DNA of 64,000 bases, from the NCBI GenBank assembly GCA_964270895.1, contig OZ185437.1. One strand, written 5' to 3'. Positions 1 through 64,000 of the stretch are shown one piece after another. The notes beneath the pieces were generated by a model. The model saw only the letters and a program-made list of their open reading frames with translations. It searched no databases and had not been told where the DNA came from. How positions within the stretch are numbered: position 1 is the stretch's first letter; every line of letters begins with the position of its first letter. The translations under genes were made by a program, and so were the position numbers. The DNA is from Podarcis filfolensis. Lineage: Eukaryota.

Positions 1-277
1 TTCATGTGCAGGTGTATAGTGAAACAAAGCAGAAAAGTATCTTGCCCCTCAAGCAGCACTGAACAATTTCACAAACATAAAATAAGAGGTTTGAGTGTTA
101 ATAAAGCAACAGAATATAGCAAATGAATAGATGCCATTTCCTTCCCGTGGGGGGGGGGGGGGCGGCGGAGGGATAGGAGAGGACGAAATTTGCTCAGACC
201 TTTGACATGAAGCAAGTTAAGGATGCTTGTGTTTGTATCCAAGAACAAAGTCTGGCCTCTTTCTACTGTGACATTAT

Positions 278-290
278 CGCCATCTTGTGG
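278..290 (-). promoter_or_regulatory. CTCF-like motif
   Basis: Minus strand reads CCACAAGATGGCG; motif match only. Confidence 0.3.
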
Positions 291-504
291 TTGGTGCCCA
301 GTAAGCCAGCTGATGTTCTTTGACCAGAGTCCACAAAATTTAAGAGGGAAGGTGCTCTAAAAATGAAACAGAAAGCAAAAATGGTTAGCAATACAAACTT
401 GGGGGAGGGGCATGTTTAGCTAGGTAGATCATGGGATCTTTCTTTGGCGTGTCCTGTCCTCCAGGTGATGCAGTCATAAAGTCAAGACCAAAGGAAGAAA
501 TATG

Positions 505-710
505 AGCGTAAGATTCTTAATCTCAAGGTTGTGGGTTCGTGCCCCACGTTGGGCGAAAGCAGTGCTTTTTTCTGGGGGCACTCAGGGCTACACATTGCTG
601 GCACCTTTTTTCTAGAAGGAAATCACTGGGCAAAAGATTCCTGTGTTGCAGGGGGTTGCCCAAGATGATGTTTGTGGTCCCGTGCAACTCTACAGTTCTA
701 TGATTCTATG
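505..710 (+). mobile_element. tRNA-Lys-derived SINE with CR1-type tail, interrupted by a small hAT MITE
   Basis: CTTAATCTCAAGGTTGTGGGTTCGTGCCCCACGTTGGGCG resembles the tRNA-Lys(CTT) 3' half; tail CAACTCTACAGTTCTATGATTCTATG. Confidence 0.75.
560..628. mobile_element. 69-bp hAT-type MITE
   Basis: CAGTG...CACTG imperfect TIRs; 8-bp TSD GGCGAAAG/GGCAAAAG. Confidence 0.6.
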
Positions 711-1044
711 GTCTTATTTTGCAGAAGACAGAAGTATGAACTGCAGGTACAGCAAATCAGATCAAGGGTCAGCCAAACTGACATCTCGTCAGAGCATCCA
801 GGAAAGGCCAACTATCAACCCTGAGAAAACCAGGAAACAGAAAGAAGGAGGTGGAGACTGAGATGCCATTCCATGCCTCAGTTCACAAATCAGCTCCTTC
901 AGCTCCTCTCCTCCCTCATATTCAGAAGAACTAGATATTATCCATAGGTGGAGGGCGGGAGTTAAAATTTTGTTGTGGTGGTTTTGTTTTCAAAATCGGT
1001 ATCTTAAAAGACAAACACAAATGGCCTCATTTATTTTATGGTTC

Positions 1045-1722
1045 TTAATGACAAACCTAGACAGCATCTTAAAAAGCAGAGACATCACCTTGCCGACAAA
1101 GGTCCATATAGTTAAAGCCATGGTTTTCCCAGTAGTGAAGTGTGGAAGTGAGAGCTGGACCATAAAGAAGGCTGATTGCCGAAGAATTGATGCTTTTGAA
1201 TTATGGTGCTGGAGGAGACTCTTGAGAGTCCCATGGACTGCAAGAAGATCAGACCTATCCACTCTGAAGGAAATCAGCCCTGAGTGATCATTGGAAGGAC
1301 AGATCGTGAAGCTGAGGCTCCAATACTTTGGCCATCTCATGAGAAGAGAAGACTCCCTGGAAAAGACCCTGACGTTGGGAAAGATGGAGGGCACAAGGTG
1401 AAGGGGACGCAGTGGCGTAGCGTGGGTTGTCAGCACCCGGGGCAAGGCAAGTAATTTGCGCCCCCTAACCCGTGGATTTGCGCCCCCTAACCCGTGGATT
1501 TGCGCCCCCTAACCCATGGATTTGCCCTAACCCCAGATGTTGCGCCCGGTGCGGCCCGCCCCCCCTGCACCCCCCACGCTACGCCACTGAGGGGACGACA
1601 GCTACCAGCATGAGTCTGACCAAACTGCGGAAGGCAGTGGAAGACAAGAGTGCCTGGCGTGCTCTGTTCCATGGGGTCACGAAGAGTCAGACACGACTAA
1701 ACGACTAAACAACAACAACAAA
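1045..1722 (+). mobile_element. Bov-B (RTE) LINE 3' end, 5'-truncated
   Basis: NLDSILKSRDITLPTKVHIVKAMVFPVV..ESWTIKKA..RRIDAFELWCWRRLLRVPWTARRS; tail CACGACTAAACGACTAAACAACAAC. Confidence 0.93.
1410..1589. mobile_element. hAT MITE inserted in Bov-B, with internal ~22-bp tandem repeats
   Basis: TIR CAGTGGCGTAGCGTGGG / CCCACGCTACGCCACTG; perfect 8-bp TSD AGGGGACG. Confidence 0.88.
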
Positions 1723-2819
1723 TGGCTGTTGTGAACTGCTTTGGGGACACTAGTCAAAAAGTAGAATACAAATCTGGTAAACAAGCTCTGAAATATACTT
1801 TGCAACTCTTGTCCATACTCTAGAAACATGCTGTTAAGTCTGCTGCAAGGCCTCTGTGTGGGAATGCCATTGAAAACAAACCAGAAACAGCAACATGTGC
1901 AAGGCTCATGTCCCAACTGGGCCAAGGGGCAACTTGCACAACACCAATTTGAGTTCAGCTATTATGGTTGCCTGTAAGTGTCTAAGCCCAGTCCAAAGTG
2001 TTGGTGCTTAAGTTCAATGTCTTCTGCTATAATACTTCCCATTCTTTCAAATCTGCTGACAGGACTCTGCTCCAGATTTCAACCTTCACCTACATTAAGT
2101 GGAAAGATCAGTCCATGTATTTATCATCCATCCCTAAGCTAATGTTGTGAACCCACTGCATCCCATTTGCACACTAATCTGTAGGGGTTTTGTTGTTGTT
2201 CTGCATATTTTATCACAAAATATGCTGTTTAATTATGCATTTTATCCCAATGTATGAATTTCTAAGTGCATTTCACCCACACTTAAATATGGTTTTTGAA
2301 ACAGGAACTGTATCATTGAATTCAAAGAAATGAGAAATCAGATTAATATATTCCAAAACACACATTAGTCTAGGAGGTGCAAAGCTGTATCCATTCACAT
2401 CAGAATTTACTGAAACAGAAATGCATAAATGCTCCTAACAAGAGTAAGGAGCAGTGACTTCTTTGCCCTGGTGGATGCAATATTGGACACATTCCCCACT
2501 CCTTCATCACTGCATGAGTATGCTCTGCCCTACATTTCACTTTCTTCAAATTCCAGTTTAACAGGGAGAATTCCTAAAATTAATTTCAGCATGCAGTTTG
2601 CTGCAGCTTTCATTTCACTTGAAGCAAATGTTACTAATATGTACAGACATTTTGACAAAACATTTGATAAAACAAGGTGTACAGACAATTAGATAAAACA
2701 TTTGAGTTATTTGACTGTATGGATAAAATTGTATAAAGATTGCTTTGGTGCTCTTGTGACACTCAAGTGAAGTGATAAACACACAACACAAATATGTATA
2801 TACAATACCATTCTTCTGA

Positions 2820-3450
2820 GATGTAGCAAGTGCCGCAGGAGACAGAATCGGGATTCAAGATGACCTTAGCAGATTGGAGAACTGGGCCCAAGCTAACAAA
2901 ATGAATTTCAATAGGCCAAATGCCTGGTTTTACACGTAGGCAGGAAGAACCAGATGCACAAATATAAGATGGCTTGCCAGTAATGCATCTGACAGTGATC
3001 TAGGGGTCTTAGAAGACCACAAGCTTAACAGGAGTCAACACTGTGATGAACCTGCAAAAAAGCTAATGCTACTCTAGGCTGCATCTACAGAAGTATTATT
3101 ATAATTTTCCTTTACATTTGTATACTTCCCATTACGTAAAGATCACAGGGTGGTTCACAACATAAAAATACGGAATTTAGTATAGTAGACTGTCCAGATC
3201 AAGGAAAGTCAGACCTGCTCTATTTCACCTCAGTCAAACCACACCCGGAGTCCTGTGTCCAGTTCTGGGCACCTCTGTTTAAGAAGGATATTGAAAAGCT
3301 GGAAGGTGTGAAGAGGAGAGCAACCAAGATAATCAAGGATCTGGAAACCAAGCCTTATGAGGAACGGTTGGGGGAGCTGGTTCAGCCTGGATAAGAGGAG
3401 GCTGAGAGTAGATATGATAGCCATCTTCAAATATCTCAAGGGCTGTCACT
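2820..3450 (+). mobile_element. CR1 LINE RT C-terminal fragments (decayed)
   Basis: Typical CR1 segments GACCTTAGCAGATTGGAGAACTGGGC and TGTGTCCAGTTCTGGGCACC...AGGAGAGCAACCAAGAT. Confidence 0.8.
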
Positions 3451-4755
3451 TTCTGTTCAGCAGAGAGGAAAAATGGGCTAAGTAGGGAGAAGCTAAACTA
3501 GGAGAAGCCACAACTGAGAAGCATAAAGTCTGCAAATCATCTTCAAAATTGCATTGTGGGTGATTTGGAAAAGTTTGAGAACATCACCTAACAATTGCTA
3601 GTTACTAAGTAACATGTAATCCTATTTCTTTCTAGTGTTCAGTAAAATACTGAATGAAAGGGTGCTTTTGTTTATCCTAAATGTTACTGAGAGTTGAATT
3701 CAACTTACGATTCCTGTTGGTTATTTCCGCCCCTGCCCCCCCCCCGCCCCCCGTTCCTGCCCCCACACACCAGAATTGGATTTGGATGGTGGGGTGAACC
3801 CCTATAGCAGCACATGGGGAAATTGCCAGAAAATGCAGCAAAACATCAGCACTCATTAGCTCAGTCCCCTCCCAGCCCCCTCACACCAATCTGCCTGTTT
3901 ATAAAACCCACCAAGTGATAGCAAACTTCCAAGCCAACGTAAATGAAATGAAAGTAGTTTCTTGGTGGGGCTCTGTCCAAGCAGCAATTGTTGCCACATA
4001 CAACAGAACTGAAAGTCATCATCACCCAGATTGTGTCTAAATCAAGAAGCCCTATTCCCTGTTTCCCCAGAGAATTGATATAAATAAGATGGGAGGAGTC
4101 ACGATACAACTGGTTGATTAAAAACCCTATAGGGTCAGGCGAAGCTACGTTGAGTCCACTGTCTCTGTGGGAGGCTTCTGGGAATGGACACGGAGTGGAG
4201 ATTTTTGTGCAAGTCTGAGAGTGTGTCCACTACACATTCGTACCTGCACAGCTGAAGCAAACATGAAGAGGGGGGTGAAAAGCAGCTGTGAACCCACAGA
4301 ACTACACTTGTGGAAGAAGTGTGTAAGAGGGCGCTGCCTATACGAGATGGAGACAGCTGAACTCAACAAGGGCGAGGTACGTATCTGTCATCATCTTCAG
4401 TAACACTGTCCAAAGGCAACAGGTGCAAGGCAGAAAATTGCTCAGTAGCCAAAGCCTGGTATGTCTCTAGGCCATTTGCATTCCCAATATTTGGAGGGCA
4501 TCTCATTAGTAGATTAACAGGTGTGAAAAATAAGAAAATAGGTGCCATTCCTGGAATATTGCTGACTGAACTAATTGTTTGATGTGGCTTCACGATATGA
4601 CTTGGGGAACACTGATTATAAATATCAGCTCAGACATGCCTAAGGAAATGAACACCAGCCCAGCCTAGGAGGGACCCTCCATTTAAAAAACTTAAAATAG
4701 TAAAGACCCTACTCTCAGTATAGATGCAAGGACTGATGGTGTAGATGTCATAGAG

Positions 4756-5025
4756 CAGGGGTCGGCAAGGTTTACCTCGCCCGGGTCAGTTCACTCCAGC
4801 AGAGATTCCTCCGTGGGCTGGATTGTGTGCGCGCATGAATGCATGCACCTGCAATTTCCAGCATCTGCATCTGCGCAGACACAATTTCCGGCGCAAAGGA
4901 AGCGAGTCCCTGTGCTCCGCTGGTTTAGTGCAGCATGCAGGGACTCGCCGAGCAAGCAGCTCGGTTCAGGGGCGGCTCGGGGGGTGGTTAAATGACCCCC
5001 ATGGGCCTTAGGTTGCTGACCCCTG
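4756..5025. mobile_element. hAT (Charlie-type) MITE
   Basis: CAGGGGTCGGCAA ... TTGCTGACCCCTG TIRs; TSD TCATAGAG. Confidence 0.88.
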
Positions 5026-6763
5026 TCATAGAGCATATGGAACATTACAGATGTTCTGTGCTATTTATTTGTCAGCATAACGTTTCCTGCAAACCCTAAT
5101 TCTTTATGGCGAAAGAGCATTGCATTGACTCCATTTTGCAGATGTAAACCTTTCTGAGAGCATACACAGGAAACCATCTTTCACACATCCACACTACTGA
5201 AATCAATAGGCTCTTGAACCTTAGTAGAGTGATATGCAACATAATTGAATAAAAAGAATAAAGAAACTATTTTAGCTCCTCCAACTAGCGCCACACTTGC
5301 TGCACCATCTTTATAGTTTAGGCTAGACAAGTTTTTTGAAACACTCTATTTTCCCCTGTAATTAGCTGTGGTCCACAGCAGGAGGGACAAAGTTGTTGGG
5401 GCAATGGGAAATCTTTAAGTAATATATATATTACTACTCCCTCGCCCAGCCTTGCAAGCGCAAACAAGTGAAACTATGGAACATTAAAGCCAAATCACAG
5501 AGACTGACATAACACAACACAGCCTCCCTGCCGTCCCTGTTGCACTGACAGATTGCCATTTAACTAGCAAGCATGGAGCAAGTGTTCCTGTTCCCAGTCA
5601 CCAGTGAGGGACAAGGTTAACATTTTAAGTGATGGAATGCAGTGTATATATTTCCCCATGCCAGAGACCCCGGACTCCAGCTCCACCTTTCAGAACACTT
5701 AATTTCAGTGATGGAATACACGGTGCGTACTTTCCAGGCTGTGAACTCTTGACAGCTCCTCAGATTAATACACCAGAGAGATTTGCTTTCCCCTAGCCCT
5801 CCCCTTACCCACCTGAAGGGAAGCAAAATCACATCTTCAGAGATGTCAAAAGAGGGAGGAGGGGCTGGAATTGGCTTCATTTTTGTTGCCAAGTTGCCTT
5901 TTTTTCAAGGAATGTATTCACAGCCATCTGCTCTCATTCTTCCTAGAGGAGTGGCCACCACCACATTCTTGCAACAATAGAAATTATTATTTCCTTAAGG
6001 ACACAAAAATATTTACAGAAACAAACAAAAGTTGATTATCTTTAGCTCTTAGGGAAATGTTTTTTGAAAAAGCGATTTCCTAGTGAAGAAGCAATTAGGA
6101 AGGCGAACAGAACCATAATTTAAAAAGACGAAGCAATTCCTGCGTCAACCTCCCACACTCTCCAAGTACGTATGTATACCTTTGGGCTTGTTAACAGAAA
6201 ATATAAGCAACAGATACATTACAGACAAAATATGCTTATGTCTTCCAGTGCTCTGATCTATAAAGGATGCTCACCAGGAGCGGCAAGGCTGCTAGTGAAT
6301 CCTTCCAAAATTATTTGGAGCAGGCAGTTTGCAAAAAGCATTGCCATAGCCATCACTATCTCAAACATTGTTTTAAAGCTGGCTTGGGCATCTTGTCCTG
6401 TGCTCAATTTGATGTTCTGCTTGGCCTGGTGCTCAAGAATTTTCTCTTCCGTGCAGTCTGAGGCAGGCAGGAGCAAAGGTGGGGCAAGGCTTAGCCCCTT
6501 AGCCTGATGGATCACAGTTTGAGCAGGTCTGTTTTACTTGCTTCTAGGATGTCACAGAATCATTGCACAACAGTGCCTCTGCCACACACTTTAGCACATT
6601 AACATAAATGGGTTGGAGGAAGACACAAACGAATGGTTTGTGAAGGAGTTAAGATTTGCAGGGTGCACTCACAAGTTATCTCCTTCAGAATGCTTGACGC
6701 AAGACAATTTTCCAACATGGATACATGATGCTATTGTGTTAAACTTGCATGTGGTCATTTGGG

Positions 6764-6765
<2 letters not shown>

Positions 6766-6806
<41 letters not shown>
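6766..6806. repeat. (TTA)n microsatellite
   Basis: About 13 direct TTA units. Confidence 0.95.
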
Positions 6807-6808
<2 letters not shown>

Positions 6809-8122
6809 AAGCCTGTTTTTTATTTTGATAAATGTCAGCATAGGAAACGTTCAACATAGGGGCATATTATTCAGAACTGTCATCTATGTACTATTTCCAG
6901 TTTGACTCTAAAAGGAGCTATTGTAAGATCGAGGGGGGTGACACTAGATTTATCAATCAGCAGAAAGAAATCTCATTGCTGATTGTGGGGGGGGCGTGGC
7001 AAGCAATTGTAGCTCCATATTACATTATTCGGGAAATACGGTACTTCTTGGGTATCATTTTTGTGACGACAATAGACCAGTTGGATTAATAGATCATAAT
7101 GAGTGCTGCATACCTCATTAGCTCCCCTGTTGCTTTGTTTAGTGCCATTGTTGTTGGAGAATTTGCCACCTGTATACACCTCTAATATACCTAGTGCCCT
7201 AGAATTCCACATAAAACCAAGGGAATATTTCTCGCAGGGGATGGGGTAGAACCAGTTCAAGCAACTCATGCTTAGGCCCCCAATTCTAGGCCTTGCTTGT
7301 GTATACAAATACTCCACTGAAGTTTATGGGACCCTTTTCTTTCAAGGACTGGGGTGGTTATTGCCTCAAAGTCTTCCATTCAATATCAAGCACACCACAG
7401 GATTGTACCTACAATACAGAAAAAAGGAACATTTTCTTCAAATCTGCACTAGTGCAGCCTCCTGGGCTCTAGTGGAAGTTGGTCTAGTGTGTTTGCTACG
7501 GGACTGATGAATGACACACTCTCCTACCAGCCATTATTGGATAAATCTATTTACACAGAAAATATTGACCTGGACCAGTGAAGTGGGACTGGAAACAGAA
7601 AACTAGTAGGCCCCAAAGGTAGAAATGCATTTCCAGCCAAGAGTGTTAGCAACTCAAGCCCATAAACAACAGCACTATCATTAATTACTCAGACAGGGGC
7701 AGCTAAAAATGCAGCAGGAAGACTCCAAAGCCAATGTGGAAATAGTTCTGCTTGCTGATGAGCTGGGGAGGGGAGTGGGCAGGTCTAGGTCACCATGAGC
7801 CAGTTCCTGGGCTGAAGAGGCTAATTTGCACATGGGCAGAAGCAAAAGGGAAATCTAAATCCTGGATGAGGAAGGGTGGGAAAATTCACTCGGTATGGAA
7901 GTCAATAAAGCAGCTTCGAGACCCAGGAGGTAAGGCTTGTCATCCTAGAGGTAATTAATTTATGAAATAGAACATTGTGGGGGAAGATAAAAACTGTGTT
8001 GTGTGAGACTGTGAAGAAAGTGGAAGATCCTTACTTTAACACACTCTTCCCCTTTGCATAGACGGCAAAGCCTGAATTCAGAAACCAAGATAAAAATTCT
8101 TCTGTGATGTGACTGGCTGGTA

Positions 8123-8364
8123 CAGTGGTACCTCTGGTTACGTACTTAATTCGTTCTGGAGGTCCGTACTTAACCTGAAACTGTTCTTAACCTGAAGTAC
8201 CACTTTAGCTAATGGGGCCTCCTGCTGCTGCCGCGCCACCGGAGCACGATTTCTGTTCTTATCCTGAAGCAAAGTTCTTAACCCGAGGTACTATTTCTGG
8301 GTTAATAGAGTCTGTAACCTGAAGCGTCTGTAACCTGAAGCGTCTGTAACCCGAGGTACCACTG
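8123..8364. mobile_element. Tc1/mariner (Tigger-like) MITE
   Basis: TA|CAGTGGTACCTC ... GAGGTACCACTG|TA. Confidence 0.88.
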
Positions 8365-8679
8365 TACTAATAACTAAACAGAGATCAATAGCAAAAGACA
8401 TAGCTGGTTATTTTAAACAAGTGTATTAAACTCAGTTCCTATTTACCTGCCATTGACATTTTTGCTGCTGTATAGGCTCTCTGGCTTGCAGTCCCTCTTT
8501 TCCTCAGAGCTCCCTCATCTGCTGTCCACTCCCTTTTTGATAACAGCTTATGGCTTACCTGTCCGACACCCATTTCCCTTTCTCTCTTAAGTTTAGAAAC
8601 AAGGTGAGTAAGAGTGGGGAGACATGACTGAGGTGTGGGGAAAGTAGATAGGCCTTGTCAGTGCTAGGAAAAAAGGTGC

Positions 8680-8935
8680 CGGAACCAGTGTGGTATAGTG
8701 GTTAAGAGTGGTAGACTCGTAATCTGGGGAACCAGGTTCACTTCACTGCTCCTCCACCTGCAGCTGCTGGGTGACCTTGGGCCAGTCACACTTCTCTGAA
8801 GTCTCTCAGCCCCACTCACCTCACAGAGTGTTTGTTGTGGGGAGGAAGGGAAAGGAGAATGTTAGCCGCTTTGAGACTCCTGAAGGGGAGTGATAAAGCG
8901 GGATATCAAATCCAAACTCTTCTTCTTCTTCTTCC
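8680..8935 (+). mobile_element. tRNA-derived CORE-type SINE with (TTC)n tail
   Basis: A-box-like TGGTATAGTGGTTAAGAG; core GGGTGACCTTGGGCCAGTCAC; L2-like 3' end. Confidence 0.75.
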
Positions 8936-9116
8936 ATGAACACCTCCCTTGTTCTCTTATAATGGCAATGGAGCCTACCTGAGAGGTGCCAAAACGGAGT
9001 TCTGGTGAGTTCTGGCTGGGGGAAAAGCCCTGGGCCTTGTAGAACTTGGAACCATTCAAAGAGCTGCATGCTGGAAGATTCGGAACAAAAGAAAGTGCTT
9101 CTTCACACACAGTATA

Positions 9117-12100
9117 TGTTATGTACTGAGTTGAATAGGATCCAAACTGCAGCAGTCTGATTGGTCCTAGAACAATAGGATTCAGAATGCAGCAGTCTGA
9201 TTGGTCCTAGAACAATGCAGCAATATGATTGGTTGGCAGGAACCACCCAATCATGCTCCAGATAGAAGTGAATCCACAACCTGATTGGCTTACAGTAGAA
9301 TTCCGGAATTAGCCAATCATGTGCAGCCCATTGTGTAAATAATGTATATAAAGCAGATACCTTGAGGGAACTTTCATTCATTCCTCCTCACCACTATGAG
9401 CTGAATAAAGAGCATGAAATCACTTTGCGACTCTGAGTATATTTCACTGGCGACGAAGGTGGGATCCCGCTGAGCTGACTGCCACACACAGCACCGCAGC
9501 ACCGCCACCTGCCGCACCGCTGCCTCGCACCGTGTATCCAGGCTTCAGCTCCGGGACACAAGGAACTCAGAATGGCAACCGACAGCAGCTTCTCGCCGTT
9601 CAACCCAGCATCTGGAGACTGGGAAGCGTACGCCTCCCGTTTCACCTTCCTCCTAGAAGCCAAAGGGGTCACCGATGAAGAAGACGCCAAGAAGAGGGCA
9701 ATATTCTTCAGCATCTGCGGAGAGGAGACGTTTGAAATCGCCCGGGCTCTCCTTGCACCCGAAGACGTCGCTACTGTTCCATACAAAACAATAATGGAAC
9801 AGCTGAAGGGGCACTTTTCGCCACAGCCCTCTGTGGTGGCTCGTCGGAATGCCTTCTATGCAAAGCGGCAAGCCCCTGGGGAAACCATAACTGGGTTTGT
9901 GACCTCTCTCCGCCAAGCTGCCCGGTTCTGCAACTTCTCAGAGCTGGAGAACATGCTTCGTGACCGCCTCGTCGGTGGCCTGAAGGATGAGAAGCTGCAA
10001 CGACGCCTCTACGCTAAGAAGGACCTAACGTTCCAGGTCGCTCTGGAGGAGGCCCTGGCAACGGAAGCTGCCGAGAGGTCGACGCAAGAGGCATGGCCGA
10101 GCCAGCCGTCCCAACCGAGGGTCCACCACGAAGACCTCACCGACGACTCAGGATCCAACAGGGAGGAGGTGCACCGAGTACAGCAGCGCACTCAAGCAGC
10201 CTACATACCACAGCTGCCTCGACGAGAAGCAGGGAACTGCGCAAGCTGTGGAGACAGTCACGAGAGGAGGACCTGCCGTTTCCGCAACGCAGAGTGCAGG
10301 CAGTGCAGAAAATTGGGACACATCGCCCGGGTGTGTCGAGCTCGGCCCACCCAACGCCAGGCATCAGATGACCAATCCAAGAGCCCCAGGTCCCGGGGCC
10401 CAACACACCAAGGCAACTCGACGGAGCTCACAGACTTCCAGGTATACCAGTTGCCCCACCCCAACGTAGAGAAAATTTATGTAGAGGTACAGATAGAGGG
10501 GGCCCCATGCCGCATGGAGCTTGACACGGGTTCAACTCTATCCATAATCTCGGCAAGGACCTTAAGGAAACTGTGTCCTACTGGGGGTCCCAAACTCAGG
10601 CCGGCCCCATTCACCCTCCGGGACTTCCAGAAACGTAAGGTCCCCACAATGGGGGTGGGGACCTTCAGGGTGCAATACCGAGGGCGGACGCGGCAACTGG
10701 ACTTGCTTGTGGTCAAGGGCCCCTACATTAGCTTACTGGGATTGGCATGGTTTGGACCACTGGGGCTAGCCGTCACCGGGGTGAACCACACTACCTTACA
10801 AGTGGACGTGGACGCCATATGCAAGGAATTTCCGGGGGTTTTTGATGGGAAATTGGGACAGTATACGGGCCCCCCCATTGCTCTACAGCTTGACCCCGCA
10901 GTACGACCAGTCAGGCTCAAGGCCCGCCGGGTCCCGTTCGCCCTGAAACCCCGTATAGACGAGGAATTGGACCGACTCGTGGAGCAAGGAGTGCTGGAGC
11001 CGGTGCCTAATGCCCCCTGGGAAACCCCAATCGTCACACCCGTCAAGCCGAATGGTTCGGTCCGCATCTGCGCAGACTACAAATGTACCATAAACAAGGC
11101 CCTCACGGCCCATGCATACCCAGTGCCAGTGGTCAGCCATGTCCTTGCCACCCTGGCTGGGTCGAAAATTTTTGGCAAGCTGGACTTGGCCCAAGCATAT
11201 CAACAACTGCCAGTAGATGAGGCCACAGCAGAGGCACAGACGATTGTGACACACAGAGGAGCGTTCAGGGTAAAGCGGCTGCAATTCGGTGTCAGCGTGG
11301 CACCAGGCATATTCCAGAACCTAATGGACTCTCTCCTTAAAGGGATTCCTGGCGTCACCCCCTTCTTCGATGATGTGTTGATTGCCGGGCCCACACCAGA
11401 GGAGTTTGAGGACCGCCTCCGCACCGTTCTGCACCGTTTCCAGACGGCGGGTCTCAAGGTGAAGCGGGAAAAATGTCTACTAGGAGTGCCTCAGGTGGAC
11501 TTTCTGGGATTTATGGTGGACGCAGAAGGGGTCCACCCGACTGGGGACAAGGTACGGGCCATTTGTGATGCCCCAGCGCCCAAGAACAAGACTGAACTTC
11601 AGGCCTTCTTGGGACTATTGAACTTTTACCATTCCTTCCTTCCCCACAAGGCGGCAGTAGCGGAGCCCCTACACAGACTCCTGGACAAGCGGGCCCCTTG
11701 GGTGTGGGGCCAGCGCCAGGAGGCCGCATTCCAGGCAGTCAAGGACTTGCTTGTCTCAAACTCGGTCTTGGCACACTTCGACGAGAGGCTGCCGGTGGTG
11801 CTAGCATGCGACGCCTCACCCTATGGCATTGGCGCTGTCCTGGGACACCAACTCCCGGATGGAAGAGAGGTACCGGTGGCATACTTTTCCCAGACCAAAC
11901 AGGCCCATCACAGCCAGCATCCTTGGAACATGAGCCAGAACCTGAACCCCGGACCAGGGAACACCCCAGGCCGCAACGCACACGTAGGCCACCGGCGTAC
12001 CTCGAGGACTATGAATGCGACCTCCCGGGCAGGACTGGAACTTAGAGGGGAGGGGTGTTATGTACTGAGTTGAATAGGATCCAAACTGCAGCAGTCTGAT

Positions 12101-12385
12101 TGGTCCTAGAACAATAGGATTCAGAATGCAGCAGTCTGATTGGTCCTAGAACAATGCAGCAATATGATTGGTTGGCAGGAACCACCCAATCATGCTCCAG
12201 ATAGAAGTGAATCCACAACCTGATTGGCTTACAGTAGAATTCCGGAATTAGCCAATCATGTGCAGCCCATTGTGTAAATAATGTATATAAAGCAGATACC
12301 TTGAGGGAACTTTCATTCATTCCTCCTCACCACTATGAGCTGAATAAAGAGCATGAAATCACTTTGCGACTCTGAGTATATTTCA
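9117..12385 (+). mobile_element. Ty3/Gypsy LTR retrotransposon, young, internally deleted (no integrase)
   Basis: TG..CA LTRs 9117-9446 and 12056-12385 (330 bp, no differences seen); TSD GTATA; PBS TGGCGACGA after 5' LTR; PPT AGAGGGGAGGGG before 3' LTR. Confidence 0.95.
9572..12073 (+). CDS. Gypsy Gag-PR-RT-partial RNase H polyprotein, truncated (833 aa)
   Basis: Zinc knuckle CRQCRKLGHIARVC, protease LDTGS, RT (RICADYK, LDLAQAYQQ, FFDD), RNase H start ACDAS; homology lost after VAYFS at about 11890. Confidence 0.92.
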   Translation: MATDSSFSPFNPASGDWEAYASRFTFLLEAKGVTDEEDAKKRAIFFSICGEETFEIARALLAPEDVATVPYKTIMEQLKGHFSPQPSVVARRNAFYAKRQAPGETITGFVTSLRQAARFCNFSELENMLRDRLVGGLKDEKLQRRLYAKKDLTFQVALEEALATEAAERSTQEAWPSQPSQPRVHHEDLTDDSGSNREEVHRVQQRTQAAYIPQLPRREAGNCASCGDSHERRTCRFRNAECRQCRKLGHIARVCRARPTQRQASDDQSKSPRSRGPTHQGNSTELTDFQVYQLPHPNVEKIYVEVQIEGAPCRMELDTGSTLSIISARTLRKLCPTGGPKLRPAPFTLRDFQKRKVPTMGVGTFRVQYRGRTRQLDLLVVKGPYISLLGLAWFGPLGLAVTGVNHTTLQVDVDAICKEFPGVFDGKLGQYTGPPIALQLDPAVRPVRLKARRVPFALKPRIDEELDRLVEQGVLEPVPNAPWETPIVTPVKPNGSVRICADYKCTINKALTAHAYPVPVVSHVLATLAGSKIFGKLDLAQAYQQLPVDEATAEAQTIVTHRGAFRVKRLQFGVSVAPGIFQNLMDSLLKGIPGVTPFFDDVLIAGPTPEEFEDRLRTVLHRFQTAGLKVKREKCLLGVPQVDFLGFMVDAEGVHPTGDKVRAICDAPAPKNKTELQAFLGLLNFYHSFLPHKAAVAEPLHRLLDKRAPWVWGQRQEAAFQAVKDLLVSNSVLAHFDERLPVVLACDASPYGIGAVLGHQLPDGREVPVAYFSQTKQAHHSQHPWNMSQNLNPGPGNTPGRNAHVGHRRTSRTMNATSRAGLELRGEGCYVLS

Positions 12386-13929
12386 GTATAGCTAAACAAA
12401 GGAATTTTCTACCACATGGTATTTGCCAGCTGAAAGCATAGCCCAGTACATAGTTCCATCTGAGGTGGGTGGCTCATGGCAGCTCCTTCCAGCTCATGCA
12501 CATCTCAGGAAAACATGGCTAACCATGATGTGCAAACTGAGCCATTTCAACAGAGCAGCACCATGCAAGACAGCATTAGACTTTGCACTTTCTCTTTTCT
12601 ATTTAGATATGAGACTTGGCTGTCAAGGCTTTCTCTTTTGCCCCCCATCAATGAAAAGGAAAAGGAAAAAGGAGTGCCTAATTTGCAAGCACTAAGCATT
12701 CCATTTCCAGTGCAATATCCTGTTTCAGTCCTAGCACAGCAGCAACATGTGTCCTTCGGCTTATCTGTATACATTATCACTGCCATAATGCATCATGGCC
12801 TGGTTACAGAATCACCCCGTGTAAAATACGCAGTTTTAAAAGCAGGCATAATTGCATAATGCTGTTCAGTCCGGAAGAATAAATGCAGGAAATAAAGTCA
12901 CCTCCATCTGATAATGTAAGCTGCATAAACTCTGCAGTATTCAGATCAAGCACAGCGGTTGCCCAAAACAAAAAGGGAAATAAAACACTTTGCAGGATTT
13001 CTGTTGTCAAAAAGGTTTAATTTTAAACAAAGTAAAGCAGAAAAAAAAATAAATTTAAGGGTAAAAGCTGTCAGTAAACAGCCTTTTATAAAACAACCAT
13101 CACTAGGGTGTCCATGTACTCTACTTTACAGAGTTCTCTGTTTAAAGGTATTCTCTATCCAAAGAGCTGTCCATCATGTAGCGAGAGCAGAGGCCTTCAC
13201 CTTGCCCATCCAGTTAGCGCCTGGACAGCAGAGTAAGAAGGCACTCAGGCCATCCAGCCACAGTTGTCGTCACCATAGTGAGATGTACTGTATTTTTATT
13301 TAAATCATAGCAATTATTTCTAAATTTCCATCCAGACATATAAATTAGCATATGAAATTTGTATGTGAATCTGTGTGTTCTTTTTTTCGTTTTTTTTGCA
13401 GTACATAAGAGGCTACTTTAGGCTGTACCTACTCTAGCCGAGACTGCGCCACCACTTCAAGAAAAGTGTCCAGAGTGCTATATTTATCTTGTGGGGTTTT
13501 ACTTGTTTAGAGGGGAACACATGAACTCATTTCGATGTCATTCTTATTTTGACAGTAGCACCTGATGGCTCGCACCTGATAGCTTCAGGCTCTCATTGTC
13601 TTTTGAAAAGAAATGGTAGAATACAACTCCTATGTCCAAGACATTTAGAGTTTACTATGGGAGCGGAACTAGGCCTTTTAAGTGGGGTTTTCTTGTATTT
13701 TGGCTTAAGCATGCCACAGTAAACCAAAGTTGAACCATTTCTCCGTTTTCATGTTGCAAAAACAAAAACCGAGGTCCTTATGAAGCAAAACAGTAACGAT
13801 TTAGCATATGCACCACAGTTCAGAGCTTATATAAGCCACCTTTAGAAACATGTGAAAGTAGTGATGGTACAAGCATTTGTTGGTGCCTGGCTCACGGAGT
13901 GTGGAAAACCCAAGACCAAGCTGAGTAGA

Positions 13930-13998
13930 AGAATTGCAGGGGGTTGGATGAGGTGACCTGCAGGGTCCCTTCCAACTCTACAATTCTATGATTCTAAG
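13930..13998 (+). mobile_element. CR1/SINE 3' tail fragment
   Basis: GCAGGGGGTTGGATGAGGTGACC...TTCCAACTCTACAATTCTATGATTCTA. Confidence 0.75.
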
Positions 13999-14219
13999 CC
14001 CCACAACATCCAAACCGCATGCCTTCACAATACCCCCTAAGGCATCCATAGCACCTTCTGTGCCAACACACACTCTGATTCCTCCCTTCCCTGCTCCTGA
14101 AATGGAGAATAAATGGTCGGAGCAGAGATGAGAAGCAATGGGGAGTTATCCGCCTCCTTCCTCTCTTCCAGCAACCTCACACCACCAGCATCAGAAACAC
14201 TGGACCTAGTAGATTCTAG

Positions 14220-15250
14220 CAGGACAATTCATTTAAGATCTCCAGGCAGTCTTGGCTCTGAAACTGCCCTGATTTCCCTGGTGGATGACCTTTGCCAGGA
14301 TTTAGAGAGGGAGAGTGTGACCTTGCAGTTCATCTTTCCGTGACTTTCGATACCACCAACTATGGTATAATTTCTGTTGCCTTAAGAGATGGCATTATAG
14401 GGCACTATTCTTCAGTACTTCCTCACATTCCTGGAAGATCAGTCCCAGCAGGCAGCTGGATGCTCAAAGGCATTTCTATTTCATGCCTTTGAGCATCTAC
14501 ATGAAACTGCTGGGAAATGTTATTCAGGGTCGGGTTGAAATGCTGACAACAGAGAGCTTTCCTTCTCGTTTCCACCATCTGATCCTAGGAAGGCAGTGGG
14601 AGTCTGGTGTCTGGTGGGAAATCTGTGTCTGGTGTTCCTCCAGGAGTGGCTTGCAGGAGCAGGGTGCAAAATCTAGCTAAGATGGAAGCGCAGTTCCTCA
14701 GGGTTGGGGCAAGAGTGAATGCAGCCTGGAGGAAGAAGTTTGTGGGTACCTTCCTTGGATGCCTAAATGGTAGGGATCCTTTTCACCAGCCTTCAGCTGT
14801 TTCACCTGCTGGGCCTTCTCTGGAGAAGATGCTGCTGAAGATGTCTACCTCCAGGGTGATTTACTTCGGTGCTGTGGGGCTGCTTTTGAAAAGAGGCTAG
14901 AAATTTTAATTGGTGCAAAGTGCACCTATTTTTCAGGACCACGCAGAAAGTTTTTTTGTTTTCCCAAGTCTTTTAACACCTCTTCATGTCTTTTAACATT
15001 ATTGATTTTACTTAGTCTCTGAAGGATAATGGCAATTTGGCCTTACTTTTTTCACTTCTGTAGCTGGGCTCAATTTTGCTGGATTGGTTGCCGGGCTTTT
15101 AATTTGTGTCTACCTATGTTGGATTTTATTGCTGGATTTTATCTACTACAGGGTTGGTTTGAATTATTGATGGATTTACTGAGTTCTTCATTATGGTTGT
15201 TTTCAATTTTGTGTCTTATTTTATTGTGCATGTTATGTGGAAAATATTTT
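14220..15250 (+). mobile_element. L2 LINE RT region and 3' end, decayed
   Basis: ETALISLVDDLCQDLERESVTL resembles L2 RT; AT-rich 3' end. Confidence 0.7.
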
Positions 15251-15343
15251 TGATGCTCAGAAAATGTGTCCATATGAACATGGATCTCTGTTCCACCTGT
15301 ACTGGCTACCTATTTCTTCCCAGACTCAATTTAAAGGCCTGGT

Positions 15344-15709
15344 AAAGGTAAAGGTAAAGGGACCCCTGACCATTAGGTCCAGTCGTGACCAACTCTCGCT
15401 TGCGGCGAGATTGCGGCGCTCATCTTGCTTTATTGGCCGAGGGAGCCGGCGTACAGCTTCCAGGTCATGTGGCCAGCATGACTAAGCCGCTTCTGGCGAA
15501 CCAGAGCAGCGCACCGAAACGCCGTTTACCTTCCCACCAGAGAGGTACCTATTTATCTACTTGCACATGACATGCTTTTGAACTGCTAGGTTGGCAGGAG
15601 CAGGGACCGAGCAACGGGAGCTAACCACGTCATGGGGATTTGAACCGCCGACCTTCTGATTGGCAAGTCCTAGGCTCTGTGGTTTAACCCACAGCGCCAC
15701 CCGCACCCC
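15344..15709 (-). mobile_element. Sauria SINE, full length
   Basis: (ACCTTT)n tail and GGTGGCGCTGTGGGTTAAACCACAGAGCC head on minus strand; TSD AAAGGCCTGGT. Confidence 0.92.
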
Positions 15710-15929
15710 AAAGGCCTGGTGCTGACCTTTAAAACAGATTAGGACTAGGTTACCTCAGAAGCCAAGAAGCCACCTGTTGCCATAGTAATTACTTAGCCTT
15801 GAGATCAGTGCCAGAAGACCTGCTTTTTGCTCTGTCAATATGAAGAAAGGGTATAAGAAACATGTCTTCTTTTTGGCAACTACCTGCTTCTACAATTTTC
15901 AATGACTGCTGCTAACTTTTTAATAGCAG

Positions 15930-16690
15930 ACCCAGTCACGGGGAAGCTCTATGACGCATCTGCCCACACCTGGCTTCTGGACAGAGTCTTCCCACTGGAC
16001 TCCTCTAGCGGGGTACCCTGTAGTCACACCTTTGGGTGTAGGGGCGTTGCACCTCTTCACTCCACCCCAACATTCAGCTAAGGATTCCACCCAGTGCCTT
16101 ATCCACCAAAAGGTGTGCCAGTTTGTTATGAGGAAGGCAAAAACTCCAAAAAGGGCTAAATTGTTTGCAGGAAAATTCCCTTCCGGCTCCAGCAACGTGT
16201 TGTGGGATTAAAACTGGCCACACTGGGCGTTTATCCCTCCCAGTCCCCAGCCGGGGATCTGGGGAACATCAGGGTTATCCAAAGTGTGTGAGGATTCGGC
16301 TGACTCTAGAGAACGTCTGTTCAGGCAGAGAGCACGCCCCCACCATTTTGCGCATCGAAGGGGAGAGCACTGACAACCCATTGGTGTATGGCCAGTGCCT
16401 CCCCTCAAAATAACCACTTTAACAGGGGACCCTGGGATCACCGTCACAGGGGGGCTTCACGCCCCCCCATTGAGGGAAGATAGACTAAACGAGCCGATGG
16501 AGGACCAACAGGTAAGTTACACCCTCTATTGTGAGTGTGGGCGGTCCTAACTCTACCTGGCCAAATCCCTTGGTAACGCCCCCCCCCAGCCGGGATTGGC
16601 TGATTGATGAGGCTAGGCAGGAACCTCCAGGTATCCAGCTCAGAGGGGTGGCAAATCTAGACCTTGCCAGGGGGGAGCTGTGCACGACCA
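15930..16690 (-). mobile_element. LTR/DIRS-Ngaro-like repeat, copy 1 (B-A block order)
   Basis: Reverse complement aligns by eye to the blocks at 19200-19330 and 19325-19610, in swapped order. Confidence 0.55.
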
Positions 16691-16763
16691 CGAAAAAACC
16701 ACCCCCCAGTTTATGCAAGGAGCGGTCATTCCGGCTCCAGATATGGCAACCAGAATGAACCAT

Positions 16764-16865
16764 GTTGTTGTTGTTAAGTCGTGTCCGACTCTTTGTGACC
16801 CCAGCCAGGCACTCCTGTCTTCCACTGCCTCCCGCAGTTTGGTCAAACTCAATGACCAGCCTCAA
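16764..16865 (-). mobile_element. Bov-B 3' tail fragment
   Basis: GTTGTTGTTAAGTCGTGTCCGACTCTTTGTGACCCC...TTTGGTCAAACTCA. Confidence 0.8.
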
Positions 16866-17135
16866 TGAACCATAGCAAGATCAATTGGGTGGTGCAAGGA
16901 AGGAAAAGGATAGCATACAATTAAACACAGCAGGCATTCTATTGCCATGAATGAAAACACAAAGCACAGCATAACGGGAGGGCAGGGGGGGTGCTCTTCA
17001 AGCAACTGTGGCCCCACCACTGGCGGCACCGGCCTAAATAGCTGCCTCCTGATTGGTGGATAGGCTTGGCGGGCTTTCCTACCCTCTGTTGCATCCGGCC
17101 ATGGGAAATCCCCAGAGGCCAACCACAAAATGGCA

Positions 17136-17251
17136 ACATGACCCGGAAGCTATATGCTGGCTCCCTCGGCCAGTAAAGCGAGATGAGCACCGCAACCCCA
17201 GAGTCGGTCATGACTGGACCTAATGGTCAGGGGTCCCTTTACCTTTACCTA
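17136..17251 (+). mobile_element. Sauria SINE 3' fragment
   Basis: CATGACCCGGAAGC...GGTCAGGGGTCCCTTTACCTTTACCT. Confidence 0.88.
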
Positions 17252-18999
17252 TGTGATCAACCTACTACCTGATATATAACTGGAAATGGGTTTATCCCAT
17301 GTCAGAGGAGGAGATAAAGTCATAAAAATAGGTGCTCTCCATTTATTCAGTTCAGTTTGAAGAACTTAAATTCTACACCCTCTTTGGCTAAAATCACCAC
17401 TAATGATCTCTGACATTTGAAATTTAACTAATCAGGGCTAACAGCTCCAGCACCAAAACCACCCAGAGGTCAACTAGAAATATTTTGCCTAGCAGTAAGA
17501 GCAGCTGACAAAATTAAAACAGCAGCCGCAGGTGACTTTGTTGGGGAAACTCATATGGCCCCCTCTCTATTGTCTTTTTAGGTTTCCATTAAGTGATATT
17601 TTGGTTGCAATGGTCAGGCAATACCTGCGAGGCCAGAGGTGGGTGGTACCAGGTGAACCTCCCCCTTTATACTTTGAACACCTAAGGTGCTGGATAAATG
17701 CAAATAATAATAATAATTTGGAGTTTATGTACATCAATCCATGATGTCTTATCAATTATCTGACGGCAGCAAATTAAAAAGGAATAATATAGCTATCAGC
17801 GCCTTGTACACAGTTCCCCATTTTTGCCCAAGGCTTAGCATATGGCAACCTTTGCTGACATGCCTGCCTGAACTTTATGCCCAAACTCCCAATGATTGTC
17901 AGCAGAAAAACAATGGCTAAAGCTTTCCATATCACAGGGGGCAGAGGGAGTTTTATGTTAAATCTGCTTGACACAGCTTTAATTCACTTCAGAGTTGCCA
18001 TTATTTTGTTTATTAATTTATATATTAAGGTCTTTCCATGCTGCTCCATAACCAAAGGTCTCTGGGCAGCATACATTTAAAAAATGGTTAAAATACAACA
18101 ACTTGGATCCTAGCTTTCCTTCTGTTTCCCATCTTCCCTTGCAAAGAAGGGCAAGAAAATTCATCCTGATTCTGAGCATACTGAGCTAAAATGTTTTCAA
18201 AGTTACAGGACTAAAAGCACTTGCAACATTATTCAAAATCCCTCTCTCATACGACTGCTACAACCAGAACCCCCTGTATCTGCCCCAAGCCTAACCTGGT
18301 GAAACAGAGAGAAAGCGCTGGCAATTTTGCTTATCCTTCCCTTACAAGTCAGAGCTACTTTCACCATTTATTTATTTATTTCCCGACTTCCTTTTTAAAA
18401 GCAAGATCCCTTTTCTCATTTAATCTGACAAAGATTGTCCTCTTAGAATGACCTTTCTCCCCACCCCCTCTCTTTCCCCTTCCCCTACCCCAGGCTATTG
18501 CCCTCATGGCAGTAACTAGATAACACACTCTATCAGAGTTAAAAAAAAATAAAAATCATTGGAAAGGCACTAGAGCTGATAGTGGCATCAATCCTAACCT
18601 GACACGGGCCAGGGTCAACCATTTATCTCTTCGCATTGCCTGTGGTAACAGTGGCAGCCATGTTGGCTCTCTCTTCGCAGCTTAACAACCTTGCAGAAGG
18701 CACATTTGTTCGTAAAGATAACATCTGCACTTAAACTTGGACTTTCAGTTGTTGCTGCTGCTGCACACTGATCACACAGGACTTACTGTTCTCCTGGGGT
18801 GGGAGGTCATTTAATATAATTTTGAAAGACGGCTGTCCAGATATTGAGAAGAATGAGGCGATATGAAGCAGCATAGGTTCAGAGAAGCCTACAAAATATC
18901 ACTGACAAACATCAGTGTAAGTATGAAGACCAGAGGGTCGGCTGCTTCCAACTTCAGAAGTACTGCTGGGGGACAAGGTGTCAGAGAATAAACTTGTCT

Positions 19000-19680
19000 T
19001 TTTCCATGCATCACCAAGTAGCCAGAGCGATTTAAATGAGGCGCCATCTATGAAGGACGTCGCTCCTGAAAAGGGAGGATCAAAAATGGATTTTGAATTG
19101 CTTACAATGGGGGCAGGGGTTACAAAAGGGACATAGAAGTTGCAGGTTAACTTTTCTTCACAGGTATGCGGGCGCTGCTACGTTAAGGTCGCTGTTAAAG
19201 GGCCGGAAAGGAATTTCCCTGCATTGGCAGGTTTCGCCTTTCCCGTAGCAAAACGTCACAACTTTGGCGGTATCAGGCCTTGGGCGGAATCCTTTTGTCC
19301 ATCTTCCTCTTTGCGGCGGCGATACCAGGGTTCCCCGTTAAAGGGGTTTTCTGAAGGGAGGCTTTGACCGTACGCCGAAAGGTCGTCATTGCTCTCCCCT
19401 GCGGCGGCGGCGTTACGGGGGCGGCTATCTCTGCTTGAACATATGTTCTCCAGAGCCGGCCCATCCCCCCCCCACACACACTGGATAACCCTGATGCTCC
19501 CTAGGTCCCCGGCTGGGGACTGGGGAGGGAGAACGCCCAATGCCTGAGCCAAGGTCTACCCACATTTGAAATTTAATAAAGTTGTGGCCAATTTAATCCC
19601 ATAGCACGTTGTCTTGAGTTGTTATTCCACATGACGGGGGGACCGCGCGGGATCTGGGGACTCCGCCTGTCCACGCAAAC
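19000..19680 (+). mobile_element. LTR/DIRS-Ngaro-like repeat, copy 2
   Basis: CpG-rich; ends near AATAAAGTTGTGGCC; shares blocks with copies at 16k, 21k and 49k; boundaries approximate. Confidence 0.6.
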
Positions 19681-20499
19681 AGTCAAGAGTAAATACGTGC
19701 ATAGAAGGAGATGTCAGCAACAACCAGCACAGCTACTGTCTGGGCTGACTGATCTTACGAGACACGGTAAAGCAGTGGTCCATTCGAGGGGTAGAGCGTG
19801 TGGGCGGAGCAAAAAAAGAAAATACAAACTTTGTCCATTACCCTTCCCACATTTAATGGATATTTATTGGACTAAATAAGAAGCATAAGCAGGATGAACA
19901 TCATTCTTTAGGTTTGGTTTTAAGATTTTCAGAATTGAAAGTGGCACCAGATGCACCCATATCCGCCCCCCATGTTTTTCTTATTTAGAGAATGTGGTTC
20001 TGAGCATGGTTTGCTTTCTTTTTTTGCTTCTGCACTGCTCCACATTTTTTATTTAAAACTTTCCCCGTCAACAGAGACCCCTAAAGCAGCTCACAGTGCA
20101 AACACCTAGAACAGAGCACACATCAACAGGAAAGATGGGTCAAGCTTCATTCAGAGTAATGAGACCCACAGCAAGTAGACAAAAATATCTGGAGGAAGGA
20201 GGAATCCAGTTTCCCACTGAAAAGGGGGGCACCAATACTCTGGCCACAACCACCGCTGAAGTTCAGTTATTTCCACAGCTGCACAGCCACCAGTGAAGTT
20301 CAGTCATAAAAGTGGTTGTTTAATTAAATACTTAACACCTTTTTCTCTTTTGTGGGGAGAGCAAACTAACCACACAATTCAAACCAAAGATCTGCTGAGA
20401 TGAGAGCGTTTGGATTAAGTCAAACTTGGGCCTTCCCAATTGAGACAGATACACAACAGCATAAGACTCTCAACCCCAGCTTAGCCAGGTGTTAAGTCT

Positions 20500-21330
20500 C
20501 AAAAAAGGGTGATTCTGGGGGCATGGGAGAAGCAGAAATCGTGTCCTCCTCCCAGAGAGAATGCGTTGCGGTGAGATCAACAAGACTGACCTTGCTGCTG
20601 TTGTGGGTGGGAGCAACTGGATAGCCACAACAACCTGATTGGTGGTCCCTCAGTTGCTGGTGTAATTCTGGCCAATGGGATCGTTTCATGCATTAACTGA
20701 GGGACCTATATACCACTGCACATTGTATTGAGCTTCCTCTTTTCGCCTTGTGCATCAGATCATCCACCCACCCTCCCTATATTTAGGGTTCATTATGACA
20801 TTGCTATGCCATCGTGGGTCATCTGTTCTTGGGACAGGGGCCCAGTAGGAATTTTCCCATTTGGCTGATTGGCTGGTGCCATTGGGTTTTGCCTATCGTG
20901 TAGCAAATTGTCACAACTTTGTAAGGTTTGGCGGTTAGGCATTGGTTCAATGTGGAGTGGAGGGGAGGTTGTCACACCTGCCCCTCCAATGCGCGAAAGG
21001 GTATTCCATTAAAGGAATCCAGGGGCTCACCTTGCTTTTGTCTGAGCCCCTTCCAGGGGTTAGGGCCACGCCAGAGCCCCTGGGAGCATTTGGGGTGAGC
21101 TTGAATCTGAGCCTGGTCCAACGCTCCCCCACGATGTTTACCTGTACTGACCTCTGCCGGTGTCCAGTCGTCAGTGCTGCCCTGCCAAGGTCAGGTGCAG
21201 CTAGTCGGGAACCAATGCCTAAGCAAACCACTCACGATCTGTAATCAATAAAGTTGTGGCCAAAATTATGCCAATAACCTTAAACTAAATTCTGTGTCAA
21301 TTGTGTCTTTATTTATTGGGGGAGGACTAG
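20500..21330 (+). mobile_element. LTR/DIRS-Ngaro-like repeat, copy 3
   Basis: CCAAT/TATA-like 5' part; TCACAACTTT..GGTTTGGCGGTTAGGCATTGG; AATAAAGTTGTGGCC; boundaries approximate. Confidence 0.6.
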
Positions 21331-22440
21331 GGATCTTAACACACAACAGGGCAAAGAGAGACTTGCACCCATGGCCAATTTAGCTCACAAAAAGGGTGGT
21401 GTAAGACAAATGCCTCCTGAACAGAATATGGAATATGCCCACTTTCAATAGTTAGGGTTGCTCTGTTAGGCAGAAGTACACTCAGTACAGCACCATGAAC
21501 TGGAATGGTTAGAGTTATCAGCCTGCGTGTTCCATAATGGTAATCTCTCAAGAGACTGCATTGCCACATATCCAATTCTCCACCAGCTCGGTTTTCCTGC
21601 CTTTGGCTTCACATACATGGCATCTGCCCTAAAAGATGTATTCATACCACCTATGGTGCCAGGGGAGTAAGGAAAATCTGTACAAGGGAAACATTGTTAA
21701 AACAGCATGCTTGCATGATGATTAGGTCTGGTCTAGTGATCTGGAATAATAATCTGCAGGCTCACTAAGCATAATAGGTTCAAAGACATCCAAGCTTGGT
21801 CAAAACCTCCCATAAGCCCAGAGAGAACATCAGCATCTCGTATTGAGATGTTTACCCCATCAGCATGTTTACCCCATCAGTGTCTCGGTGGTTGACATTT
21901 CATTAGATATCAGAGGTATAAGTGGACAGGTTATTCCTCTGGGCTTCCCCAGCCCTGTATTCAGAGTAGCATTTAGCCATGAGCTAATAAGCCACCAGCA
22001 TCTTCGTTTCTAAAAAGGTTGAACTGCATTATTTGCAGAAGCAGACTCCCCAGGTTAATCACAGGCTAAGTTGCACATGCAGTGGATTCAAAAAGGAATA
22101 CTAAGAGGTTCTGTCCTACACAAATGAATTCATTCGTGCATGATCATCATCACCACATAGCCTAATAGTAGACTTAGATGCTCAAGGCACTGCACATGGT
22201 TGTCTATATTAACTTCACCATGGTAGATGGAGCTGAAAAATAGTGACTGTATGGCAGCTACGTACAGGGCCAGCCCACCCATGAGGCAAGAAGTGGTGAC
22301 TGCCTCAGGAGGCAGGAGCTGCAGATTCAGCTTCCAAGGAATGCCTTGCCCACTGCTGCTGCCACAGCCACCTCTACAGTGGCCTCTTACTGAACTGGAG
22401 GCGCTGCTAGTCTCCTCCCACCCTGGTTGTTGGTGTAGAT

Positions 22441-22779
22441 CAGGGGTCGGCAAGGTTTACCAGTCACGGGCTGGATCATTCCCACGGAGAACATCCGTGG
22501 GCCGGAGTGGCGCAGCGCAATGCTGGAAATCGCATCTGTACATGTCTGCGGCACCGGAAATCGCTTCTGCGCATGCCCAGATGCCAGAAATCACACCTGT
22601 GCAGAAGCAATTTTCAGTGTCTGGACATGTGCAGATGCAATTTCCGGCACCACTCTGAGTCCGTACTCCGCTGGTTTAGTGCAGCGCGTGGGGGACTCAC
22701 CAAGTGGGCAGCTCGGGGGCCGGTAAAATGGTCTTTGTGGGCCACATCCAGCCCACGGGTTGAACGTTGCCAACCCCTG
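22441..22779. mobile_element. hAT (Charlie-type) MITE related to 4756-5025
   Basis: CAGGGGTCGGCAAGGTTTAC ... TTGCCAACCCCTG; TSD GTGTAGAT. Confidence 0.88.
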
Positions 22780-23494
22780 GTGTAGATCTTTATTTCCCCC
22801 TTTGTTCCCGATGTAGATCTTCACTCACCCCTTCTTCCCTGGCAGGAAGAGAGGGCCGTTTTGTTTTTCACCTCAGGTGCCAAAATGTCTTGGGCCGGCC
22901 CTGGCTCCAAAATGGAGCAAGTGATATACGAGAGGGAGGTGTCAGCATGCTCAAGGGAACACTAGGAATAGAAGTAGAAAAACGTGCTCAGTGGCCACAG
23001 CCTGTCTGTTGGGGTGGGAAAGGAATATTCTGAACGGTGGCACAGTTGATGAACACACTGACAGGAGCATGGCAACATTTTGTTGCAGGTCACACTCGTC
23101 AGCATATATTTCCAGCACTCTAAACAAGCTTGTGGAGAAGGGGCAAAAGCCTTGTTCCTAATGAAATTCTCTTTTTAACCTGCAATCGTAAAGTTATGCA
23201 CATGCACATGCTAAGACATATTAGATCAAGGCTTTAATGTAATTCTGGCTCCACTCCTCAAAAAGAGCAGTGTATGTCTCTGTAGATAAGACAGCAGAGC
23301 TTCTTTAGTCGGCCTGTGGGTGACTGGGACAAACCCTTCACAGATCTCTCAAAGCCATCAACTGCCATCTGGTTCCTCCACTCCATGTTTCTGGCTTGAA
23401 AAAAAGCAGCAGAATTCCTAATGATGCAATCTGGTTTTTTGCATAATTTTTGGAGGAATTTTCAGTCAAAAAGGTGGGGTGAATATATCCTGGA

Positions 23495-23620
23495 TCACAG
23501 AATTGTGGAGTTGGAAGGGACCCTGAGGGTCATCTAGTCCAACCCCAATCTAGTGCAATGCAGGGATCTCAACTAAAGCATCCATGACAGGTGGCCATCC
23601 GACCTCTGCTTAAAAACTGC
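23495..23620 (-). mobile_element. CR1 3' end fragment
   Basis: AGAATTGTGGAGTTGGAAGGGACCCTGAGGGTCATCTAGTCCAACCCC. Confidence 0.8.
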
Positions 23621-24024
23621 AGGTCTGAATGACTGTGACGTGCAGAAGATAGGGCTGCCTAAGTGCAGAATGCTGTAGTTAGGCTGCTGATGGAAAGAGA
23701 CCACTATCAGCACATGAGACTGGTGTTAAAAGACTTCCTGTCTGCTGCTGAGCCAGATTTAAGGATCAAGGTTCAGGTGCTGTTTATTTTTATAAAAAAA
23801 ATTAAAAAATTATTTATTTGGTTTTTCAGATCTTTTATATCTCCATTATATCCAAAATTCACTATTAAACTACAAGTGATATTCGAATCCTACTAATGAT
23901 TTTAACTGTTTACAATTGTCTTTAAGATAAGTTATAAATTTCCCCCATTCTTTATTAAAATTTTGGTCTTCCTGATTTCTGATTCTTCCGGTCATTTTAG
24001 CCATTTCGGCATCATCCATCAAGT

Positions 24025-24370
24025 GCTGTTTATTTAATTTATATTCAGCCTTTCCTCCCAAAGGATCCCAGGGCAGCAAACATATCCGCAGCAAAAAAAT
24101 AAAACAAAAAACATTTAAAATGTATAAAAGCACTTTCCCATCCAGCTGTTTCAGAGCTCCCAGAAACAGTGCCCTCCAGCCATCAGATGCCTGGGTAAAC
24201 AGGAATATTTTCCAATTCCTGCTAAAAGTCAATCATGAAAGAGACAGAAGCACCTCACTGGGGGAGGGTAGTATTCCACAAATGGGGAACCACCACTGAA
24301 TAGGCCCTGTCATGGGTCAACAGCAACCAGGCAGCTCCCAGTGGCAGGACCATCAACAACAAGGCCTGCC
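24025..24370 (-). mobile_element. L2 3' end fragment
   Basis: TTTATTTAATTTATATTCAGCCTTTCC ... TTCCACAAATGGGGAACCACCACTGA. Confidence 0.6.
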
Positions 24371-25446
24371 TGTACCAGTCTGCAAAACCCAGAACAACTT
24401 AGGCCTAGAATAACTTAAGGACTACCCCACCACATATGTCTCAAGTCAATCACTGAGATCATCTGGCAAAGCACTATGAGTGGTCCTGTTTATGGAACTC
24501 CCTCCTATTAGAGGAAATTTAACATATTAAGGTAGTTTTATTTCAGCGGGGGGCTTTGCACCATGAATGCTATTCTAATGTTCTATTTTCTGATTTTTTT
24601 AAAAAAATCTACATTTTAAATTTTGTATGCTGCATGCTTAGTTTTTTGGTAAGCTGTTTGAGACATGATATGAAAACAGGGTATAAACGTGATAGAATAA
24701 ATAAATGTAGAAGGAGAGAAGAAACTTGGAAGAGAGATTCACATGTGACACGGGAGCAGACAGAATGGGACAACCCAAGTGCTTGTGTTCCCCATCTCCT
24801 TCACACGAAGATGCACAAACACAAAGCCATGTCTGCAAGTGAAGTGTGTGCATCTTAATGCAGACAATGTTATGAAAATCCCTATTTTACTCATGAGGAC
24901 ATATGCCTAAAAATGCAAGTTACTAATTTGTCCCTTCCTGCCCTACGGGAAGGTCGCTTTCTAAACTTGGAGACAGGAAAATATTTTTAGGAACACTTAG
25001 GGGGAGAAGGAAAAGAGCTGGCTTTTGGAAAGCATCAGATCTGGGAAGGTATGTCCCGAAGCCAAAATCAATGTTAAATTGATTCCGATAAGAGTGCGTC
25101 ACAAGAGTCTGCACGCAGATAACGGGAAAAGACCAAGCAGTGAATGCTCAGGAAATGGGTGTCTTTTCCTAAACTTTGCTCTCTCTTTTTGTAAATGTCT
25201 GTTCTGCATACTTTCCTGACCGTATTCCTCCATTTGTTTTACTAAACTGAAGCACTGTATTCTCTTCTTCACTCTACTGGCTCTTGAAGATCATCAATAA
25301 AATACTGAATATTTGAGGTCCAGCTGACTAACTTTTCACAACATGCCTCAAGCAGCTTACTAAAAAACTAAAAATGTGCAAACAAAATTTAAAATGTAGA
25401 TTTTTTTAAAAATCAGAAAATAAAACATTAGAATCACACTTCATAA

Positions 25447-25590
25447 AAACATAGAACTGTAGAGTTGGAAAGGACCCTAATTGGAAAGGACCCTAATTGT
25501 CCAAACCCAAGGAAGAAGAGTTCTCCACCCCAGAGTCCCTTCCACTGCCAAACAGCTCTGACCATCAGAAAGTTCTTCCTGATGTTTAGT
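25447..25590 (-). mobile_element. CR1 3' end fragment
   Basis: CATAGAACTGTAGAGTTGGAAAGGACCC ... AGAAAGTTCTTCCTGATGTTTAG. Confidence 0.75.
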
Positions 25591-27307
25591 CGGCCTTCAT
25601 GTTTCCTCACACGTTGGCAATACAGCCAGCAGCAGCCCACAATCTGTGGGGCTTCCACTCTTCTCTTCCACTGCTGCTCTCAACACTGCCAACTCCATTT
25701 CACCCAAGTCTCATCCATCTCTTACTATATTTAGCATGAGATGTTCCAAATCCCATCTAAGCCATCTGACATAAAATTCCCTCTTCATGCCACAATACCT
25801 GCCAAGGGACATCCTATCAAAAGTAAAGTGTTTCCAGAAATCCATATCTAAACATTTATTGTCATTGTTCAAATCAAGCTTTTGCCATCATACTGAACTA
25901 CAATGCATATGATACAAGTCCAATGAGCTTTTCAATGTGCCACCAATCTGTCAATGAGTTTTAAAACACACAAGTGTCTATTTCCTTCGTCACTTATACC
26001 CCCTCACATAGGTATACTTTGCCTGGTCAGAATGGAGTAAGGGCAGGGTTTCAGTGCTAAACCTTTGCGGCAAGCTAGCATCCACTCCAGAAGAACAAGC
26101 CACCTCCTATTTGTGCTTTAATAATAGGCTTGTGTGCTTATTTTTAGTACCACACACACACTTTAATATGTACCCTAACCATATTCCACAGCCTGCCCTC
26201 TAGGTACTTTAACACTGAAGAATACTCAGCATTCCCAGAATTAAATATTTTGAAGGAGGAGAGATGAAAACGTTCACAGCAATGCATCTCTAAACTTCCC
26301 ATGCACAAAATAGTTTTCAGGGGTTTTTTTATAAGGTGACAAGGCAATAGTTTCAGGAGAACATTTGTTTTACACTTTGACATCCCAGAATCACCAAGTA
26401 GAGATCAAATTTTCAACTGAATTAATTATTTTCTTTTAAGCCAACAAGGTTAAGTGTCTATTGATAATACAAAGCTTGATGCTCAATATATGTAGAGGTG
26501 CATTAAATCCTTGGAGTCCAGTGTGCAAGGGAAATGGTGATGTCCCATTACTTCCCTGACATTTTGCACCTCTTGCTAATAGCACCATTATTGTAACCCA
26601 ATGTACAAGATGCCATTAATGCATTTCTCTGACTGGTACCATTATTTCCAGTGGAAAGGTAAGGCCAGTTTGCATGACATGATTTAAGCCTCGACAAAGA
26701 AGCACGCATATAGCACATGGTGTCATAAATCTTAGCAGGGGGCTGTCAACTAAAATGGAAACCTTTTATCTGACCTGCCCCTTCCCCCATACATACACAC
26801 ATACATGCTACTTGGGTTTCAGTTAGCAAACACAAGTTTCTTTAAGCCACAAATACGCACGAGGCAGTCACTTAGGTGGCCTAGTCACTAGGCAGCACCA
26901 TGGTCAGAAGAGAGCGTTCTTCTATGAACAGAAAGGACCTGCCATTCAAGCTAAAGCAGATTTTATGTTCAGGAAACTCATGGTGCAAATCAACCAGGTT
27001 CTGGGGTATGATTTAGGAATAATCTCTCCAAGAGCCCATCCAGAAATTATGTCTCTGCTGTTATGGAGCTAACAGTATTGCATAGATATACAATAGGGAG
27101 CTATGCGGGTTGGTAATATAACTCTGCAAAATACAGAATTCCTAAATTGTCTCCAAATTATTTGACATGCAGATGGTGCAAGATAACCTGGAAAAGTACT
27201 GGTGGCCTGGAAATAGTGAATAAGGAAAGTTGTATATGCAGTTATTAATCTCTGATAGCTCATTCACACATGCATTTGATGCTACATTCAACAAGCTGTG
27301 AATGCCT

Positions 27308-27785
27308 GGATAGCTTAGTTCAGGGGTAGGCAACCTAAAGCCCATGGGCTGGATCCGGCCCAATCGCCTTCTAAATCTGGCCCACAGACAGTCCGGGAAT
27401 CAGTGTGTTTTGACATGAGTAGATTGTGTCCTTTTATTTAAAATGCATCTCTGGATTATTTGTGGGGCCTGCCTGGTGTTTTTACATGAGTAGAATGTGT
27501 GCTTTTATTTAAAATGCATCTCTGGGTTATTTGTGGGGCATAGGAATTTGTTCATTTCCCCCCCCCAAAAAAATATAGTCTGGCCCACCACATGGTCTGA
27601 GGGACGGTGGACCGGCCCACGGCTGAAAAAGGTTGCTGACCCCTGGCTTAGTTGGTTAGAGTGTGGTGCTGATAATGCCAAGGTTGCAGGTTCGATCCCC
27701 ATATGGGACAATTGCATATTCCTGCATTGCAGGGGGTGGACTAGATGATCCTCAGGGTCCCCCAACACTACAATTCTGTTATCTA
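27308..27785 (+). mobile_element. tRNA-Ile-like SINE with CR1 tail, split by a hAT MITE
   Basis: GGATAGCTTAGTT|GGTTAGAGTGTGGTGCTGATAATGCCAAGGTTGCAGGTTCGATCCCC; CR1-type tail. Confidence 0.78.
27321..27645. mobile_element. hAT MITE with internal ~65-bp duplication
   Basis: CAGGGGTAGGCAA ... TTGCTGACCCCTG; perfect TSD GCTTAGTT. Confidence 0.9.
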
Positions 27786-28355
27786 TGACCTATGAACCAG
27801 CCCGTGATGATGGGGAGAATCTGAACATTCTTCCAAACAAGACTCTAAGAAACTATCACTACTGGGAAGAGAGATTGCTCAGTTGCTTCTTGTTTTTTGA
27901 AATAGTTATACCCTACCCTTTTCATATTGTTCAAGGCAATTTACAGAAATAGTAGACATGTAACACAATTGTCTGCATCTAATGTAGCACTAAGGGGAAC
28001 ACCTTCCATTAGTGCAAGGATTTCCTCTTGCATAATGGAACATTCCCCCCACTTCCCCACTCAATCTGACCTGGGTTCCCCCACACAGCCCCCCAGATCA
28101 GATCTGGGAACTTTGCAGGGCATGTCTTGCAAACGGAGGGGGGATCCTGTTGCGCTAGCACTAATCCTGGCACTAGCACAACTATTTACTTGAATACTTC
28201 CTATTAAAACAGCGACGTACTGTATAAAAGAAAATCAATAAAAGCCAGCAATGAGTTTAAAAGCAGCTGCAGTTTTTTTTTGGAGGCGGGGGAGAGCAGC
28301 ACAAAACACAACAAATGCCAAATAGGGGGAAAGGTGGGAGCATGACATTACAGTA

Positions 28356-28705
28356 AAAGGTAAAGGTAAAGGGACCCCTGACCATTAGGTCCAGTCGTGA
28401 CCGACTCTGGGGTTGCGGCACTCATCTCGCTTTAGTGGCCGAGGGAGCCGGCGTACAGCTCGGTCATGTGGGCAGCCTAAGCCGCTTCTGGCGAACCAGA
28501 GCAGCACACGGAAACACCATTTACCTTCCCGCCGGAGCAGTACCTATTTATCTACTTGCAGTTTGAGGTGCTTTCAAACTGCTAGGTTGGCAGGAACAGG
28601 GACCAATAAACAGGAGCTCACCCCGTCGCGGGGATTTGAACCGCCAACCTTCTGATCAGCAAGTCCTAGGCTCTGTGGTTTAACCCACAGCGCCACCCGC
28701 GTCCC
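28356..28705 (-). mobile_element. Sauria SINE, full length
   Basis: Same head and (ACCTTT)n tail as 15344-15709. Confidence 0.92.
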
Positions 28706-29263
28706 TTGCAATTACTGTAGGCAACACTAAAAACCAGCTGCAGCAGGCCAAAGGTCTTCCTAAATGAGAAGGTTTTAATGGTGCAGTTGAAGGCCACCAA
28801 AGACGACTCAAGACTCCTTAAGTGGGGAATTCAAAAGTTTAGGCACAGTAGCAGTGAACACCAACCTTGTCCCACCCAAATATGGGTTTGGAACTCAGAA
28901 GAGGGTTTCCACGGATATCTTAAAAAAACAGGCAGGCTTTTGTGGGAGAAGCTATTTCTTATCTCCACCTGCTATTTAAGGTAAATAAATATACGCAACA
29001 TTAGAACAGATTATTAATTTGCACTGAGGACAAGTCAGTTGGAGTAATTTTAAACTGACCAGATGTTAATCCTAGACTGAGGGGCAGGGAGAGCTTTAGA
29101 GCACATTCAAAGTACATTTTCCCCCTAAAAGAATTTTGGGCGCTGCCAGTTGTGAGGGCTAAACGTTAGTGCCCAGTATTCTTTGAGGGCCAGCATGTGC
29201 TTCAAGTGTGCTTTAAAGATATAGCGCGTACACAAGATGCCAACCAGTAATATCACTTTATTA

Positions 29264-29759
29264 CCGTATTTTTCCGTGTATAAGACGCCCCCTACTTTTG
29301 GGGATCCCAAATTAAGAAAATGGGGAGAGATGGCCCAGAGTTGTTGAGCTTTTTGGGGGCAGGATTGCCAAAGTTGAGGGGTTTTTTTTGAGAGGAATGC
29401 CCCGAAAATCAGTCACCCAACACTGCCAATCACACGCATCACAGGAGAAAACAAGCGTCTGCCCGCTAGCCGCCAGCAGCAGCCAACTGCACACACAATT
29501 GCCACAGCGGATGCCAATCCACAGCAGCCTTTGACACAACCACCCATCAGCCACCAAATTGATGCCCCAGCAGCCAATCCGAAGCAGCCCTAGTAGCAGC
29601 CAACAATCACTCACCCAATCACCGCTGATAAGCTCCTGCTCGCAGCTGCAACCAATCACCCGTCCAGCATATGCACTATCTGTGTATAAGATGCCCCCTG
29701 ATTTTTAAGCTTATTTTACAGTAACCCCCCCCCCCCGTCTTATACACAGAATAGTACGG
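29264..29759. mobile_element. Tc1/pogo-type MITE
   Basis: TA|CCGTATTTTTCCGTGTATAAGAC ... GTCTTATACACAGAATAGTACGG|TA. Confidence 0.8.
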
Positions 29760-30818
29760 TATTTCACAGTCTATGCACTAGCAAAAAGATGTAAGGGAGC
29801 AAGCAACTGGAGTCAAGTAAAATGTTATTTATTCATTTATTTGATAGGAGAGATACCTTACATTACATTTACACTACATTTGCCTAAATAACACCACCAA
29901 ATCTAGTAAGTTCATACTCATAAAGGTGATTTTTTAAATTAAAAAAGCATTCACACTGCCACACACGGAATATAGAGCCATATGGACGCGCTGTTAAGAC
30001 CGTATTCACGGAAGACAATCTTACTCAGCTACGAGTGATTGCCAAAGAAGAAGAGGATAGAGCCATAACCAGGTAATGCAAAATCAGCTGTGTGGGCAGC
30101 TACCATCTCTGGGAGAACAAGGGAAGGCAAAGAAGGAGAGGCTGAGAGAGATAAGGTATCTGTTCTTCTCAGAGCATGCAGGGACACAAAACCAACTTCA
30201 TATTTATTTATTTATTTATTTATTAATCAAATGATGCGATTTTCAAGTTGATTTGGGTTCCAGTGTGGAGCAGTACCAAAACAGAGTTCTCTAGAATTGT
30301 AACTGTCATTTCCCCTCAATAAATAAATGTGGCAGAAGTCTTTAAGGTCTGCCCAGCTACCCCACATAGCCATAAAGAGAAGCGTTGTCACTGGCCTGTT
30401 TCAACTGGTAAGCAGCCCGTAAAGAATGATAAGTTTCCATAATGGCTCAAAAAAGGCCCCATAATAATCTGTGATCAGGATCTCTGATTCGAGCAACAGA
30501 GACAGGAAGAAGTATCGAATTAGGAAGAGTGCTTGCATTTGTAAGAAAAGGCTTTGCAAAAATAAAAAGATAACAATAAGCTATAAAGGGCAATTAAAAG
30601 AAATAGGGCAGGTCTCATTCATATTTGATAAACCATATGACTAACCATCATTTCCACTGCTGTGCATTAGAAATGCTATTCAAAGTTGGATAGCGGTTAA
30701 AATTATATATTGCCTCTGCCTGGCCTAAATTGTTTTTTTTTCCCTCTTAAATGTACACAATATTACAAATTTAATTTTAAGCTGTTTGAATCAGTCTATA
30801 AAAAAGATTTGATTATAC

Positions 30819-30870
30819 CTGAGTGTTCTGGCCCCGCTCTTTCCATATCTCAGTAATCTTGGCGGTAATT
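30819..30870 (-). CDS. PKHD1: PKHD1 exon 35 equivalent, 3' part only (5' part in N-gap)
   Basis: ITAKITEIWKERGQNTQ|gtataa resembles human ITVKITEIRKRWGQNTQ; acceptor falls in gap 30871-31058. Confidence 0.88.
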
Positions 30871-31058
30871 NNNNNNNNNNNNNNNNNNNNNNNNNNNNNN
30901 NNNNNNNNNNNNNNNNNNNNNNNNNNNNNNNNNNNNNNNNNNNNNNNNNNNNNNNNNNNNNNNNNNNNNNNNNNNNNNNNNNNNNNNNNNNNNNNNNNNN
31001 NNNNNNNNNNNNNNNNNNNNNNNNNNNNNNNNNNNNNNNNNNNNNNNNNNNNNNNNNN
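30871..31058. other. Assembly gap (N run)
   Basis: 188 Ns overlapping PKHD1 exon 35. Confidence 0.99.
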
Positions 31059-32585
31059 CTTGTGGCAACTGCAGGCCACCATTTGTCAAACTTTGCAAAT
31101 TTCTGTAATTTTGTTTCCATTCTTTTATTGTTTATTTGTTTTGCCTCCCCACCCCCTTTATCTACAAACCCTCTCAACAAAAATACACATAGGAAATGTT
31201 TTTCAGTGATGCCATTCTGCCCGCCGATCAAAACGTATGTACACATTCAGTTCCAGGACGGAGCAAACACAAGAACGGACAACTAAAGACAACAGACACT
31301 GCTTGAGTCAAAAATGGCAGCAAACCCCAGGTAGCGCTTGTCTCCTTTCCCTCTCTTACTCACACTTAATCCTGGGGAATGAATAACTTGCAACTCCCTT
31401 AGGGCAAGCGCAGAAATTGGAAAAACCACACAACTGGCTAACTGGTCTCTAATTCCAACTGTGAAAAAATGAGCTCATTTAGGGTTCCAATTCCTGCTAC
31501 CCAGCTGATAGCAATGATGTTTTCTTGCTAGCACTGGAACATTAACTTAGTAAATTAATTAAACTTACTTAACAGCCCAGGCTAAGCAGATTCGATATAT
31601 GTGCCAGTTAGTTTAACAGGCCGCTTTCCCCCCCGAAATCTCTTCTCTCATTGGGAAGTGGGAGATGGGGTGGGGAGAAGTAATAATAATGGAAATAGCA
31701 AAGGGGTGCTCTTAATTAGGCCGGCTTGCTAACAGCTGCTCACTTGTGTGGGGAACTTCTAAAGTTCTAGTATCTATTTCCACCTACCAAAGCAACCATT
31801 TTCATTCCTTTCAGCTGCCTTAAAAACCTCAGATTTACTTGCCCCTAACACTCTATGTTTTGGGGGTTTATTTCCCCCCCCCAAAAAAAAATCTGCGTTT
31901 TTCCTCACAGGAGAGAGAAAAGCGCCACAGCTGCCCATCTGGGTGGTGATGGTTTTGCAGGATTTGTCTGCTTTAACAGTATATACATGGCGAGCAGACC
32001 TTCAGCAGATAAAACTTTTTTCCTTACAGATACAGGGATGCTGTCGCTTGGGATGCACAGGAGCCCTATTAGCAAAGCAGCTGGCATCCCGACTGAGCTT
32101 CTTGTGTTCCCAACAGTATCCTGAGAAACAGAAACAGACATTTTGGAAATTCTCCCACAGATAATGAGACTGGTACAAAGCAAGCAGGCCTCACGTATCT
32201 TCCAACAGTTACAGAAAGTCCAGAATTTGGCAGGTGCTGCTCTTTTTGCCCTGCAAGACAAAAGTGCTTGCCAAAATCCAGTGGATCTAAAGTTGCCAGA
32301 GCCCCAGGCCCATCCCACCCCCCGTAACGGCCCACCCTGGGGCCATTACACTGACTACCACTTACAGGAGATCTGGCAGAGGGCGTTTATCCTGCCCTCT
32401 TGGGCAGAGCTGGGAACAGCTCCCTATCAGGGCCACTCCTCTCCAGGAGGGCTGCCATCGCTCTGTCACATGCATGGAGGCAGCAGGAGTGAGAGGCAGC
32501 CACTGTGCCTGGAGTTGATAACCTTTTTAAATGGCCCTGCTACTGTGCTTCCAACAGACGCCTGGCAACACATATTTAGCATATA

Positions 32586-32993
32586 GCGTATTTTTCCATG
32601 TATTAGACAAGGGTTTTTTTATTTTAAAATCTTTTTAAAAATGTTGGCTCGTTTTATGCACAGGTAGTGCTGAGGTGGATGTGTGATTGGCTGCAGCTGC
32701 GAGTTGGAGATTCTATGCGGTGATCTAGTGGCTGATTGGTGGTTGTGTGAAGGGTTGTGGGGGGTGATTGGCTGCCACTGAGGCAATTGGCCAGCATGTG
32801 ATTGTCAGCGTCTGTTCAGCAGGGGTGAGCGATTTTCGGCATTCCCACCCCCCAAAAAAGCTCAGCAACTCTGGGCAATTCCCCTAAAAAAAGCTCAACA
32901 ACTCTTGGCAATCTCCCCCCGTTTTCTTTTTGAGTCCCCCAAAATAGTAGGGGATGTCTTATACTCAGGCGTGTTACACACGGAAAAATACAG
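32586..32993. mobile_element. Tc1/pogo-type MITE, inverted relative to 29264-29759
   Basis: CGTATTTTTCCATGTATTAGAC ... CACACGGAAAAATACAG; internal similarity in reverse complement. Confidence 0.75.
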
Positions 32994-33885
32994 TATGTTT
33001 GCAAAGATGAAACCCAGAAATGCCCATCTTTACATTTAAAAAATCTGCTCCTGTATAAGGACACTGAGTAACCTTGATTTCTGGCATTTCCCTCCCATTT
33101 TGTTACGAACAGGAATTCAGGTGAGTTGCAAGGGAGGGAAGAACCCTTAAAAGGTTGGGAGCTACAACAGCTGCTGAAAATCCAACTTCAGCAGTAGATT
33201 TGAAGGCAAAATGGGAGTCTCTTGATTTACAACCTGGCAACTCTAATCAGAAGTGTTTACTTCTTATGCACTGTTAAAACACAGGACTTGAACAAGTAAA
33301 AATTGTAGTGTATATCCGTCAATAATGTAGTCAGTTCCCCAAACACCCGACCATTGTTACCACAAGGAGGAATTGGTACCAAATAATTCACATGCATCAG
33401 TAACACTGGATCTTAAGCCAACAGCAACCCTGCTGGTCAGTAAGCGATGAATAAACACTGAATGGGCACTCTAAATATTGCTTAGGTTGTTGACTTAAAG
33501 TAGTGAGGGGGGGTCATTTTTCTGCTTTTCAAAATCCCTAATCTTTCCCCCCCAGTGGCATTCACCAGATGTTGCTTTGGATCAGAATACACACACAGGA
33601 ACAAAGTAAAATGTTTACTAGATGGATCAGCTGGTGTCCCTCAGACTCAAATAATACTTTAAAAAGACAAAGAAAGAGATGCTTTGATATCAACAATGAA
33701 TGGATTTCACGTTCAGTCAGGCAGATCTCTCTGCAGGCCAAAGCACACTCTGCTATCGCCAGGCTAGCAAGTGCAGTGACATGCCTGTTCCCCAGTTTGA
33801 AACCCGTCCCTACAAAACTCGAGTGCTCCTTACAAAACAGTGCGCTGGAGTCCAGCCACTGTCGGGCAGAAGGATCATGTCTAAC

Positions 33886-34120
33886 CTGATAAAAAGGCCA
33901 GCAAAATGGATGCCAGATGAATTGACAGCAGCCTTGCGAGGTAGCGAAGAGGAACACGTTGAATCGTCACAAAGGTATCGGTACGGTGTGGCTGCCGTCA
34001 CAACAGAAGCGCTTGCTCTGATTCGGATGTCACACTGGATCAGAGCTGCACCTGGCTGCTTCCAGTCATCTCCCTTCTCTTCCAAAGAGCATGTCAAGCT
34101 GCACAGAACTGCTATGGAAG
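33886..34120 (-). CDS. PKHD1: PKHD1 exon 34 equivalent (235 bp)
   Basis: SIAVLCSL...ALIQCDIRI...PYRYLCDDS...HFAGLFI; cttctccag|CT ... ATCAG|gttaga; phase 1 to 2. Confidence 0.88.
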
Positions 34121-34814
34121 CTGGAGAAGAGAGAGGGAAATCACCAGCCATCAATATTAGTTTGGCACCGCCACTTTTCTTTGGTGAGGCTTGCTCCTGT
34201 TTGCCTTGCAAAAAGTGATGGGGATAGTTTAGTAGCTCACTCAGTTGGTTTGTCACGCTACTGCTAAAAACACAAGGAGGAAGGAGAGTTAAAAGTCGCC
34301 AGCCTTGAATAAGTAAGCACTTTCATTAACTATTTTCTTATCCCAGCTTTGTTACTATTCACATTAAAGCTTTCTCAGGGTGGAATGATTTTGCTGTATT
34401 TTGCCATTGGGTATCACTTGGACTGAAGGGCAGCATGGAAACTTATCCAATGAAAATAAACAAACTACGCTTCACATGCGTTCCACCATTCTTTCTAGAC
34501 TTTTGTTTAATAAAATGCAGCCATTGAGTCTGCAATTTGGAGGAGGAAATGGATCCAGATAGGTCAAGCCCCCCCCCCAAAAAACCCATTTGTTTTTATC
34601 ACAATTGGTGCATACTATGTGTTTTCCATCATAGGGGTATAAAAACTGCTGCAGGTAATAGTAGGAAGGTGATATAAGGAGAAGGGGCAAAGAAGCCTCT
34701 CTTCCCCCCTTCAAACTGTGGCCTTAACAACTGAATTTTGCTTTCTAAAAATCTGTAGTGTAAAAAAGAACTACACAACCAGCACTTCAGCCTTCAGTCA
34801 CTGATTAGCTAAGG

Positions 34815-35138
34815 CAGGGGTCAACAAACTTTTTCAGCAGGGGGCCGGTCCACTGTCCCTCAGACCTTGTGGGGGGCCAGACTATATTTTGAAAAAAATA
34901 ATAATGAATGAATTCCTATGCCCCACAAATAACCCAGAGATGCATTTTAAATAAAAGGACACATTCTACTCAAGTAAAAACACCAGGCAGGCCCCACAAA
35001 TAACCCAGAGATGCATTTTAAATAAAAGGAAACATTCTACTCATCTAAAAACACACTGATTCCCGGACCGTCCAGGGGCCAGATTGAGAAGGCGATTGGG
35101 CCACATCTGGCCCCTGGGCCTTAGTTTGCCTACCCATG
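34815..35138. mobile_element. hAT MITE, same family as 27321-27645, opposite orientation
   Basis: CAGGGGTCAACAA ... TTGCCTACCCATG; TSD AGCTAAGG/ATCTAAGG. Confidence 0.88.
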
Positions 35139-36253
35139 ATCTAAGGTCATAAAGTATTTGGATATTTGAATAACACCCATATTCACAATAGTTTTAGTAG
35201 ATGTACATGCATTATAGCTGGTCAGATATTCATAATTAGAGAAAATGTCCAAAATCCATAGGCAGGGAATGTCTTTGAGGTATAGGGTTGGAAGGGACCC
35301 CGAAGGTCAGTCTAGTCCAGCCCCCTGCAATCCTGGATTATGCAGGTGGCCCATATGGGCTGGGTGCTACACAGATTAGGAGTTTGGGGTTGGGGGCAGT
35401 GAGGAGGGACAAAAATACAAAAAATAGTGTGACTGTTGAAGCTTTGTTGTTTCTCTCCCCTCATCTCCCAACTCCTATTTAACATCCAGCCTGATGAAGA
35501 GCAAAGCATGCTTGCTATTTGGTGCCATTTGGGTTGGCCCTCTTAATAACTGTACAGACTTAAGCCTCTGGGCAAATGCAAATGTCTTTGTCTGGTGCTG
35601 AAAGATGCCAGGCATACCTGTTCTGGGAGGGCAATCTCAGCACTGCAGAGAGTGGGCAGGGAGAGAGAGAAAGGAAAGTCACACACCCTCTGAGCCCTTG
35701 CAAGGTCTCTAACCAACAGCCCTGTGCAAAAGTGACTCAAAATGCAACTTACCTGTTCCACTTCCTTGGCTTACGCACAAGACTTGAGCCAAGTTGACAA
35801 GGACTTTTTACAATGCCCTTGCTTGAACCCACATACCTTCCTCCTCCTTCTCACTGCCTTAGCTCAGGTGTCATTGACAGCGGCAGGCTCACACGTTGCA
35901 ACACGTGGAATTTTTCTCTCCCCAAACATCCCTTCAAATTTCCATGTCATGAAAAGATTCACCAGTTTAACCAACCTCTGTCAACTTGTTGAAGACACCA
36001 TAAAAGAGGCAGTAGCAAAAAAGAAAGAAAGAAAAGGGTGAACCCTCAGCCTGCAACATGTAAAGCAGCTCAAAGTGTCTCTGGGAACTTTCCCCTCAAG
36101 TCCCTTTTCAGAAATTAGCTACTGGTCACGTTCACACACAGCAGTCCTTCACCCATGTCATTTACAAGACTAACCGGGTGAAAGTGATGAGAAGCAAGTA
36201 CTAGTAATCCATAGTAAACGCTCTGGCAATTCGCCACAACTTCAACTGGACTA

Positions 36254-36494
36254 CAGTCGCACCTTGGTTGACGAACGCCTTGCAAGTCAAACATTTTGGC
36301 TCCCGGACAACGCAAACCTGGAAGCAAGTGTTCTGGTTTGCAAGCGTTCTTTGGAACTGGAACGTCCAACGGGGCTTCTGATTGGCTGCAGGAGCTTCCT
36401 GTAGCCAATCGGAAGCCACGCCTTGGTTTCCGAACGTTTTGGAAGTCAATTGGACTTCCAGAATGGATTCCGTTCGACTTCTGAGGTACAACTG
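36254..36494. mobile_element. Tc1/mariner-type MITE
   Basis: TA|CAGTCGCACCTT ... GAGGTACAACTG|TA; near-palindromic. Confidence 0.75.
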
Positions 36495-37179
36495 TATATA
36501 TTTCTTAAGTCCCAGACATGTGATATCATTTCTATACTTCCAAAACACATTTTCAACTGCAGGTGCAAAGAAATTGCAAGAAAAATAAGCTCTTCAATTT
36601 TCACTCAGTCCTAACAAAAACATCATGACAGCCCTAAGAGTCGAAAATGCATTTTCATGCAAAAAAGAAATTGAGCAGCACCAATATCACATAATCAGCA
36701 TATAGCAATGTGTTCTCTCCATGTTTAGTTTGCAGGCTCTGGTCCTACAAATGCTGCCAAATCCTGTGTCCGACTTCACTAGAATGATTAGCAAGAGAAA
36801 TGTTTGCCATGGGCTTTGTCTAAGGAAATCAACTGAAAGCACTGCAGCTCATGTCTAGAACCAAAGTTCTTATGATAGCCACACAAACTCCTCTCACTGC
36901 TGGGACATTTTTGCTATGTATGTGGCACACATTCAGTTGCCCCTGGCTATTCTCCTAATGGGTCACATAAACCAGAGGTGGGCAATCTTTTTTCTCTCTG
37001 CATTCCTTCAAGGTCAGAGCTGATAATGGAAACAGCCAGATCCAAAAGCATTCTGTATTAACTAACATGAAATAAAGTCCAACTTGTTTCAGTTTTCAGC
37101 ATGGCTGTTTCAGATAAGGGTGTGGGAGGTGAGAGACAGTGCAACAGATCAATACAGCTACTGTTCTGGAAAGCAAGTG

Positions 37180-37309
37180 NNNNNNNNNNNNNNNNNNNNN
37201 NNNNNNNNNNNNNNNNNNNNNNNNNNNNNNNNNNNNNNNNNNNNNNNNNNNNNNNNNNNNNNNNNNNNNNNNNNNNNNNNNNNNNNNNNNNNNNNNNNNN
37301 NNNNNNNNN
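37180..37309. other. Assembly gap (N run)
   Basis: 130 Ns, intronic. Confidence 0.99.
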
Positions 37310-39186
37310 TAAGCCATACAACCAGGAAACCTTTTTTATCCTTTGTCCTTTAAATCAATTTATTTTTATCCACTACATTATTTTCTTTTCCCATTGTTCT
37401 GAAACCACAAAGGAACAGAAAGGAAGGAATTCTGATGGCATGTAAGAATGGGGCAACTTCAGGAGAAAGTTGCATGTTGCTCAGCACACCTGCCTTGGTA
37501 CCACATTCAGTTAATTTAGCTGCATTTCAGCGTCTGCTCCCCAAAATCTTTCACTTACCTTTCCCCTCATCACTTTAATTTTTCTCCTATACTTCAGATT
37601 GCCAACATCATTGGCTGGAGGCCATCACACCTGCCCATTCCATTCCTCCACCAAACTCTCTCTTTCCCCATCTTCTACCTGCTTAGCTTGTAGCAATCAA
37701 GATTTAGAGGCAGCCTGTTCCATGTCAATCAGCTCGTACCATCAGGAAGTCCTTCCTAATGTGCAGGCAAAGCCCCCTTTCTTGCTGTTTGAACCCTACC
37801 CTAGAGCAACACAACACCTCTTTGCTTCCTCACCTGTGTGAGTGACAGCTGGTTTCCTTTGCCCCATGAGCTGCCCCAGTGGCACGCAGGGCAAGATGCC
37901 TTGGGTTTGCTCCCAAAGTCCCTAGTTTGAAGACTCTGGGCCCTTATAACAGTGCCATGAAGGACTATCCTACAACTGCTCACAGTAAGCAAACATCCAT
38001 ACAAGCCTTTTGGAGCCGATATCCCAAAATAAACCCAAAACCTCTCCCAACAGTTTCTCTTGTACACAACTATTGCCCTTCCTTCATACTCACCTGTGGC
38101 ACAGAGTGATTTCCTGTTCTTGCCAGGTCCTCTCTCTGGACTGGCTTACCTGTGCTGTTGTGTAACATAGGGTGTTTCTGCTGAAAATCTCAGCTGTTGC
38201 TGCCAAATTTTATTCATGCGTTTACACGCAGGCTATTTCTCATGGGCTGTCTTTTATTACATTTGCAAAAACAGTGACAACTACCTTCCATTCTCTAGTC
38301 TGAAGCAACCGGAAACAATGAGTAAATTCTTTATACCACATCTGCAGCACATAATCTAACCGAACTTTCCCAGCCAAATTACTAAAGGATATTGATCGAA
38401 TCAAATGTTCATTTGCTGACATCTAATGGCAATTTAAAGTATTGCAAGGAGTCAAAAGCAACAACCCCTCTCCTGTGTACAAATCAATTTTAATATTAAA
38501 TATTTCATTTTTATGTTTTTATAACTGTAGTTTAGTTAATTTTATTTTTGTAAGTAACTGGTCTTTTATCTACAAATAACTAAAATTATCTTCTCTGTGG
38601 TAATTTCTTTTTTTATAAAGTGATGCTATGTTGACAAATCGAACCATCATTCTTATCCTATAAATGAACGTATGAAGGATATTTTCCAGGTTTCAAAACT
38701 CATATTAGTGAAACAAGGCATGCAAAGTCTTTCTTTAGTATTACTTGGGGTAAAAATTAAGCTAATTTTATGAAATGCCTATACCAGGTAAAAACCAATA
38801 GTTGCCCTCAAAGGGATGGAAGGAATGTTGTGATGGAGGGACCTCTGGAAACCTAGAAAATTGCTCGCCCTTTGGCAGAGAGCAGTCCAGGAAAGGAGGG
38901 GGGCCAGGAGACAGAGATGAGGCAGGCTGCTGATGAATCCAGGGGGGTCTCCCCCTCCTGCTGAGACCAGTTCCCCTCCACCACTGGTCTCCCAGAACAC
39001 ACAGAGAAATGAAGAGGGCAGAGCAAAGAGAGAGAAGATGAAGGAGGCTTGTGCTGCTGGGGAAGGACCCAGGGGAGAAGCCTTCGCAAGGGGAGGGGAG
39101 GTAAGGCAATTTTCGCAGTTTTTGTAACTGCCTCATTGAGGCAAGACTTACTGGAAAAAGTTGGTGTGATCACTAGGACTGAGCTA

Positions 39187-39427
39187 CAGTGGTACCTCTA
39201 GTTACGAACTTAATTCGTTCCGGAGGTCCGTTCTTAACCTGAAACTGCTCTTAACTAGAGGCGTGCTTTCGCTAATGGGGCCTCTTGCTGCCACTGTGCC
39301 GCCAGCACACAATTTCCGTTCTCATCCTGGGGCAAAGTTCTCAACTTGAGGTAACTCTTCCAGATTAGTGGCGTTTGTAACCTGAAGCGTTTGTAACCTG
39401 GGGGGTTTGCAACTCGAGGTAACACTG
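39187..39427. mobile_element. Tc1/mariner MITE, same family as 8123-8364
   Basis: TA|CAGTGGTACCTC ... GAGGTAACACTG|TA. Confidence 0.86.
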
Positions 39428-40225
39428 TACTTTGTTTCTTTGAATAAAGAGTTAATTTCACTGACACCTTGTGAGTTACTGCTGACTTGCTCCCGCTCCT
39501 GACAGTAGACTAATGAAAACACGACTTGTTTGGGGCTCTGAAATGTGCTGCGTGGCAATGTCTGTTTCTCTCTGGAGATCTAATGTTGGAGCAGTACGAT
39601 TTGGCTGTCCACTTGGAGTGCTTAAGCTGTGCCACCACCTATGCTCAACTTGTACATTTGTAAATAAACAGCATAAACCTCCAGGGACCTCCTACCAAAG
39701 AAAACCAAACCTGAGTAAGTGAACTTCTCACCGCCCAAGGATGTGGGAAGAGCACAAGAATGGGGGGAATTAACTACAGCGCTAAGGGAGGTATGTGTAC
39801 GGCGAACAAGTTTCGCTTGCACAACAGGACTTGTCCCCCTCTCCTCCCCTGTATATCCTCTGTGCATGCCCTAAACCTGTTCTGGGAGTTCCCCCAAGCC
39901 TCCGGAGCAGATTTAGAGGGCAGAGGAAGAGGAGGAGGAGGAGGTGGAGAAGTATTAGCTGCCCAATGCTGCACAGCATGTTTTACTGTCATATTTTAAA
40001 ACCATTCTTCATTTGCTTCTACTGACTACAAGGCACAACATTACACCACTCCTTGTTATCATTCATTCTGTTTTAAGAAGCAATGAAGATTTTCAAATTA
40101 ACAAACCGGATACTCCAGTGGTGAGGACCAACCGTAAGACAAAAAGGCAACCGTTTCCCTTCTCTTTCTTTCACCCATTCGCTTTCTCCCTAAGCACATC
40201 TCTCTGTCCATACAGCTGAACTGAC

Positions 40226-40366
40226 CATTCAAGGGTTGGGCTAAGCATCGCAGATCAGTTGGTGTGACATCCAGCATCTCACAGACAGCACCACAGATGG
40301 TAACGGAAGTATTTCCTGGAGAGAATCCAGTCCCATGTATGTGTATTTCTCCACCACCTAGGCAAC
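40226..40366 (-). CDS. PKHD1: PKHD1 exon 33 equivalent (141 bp)
   Basis: CLGGGEIHIHGTGFSPGNTSVTICGAVCEMLDVTPTDLRCLAQPLN; ccttcaag|GT ... AATG|gtcagt. Confidence 0.94.
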
Positions 40367-41338
40367 CTTGAAGGAAAAAACAGAAAATTTGCATTGAGCT
40401 AAATAATTGCCAGTTGCTGAGATCTTCTTGTTAACATCAGTCAATCCAGAAATATGAAATACCCAGCCATTGGAGATAGTCGATGAAGATACAGGCAGCT
40501 CTTGTGCCATCCATATATCCACAAGGAAAGCAAGGCAGCTATTCAAGATAGAAAGCCCACAACCATACAGAGGTGGTTACACACAAAAAGAGTATACAAC
40601 AGATAAGCTCTTGAACAGGTTACAGAAAGCTTCACCATAGCCTCAGAATACAAGGCAGTGACTAAATACCCCATTAGTATCCAAAGAGGTTTTTTAGTTC
40701 AGCGCCTGCAGAGTTATGTGTTTCTACAATATATTGCTATTAATGAGCTATACTAAAGTCCTGTGATACCCTTCATTTAACAGTTAATACATTGTTTCGC
40801 TGGCCATTTGCTATTAACATAGCATACCTCTGAATGTGCCCAGAGTAAAGCAAGACACACAGAGAGAAAAAGAGAGGTGGTAAAGATCAGGTACTGGAGT
40901 TTGGGCATTTCTTCCAAAGTCAATAATGGATTTCTGAAACTTGAGAATTTGCAAGAGTCTCTGCTGCAGGAAGCAAACTGCTCAAGATTTGCTTTAGAGT
41001 ATTTCCTGAGACAATAGAAAAGCAGGAAAGCCTGTTCATTTACTGCAAGTCAGAAGGCTTTCAGCAGAAAGAGTATTAAACCTGAGAGCATTGGGATGTA
41101 TGCTTTAAGCAAGGAGCACACGTTTCTTGTAAGACAAGCTCCACACTTTCTCTTTACCAGGAAAAAGATTTTTTAAAGCAGAGGTAACAAGTAGTCTCAC
41201 AATTAAAGCAGGAACCCATTGACGGCAGCCCATGAGTTCTCATATCTATGTTGTTATAATATATTGCCATTGTCCTGTGTCTGCATTCCACGCCGCTCCA
41301 ACAAGGTCAAAATAATATTATCTTGAAAGCCTGCTTAC

Positions 41339-42967
41339 CAAAGCCGTTGTTCACAGACATAACCATCAGGACAGAAGGGAACACCAAATGGGAGGAAGCC
41401 AAGCCTTGGAGGGCATCTCCGCCTGTGACGTTATACTCCCCAGCGGAAAGCTGAGGGAGTGTGCAGCTCAAAGTTGTGTTGTTGCCAACAACATTGGCAC
41501 AGGGAGAGCCTCCAATGAAAACATACATGTCTTCTGTCCGCCGGATCCGTGACACCCTGATTGTCAGATGCTGATTCACAGAAGGTAGACGGGAAAGAAA
41601 GACAGGTGTGGAATCTTCGCTGTAGTTTATTTCCCCAATATGGTACGAGGCGCCATCTATGTTCAGCTGCACTGTGGCAACCCCAGTGCCTGGAGGGGTG
41701 AGGCACTGAAGAGCCCAGTATGTGACACTGGTAAGGGGACAGTGGAGCTCTCCTATGAGAATGGAGGTCTCGTTCCTGCCTCGTAATGCTAGGCCGTCGA
41801 GTGTGAGAAGGCCTCTGCCGTTGACGCTGAAATTCTGGGGGTAAAATTGGAGGACGTGGGGAACAACTCTGAAAATGCTGGCACCTTTCTGCCTCAGGCA
41901 CGCTTGACCCCAGCTTCTGCTCAGCACAGAAATGCTGTGTTCTCCAGCGTCAAGGCTGCCTGCCTGGCACTTGATCCAGGTTTCATTCAAAGCTGTGACA
42001 TTGCAAGGGAGATGACCATCCACCTCTATCAAGGTTTCATCCCCTGCTCTATCTAACCGCTGGCCTCTGATCAACAAGTAAGCGAGCCTCCCATTCCACG
42101 TTATGGTCACGGCATCAATAACAAGGGTCAGGTCTTCAAGAAGATGAAGTGAGCAGCCCCCCAGGCAGTGGCTAGTGATCCCATTCACAGTCACTGTGAC
42201 GCTAAGGACTTGAGATGCACCACGCAGCTGCCAGTCATTCAGAACAGGGTCACCTGGGGAAAGGGCGCATTTTATGAGGCTGTCGTTTGAACTCTGGATC
42301 TCACAGGTGAAGTTGCCTGTTAGATTCACCCAAGCTGAATTTGTCCACGATTTTAAAGAAACGCCAGATATGGTGAGCAACTGCCCCCCACATATGGAGC
42401 CATGAGACGGAAAAATCATCTTTATCAGGGGGCGTACCGTTACATGCTGCATCTCTGCTGGTATGTTGGCATAGCCCGCCTGCTTCTGCAGAATTCTTAA
42501 AAGATACTGTCCAGGTTCTAGTGTGCTTAGGGGTACAGAGCACTGAAAGCCAACTGCAGAATGGTTGGTGTTCTCCACCTCAAGCTGGCATTCCTCATCT
42601 CCCAGCATAGCCACTGAAATGGTCACATTGGTCCCTTTTATGCTCAGCCGTACACTATCATTCAGCATTTCTACTCTAATATCTGTAATATCTGGAGTCA
42701 AAGACATTTTGTAAAGAAAGTTAACGTTCTCCTTTGAGAAACTCAAGGCAGGTGTGTCCACAGATGACCTGTTGCCTATGAGCACCTCCACTTGCGCTGG
42801 AAAGTCTTCTAAGGTGGCATTGGCTAGCTGAGTGACAGGTGGAGTCTGACACAAAATCCTCCCATCGTTCACGCTGGTAATGGGACAAAACTGTGAGTCT
42901 ACCAAGACTGAGACCATGTCTGGGCTGTTGCTAAAGCCTGTTCCAGAGATTGTGAGCAATGTCCCAC
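41339..42967 (-). CDS. PKHD1: PKHD1 giant exon 32 equivalent (1629 bp, tandem IPT/TIG domains)
   Basis: Stop-free 543-codon exon GTLLTISGTGFS...IFPSHGSICGG...FYPQNFSVNG...SVNNGF; ttcctag|GT ... TTTG|gtaagc. Confidence 0.96.
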
Positions 42968-43291
42968 CTAGGAAACAGATAATAAAATCTCAGTGCACTA
43001 AAACCAAACTTACAAAGTCTAATGTTACATTTAGGCTTAGGCAGTGTAGAACTATGCAAATGAGAACTGAGTTAGTTCCCAAACAGCTACCATTGCATTT
43101 TATGGGACACACTAAATGGGCTGCAATTTGGGATACAGTTGGGGAGCGGGGAATCTGTCCCCTGCCATGCACACAAGGTTCAACAACAGCACTGTATAAC
43201 TTTAGCTCCTACTCCAACAATGGGTGTCATCTATCTGTGATCCTTGACAGTCTTACTGCACAAACATGTATGATGCATTGATAGCATTTAC

Positions 43292-43359
43292 CCAGCAAGG
43301 AACCACAACATGGCTCCATTTTGAAGATCTCTGTGACGTACTGGATTAATAGCTCCACT
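43292..43359 (-). CDS. PKHD1: PKHD1 exon 31 equivalent (68 bp)
   Basis: VELLIQYVTEIFKMEPCCGSLL; ttttctag|A ... CTGG|gtaaat. Confidence 0.93.
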
Positions 43360-43622
43360 CTAGAAAAAAAAGAGAGACCCATATACAATTCAGTTGTCTA
43401 TTTTTTCTTATATGCAAAGAGTCTTATTTCTGTGTTTGATAAGATTGAATTTCATTTTCCTCCATGTTGGACTAATGCACATGGCAGCTGTGATTTACAT
43501 GATCTTTGGAGGCCTTTTGCCATCTTTTTTGGACAAGTCACAAACTGCTGCATGTAGGTGCTTCCAAGTGATCCCTGCTGGGCTGAAGACCCAACAGCCC
43601 TGTACATTCTGGCAGCAAACTA

Positions 43623-43886
43623 CAGTGGTACCTCGCAAAACGAATGCCTCGGAAGACGAAAAACTCGCAAGATGAAAGAGTTCTTCGTTTTTTGGGTTGC
43701 TTCGCAAGACGATTTTCCCTATGGGCTTGCTTCGCAAGATGAAAACGTCTTGCGAGTTTGTTTCCTTTTTTCTTAAAACCGCTTGAAGCGGTGCAGTTGC
43801 GACCGACTGTGCTTCGCAAGACGAAAAACCGCGCAAGACGAAAAGACTCGCGGAACGAATTAATTTCATCTTGCGAGGCACCACTG
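43623..43886. mobile_element. Tc1/mariner MITE (CpG-rich, young)
   Basis: TA|CAGTGGTACCTCGCAA ... TTGCGAGGCACCACTG|TA. Confidence 0.88.
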
Positions 43887-44497
43887 TACATGGAGGCCAC
43901 TAAGGGCTCGCCCAAACTTCCACTTGCCTCATGCTTCCGCTGGGAAAACATGGTGTTTTCTGCTGGATGGAAACAAACGGCAATCTGTAGAAAACCCAAC
44001 TGACGTTTGTTCCGATTCCACAGTTTTTCCAGAGAAAGTGGTGGGACAATGAAAAACTGCTCAGACTCTTACCTAGAAAGCACAAGTCAAGCAGAAAACC
44101 TCTCAGTCCCATACTTTCTAGGCAGAAGACTAGCAAGTGTGGACAAGCCCTGGCTGTCTGGAGGCTTTAAATTTTTACTTTGAGCTCATCTTCTTACTGT
44201 TTGAGAAGAACCTGTTCGAATAATTTTTAGTTCTTCAGTCTAAAGAATTAAAATAATTTACCACAGCCCATACATATATGTTTGTGTGTATGCGTACACA
44301 CACACACCTGCAACCATGATATTAAACCCTTCATAATAGTTTGATCAGCAAGAAAACACTAAAACATTTTTAAATAATACCCAAACAACATAGATCTCTC
44401 GTGTCAACAAATATTCATTGGTAGGGATTATACTACAGTCTCATTTTTTATCATTCCCTTAAAAGAATCCACAGTAAATTACATTATATTTGCTTAC

Positions 44498-44693
44498 CCG
44501 CTAGTGCCTAGTGAGACGTTATTGAAAATGACAGAAAAGCTGTATAATCCATTTGTCAGAGAAGGCAGTACCACACTGATTCCGTGATCTGATAGTGCTT
44601 GGATTTGTCCCACAGACTCCTGAATTCTGAACTGCACGTCCAGACAGGTATAATTGGTGAGGGATGATATTCCTATGTGGAGCACCTGACCCC
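44498..44693 (-). CDS. PKHD1: PKHD1 exon 30 equivalent (196 bp)
   Basis: GQVLHIGISSLTNYTCLDVQFRIQE...VVLPSLTNGLYSFSVIFNNVSLGTS; ctctgcag|GG ... GG|gtaagc. Confidence 0.92.
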
Positions 44694-44789
44694 CTGCAGA
44701 GAATGAAAGACAACTTGCAGACGCTGCTATTAATACAGTGAAAAGCATGAGCTACTCCCGTAACAAATGCCGCTGTAATAATCTTAAAC

Positions 44790-45030
44790 GGAGTTCAGTT
44801 TTATAAGAACAGCCCTGCTGGAGCAAATCAAAGGCCCATCTAGTGCAGCCTCCCATTCTCACACTGGCCAACCAAATGTTTCTGGGAAGCTCACAAGCAG
44901 GACATGAGCACAAGAGACCTCTGCCCACCTGTGATTCCCAGCCACAGATATTCAAAGGCAGTGGAAGAAGGCATTGTGGTTGCTTGGGGCAGGCGCCTGT
45001 TTCCCCACTGACATACATAAGCACCAGGAG
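44790..45030 (-). mobile_element. CR1 3' end fragment
   Basis: ATAAGAACAGCCCTGCTGGA...GGCCCATCTAGTGCAGC...TGGCCAACCAAATG. Confidence 0.7.
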
Positions 45031-45250
45031 CAGTTTGTTTATATGAATCACCAATGCATCTGAGCTGCTGTGTCCTCTTACTGCACTGCTTAGAACCACT
45101 TCTAAAACATGTCATGTGCAGCCAGTGACATTTTAAAATACCTAAGCATTGGAAAAATGGGAGAAGAGGAAGAGGAAGGAGAAGGAGAAGAAGGAGAAGG
45201 AGAAGAAAACAACAACAACAACAATGTTCAGGGATTTTTGCCCCTTTTAC

Positions 45251-45386
45251 CTGCTGTGCTGCTTCTGTTTCTGCTCAGTGACAAAATGAGTGGATTTAGT
45301 GATGGATCATATGTGAATGCATTGGCAAAGACCACAGGCTCGTGCTCATTAACCAGCATGAGATGGGCAGTATAGTCTTCTCCACT
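45251..45386 (-). CDS. PKHD1: PKHD1 exon 29 equivalent (136 bp)
   Basis: SGEDYTAHLMLVNEHEPVVFANAFTYDPSLNPLILSLSRNRSSTA; ccttctag|AGT ... GCAG|gtaaaa. Confidence 0.92.
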
Positions 45387-46067
45387 CTAGAAGGAACGAA
45401 CAGAAAATGAGTAACCGTAGGGACTGTGCACTAGTAAGCCATTTCCTCCAGGGAAAATGAAATGTAGTTTGAGGTAACATGCAGGTGTCGATTCGTGCTT
45501 TTACACTACATGACAGCCACTCATCCCTCCTGTAATAAGGATCCTGTTGCTCCTAAACCATTGTACAGGGGCATTCAACTGGGTAATTGCATGAATGCTT
45601 GCACAATGGGACGTTCACCTCTCTCCTGGCCTCATGCACAACCTGCGCTATCCCCAGATGGCGAGTTGGGGGCAAATGTCAGATTTAGGGCACCAGGGGG
45701 GTGTCATTGTGGAAGCAGAAGTCATTCAGCTCGCACAATTATTTAGTTGAATACTTTGCAAAGGGACCTACTTCTGAGCAGAAATGTATATCATTGTACA
45801 ATAAGTTAAATAGGCAATGACTTACTAATAAGCCTCTGATTTTTAGCTCCTGCACAGCATTTGCCATGAGGTGGGGGATACCTTAACATCCACCTGTACT
45901 TCTTGTGCAATAGTATTTGCTGAAAATAACTTATAGAGAATAACTGAACTCAGATGAACCCACCACAGGAATAATGCATGCAATGCATGTTGTACAAGGG
46001 AAAGTTGGAGGGGAGGGCTTAGATGAATTTTGCCTTCTCTTGCAACAAAAATGAAGGTATTACTTAC

Positions 46068-46198
46068 CCGAGGAGGAAGCCTGCATTCAATTTTCATTGA
46101 ATTGCTGGTATCAGCATTAATTGGACAGGGTTGGGAACCAAATTGCACCAAGATTATCCCATCTAAGCCGGAACCCGTAATGATTACTGGAATACCTC
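46068..46198 (-). CDS. PKHD1: PKHD1 exon 28 equivalent (131 bp)
   Basis: GIPVIITGSGLDGIILVQFGSQPCPINADTSNSMKIECRLPPR; ttttatag|GA ... CGG|gtaagt. Confidence 0.94.
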
Positions 46199-46789
46199 CT
46201 ATAAAAACCAGGATTTCATTACAGCAAACATGCAGGAATGTCATTTGCAAAACCATTCATACGTGTGCCACTGCTATAATAGTACATGTTTTAAAAGATT
46301 AGGAGGATCTGAAAATTTGGATTCTTTTCTTTACCTCTGCCTTTGTCTTCCATATGCCCATGGTCCTAAACCTCAGGTAGTTTCAAGACAGCCTCCTAAT
46401 TTGTTTGTGGGGAGGTTAGACAATGTCGGCTTTTTATTGTGCTTTCATTCTGATTTGTTTGTAGAGAGGTTAGACAACACTGACAAATGTTATTCCACAT
46501 TTTCCAGTGCCATTTTGTGTCGCTTTCCTCATCACAAAAAGTGCAATTTGGGGGGTGGGGAGTAGATTTGTTGTGCAAGAGCTCCAAATCAACTTTTAAT
46601 TGTCTAGCCTGAGTATGCTGGTTGGTGACTGAATCCCATCAAAATTAGCATCAGTCTGGAACTGCCCTCAGTTTGCCATCTCCTAGCCGGGATATTCAGA
46701 GAGGCTTTTAAAGGAAACTTGAAAGCAAAAAAAATTAACCTTAAATGGACCTAGGTTATTCCAAAGGTTTTAAAGCATCTGTTCAATCT

Positions 46790-47930
46790 CTCTTAGCTAG
46801 AGTATCATCAACTCTTTGAGACATTCAGACAGGACCAAGGAGCACTCTAAATTTGAAATAGACCTGTTAAATAATGACACCAAGATTATCTCTAGGATAT
46901 ACCGACTGCACCTTGACTGAGAAGTCAAGGAGGAGGAGGTGAAGGCAGTAATGATCAAGTGGGTGCAGGATATTGGACGTCCTATTATGATCAGAGAATG
47001 GGAAACACTCTGGAAAACTAACATGAACTTTAGTGCATGTTACACCATTAAAGAAAATATGATGAAAATTCGGTGGTACCTTACACCATCAAAACTCTCC
47101 AAGATGTATAAAAATAGTTTGAATAAGTGTTGGAAGTGCGGAGAAAAAGTAGGAGATTTTTACCATATGTGGTGGACATGCAGAAAAGTCAAGCACTTTT
47201 GGAATATTGTTTATGATGAGATGAAAAAAATGTTTAAATTAATATTCTTAAAGAAACCAGAAGCTTTTCCATTGGGAATTTTAGGCAGAGATATCCCGAA
47301 AAATATAAGAGAACTCTTTTTATATGCAACAGCGGCCGCCCGTCTACCAATAGCATCTAACTGGAAGGGTGGAAAGATACCAATGCTAACGGAATGGCAA
47401 AATAAATTATTAGACTATGTGGAAATGGTTCAATTAACAGATAGGTTAAGAGGTAACACAAAACAATCATTTTCTCAAAAATGGAAAATGTTTAAGAGGC
47501 ACACACACAAAAATAACAGTGACATATTATCTATAGCAGTGTTTGAATGACCCTTGTGGCCGTAAAATATTAAGAAATAAAGAAAAATTGGTACGATATG
47601 TTGTAAGAAAGTATTAGAAAGTATATTAAATGTAAGGTAATAATTATAAGTACATACAAAATCATAAAGGTCAACAATATTGAGAAATGATGGGAAGTCT
47701 ACATTTATTTTATTTTACTTTATTTTGTTACATGTTACTTTATTTTATGTAATATTATTTGATCTTAACTTAGTTGAAATCTAAGCGGAACTAGAAGTTT
47801 AAATTAACACCGTATGGTAAATTAATTTAAGATTTTTTTTTCTTTGTATGTATGTGTATGTGGGAAGTTAAATCTGTAATGATATTAATGAATTTCAATA
47901 AAGAATTATTATTTTTTCACAAAAAAATAA
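46790..47930 (+). mobile_element. L1-clade LINE 3' end (ORF2 C-terminus and 3' UTR)
   Basis: ORF 46939-47550 with CWKCGEKVGDFYHMWWTC zinc-knuckle motif; AT-rich 3' UTR ending AATAAA plus A-run. Confidence 0.88.
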
Positions 47931-48058
47931 CATCACTAGATCTCTCCCTGCTTCTTTGTTTTCCAGCCTTTGCAGCTGGAAGAAGAGCAGTTGAAGTAAA
48001 CATGTGTAAAACCGGCTCTATGATATGCTTACAGAAAGTGCAAGCGAATCATACACAC

Positions 48059-48337
48059 CAATTTCTGAAGCGGTAGGAGGTTCAACAGAAGTCAATCTAG
48101 GTGTAATCCTCAGGAAGATGTCACCTTTTCTACTGGCATTGACTGCAAATCCATGGGGTCTCACCAGTACTGTCAGTTTATACAAGCCAACCGGCAACAA
48201 GTTCATCTGGCAAACAGCATTAGTGTGATTTGAACTCAGGACTTCACAGCGTGTGTGGTTCACTTCTATGAGCAGAGAACTACTATTTGAACTCAGGCCA
48301 GAACCTGTGATATTAATGACTATATGAACTCCATCAT
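48059..48337 (-). CDS. PKHD1: PKHD1 exon 27 equivalent (279 bp, IPT/TIG)
   Basis: DGVHIVINITGSGLSSN...CEVLSSNHTNAVCQMNLLPVGLY...PRLTSVEPPTASEI; ctttcag|AT ... ATTG|gtgtgt. Confidence 0.93.
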
Positions 48338-48479
48338 CTGAAAGAATAAGTTCAGAGTTATACTACAAAGCAAAGTATCAATAACATATCATTTTTATTA
48401 TTAAAATAAATCTCAAGATTTTACCATTTCTTTCTTACAAAAAAGAGAGAGAGAGAAATGGGATCGTCCTCAGAAGGTG

Positions 48480-49200
48480 GTCCTTCTTGCGAATGGGCCC
48501 CTGGACACACCCCTGACTAAGTAGATTCCGTTTCTAGGTCTAAGTTTCATTTCTCTAAATAGACATCATGGGTCACAGCCAATCAGGAAAGTGGTGGGGG
48601 TGGTTAAGGAATTATATAAGCATCAGCGCAAGAGTGCCCTAGGCACTTGATTGGCACTGCTGAACACCTGCCCTCCTGCCCTTAGTGTAGGTTCTCGTCC
48701 TTGCTTTGGAGTTTATGTGAGTCGCCTGTCTTGGGACAGCGGCCGGGTAGGAATTTTTATCCATTTGGCAAATTGGCACTGGCCACTTGGTTTTTTGCCT
48801 ACCCCCTTAGCAATCGTCACAACTTTCCAGGTTTGGCGGTTAGGCATTGGCTTAATTTTGTGTGTGGAGGGGAGGTATGGCCCTCACCTGCCCCTCAATG
48901 ATCAAAAGGGATTCCGTTAAAGGAATCTGTGGGTCCCAGATCTCGTCCGAAGTCCGCTTGAAGGGCTAGGGCCATCACAGGAACCTCGCGGTAAGCTTCT
49001 GTCAGGCAAAACCCCAATGTTGCTGCTCCAATGGGTTTACCTACATAGACTCTGTCAACTGGGGCAGTAGTCCGTTACAGACTTCAGGCAGTGCCTATGG
49101 CAATAGCACTCACATTTAATTTGCAATCAATAAAGTTGTGGCCTTAATGTTGCCCATCAACCTTAATTCTGTGTCTGTGTGTAGTTATTTCATGGGGGGC
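48480..49200 (+). mobile_element. LTR/DIRS-Ngaro-like repeat, copy 4
   Basis: CCAATCAG...TTATATAAG promoter-like part; blocks shared with copy 3; AATAAAGTTGTGGCC; boundaries approximate. Confidence 0.6.
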
Positions 49201-49249
49201 TGGCTTGGGGCCTCAAGATGCAAAAAAAAAAAAAACCAGATAAAGTTAG

Positions 49250-49480
49250 GAGGTGGTCATGCAGAACCACTTCCAGTGATAGGACCAGGACCACTGGATA
49301 AGGTGAACCTGATGCACATCTCCTGGAGATGGTCCAGGAAGATACTGTGCTGAATGGCAGCAAAAGCTGGGAGATTAAGCAGAAATTGCAAGGGTATGCC
49401 CAGCTATCCATCTCCTGGGTAAAGGCTATCCCACCAGGGCAACAAAAGCAAGTTTGGTCACAAACTCTGGCCTGAATACA
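49250..49480 (-). mobile_element. L2 RT fragment
   Basis: HSIFLDHLQEM resembles L2 RT 'DHxILLxRL'. Confidence 0.45.
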
Positions 49481-49791
49481 GTTTGGAATGTTTGTAGATA
49501 AATGATTTCCTTCAAGAAATGTCTGCAGCTGCTCAAAGGGAGGACAATTTCAACTCAGGGTGTGGTTATTTCTTTTTGGGAAGAGACTACTCTACTGCCT
49601 CCTTCAAAGTGGCAGGTCCTATCCCTTCATGCAAAGGTATGTTCATCACCAAAGCTTGGAGCCCCCCCTCACCTCAGCTAGCTTTAATGAGTGATGAAGG
49701 CTGATTCCACAATCAAAAGAACCATGACATCAAAGATATTAAAAGAAATACTATAAGAAAGGTTATTAGAGGAAAAAACTTATAGCATTAC

Positions 49792-49897
49792 CTATAAAGT
49801 ATTCAACATTACTGACCAAAGGGGTGAATTCCCAGAGATATTGAAATGTACATGAACCGGAACAGTTTGCTGGAACATCATTCACTGTAACCACAAC
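49792..49897 (-). CDS. PKHD1: PKHD1 exon 26 equivalent (106 bp)
   Basis: [35 protein letters not shown]; tttctag|GTT ... ATAG|gtaatg. Confidence 0.93.
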
Positions 49898-50286
49898 CTA
49901 GAAAGTCAAAGGAAATTATTAGACAATTCTTTGTCATTTGTTTGATGAAAGAATTCATTTTTTTAATGGAAGCTTCTAAGTGCATTCTACTGAATGTGCA
50001 GAGATAACTCCTCCTGATAAGAAACACAGATGGTTAGAAGCCCCCTTCAGATCTTCTCACTTAAAGCAAGAAAGTTAGGTGTGGCCTAGGGGAACCCAGA
50101 AGGGCACACACCCCCGCCGCCTCCCCAGTTGGAGATCTCACGTGTTTTTTGGATGCCTGAAGGACGCTCTAGTGTCTACCAATTTTCACAAAATGAGAAT
50201 ATCCACAGCAAGGTAATTCATGGTCAGTTCTGTGATACGTTAAAACACTCAACGTTCATGAGATATGGTGTCTGTCCACTTCATAC

Positions 50287-50409
50287 CTGTGTAAAGTTAT
50301 TTGGGGTAGCAAGCATGTCTCCAAATATTGGACCAATAAAAACACCACCATCAAATACTACACGGTGTGTAATAGCTGGGCGCAAACCAGTGAGGTTTTC
50401 AGCAGACAC
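50287..50409 (-). CDS. PKHD1: PKHD1 exon 25 equivalent (123 bp)
   Basis: [41 protein letters not shown]; ttcaag|GTG ... CAG|gtatga. Confidence 0.95.
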
Positions 50410-51920
50410 CTTGAAGGGAAAAACGAAAACCGTCTTATGTATCCAAACATGGGAATAGTTTGCTAGACTAAACTGGTTATCACTAGAACTCCGATAATGG
50501 ACACATAGGGACCCATGCAAAACAAATTCCTGTTTTTACCCTCCCTCCCTCCCTCTCAGTCAGTCGCCCATATTTTCTGGCTTCATGGAGCTGGTCCAAG
50601 TTCAGCTGCCTCTTCTGCCACCCCCTCTTCTTGACTGGCGGATCACCTTTGCCCTTCCCTCAGGGAAAAGAAAAGGAAGGCTTTTTGTAAATTAGCACTG
50701 TTTAAAATGTGGGGGTCTGGGGAGGAGTCATGATTGTGGGATATTTAAAGTGCAGCCAAACCAACAATTCCTGTTTTGTTAGCTAGGCACATGATAGGAG
50801 CTGAAGCTCACAGTTTTCCTGTAAACTTGCTAGAGAAAACTCTGTGAGAGACACTCCCGCTGTGCCCGTATGCACCCTCTGACTCTGTTTCCATCTCTTG
50901 CCGCTGTGCCATCAACACGAGAACGTCTACAAAGTCTGAGCTTGGAGCTCAGACTACATTTTAAGCTAGACTTAAGTATGTCTTCATGACTGAATTACCA
51001 TTGTAAGCCTGCCTGAAGAAAGCTGCTGTATCTGTTCCTCTTCCGAGTGTGTAAATGTTATTTCTATCTTTTACAAGACTGTTTGTGCGGTTGTTATTTT
51101 AAGGGGCAGAAAAGGGGGAAATACCAGGAAAATCCAGTCTACCTTAAAGCATCCTGGATTACTTAAACTAAAAGGCTAAAACTCCCTATTTAAGCTTCCT
51201 TTTAAGCTGCAAAGGGATGGCACTGTGCTGAACTCACACACACGAGGAAGAAAGGGTAATATCTAATAAATATATCCTCTCCTAGTATCTATTGACAACC
51301 CAACAATGATGAGTCACAATCTCATGAAACTTGGGAAAAGCTACATTTTGTGCTTTAATTATATTTTGCATTACTTTTTAAATGTTGTGAGCTGCTTTGG
51401 GACACAATTTCTAGATGGAAAGCAGGGTAAAATAAAATACAGACGGAAAGAAAGCGCAGGTAGGAAGGATGAGGCTTGCTCAATGCCAGTTCAAGTACAG
51501 CCATAGTACAGCCATGCCTCCATGTCTGAGGATCTCCCCAATTTGGAAGCTTTTAATAAGTGGGCAGGTGCACCACCGCCGGCCATGTGCATTCTGAGGC
51601 AGCAGGGTCACATGAAGAATAAAGGCCGTCTCAGAGGCTAGGAAAGGACTGCACCGAGTAATTGCCTGATTGTTTGTTTGAGTTCCCTCTCCTGCCAAGG
51701 GAGCAAAGCACTGTTGATACATTCTGGTTGTACAATACATTTACAAGCATAGAAAATAGCAAGGCAAAAGGGGGTGAGATCGATGATAAATAAATTCTGG
51801 ATTGAAGTAATAAAGGTCCAGGGCAAGAGCACATGTATAGGCAGAAACTGTGAATGAATTAATCTTGAATATAAAGAAATACTGAGCAGTCAGTTGGGTA
51901 TATTTAAAAGATTGTCTTAC

Positions 51921-52105
51921 ACTGATGAAATTGGGTAAATCACCAATCATTGAGGTCCAGGTCAGTGTCCATATACTTTGATAACAATTGCTTGAGTCCT
52001 TAGATACCGAAAAGTCACTGGCATTCACATACTGAGCTGTGAAATTATCACTGTAGGCTTGCAGGAGCTTGCGGAGGTGATGGGCAGAGATGGATACTGG
52101 AATGC
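51921..52105 (-). CDS. PKHD1: PKHD1 exon 24 equivalent (185 bp)
   Basis: IPVSISAHHLRKLLQ...VNASDFSV...IWTLTWTSMIGDLPNFIS; ttccccag|GC ... AGT|gtaaga. Confidence 0.93.
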
Positions 52106-52979
52106 CTGGGGAAAGGATTATATAAAGTAACCTAAGTCAGTAACCAAGAAACCTTAGAGGAAGAATATGTGATTAAATAATGAAGTGCAAGTTTCATGAA
52201 ATGCGAACATATTGCATGAAACTGGTTGATGTGTTTGGCATATTGAAAGGGCTTTTTTGGTGTCTCAGCAGCAACACAGCTCTTTAGGGCTAATCTAGAC
52301 AAGTGATTTAGGTATGGAATTCTCTCAATCAGATAGAAAGTCGGGAGCTGGAGGAGGGAATGGCTAGAGAGAAGGTAGAGATCTGGTTTTAAAGCAAAGG
52401 GGTTGTGCAGTTGAGGAACACATTCCCTGTCCCCCAAAGCTTATTTTTCCCTTAGTTCCCATGCTCCAAGGACTGTTCTCCTAACAGGAGCTCTGAAACC
52501 AGAAGTGATCCTGAGAGAAAATTACTTAAAGACAGAGGCTGGATGAAGGTAAGTCACAGAGCAGCAGGGAAAGGGTTCTTTTTTAAACCAAAATCTAATC
52601 CCTAACCCCCCCCCCCCTTTGTGACATGACTGGAATAGTTTCATATTTAAATGCATGGAAGAGACACTTTTGTGATCTCTTTAACCCTGCATCTATCAAG
52701 TTTAAGTTTAGCTGATTTCTATGCCACTGTGCCCAACATGGCTCACAATCGGCATTAACCAAAATACAAAACATTTTTTAAAAATAAACCGTTCAAACAA
52801 GACAAAATAAGTGATTCAATAAGCATAGGACAAATGCAGTATTGCGGTGAAATATTCTAGAGTGAATAATAATGTGTAGAGAGCATAACCAGGAGTAACA
52901 GGCCAAGAAATAAATCTAAAGCTAGCCATGACTTCTTCCTGTAACTTCCAAAGATGGAGGCTGCATAGCCTCAGTTTAC

Positions 52980-53116
52980 CTGGTATCACAGTATTGGGCA
53001 GATGGATTCGAAAGGTTCCTCCAAGAGGTGGGCTTGCAGCCTGTATTCTTTGTACGGTCAGATTGATTTGGGCCTCACCCACGTTCCCTCCTGCTCCTTC
53101 CCAAGGCACAGCTCCT
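52980..53116 (-). CDS. PKHD1: PKHD1 exon 23 equivalent (137 bp)
   Basis: GAVPWEGAGGNVGEAQINLTVQRIQAASPPLGGTFRIHLPNTVIP; cacacag|A ... CCAG|gtaaac. Confidence 0.9.
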
Positions 53117-53199
53117 CTGTGTGAGAATGAAACCATGTAAACAGATACAGCTTCAAACATTTCAGGAGGGCGCAGAACAATTCTGAAACCAATTCCTAC

Positions 53200-53338
53200 C
53201 TCAGCAAGAAAAGAGGGAGAGTCTTGCAATAGTCGGCCATTAAGAAGGACACGTTATATACAGGCGAAGCACCAACCACTGACACGGATTCCACAAGATT
53301 CCCATGAGGACAAACTGGCTTTGGCTCTCTTTGAAAAA
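53200..53338 (-). CDS. PKHD1: PKHD1 exon 22 equivalent (139 bp)
   Basis: FQREPKPVCPHGNLVESVSVVGASPVYNVSFLMADYCKTLPLFLLR; ccttttcag|TT ... AG|gtagga; starts phase 1. Confidence 0.9.
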
Positions 53339-54262
53339 CTGAAAAGGAAATCATTTTTGGATAATATCAGGGGACGGAACCAAGAGTCTCACTTCCTGTG
53401 GCAGTCACAGGTTGTGGTTCATGATCACGCTAGGAATAAGCATGGCAAACACACATTCGTACACTGGAACAAGCTATGACTTCATTTGGGGTAGGGAAAG
53501 GATCTCGTCTTCAGTTCCACTCAGTCCTTGCTGTTGGAATGCTATTCCTGCCATCAGTTAGGAAACACCCAAAGCACCCATGGGAGTTTGCCAGTGTTGG
53601 ACTCCAACGTGGTGTCGGCCAGGCATCCAGGTCCCTCTGGGCAGCCAGGAGGAGGGGTTGATGCAAGGACAGACCCCTCCTCACTCCTCTTATTGGGGGG
53701 AGTCACCCCTTATGACGTGATCCTGCCCAATGTCATTTCCACCCAAAATCATGAAGAATTAAAGTATGCCTAACAAAGAGGGAATCACTGAATCCTTTTG
53801 TGACATCATAAACAGATACCAATTGAGGCATTTTGATGAGACTTTTTAGCCTGAAAGAGCTGAGCCTTCCACAAGGGCAGGTGTGAAAAATACTGGCATT
53901 ATTTCCAGCTCTCCTAACCCATTATTAGGATATGGGTGAGCATCTTAAGTTACAACATTATAAAATGCACTGATTTTGCCACACATACAGTGGTACAAAC
54001 CACAGAGGCAATGGCATAGAAAGGACACTGCGTGAAAAGTATACAGAACAAAAGAGACATACTGCAGATATCTCTTAATGTCCATAATATATTAGGAATG
54101 AATATTTATGGACCTGACCAACACGAGCTACCAGTGAATGGAGAGCTCTTATATATTCAAATGTGTATTCGCCTCGACTTTTCATCCCGCCTGAATTCTG
54201 AGTGCTCAGAAGGTTTTTGGAGCAGCCACACAGATTCTATTGTTCTTACAGAGCCACTAAAG

Positions 54263-54398
54263 CAGGCACAGGCAACCGCGGCCCTCCAGATGTTTTGGGA
54301 CTACAACTCCCATCATCCCTAGCTAACAGGACCGGTGGTCAAGGGTGATGGGAGTTATAGTCCCAAAATATATGGAGGGCCAAGTTTGCCTATGCCTG
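54263..54398. mobile_element. URR1-like hAT MITE
   Basis: CAGGCACAGGCAA ... TTGCCTATGCCTG; GGGACTACAACTCCCATCATCCC core; TSD CACTAAAG. Confidence 0.9.
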
Positions 54399-54453
54399 CA
54401 CTAAAGTATTCTGCTGACATAAAGATATTTTGAATGTAAAAAGACAATGTTAC

Positions 54454-54544
54454 CTTGCTCAAATCCTTCCTGCAGAATAATTTTGGCAGACGATGGCTGT
54501 GTTTCACATTTTAAAGAAAGAAGATCCTCTAGCTCTCTCTGGAG
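54454..54544 (-). CDS. PKHD1: PKHD1 exon 18 equivalent (91 bp)
   Basis: LQRELEDLLSLKCETQPSSAKIILQEGFEQ(G); tctgcag|CTC ... CAAG|gtaaca; ends phase 1. Confidence 0.88.
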
Positions 54545-55190
54545 CTGCAGATATTAAAAGAGGAATGGAAGAGCAAATAAGAGCAAAGCCATGCGCACAG
54601 GTGAATTTAGATAGGGGAAACAGCATGGGGGTAAGGGTTAAAACTAGGAGACAATGCCTTTTAAGGTTGTTTTTTTAAAAATCACCCTAAGCGACTTCAT
54701 TTGAACATGTGAATACAGTTTCAGAGACCAATACATACAATGTCTTTTGCTCTACATTTATTGGGTTTTAAAAGGTGAGCATACTTTGCATACCCATTAT
54801 TTCAATAGAAAGTGTGACTTGTAGGGAAACTTGTCACATAGAAAATCATAACCTAAGAGGCATAGCAAATACCATAGTTTATTTTCACAATCCAAGAGAA
54901 ATCTTTGTATTCTGCATTTTTTTTACAATTTCTCATATAACAATGACAAAAATGAAATATCTTTTCTAGCAATTTAGAAGTTTCTGGTAATTTAGCTTTT
55001 GGAAAATATTCATGTATTGATTGTACAGCCATTCCTGAAACAATAAAATTTTAAATTGTGCTTTGCTCTTATCACCCATAAGAGCCTTTGCACTTGACAG
55101 GAATTGTACTGTTCTTCTATGTAACGGGGCATCAGAAAGCCACAATTTTATTACAGTTTTTGAAATATTTTGAAATATTTTTAAAATAAA

Positions 55191-55229
<39 letters not shown>
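55191..55229. repeat. (ATT)n microsatellite
   Basis: About 13 units. Confidence 0.95.
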
Positions 55230-55232
<3 letters not shown>

Positions 55233-56014
55233 TGAATTTATATACCCAGAGAATAGAAAACCACAAAATACATAATCAAAATAAAAACAACAACCCAAAA
55301 ACTCCCCACCCCAAAAAAACACATTTTAAAAGGGCATACAAGCCTCAGCTGTCTAAACATCATGCCCTCTATTTAACCTTTGCTCTCTCTCTCTCTCTTT
55401 TTTAAAAATAATTTTTATTAAGTACAAATTAGAAAACATACATATTTACAACAAAAGAAAATACAAAGGAAAAAGAAAACACATATAACCAAGGAAAAAA
55501 ATTAGAGAATACTTTGCCTCTTTTCATATTTACAGTTATTTATACCTCTATAAAATGCTATTCACAATAAAGGAGTGAAATGAAAGATATCAGAAAAAAG
55601 AAAAAAAGAACAAAGAAAAAATAAAGAAGTAAAAGAAAAGGATCATTGCTCTCTTAGTGGTCTGCCGTGCCCTGTCTGTGACCTTTGTCTCCTTCATCAT
55701 ACATTGTGCAAGGGGAAAGCGATGCAGTGGAAACAGGTGCCAAAATAACTTTGAACCTCCCCATGATTGCGTGATTGGAAGATGTAAAGGGCACAGCCCA
55801 AAATGTATCTGACTGGTTTTGCATATTGTGCTAATAAAAAGAGCTTCAGCAGAGCTAGCTGGCAGCTTGCCTGTGCACAGCTCACCTGCATTGCCAACTC
55901 CTGCCTCATGCCTTCACTTCACATACGATCCTCACAACACTTAAAGTAAGACAGTTAACAAACCTGGACAAGAGCACTGACTGAAAAGACCATGATCTTA
56001 GAAATGTTTGCAAG

Positions 56015-56405
56015 AAGACCAGAAGATGCCATAAATCAAATCAGACCACTGGTCCATCTACCCCCCTATCGTCTACTCTGATTGGTTGTGGCTCTCTAGG
56101 GTTTCAGACATAGGACAGTCCCGGCCTTACCTGGAGAGGTCAGGGATTGAAGCTGAAGTCTTTTGTATGCAAAACATGTGTCCTACCACTGAGCCATGAC
56201 CTTCCCCAATATTCCGTGTTGAAAATCACATTTCATATCACAATATTTTCCTGACCCTTAAGTTATTGGTCCTGAGTTTATTACATTCAGAAGAGCCAAA
56301 AAGTCCCATGTTTAATTCCAAGCATCTCCAGGTAGGATTGCAAAGACTCCTGCCTGAAACCCAAGAGATCCACTGTCGTTGAAGGTCAAGAATACTGAAC
56401 GAGAT
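56015..56405. mobile_element. Two decayed tRNA/CR1-tail SINE copies in opposite orientation
   Basis: About 56015-56200 (-): CCTGGAGAGGTCAGGGATTGAA...CTACCACTGAGCCA; about 56290-56405 (+): AAAAGTCCCATGTTTAATTCCAAGCATCTCCAGGTAGG. Confidence 0.55.
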
Positions 56406-56537
56406 TGGCCCATACATAGCTGGATTTTGAGAATTTCTCCATGCTGATAAATGACGCTCAGAAAGTATCTTGTAATACCCTCCCAATGATTCTATAACCA
56501 AAAGGATTTATTGACCTGCAGCTGTAATTCGACTTAC

Positions 56538-56627
56538 TTGTTCAGCTGTAATATTTGTTGACATAAGGTTGGTGGTGACATTGTCCCAGGCAAGTCTGAA
56601 CCATCCTGTACCAGATAGTATCAGCAT
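56538..56627 (-). CDS. PKHD1: PKHD1 exon 17 equivalent (90 bp)
   Basis: MLILSGTGWFRLAWDNVTTNLMSTNITAEQ; ctttatag|ATG ... CAA|gtaagt. Confidence 0.9.
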
Positions 56628-57377
56628 CTATAAAGCAGAAAGACCCTTGCAAAGTATGAGTATTTATTTCATAGTGGTATTAATATGGAAACTTGAAAAA
56701 ATTATTTCATACATTGTAGAGTTGGAAGGGACCACGAAGACAACCTTTCACAGTTGTCACTTAGAGTTCCCAACATTCACCTTAACTACAACATCAATGT
56801 GATCGCTGTCATTGAAAATTAACTCCATAAAATCTGTAGACCCATTCTATTTAGCAGCCACTGAAAAAGCACTTCTAGAATTAAGTCAGTGGTTATTATA
56901 TAATTCAGGCCAGCCATGAATCCTAGCACAAAGAAATACTAGTTTTGAATGTGATAATCCCATCAGATCCCTAGCTCTTCTATAGATTTTGCCCAACGAG
57001 GAACTCAAAGAGACTTGGAGACAACTCTTTCACAATCTTTTTTAAAAAAACAGCAACAATAAAGTTCCCATAAATTGTCTTATTCGGGAACCAGTGAACT
57101 AAATGTTTTCAACACGCGTTGATATTTCCTGGCTCAATCCATTTTTGATTACTTTTGAGTATGTGGTCAAATGGTCACAAACGTCAATCCACAGGGAACT
57201 CAACCAACATTTGTTCAGCAGTAAAAAAAACAGGTTTCCCACGAGAAAGCAGCAAGACCAAAAGGGGGGAAAACCCACCTCTCAGGAACATGACTAGAAA
57301 TCACTTGAAATTGTGGGAAGGGCCCAGAATCACAACTCCTATGAATATGAGGCTCAGCTCACAACCATGAGACTAAC

Positions 57378-57653
57378 CTGTACTTCAGGAAGCCTAACTG
57401 CACAGGCATGTATTTTGTGCTTCTCTCTGCGGTAGGTATTAACCACACTGGGATTCAGCCAAGTATTGTGAATCTGGACTCCAACTCTCATTCCATTCTT
57501 TGGCGACTTCCCATGATGCACAGCTTCCAGATAGTACACTGAACCACCAGTAAGCTCAAATTTCTCAGATTTTGGCTTCCAGGGATGGCTCCAGTTCTCC
57601 TCCCAATGCGCTGACCATTCAGGAATCCCAGCAGGAATAGATGCAATTTCCAC
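57378..57653 (-). CDS. PKHD1: PKHD1 exon 16 equivalent (276 bp)
   Basis: VEIASIPAG...GGSVYYLEAVHHG...GMRVGVQIHNTWLNPSVV...RLPEVQ; aaacag|GTG ... CAG|gttagt. Confidence 0.95.
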
Positions 57654-58384
57654 CTGTTTTCAAGTAGGCGACAGCCGTTATTCATTGCATTTACACCCAC
57701 CTTTTCCTGCAAGGAGCTCAAAGTGGCATGGACGGTTCTTTCCCTCCTCAATTAATCCCCAAATGTCATGACACTGGGTACCTGTCTTAATTTCAGCTGG
57801 TAATTAATTCCAGACAGCTGGAGATGCAACACTAAAAGCCTGGTTTCTAATACAAACTAAGCGCACCTGTAGGTGGTCAGAGTAGCCAGATGTGTATTTG
57901 GCTAAATAACAGATCTGTTACTTAGCTAACAGTAACCTGTGAATGGCTTGGAAGAAAAATGGGTTTACATCCCTCAATGAGGGAACGTAAGAGCTCTTAA
58001 GGTCGTTCAAAACATAAGCAGTCACATCAGCAGTCTGTCAAAGGAGCTTTCTAATTCCAGCTCATTTTGAAAATGAATGGCACTAAATATTAGGCAGAAG
58101 ATCCATTGTGTTCATGAATTTGTCTTTTGGGGAATGGGCACCACTTTAACAAAACATCACCAGACTAGAATTTTGGATCATGCATGTCACACATTTTGAC
58201 AGCACCTCTGAAGACAGGTGCTCATCCACACTGCACTTTCCAGGCACAAAACTGTGTTTTAATGCTCAGAAGCTATACTTCTATCCAGCTTGAATATCAA
58301 GAAAGTCACCTCTCAACTGTCCTCTCTCTAAGGGCGGATCTGCACTCTTGGATTATAATGTTAGAAATGTCATATTAAAATGTG

Positions 58385-58599
58385 ACACTAGAGGGCGCTG
58401 CAGAGCAGTGAGCCACTGGCAAACTGCCATTAAACATTATAGAACATTATATTTAATAACATTTAAAAGATCAATGTAGATCCAGCCCAACTCTCTCTCC
58501 TGCTTTTCCTTTTCCCTTCCAAAGTGCTGACTCCGCCCACCTCTGGTGAGCTGCACCAGCAGCCAATCAGAGGGAGGCTACAGCTCGGCCCTCTGGTGG
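58385..58599. promoter_or_regulatory. Convergent pair of CTCF-like motifs
   Basis: ACACTAGAGGGCGC (+, 58385-58398) and CCACCAGAGGGC (-, 58588-58599); GC box and CCAAT lie between them. Confidence 0.45.
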
Positions 58600-58971
58600 A
58601 ATTCCGTGGCACTGCACCACCAAACTGGTCCAGCTGAGCTTTCCATCACAGAGGTTGATAATTTATTTTGATATCTGGTATATTGGTCTTGTCCAAAACC
58701 CTTTCATTCCAAAGAGGACAAGAAGCTGGAGGTTAACTCTCCTCATTTTTTATATTGTATGTTTTGTCAAAAGTATTGAGAGGCATGGTGAAAGTGCATA
58801 CTACTTCTGTTGAACCACAACTGCAGAATACATTGCCACATGTCTAATGAGTTTTAGGACACTATTAAAGGCCTTCTCATTCAATTTCTTTCTGTTCCAC
58901 CAAACCTTCCATGAAATTATTGGCGAAGCTGTTCAAACTGCTATTTTCTAGCCTGCATCATACATCACTTT

Positions 58972-59280
58972 AAACCATAGTTAAACTCAGCCAAACTCTT
59001 CCCCTGTTACACTGCTTTGAACTAAACCATGGGCTTAATGTTATGTCCAAACATTGGCTTAAGGCTTGTTTCTTTCCAAACGCTGAGCTTCCAACCAAGG
59101 TTTGCTCTTGGCTTATCACTTACAGTTTGTTTGGTGGAAACAAACCACAAGCTTGGTTTCAGACATAACACTAACCATGGCTCAGCTCCACGTAGCCCTG
59201 GAGGAGCAGAGTGCTCACAGCAGCATGCACCAGCACACTGCACATGCGCCTGTATATCAGTTCAAACTATGGTTTAAGGT
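58972..59280. mobile_element. Palindromic MITE-like repeat (unclassified)
   Basis: AAACCATAGTT ... AACTATGGTTT ends; internal AACCATGG inverted repeats. Confidence 0.5.
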
Positions 59281-60184
59281 AACAAGCAAACAAGGCTCCT
59301 GTAATCTGCTCCTTAACGTTTTGCTGGTCCATTTCTATTGGCTGCTAAATGGTTTTATGTATCATTTATGTGCCACAAATCAGTTTTAATGAACATATCA
59401 GAGTGCTCTGTAAATGACAGCTAAAGCCTTTATATATCAACCTTTTGGGCTCTTCCACACCTGCCCAATGTTCCTGGCCCTTCTTTTGGATTCTTTTAGC
59501 TTCTTTTAAATTCTTATAGACTTTTATATTCACCTTGTGTTTTAATACCTTTTAGCTTTCTAAAGCGCTTTTTAGATTTTAAATGCTGGTCTCTGACCGT
59601 AATAAAGATTTGTATTGTATTGTATGTGTCATTTTAATATATGGCATTTTGATTATTCAACTCAGATTTTTTTAAAAAGATGTTGTATACTCATTTTATA
59701 AAAATAAAATCTGACGGGCTAGGTGCATTTAGCCCTATTTTTCCTTCTGAAAACCAAAGGTACTGCCTACACATTTTCATATAGCAACATATCCTGAAGA
59801 TCATGGTCACTACCCAAATGCAAGTGATTATTTCCTACAGTTTCTCAATCATGGAAAGAAGCAGAGTCCGCACATTCTCTATTATGTCTTGTCCATTTCA
59901 ACAAAAAAAAGCTGGTGTAATGAATCAAAACATGGCTGGGACATTAATTCAAGTAGAAACCAGCATTTTCTCTGTATAATAATGGCGCCAATCCCAGTGA
60001 TACCTTTAGAAGACCATTAATAGGGGCCCAAATATTGGCTCATTATAGGATGACCAGAATTCCAGAAATTCATTTTTATTTCAGCCATGACAACAGCTAT
60101 TTCCCCCTCCTTCAACACAAGGCTAGATGGGTGGGACCTTACTGTGATTTCACCCTGAAGGAAATATCTCACAGTTAAGCATTA

Positions 60185-60343
60185 TTACGTACTTCACTGG
60201 ACTATTGTTCCACCCAGCCAATCACAGCACCCGGAGCCGGTCCCTCATTTGAATGCCTCCCACTATATAAGAGCACAGCTGGAGTGAGGTCACTGTCACT
60301 TGCAGTAGGACAGCTAAGCTGAAGGCAGAGAAACAGCAAAGCC
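60185..60343 (+). promoter_or_regulatory. Candidate core promoter and 5' UTR of the basic-protein ORF
   Basis: CCAAT 60218-60222, octamer-like ATTTGAAT 60247-60254, TATATAAG 60264-60271, ATG at 60344. Confidence 0.6.
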
Positions 60344-61033
60344 ATGTCTGCTGTCCAAAGACGTAGGAAGGCTTACTACCAGAGAAGGAGGCAGAAGAGA
60401 TCCCGGAAGATCCTGAGCAGACGAAGGCGGCTACATTCCAGGCGAAAGAAGAAAGCGAGGACAAGACGCATAGTGAGGTATGCAAGGAGTCACTATCAAA
60501 AGAGGCGCCAGCCCATGTCCCGGTATTTTGACAGGCGGATGAGGGCCAACGTCCTTTCAGCCCACAAGGCCAAGCACACCATGTGCTCCCAGAGGAGTAA
60601 AGCCTACAGCAGGAAGCCCTCACGGATGGGCAGGCCAAGGAATAAGAAGCATTACACTCGGACTCGCTCAGGCCTTCTGCATGCCAAACTAAAGAAGAGG
60701 GCTGCGATCAAGGCTAAACTCAAGAAGGCCCTCAAGAAACATGCTAGGCGTACAGGTACTTCTGCTCTGAAGAAAGCCCAAAGAAAGCCACGTCGAACTG
60801 AGAATGATATTTTCTACAGTTTGGCCAACCCTTCCATGCCAAAAGCAGCGTCGCCATCAGAGGACCGGCAGACAAAGAAACAGTCTGTCCGCTTCACCAC
60901 CCCTGGCAACCCAAAGAACAAGGAGATGGAGCAACAGGAAGATCTCTCCACTGATAACCAATCAAGCCAGCAAACAGTGACACCCAAGAAACGTGGCCGG
61001 CATGCAGGCACGTCTGTTTGCAAAAGCCGCTAA
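60344..61033 (+). CDS. Intronless Arg/Lys-rich protamine-like / H1-tail-like basic protein (229 aa), nested antisense in PKHD1 intron 15
   Basis: gccATG start; by hand count 43 R + 33 K of 229 aa, with 32 of the first 67 residues basic; AK/KK-rich middle; C-terminal TPKKRGR; upstream CCAAT and TATA boxes. Confidence 0.72.
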   Translation: MSAVQRRRKAYYQRRRQKRSRKILSRRRRLHSRRKKKARTRRIVRYARSHYQKRRQPMSRYFDRRMRANVLSAHKAKHTMCSQRSKAYSRKPSRMGRPRNKKHYTRTRSGLLHAKLKKRAAIKAKLKKALKKHARRTGTSALKKAQRKPRRTENDIFYSLANPSMPKAASPSEDRQTKKQSVRFTTPGNPKNKEMEQQEDLSTDNQSSQQTVTPKKRGRHAGTSVCKSR

Positions 61034-61861
61034 GCTAGAGGAACACCCACCACTCTTCTCAGAACAACAACCTGCAGGCCTCAAGGGGGGAATGGGAGAA
61101 GGGAAAGGGAAATCACCCCCCAGCCTGCTTTGAAGATCCCAGTATAAAGATCCTTTATACTTTATCCTTGAGGAGACCATCTGCACCCACAGCAATCCTA
61201 AACAGAAGTGATTTTGCTGAACAAATGAAATTAGTTTTATCAATGTCTGAAAAAAGATATTTGATCTTTTGCATGTTTTACGGGCAAGACAACCAACCAG
61301 AAGAAGCAATCCCGTGAGAGAACATTTCTTTATTAGCAAGAGATGAACAATCACTTTAACCGAAAACTAGAGAAAAGATTTGTCATCATTTGGTAAACAA
61401 AGGATCATTGTATCCAAGGTGTGCATTCCCCCAAGGAACATCTTAAAATACTAATAAAGCTGGATCTTTTGAAAAATGTGTGGTGGAATTCTCTCGGCTA
61501 CTTAGGGACAGTTTAGGCAAGGGAGTGTTACATTTGAGAAGTCATAACAAATGAAGTTGCCTTGCATGTGGCAGATAAGTTATTTAGAATATATTTGTTT
61601 TCCTCCTTAAGCTAAAGCAATTTAAAAATCAGTTATCATCAGCTATTTCCTTTCTGGTTAGCAAATGATTCATAAGCACTGTGCTAGTAAGAGTGATTTG
61701 TCTTCTGAAGTGACAGTCTTACATCCGGTGTAGCACAGGAGTAAGTTAAAGCATGTAAATTTAAGCCCCTGGCTTAAATTTCACTTAGGCCAGGAATTAA
61801 CTAGATAAAATTAGGCAACCTCCTCTTATTTCAGAGTCCAGCCCCAGCTCCTTGCTACAAG

Positions 61862-62005
61862 GATAGAATCATAGAATTTATAAAGTTGGCAGGGACCACG
61901 AGGGTCATCTAGTCCAACCCACTGAAACACAGGAATATTTTGCCCAACATGGGGCTCAAATCCATAGCCCTAGGTTAAGAGTCTCATGCTCTGAGCTATC
62001 CCAGC
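61862..62005 (-). mobile_element. tRNA-Lys-derived SINE with CR1 tail
   Basis: Reverse complement of the 505-710 family: ATAGAATCATAGAAT...GCCCAACATGGGGCTCAAA...TTAAGAGTCTCATGCTCT. Confidence 0.75.
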
Positions 62006-62241
62006 TGTCTACCAAAGTATTGTATGGGAAACAATTTGAACACTCAAAAAGCCCTATATAAATGTCAAGAAGCTGTAACATTCTACACAATTTACGTATA
62101 TTTAACAAAGGGGGGGGGGAATCAACACAGATCCTGCTCTGGAAGTCTAAACAAAGGACAAGGCCAGCAAGTGCCACAATGCAAAGTTATAAGGATCACA
62201 GAATTTTAACTTTTACTTATAGTAATTTATGGTACTGGTAC

Positions 62242-62356
62242 CTTGCTTTGGGGGTCTTTGGACAGGCTTAAATGCAAAGAAGCCTTGTCATCTGCCTGGA
62301 TCCAGAATGTGTAATTATTTGTCTGTGGTGCCACAAAAAAACCACATAGTCGTGCC
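62242..62356 (-). CDS. PKHD1: PKHD1 exon 15 equivalent (115 bp)
   Basis: [38 protein letters not shown]; ttacccag|G ... AAG|gtacca. Confidence 0.93.
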
Positions 62357-63199
62357 CTGGGTAACAAAACAAAAACATGAATGAAGCAAACTTCCAGACA
62401 CATAACAGGCTTCCATTTCTGAGGAAAAGATGAGTTACGTGAATGACTTTAGTTATTACACAATCATTTTAAAAAACTTACCTTTATAGAACACCACTGA
62501 GACATATATGTTATCTCATCCCAGAATAAAATGTTAGCTTACTAAAGAATCTCCAAGAAACTACCTATAAAAACGATCCTTTCTTGCATAACTAGTGTTA
62601 TGAAAATTAATAAACTCATTAGTAGTTGATTCTAAAAAATAAAATAAAAAGTAGGAAATGTAGCTCCCTATTGATTGCCTCCCCCCCTGCCCCCGGCAAA
62701 TTTATTTACACATATGAAACTGACCAGGGAACCTCATGGCTCCTGCCAGTTCCACCTGTAGGTTTAGAAACAGCAAGTGTAAAAACTGAGAGGGAATGTT
62801 GTCTTCAGGTAGATTTCGTGAAAGTCAATCCGGTTTCTTTCCTTAAAAGTTATCAAATTTTCATCTAAGGAGATTGTTTCAGGTGCTCATTAAATCAGCA
62901 CCAGAGAGCTACATCACAATTTCCAGAACCAAGGCACCTTTCCAATATATGTTTTCATTCTATTGGGTAAATGTTTGGATAGGATATTAAAGACCTTTGG
63001 GGAGATTTTGCCATTTCTTCCATAAAGTGAATTTCTCTTTTCCCACAACATTGGTCAGCCATATTTTTTCTCTGTTCTAAATATTCAAATACAATGAACA
63101 TCTATGGAATCCCATATTCTGTCTGTGAAGATTCTGCAGCTGAGCCAATTCTGTCTGGGTCATGTGCTATGTCAATAAATGCTAAGGAAAGATGCTCAC

Positions 63200-63275
63200 A
63201 TTTTATGGTTTTATATCTTGATTTTATTCTGTGAACCACCCTGAGACCCCCATGTATAGGGCAGTATATAAATTC

Positions 63276-63322
<47 letters not shown>
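63200..63322 (+). mobile_element. L2-type 3' tail ending in (TAA)n
   Basis: TGTGAACCACCCTGAGAC...GGGCAGTATATAAAT followed by about 15 TAA units. Confidence 0.7.
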
Positions 63323-63324
<2 letters not shown>

Positions 63325-63351
63325 TGCCATTGTGATTCCCTACCTATCTAG

Positions 63352-64000
63352 TACTGTAGGAATGAAACCACCTGGGACGAGAATTACACCAATATAATTG
63401 GGATACTTGGTTGCAGGTATTTTTCCCAGTCAATAAAGACAGACACTGGGTTCTCTGAGGAAGGTCAGATATATTTATCTGCGCGGGGGCTACAGCGGGA
63501 TCTCTCCCAAAGGCTGAGCCCCTTCTTGTTCTCTGAGGTTGCCTTTTATAGTATGGGGCAAACAACTTCTTACAGGCTTACTCAAGCAGGCAGAAAAAGC
63601 GGAACTTTACTCATGCAGGCAAGAGAAACAGAACTTGTTTTAGCTTTCCCCCCTCCTGTCCTGTCTGCCCCAAACTGCGAGCATGTGCAGATTTCTTGCC
63701 CAACCTGCAAACCTGCAAGTTTAAAAACAGACACAGTTAGCTCATCCCTTCTGACTGACTTTCTGACCTTCTAGCATAGACATCTTACTCAGCACTCCTA
63801 CTAATTCTGGAGTGGGAGGGGGTTGAGATAATCTCAGTTTGGGCCTTCTATCAACTTCTCCCCCTTTCCCCCCAGTAGTCAGTACCTTCTAGATAGTTTC
63901 AGTACTCAAATGTTACCAGAGTGTACTGGGTCCATGGGGAAGTAGCAACGTCCCATCTAAGTACGAATAGGCTTTCAGCTTTCATTCAGCCAGCTGGTAT
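63352..64000 (-). mobile_element. Possible LTR (reverse orientation)
   Basis: TGTAGG start; TTTAT and CCTTTTATA signals typical of a reversed LTR; no internal ORF seen. Confidence 0.35.

Follow-up and report, generated by a model that had tools for sequence, protein, structure and literature searches.

Sperm nuclear basic proteins are among the closest described systems to the gene analysed here. Protamines are usually shorter than 100 residues and contain about 50% Arg or more, and protamine-like proteins are usually quoted at 35-50 mol% Lys+Arg. The mammalian transition proteins TNP1 and TNP2 are moderately Arg/Lys-rich, disordered and lineage-restricted proteins of 54-140 residues, encoded by small, TATA-driven genes that have an intron. 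The mRNAs of Prm1 and Tnp are stored in spermatids and translated with a delay, and such mRNAs are expected to have a conserved 3' UTR. Histone H1 and its spermatid relatives (H1t, H1T2, HILS1, PL-I) are characterised by a winged helix and by Lys/Ala tails with (S/T)PKK repeats. Proteins of the HMGA type are disordered and basic, and possess three AT-hooks and an acidic tail. In the sperm of non-mammalian amniotes, compaction is described as relying on one protamine with no helper proteins (PMC13756071). For squamates, the same source cites Hunt 1996 for a single, canonical, cysteine-free protamine established by protein sequencing (PMC13756071).

The locus described here is found in a window of 64,000 nucleotides from the lizard Podarcis filfolensis (contig OZ185437.1). 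It consists of a single-exon coding sequence on the plus strand (60344..61033), recognised from the list of open reading frames and from the composition of its product, and nested in an intron of a gene transcribed from the opposite strand. The ORF is 690 nt long, has its start codon in the context GCCATGT and encodes 229 residues plus a stop. The product is a 27.2-kDa protein with a pI of 12.0, an R+K content of 33% and a net charge of +66. The ORF of 229 codons, its GCCATG start and its antisense orientation to the host are exactly those given by the initial annotation. A recount of residues 1-67 returned the 25 Arg, 7 Lys and one acidic residue that it had listed, and both the Lys/Ala-rich string AKLKKRAAIKAKLKKALKK and TPKKRGR that it had pointed out are found in the nested protein. 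By length, the ORF ranks third among the ATG ORFs of the window, exceeded only by the pol ORF of a retroelement and by a large host exon. It is considered more than a chance frame because it is conserved, not because it is long. Around it, within 58000-63500, there are no direct or inverted repeats, no target-site duplications and no extra copies.

The host gene lies on the minus strand and encodes TIG, G8 and beta-helix domains. A search with its 536-aa exon (41310-42917) gave 'fibrocystin-like' proteins of Podarcis muralis and Notechis as the closest named proteins, and these matches support PKHD1 as the likely host. A PDB search with a host exon gave no help in naming it. This single exon (41307-42917, minus strand) harbors five TIG/IPT repeats and shares 61-65% identity with its best database matches, of which the named one is the fibrocystin-like protein of the snake Notechis. 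Two host exons, both on the minus strand and both located by homology to Gekko, delineate the intron that holds the nested gene. The exon on the 3' side of the host intron, inside the open stretch 57357..57659, shares 73% amino-acid identity over 100 aa with Gekko kuhli, where it occupies an equivalent position relative to the nested gene. The exon on the 5' side, inside the open stretch at about 62230..62448, shares 74% identity over 47 aa with Gekko and has a weak PA14/GLEYA similarity (E=0.0036 for Pfam PA14, which falls short of the curated cut-off). In the P. lilfordi annotation (L002; window 58768-63069), the fibrocystin gene is cut into two models of 3496 aa and 309 aa that flank the nested gene, and the conserved PA14-type exon at ~62230-62448 is in neither of them. 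Other features of the window include an 833-aa ORF (9572-12073, plus strand) with aspartyl protease, reverse transcriptase and RNase H domains, which is an LTR-retrotransposon pol remnant within a host intron, an (AAT)n microsatellite (63266-63324) and two runs of N (30871-31058 and 37180-37309).

Intact ORFs of 208-229 aa related to the nested gene were found in Podarcis (the window and P. lilfordi), in two Phrynocephalus, in two Gekko kuhli copies and in three Logan contigs. The window protein and a GenBank 'hypothetical predicted protein' of P. lilfordi are one residue apart (H50Q). In Gekko kuhli (L005/L006), the homologues of exons 57357-57659 and 62230-62448 enclose an intact ORF of 222 codons. 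The presence of the same two flanking host exons in Gekko implies that the nesting is older than the split of geckos from other squamates. Synteny in a PKHD1 intron is confirmed in Gekko only; in Phrynocephalus, no host exon is found within 10 kb. The Gekko kuhli sequence CM122950.1 carries two near-identical copies of the nested gene (L005 and L006, dS 0.04) ~226 kb apart. Both copies are flanked by the same fibrocystin exons, and the records are flagged UNVERIFIED_CONTAM. The second copy stems either from a recent segmental duplication involving part of PKHD1, or from a duplication introduced by the assembly. The annotated 159-aa Gekko kuhli models are mis-spliced versions of the intact 222-codon single exon. 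No P. muralis protein of the family was returned by the searches, though other P. muralis proteins are present in the same database, and the annotation of that genome therefore apparently did not call the nested gene.

The nested gene belongs to a small family. In the tree, clade A, the PKHD1-intron type, stands apart from a clade B made up of two branches, B1 and B2. In the cobra, the Komodo dragon and Phrynocephalus, a B1 and a B2 gene are paired in convergent orientation at a distance of 3-7 kb. The two members of the pair, given here as plus-strand followed by minus-strand gene, are located at 10001-10555 and 13724-13167 of L004, at 10001-10561 and about 13437-12688 of L008, and, in Phrynocephalus, at 10001-10546 and 17490-16879 of L007. 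The B1/B2 locus is unrelated to PKHD1, its neighbours being a protein-kinase gene and a WWE-domain gene. B2 proteins have a longer Arg-rich N-terminus, and B proteins do not possess the C-terminal KKxSVxF...PKKR part. In Phrynocephalus B1 (L007, ~9986-10003), a GTG replaces the usual ATG of the family, and the annotated protein begins at a downstream ATG.

Run exhaustively with the window protein against 1.8 billion representative proteins, phmmer returned six relatives only, none of them named outside squamates. The cobra B1 protein was matched from the window protein alone (E=1.2e-7), and a profile search added Varanus and the second Phrynocephalus gene. Neither phmmer nor the profile protein searches gave a relative outside squamates. 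Pfam assigned no family to the nested protein or to 10 family members at E up to 10, in keeping with the initial annotation, which had not recognised it as a named gene. The family profile has no relative in the PDB, the ESM Atlas gave no usable look-alike for the A and B proteins, and the IMG/VR viral contigs contain no relative of the nested protein. By these searches, the family is squamate-only, deeply conserved and previously uncharacterised.

Constraint on the nested gene is visible at short and long distances. The window DNA is ~93-96% identical to the P. lilfordi locus, and substitutions between the two amount to 4.0-4.2% in the intron, 2.3% in the flanking host exon, 1.8% in the 3' UTR and 0.9% in the CDS (1 nonsynonymous, 5 synonymous), and to 0/151 in the promoter. 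Since its CDS has accumulated fewer substitutions than the neighbouring PKHD1 exon, the nested gene is at least as constrained as that exon. Between Podarcis and Phrynocephalus, pN/pS is 0.40 (Fisher p 8e-12), and between Gekko and L010 it is 0.37 (pS 0.35, unsaturated; Fisher p 8e-9), the ratios of deep comparisons being rough because synonymous sites are near saturation there. Constraint is about equal in all three thirds of the protein. The orthologous frames are open over 208-229 codons and differ by several indels, every one a multiple of three. These comparisons demonstrate that the amino-acid sequence, together with the promoter and the 3' UTR, is under purifying selection. With the ORF intact in at least 7 squamate sequences and pN significantly lower than pS, the alignments establish 60344-61033 as a functional protein-coding gene in its own right, and not a by-product of the host intron.

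A different origin could be envisaged, in which a conserved non-coding transcript or a PKHD1 regulatory element carries a long ORF by chance, or in which a viral or transposon gene has been domesticated. Conservation of the promoter and UTR equals or exceeds that of the coding part, some viral capsid proteins also have an Arg-rich N-terminus resembling that of the nested protein, and a retroelement pol ORF is present elsewhere in the window. Such origins are nevertheless very improbable: the many indels, all of them multiples of three, leave the frame open in each sequence, pN is significantly below pS, IMG/VR relatives, flanking repeats and target-site duplications are missing, and the paralogues share a promoter, which points to DNA-based duplication rather than retroposition or integration. 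The intronless antisense gene nested in a fibrocystin/PKHD1 intron, as first proposed, is thus supported as a genuine squamate gene by its intact, conserved ORFs. The frame is intact in close and distant squamates, free of the stops or frameshifts that would have spoken against it, and the ORF is not a dispersed repeat and has no viral relatives among the sequences searched.

The protein-coding gene is preceded by a core promoter (60167..60305), defined by blocks kept across subfamilies A and B. The subfamily-A promoter alignment includes six sequences, from Podarcis, Phrynocephalus, Gekko and three Logan contigs. It reveals, all on the plus strand, a TCTCACAG box (60167-60174), a SOX-like CTATTGTTC site (60202-60210), a CCAAT box CCAATCAC (60218-60225), an octamer-like ATTTGAAT (60247-60254), a TATA box TATATAAG (60264-60271) and an initiator-like TCACTTGCAG (60296-60305), the start of transcription being predicted near 60298. 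The blocks are common to the six sequences, from gecko to lacertid to agamid, and are also found in the subfamily-B paralogues of cobra, Varanus and Phrynocephalus. The homology of the B promoters to the A promoter indicates that the family expanded by DNA duplication, not by retroposition. The octamer is canonical (ATTTGCAT) in two gecko sequences (L005, L010), and has one mismatch (ATTTGAAT) in all sequences other than gecko. No conserved CRE site was found in the six-sequence alignment.

The arrangement of this promoter resembles that of H2B genes: the nested gene is intronless, and its CCAAT, octamer (ATTTGCAT in geckos) and TATA elements are closely spaced. The octamer is a hallmark of H2B genes and is bound by Oct-1 (PMC5706932). 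Unlike H2B genes, however, the nested gene encodes no histone fold, and its mRNA is polyadenylated and without a 3' stem-loop. Its layout CTCATTTGAATGC (TTCATTTGCATGC in geckos) may also be close to the longer 'H2B box' of histone promoters. Because histone fold and stem-loop are both missing, the H2B likeness is left as an unexplained resemblance. A replication-dependent histone gene was rejected on the same features, that is, no 3' stem-loop in Rfam, a conserved AATAAA and no Histone match in Pfam.

Downstream of the promoter, a 5' UTR of ~46 nt is predicted (60298..60343, plus strand), in agreement with the start of contig L001 (see below). The 3' UTR, ~440 nt long (61034..61480, plus strand), displays several deeply conserved blocks in a five-species alignment. 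The same alignment locates an AATAAA signal (61453-61458, plus strand) ~420 nt past the stop, within a 32-nt block (CATCTTAAAATACTAATAAAGCTGGATCTTTT in the window) that hardly differs among the five aligned species. The blocks kept from gecko to lacertid include AGATATTTGATC, TCATCATTTGGTAAA.AAAGGA and the 32-nt block around AATAAA. The conserved blocks of the 3' UTR suggest that the nested gene may be subject to post-transcriptional control. In an Rfam search over 59500-62500, the histone 3' stem-loop was absent at E up to 1, and one sub-threshold chance match was the only result.

Logan contig L001 (SRR2481862) matches the Phrynocephalus forsythii genome without gaps over 1034 nt, at 98.6%. 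Its first base is the equivalent of window 60308/60309, ~10 nt past the predicted start site, and lies, in the Phrynocephalus genome, 45 nt downstream of the TATA box, counted from its first T. From these limits, L001 looks like the assembled unspliced mRNA of the nested gene. It provides one transcript-like contig for the plus-strand transcript that the initial annotation had called for, judged by the shape of the contig. Papers searched for this run gave nothing relevant on its tissue, and transcription of the nested gene is suggested by the shape of this one contig. The other Logan contigs reach far upstream and are genomic, and L012 is likewise genomic rather than a transcript. The alignments thus delineate a compact, unspliced unit comprising predicted promoter and 5' UTR, ORF, 3' UTR and AATAAA, conserved as a whole at least since the gecko split.

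The nested protein begins with an Arg-rich region (residues 1-78; 60344..60577, plus strand), delimited by alignments and by AlphaFold. It displays the motifs RRRxLHS, (I/V)RxARSxY and SRYFDRRxR as well as the conserved aromatics Y11, Y51 and F62, and is predicted by AlphaFold to form two helices (2-54 and 57-78), with pLDDT values of 85-90 over residues 1-40. For the whole protein, AlphaFold run with the family alignment predicts long helices (2-54, 57-78, 108-146, 153-161) and disorder only, with a pTM of 0.23. One B-type member, with a pTM of 0.18, does not display a globular fold either. The R+K content is 32-33% in subfamily-A proteins, which have net charges of +56 to +66, 22-24% in B1 and 35% in cobra B2.

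Residues 95-102 (60626..60649, plus strand) form an AT-hook-like MGRPRNKK, identified in the subfamily-A alignment. Its GRP core (G96, R97, P98) is invariant in subfamily A, where it occurs as a single motif, GRP(R/K)(K/N)(K/D/R), and is absent from subfamily B. Being missing there, GRP is not considered the core function of the family. As in HMGA-type proteins, the GRP core is flanked by Arg/Lys in a disordered, basic protein, and the motif could bind the minor groove. In contrast to HMGA, there is one hook instead of three, Gly is usually preceded by a residue other than Arg, no HMGA-type acidic tail is present, and the B paralogues are devoid of the motif.

The best-conserved block of the whole family (A, B1 and B2) is the acidic-aromatic NDIFYSLAN (residues 154-162; 60803..60829, plus strand), found in the alignments and coincident with a predicted short helix (153-161). 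Its family-wide form is EIFY(S/R/K)(L/M)AN. Over 10-13 sequences, Y158 and A161 never vary, and F157 and N162 are almost invariant. Further downstream, the subfamily-A alignment identifies KKQSVRF (residues 178-184; 60875..60895, plus strand), conserved in subfamily A only as (K/R)K(H/Q)SV(R/H)F. We take it to resemble the RVxF motif that docks on PP1, which makes it a candidate lead. The alignment also reveals PKKRGRH (residues 214-220; 60983..61003, plus strand), which resembles a classical nuclear localisation signal. Its aligned counterparts are ATSKKRSK, VIPKKRGRH, VVPKKRSRH and VPKKRSRH, in which the Thr of TPKK is not kept. TPKKRGR had been read as CDK-site/AT-hook-like: the string is present, but TPKK is not conserved, and the part that is kept, PKKR, looks like a nuclear localisation signal.

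The initial annotation had considered the protein as a possible intermediate between histone H1 and protamines. Such an H1-derived, protamine-like protein would account for the Lys/Ala-rich stretch, the TPKK site and the N-terminal Arg clusters of the Podarcis protein, and, as with H1 and its spermatid relatives, the gene is intronless and its Podarcis product combines a Lys/Ala stretch with one (S/T)PKK. However, the 'H1-tail' stretch is largely a 9-residue insertion (~residues 122-130; 60707..60733, plus strand), a gap in every other family member, and occurs only in Podarcis; it is a species-level insertion. TPKK is not conserved, as stated above, and the mRNA carries a poly(A) signal and lacks the histone stem-loop. 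Furthermore, the Pfam linker-histone domain, and with it the H1 globular domain, is absent in 10/10 members, the PDB holds no relative by profile, neither of the two AlphaFold models (pTM 0.23 and 0.18) shows a globular fold, and phmmer over the 1.8 billion representative proteins returned no H1 or protamine. Descent from H1 is therefore extremely improbable. An H1/PL-I identity is itself largely refuted, as the winged helix (Pfam Linker_histone) is absent and there is no conserved Lys/Ala tail with (S/T)PKK repeats.

The likeness to protamines and protamine-like sperm proteins is one of general character: the nested protein is extremely basic, has Arg clusters with Ser and Tyr and little predicted tertiary structure, and its family is lineage-restricted with a compact gene. 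Unlike protamines, it is 229 residues long, has no Protamine_P1 match, and possesses conserved non-basic motifs and a polar C-terminal third. The protamine-like reading of the initial annotation is not supported by the Arg content either, 19% overall and 37% in the N-terminal third (residues 1-67), well below that of protamines. A protamine (P-type) was rejected as a candidate, the protein falling outside the expected size and composition (~30-100 aa, about half Arg) and giving no P1/P2 match in Pfam, phmmer or profile searches. On the evidence of its sequence, the nested protein is neither an H1 derivative nor a protamine. With TNP1/TNP2, the analogy may be functional only: the protein is moderately Arg/Lys-rich, disordered and lineage-restricted, and its gene is small and TATA-driven, but it shows no sequence or Pfam similarity to them. 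TNP1/TNP2 identity was rejected, with no Pfam match to the TP1/TP2 families.

Composition and motifs point to a nuclear, nucleic-acid-binding, disordered protein that docks partners as the most likely product of the gene. The 27-kDa basic protein, devoid of a globular fold, would enter the nucleus via its PKKR-type basic signals, judging from these short motifs. Its long Arg-rich helix and its one AT-hook-like GRP motif would bind DNA or chromatin, and possibly RNA, electrostatically. The strictly conserved non-basic motifs EIFYSLAN and KKxSVxF may dock partner proteins, again as suggested by short motifs. Taken as a whole, the reading of the locus as a functional gene of its own, encoding such a nuclear, nucleic-acid-binding and partner-docking disordered protein, is held to be somewhat on the probable side.

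RNA, rather than chromatin, might be the target. The Arg-rich helical N-terminus would then be an RNA-binding or nucleolar-targeting motif of a protein involved in RNA handling, as the predicted long Arg-rich helix with interspersed aromatics may suggest, and a general CCAAT/octamer/TATA promoter like those of genes active in proliferating cells would fit. But no RNA-binding domain and no Pfam match were found, a squamate-only range is unusual for core RNA machinery, and the AT-hook-like GRP motif indicates DNA. An RNA-binding or nucleolar protein is accordingly regarded as quite improbable.

Among specific roles of a nuclear, partner-docking protein, the leading guess is that of an accessory or transition-type chromatin protein expressed in spermatids; the data do not require it, and it is regarded as possible but more doubtful than not. 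In its stricter form, the product would be a true sperm nuclear basic or transition-type protein of elongating spermatids, which would help to replace histones and to compact the genome beside the squamate protamine, as a counterpart of TNPs and invertebrate protamine-like proteins that is not derived from H1. This form appears rather unlikely. In its favour, a very basic composition is held constant (R+K 33%, pI 12, few acidic residues), just below the range quoted for protamine-like proteins, and the family is small and lineage-restricted, with local duplicates and an indel-rich evolution at depth. The strong conservation of the 3' UTR next to the poly(A) signal and the conserved SOX-like site in the promoter would also fit. 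Conversely, Arg at 19% in a 229-aa protein is far below protamines, some conserved motifs are non-basic, the protein ends in a polar, only mildly basic third, and subfamily B1 is far less basic (R+K 22%). The tight constraint within Podarcis (1 nonsynonymous vs 5 synonymous) differs from that of many fast-evolving sperm proteins, and squamates are reported to use a single cysteine-free protamine (PMC13756071).

Extended to all three genes (A and the B1/B2 pair), this proposal would make the squamate family a set of spermatid chromatin-remodelling proteins working with the cysteine-free protamine. They would represent an independent 'transition protein' step outside mammals, expressed from the CCAAT/octamer/TATA promoter with its SOX-like site and controlled through the conserved 3' UTR. 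As a complete scenario, it is tentative and rather unlikely.

Standard annotation misses the nested gene (apparently in P. muralis), mis-splices it (Gekko kuhli) or splits the host model around it (P. lilfordi). Should the protein be located on sperm chromatin, this would contradict the one-protamine, no-helper view of non-mammalian amniotes (PMC13756071), and such a role, if true, would add transition-type proteins of a second, independent origin. Irrespective of a role in sperm, these genes form a clean, lineage-specific family without detectable relatives, of which the whole unit, together with its nesting in one host intron, has been held at least since geckos split off.
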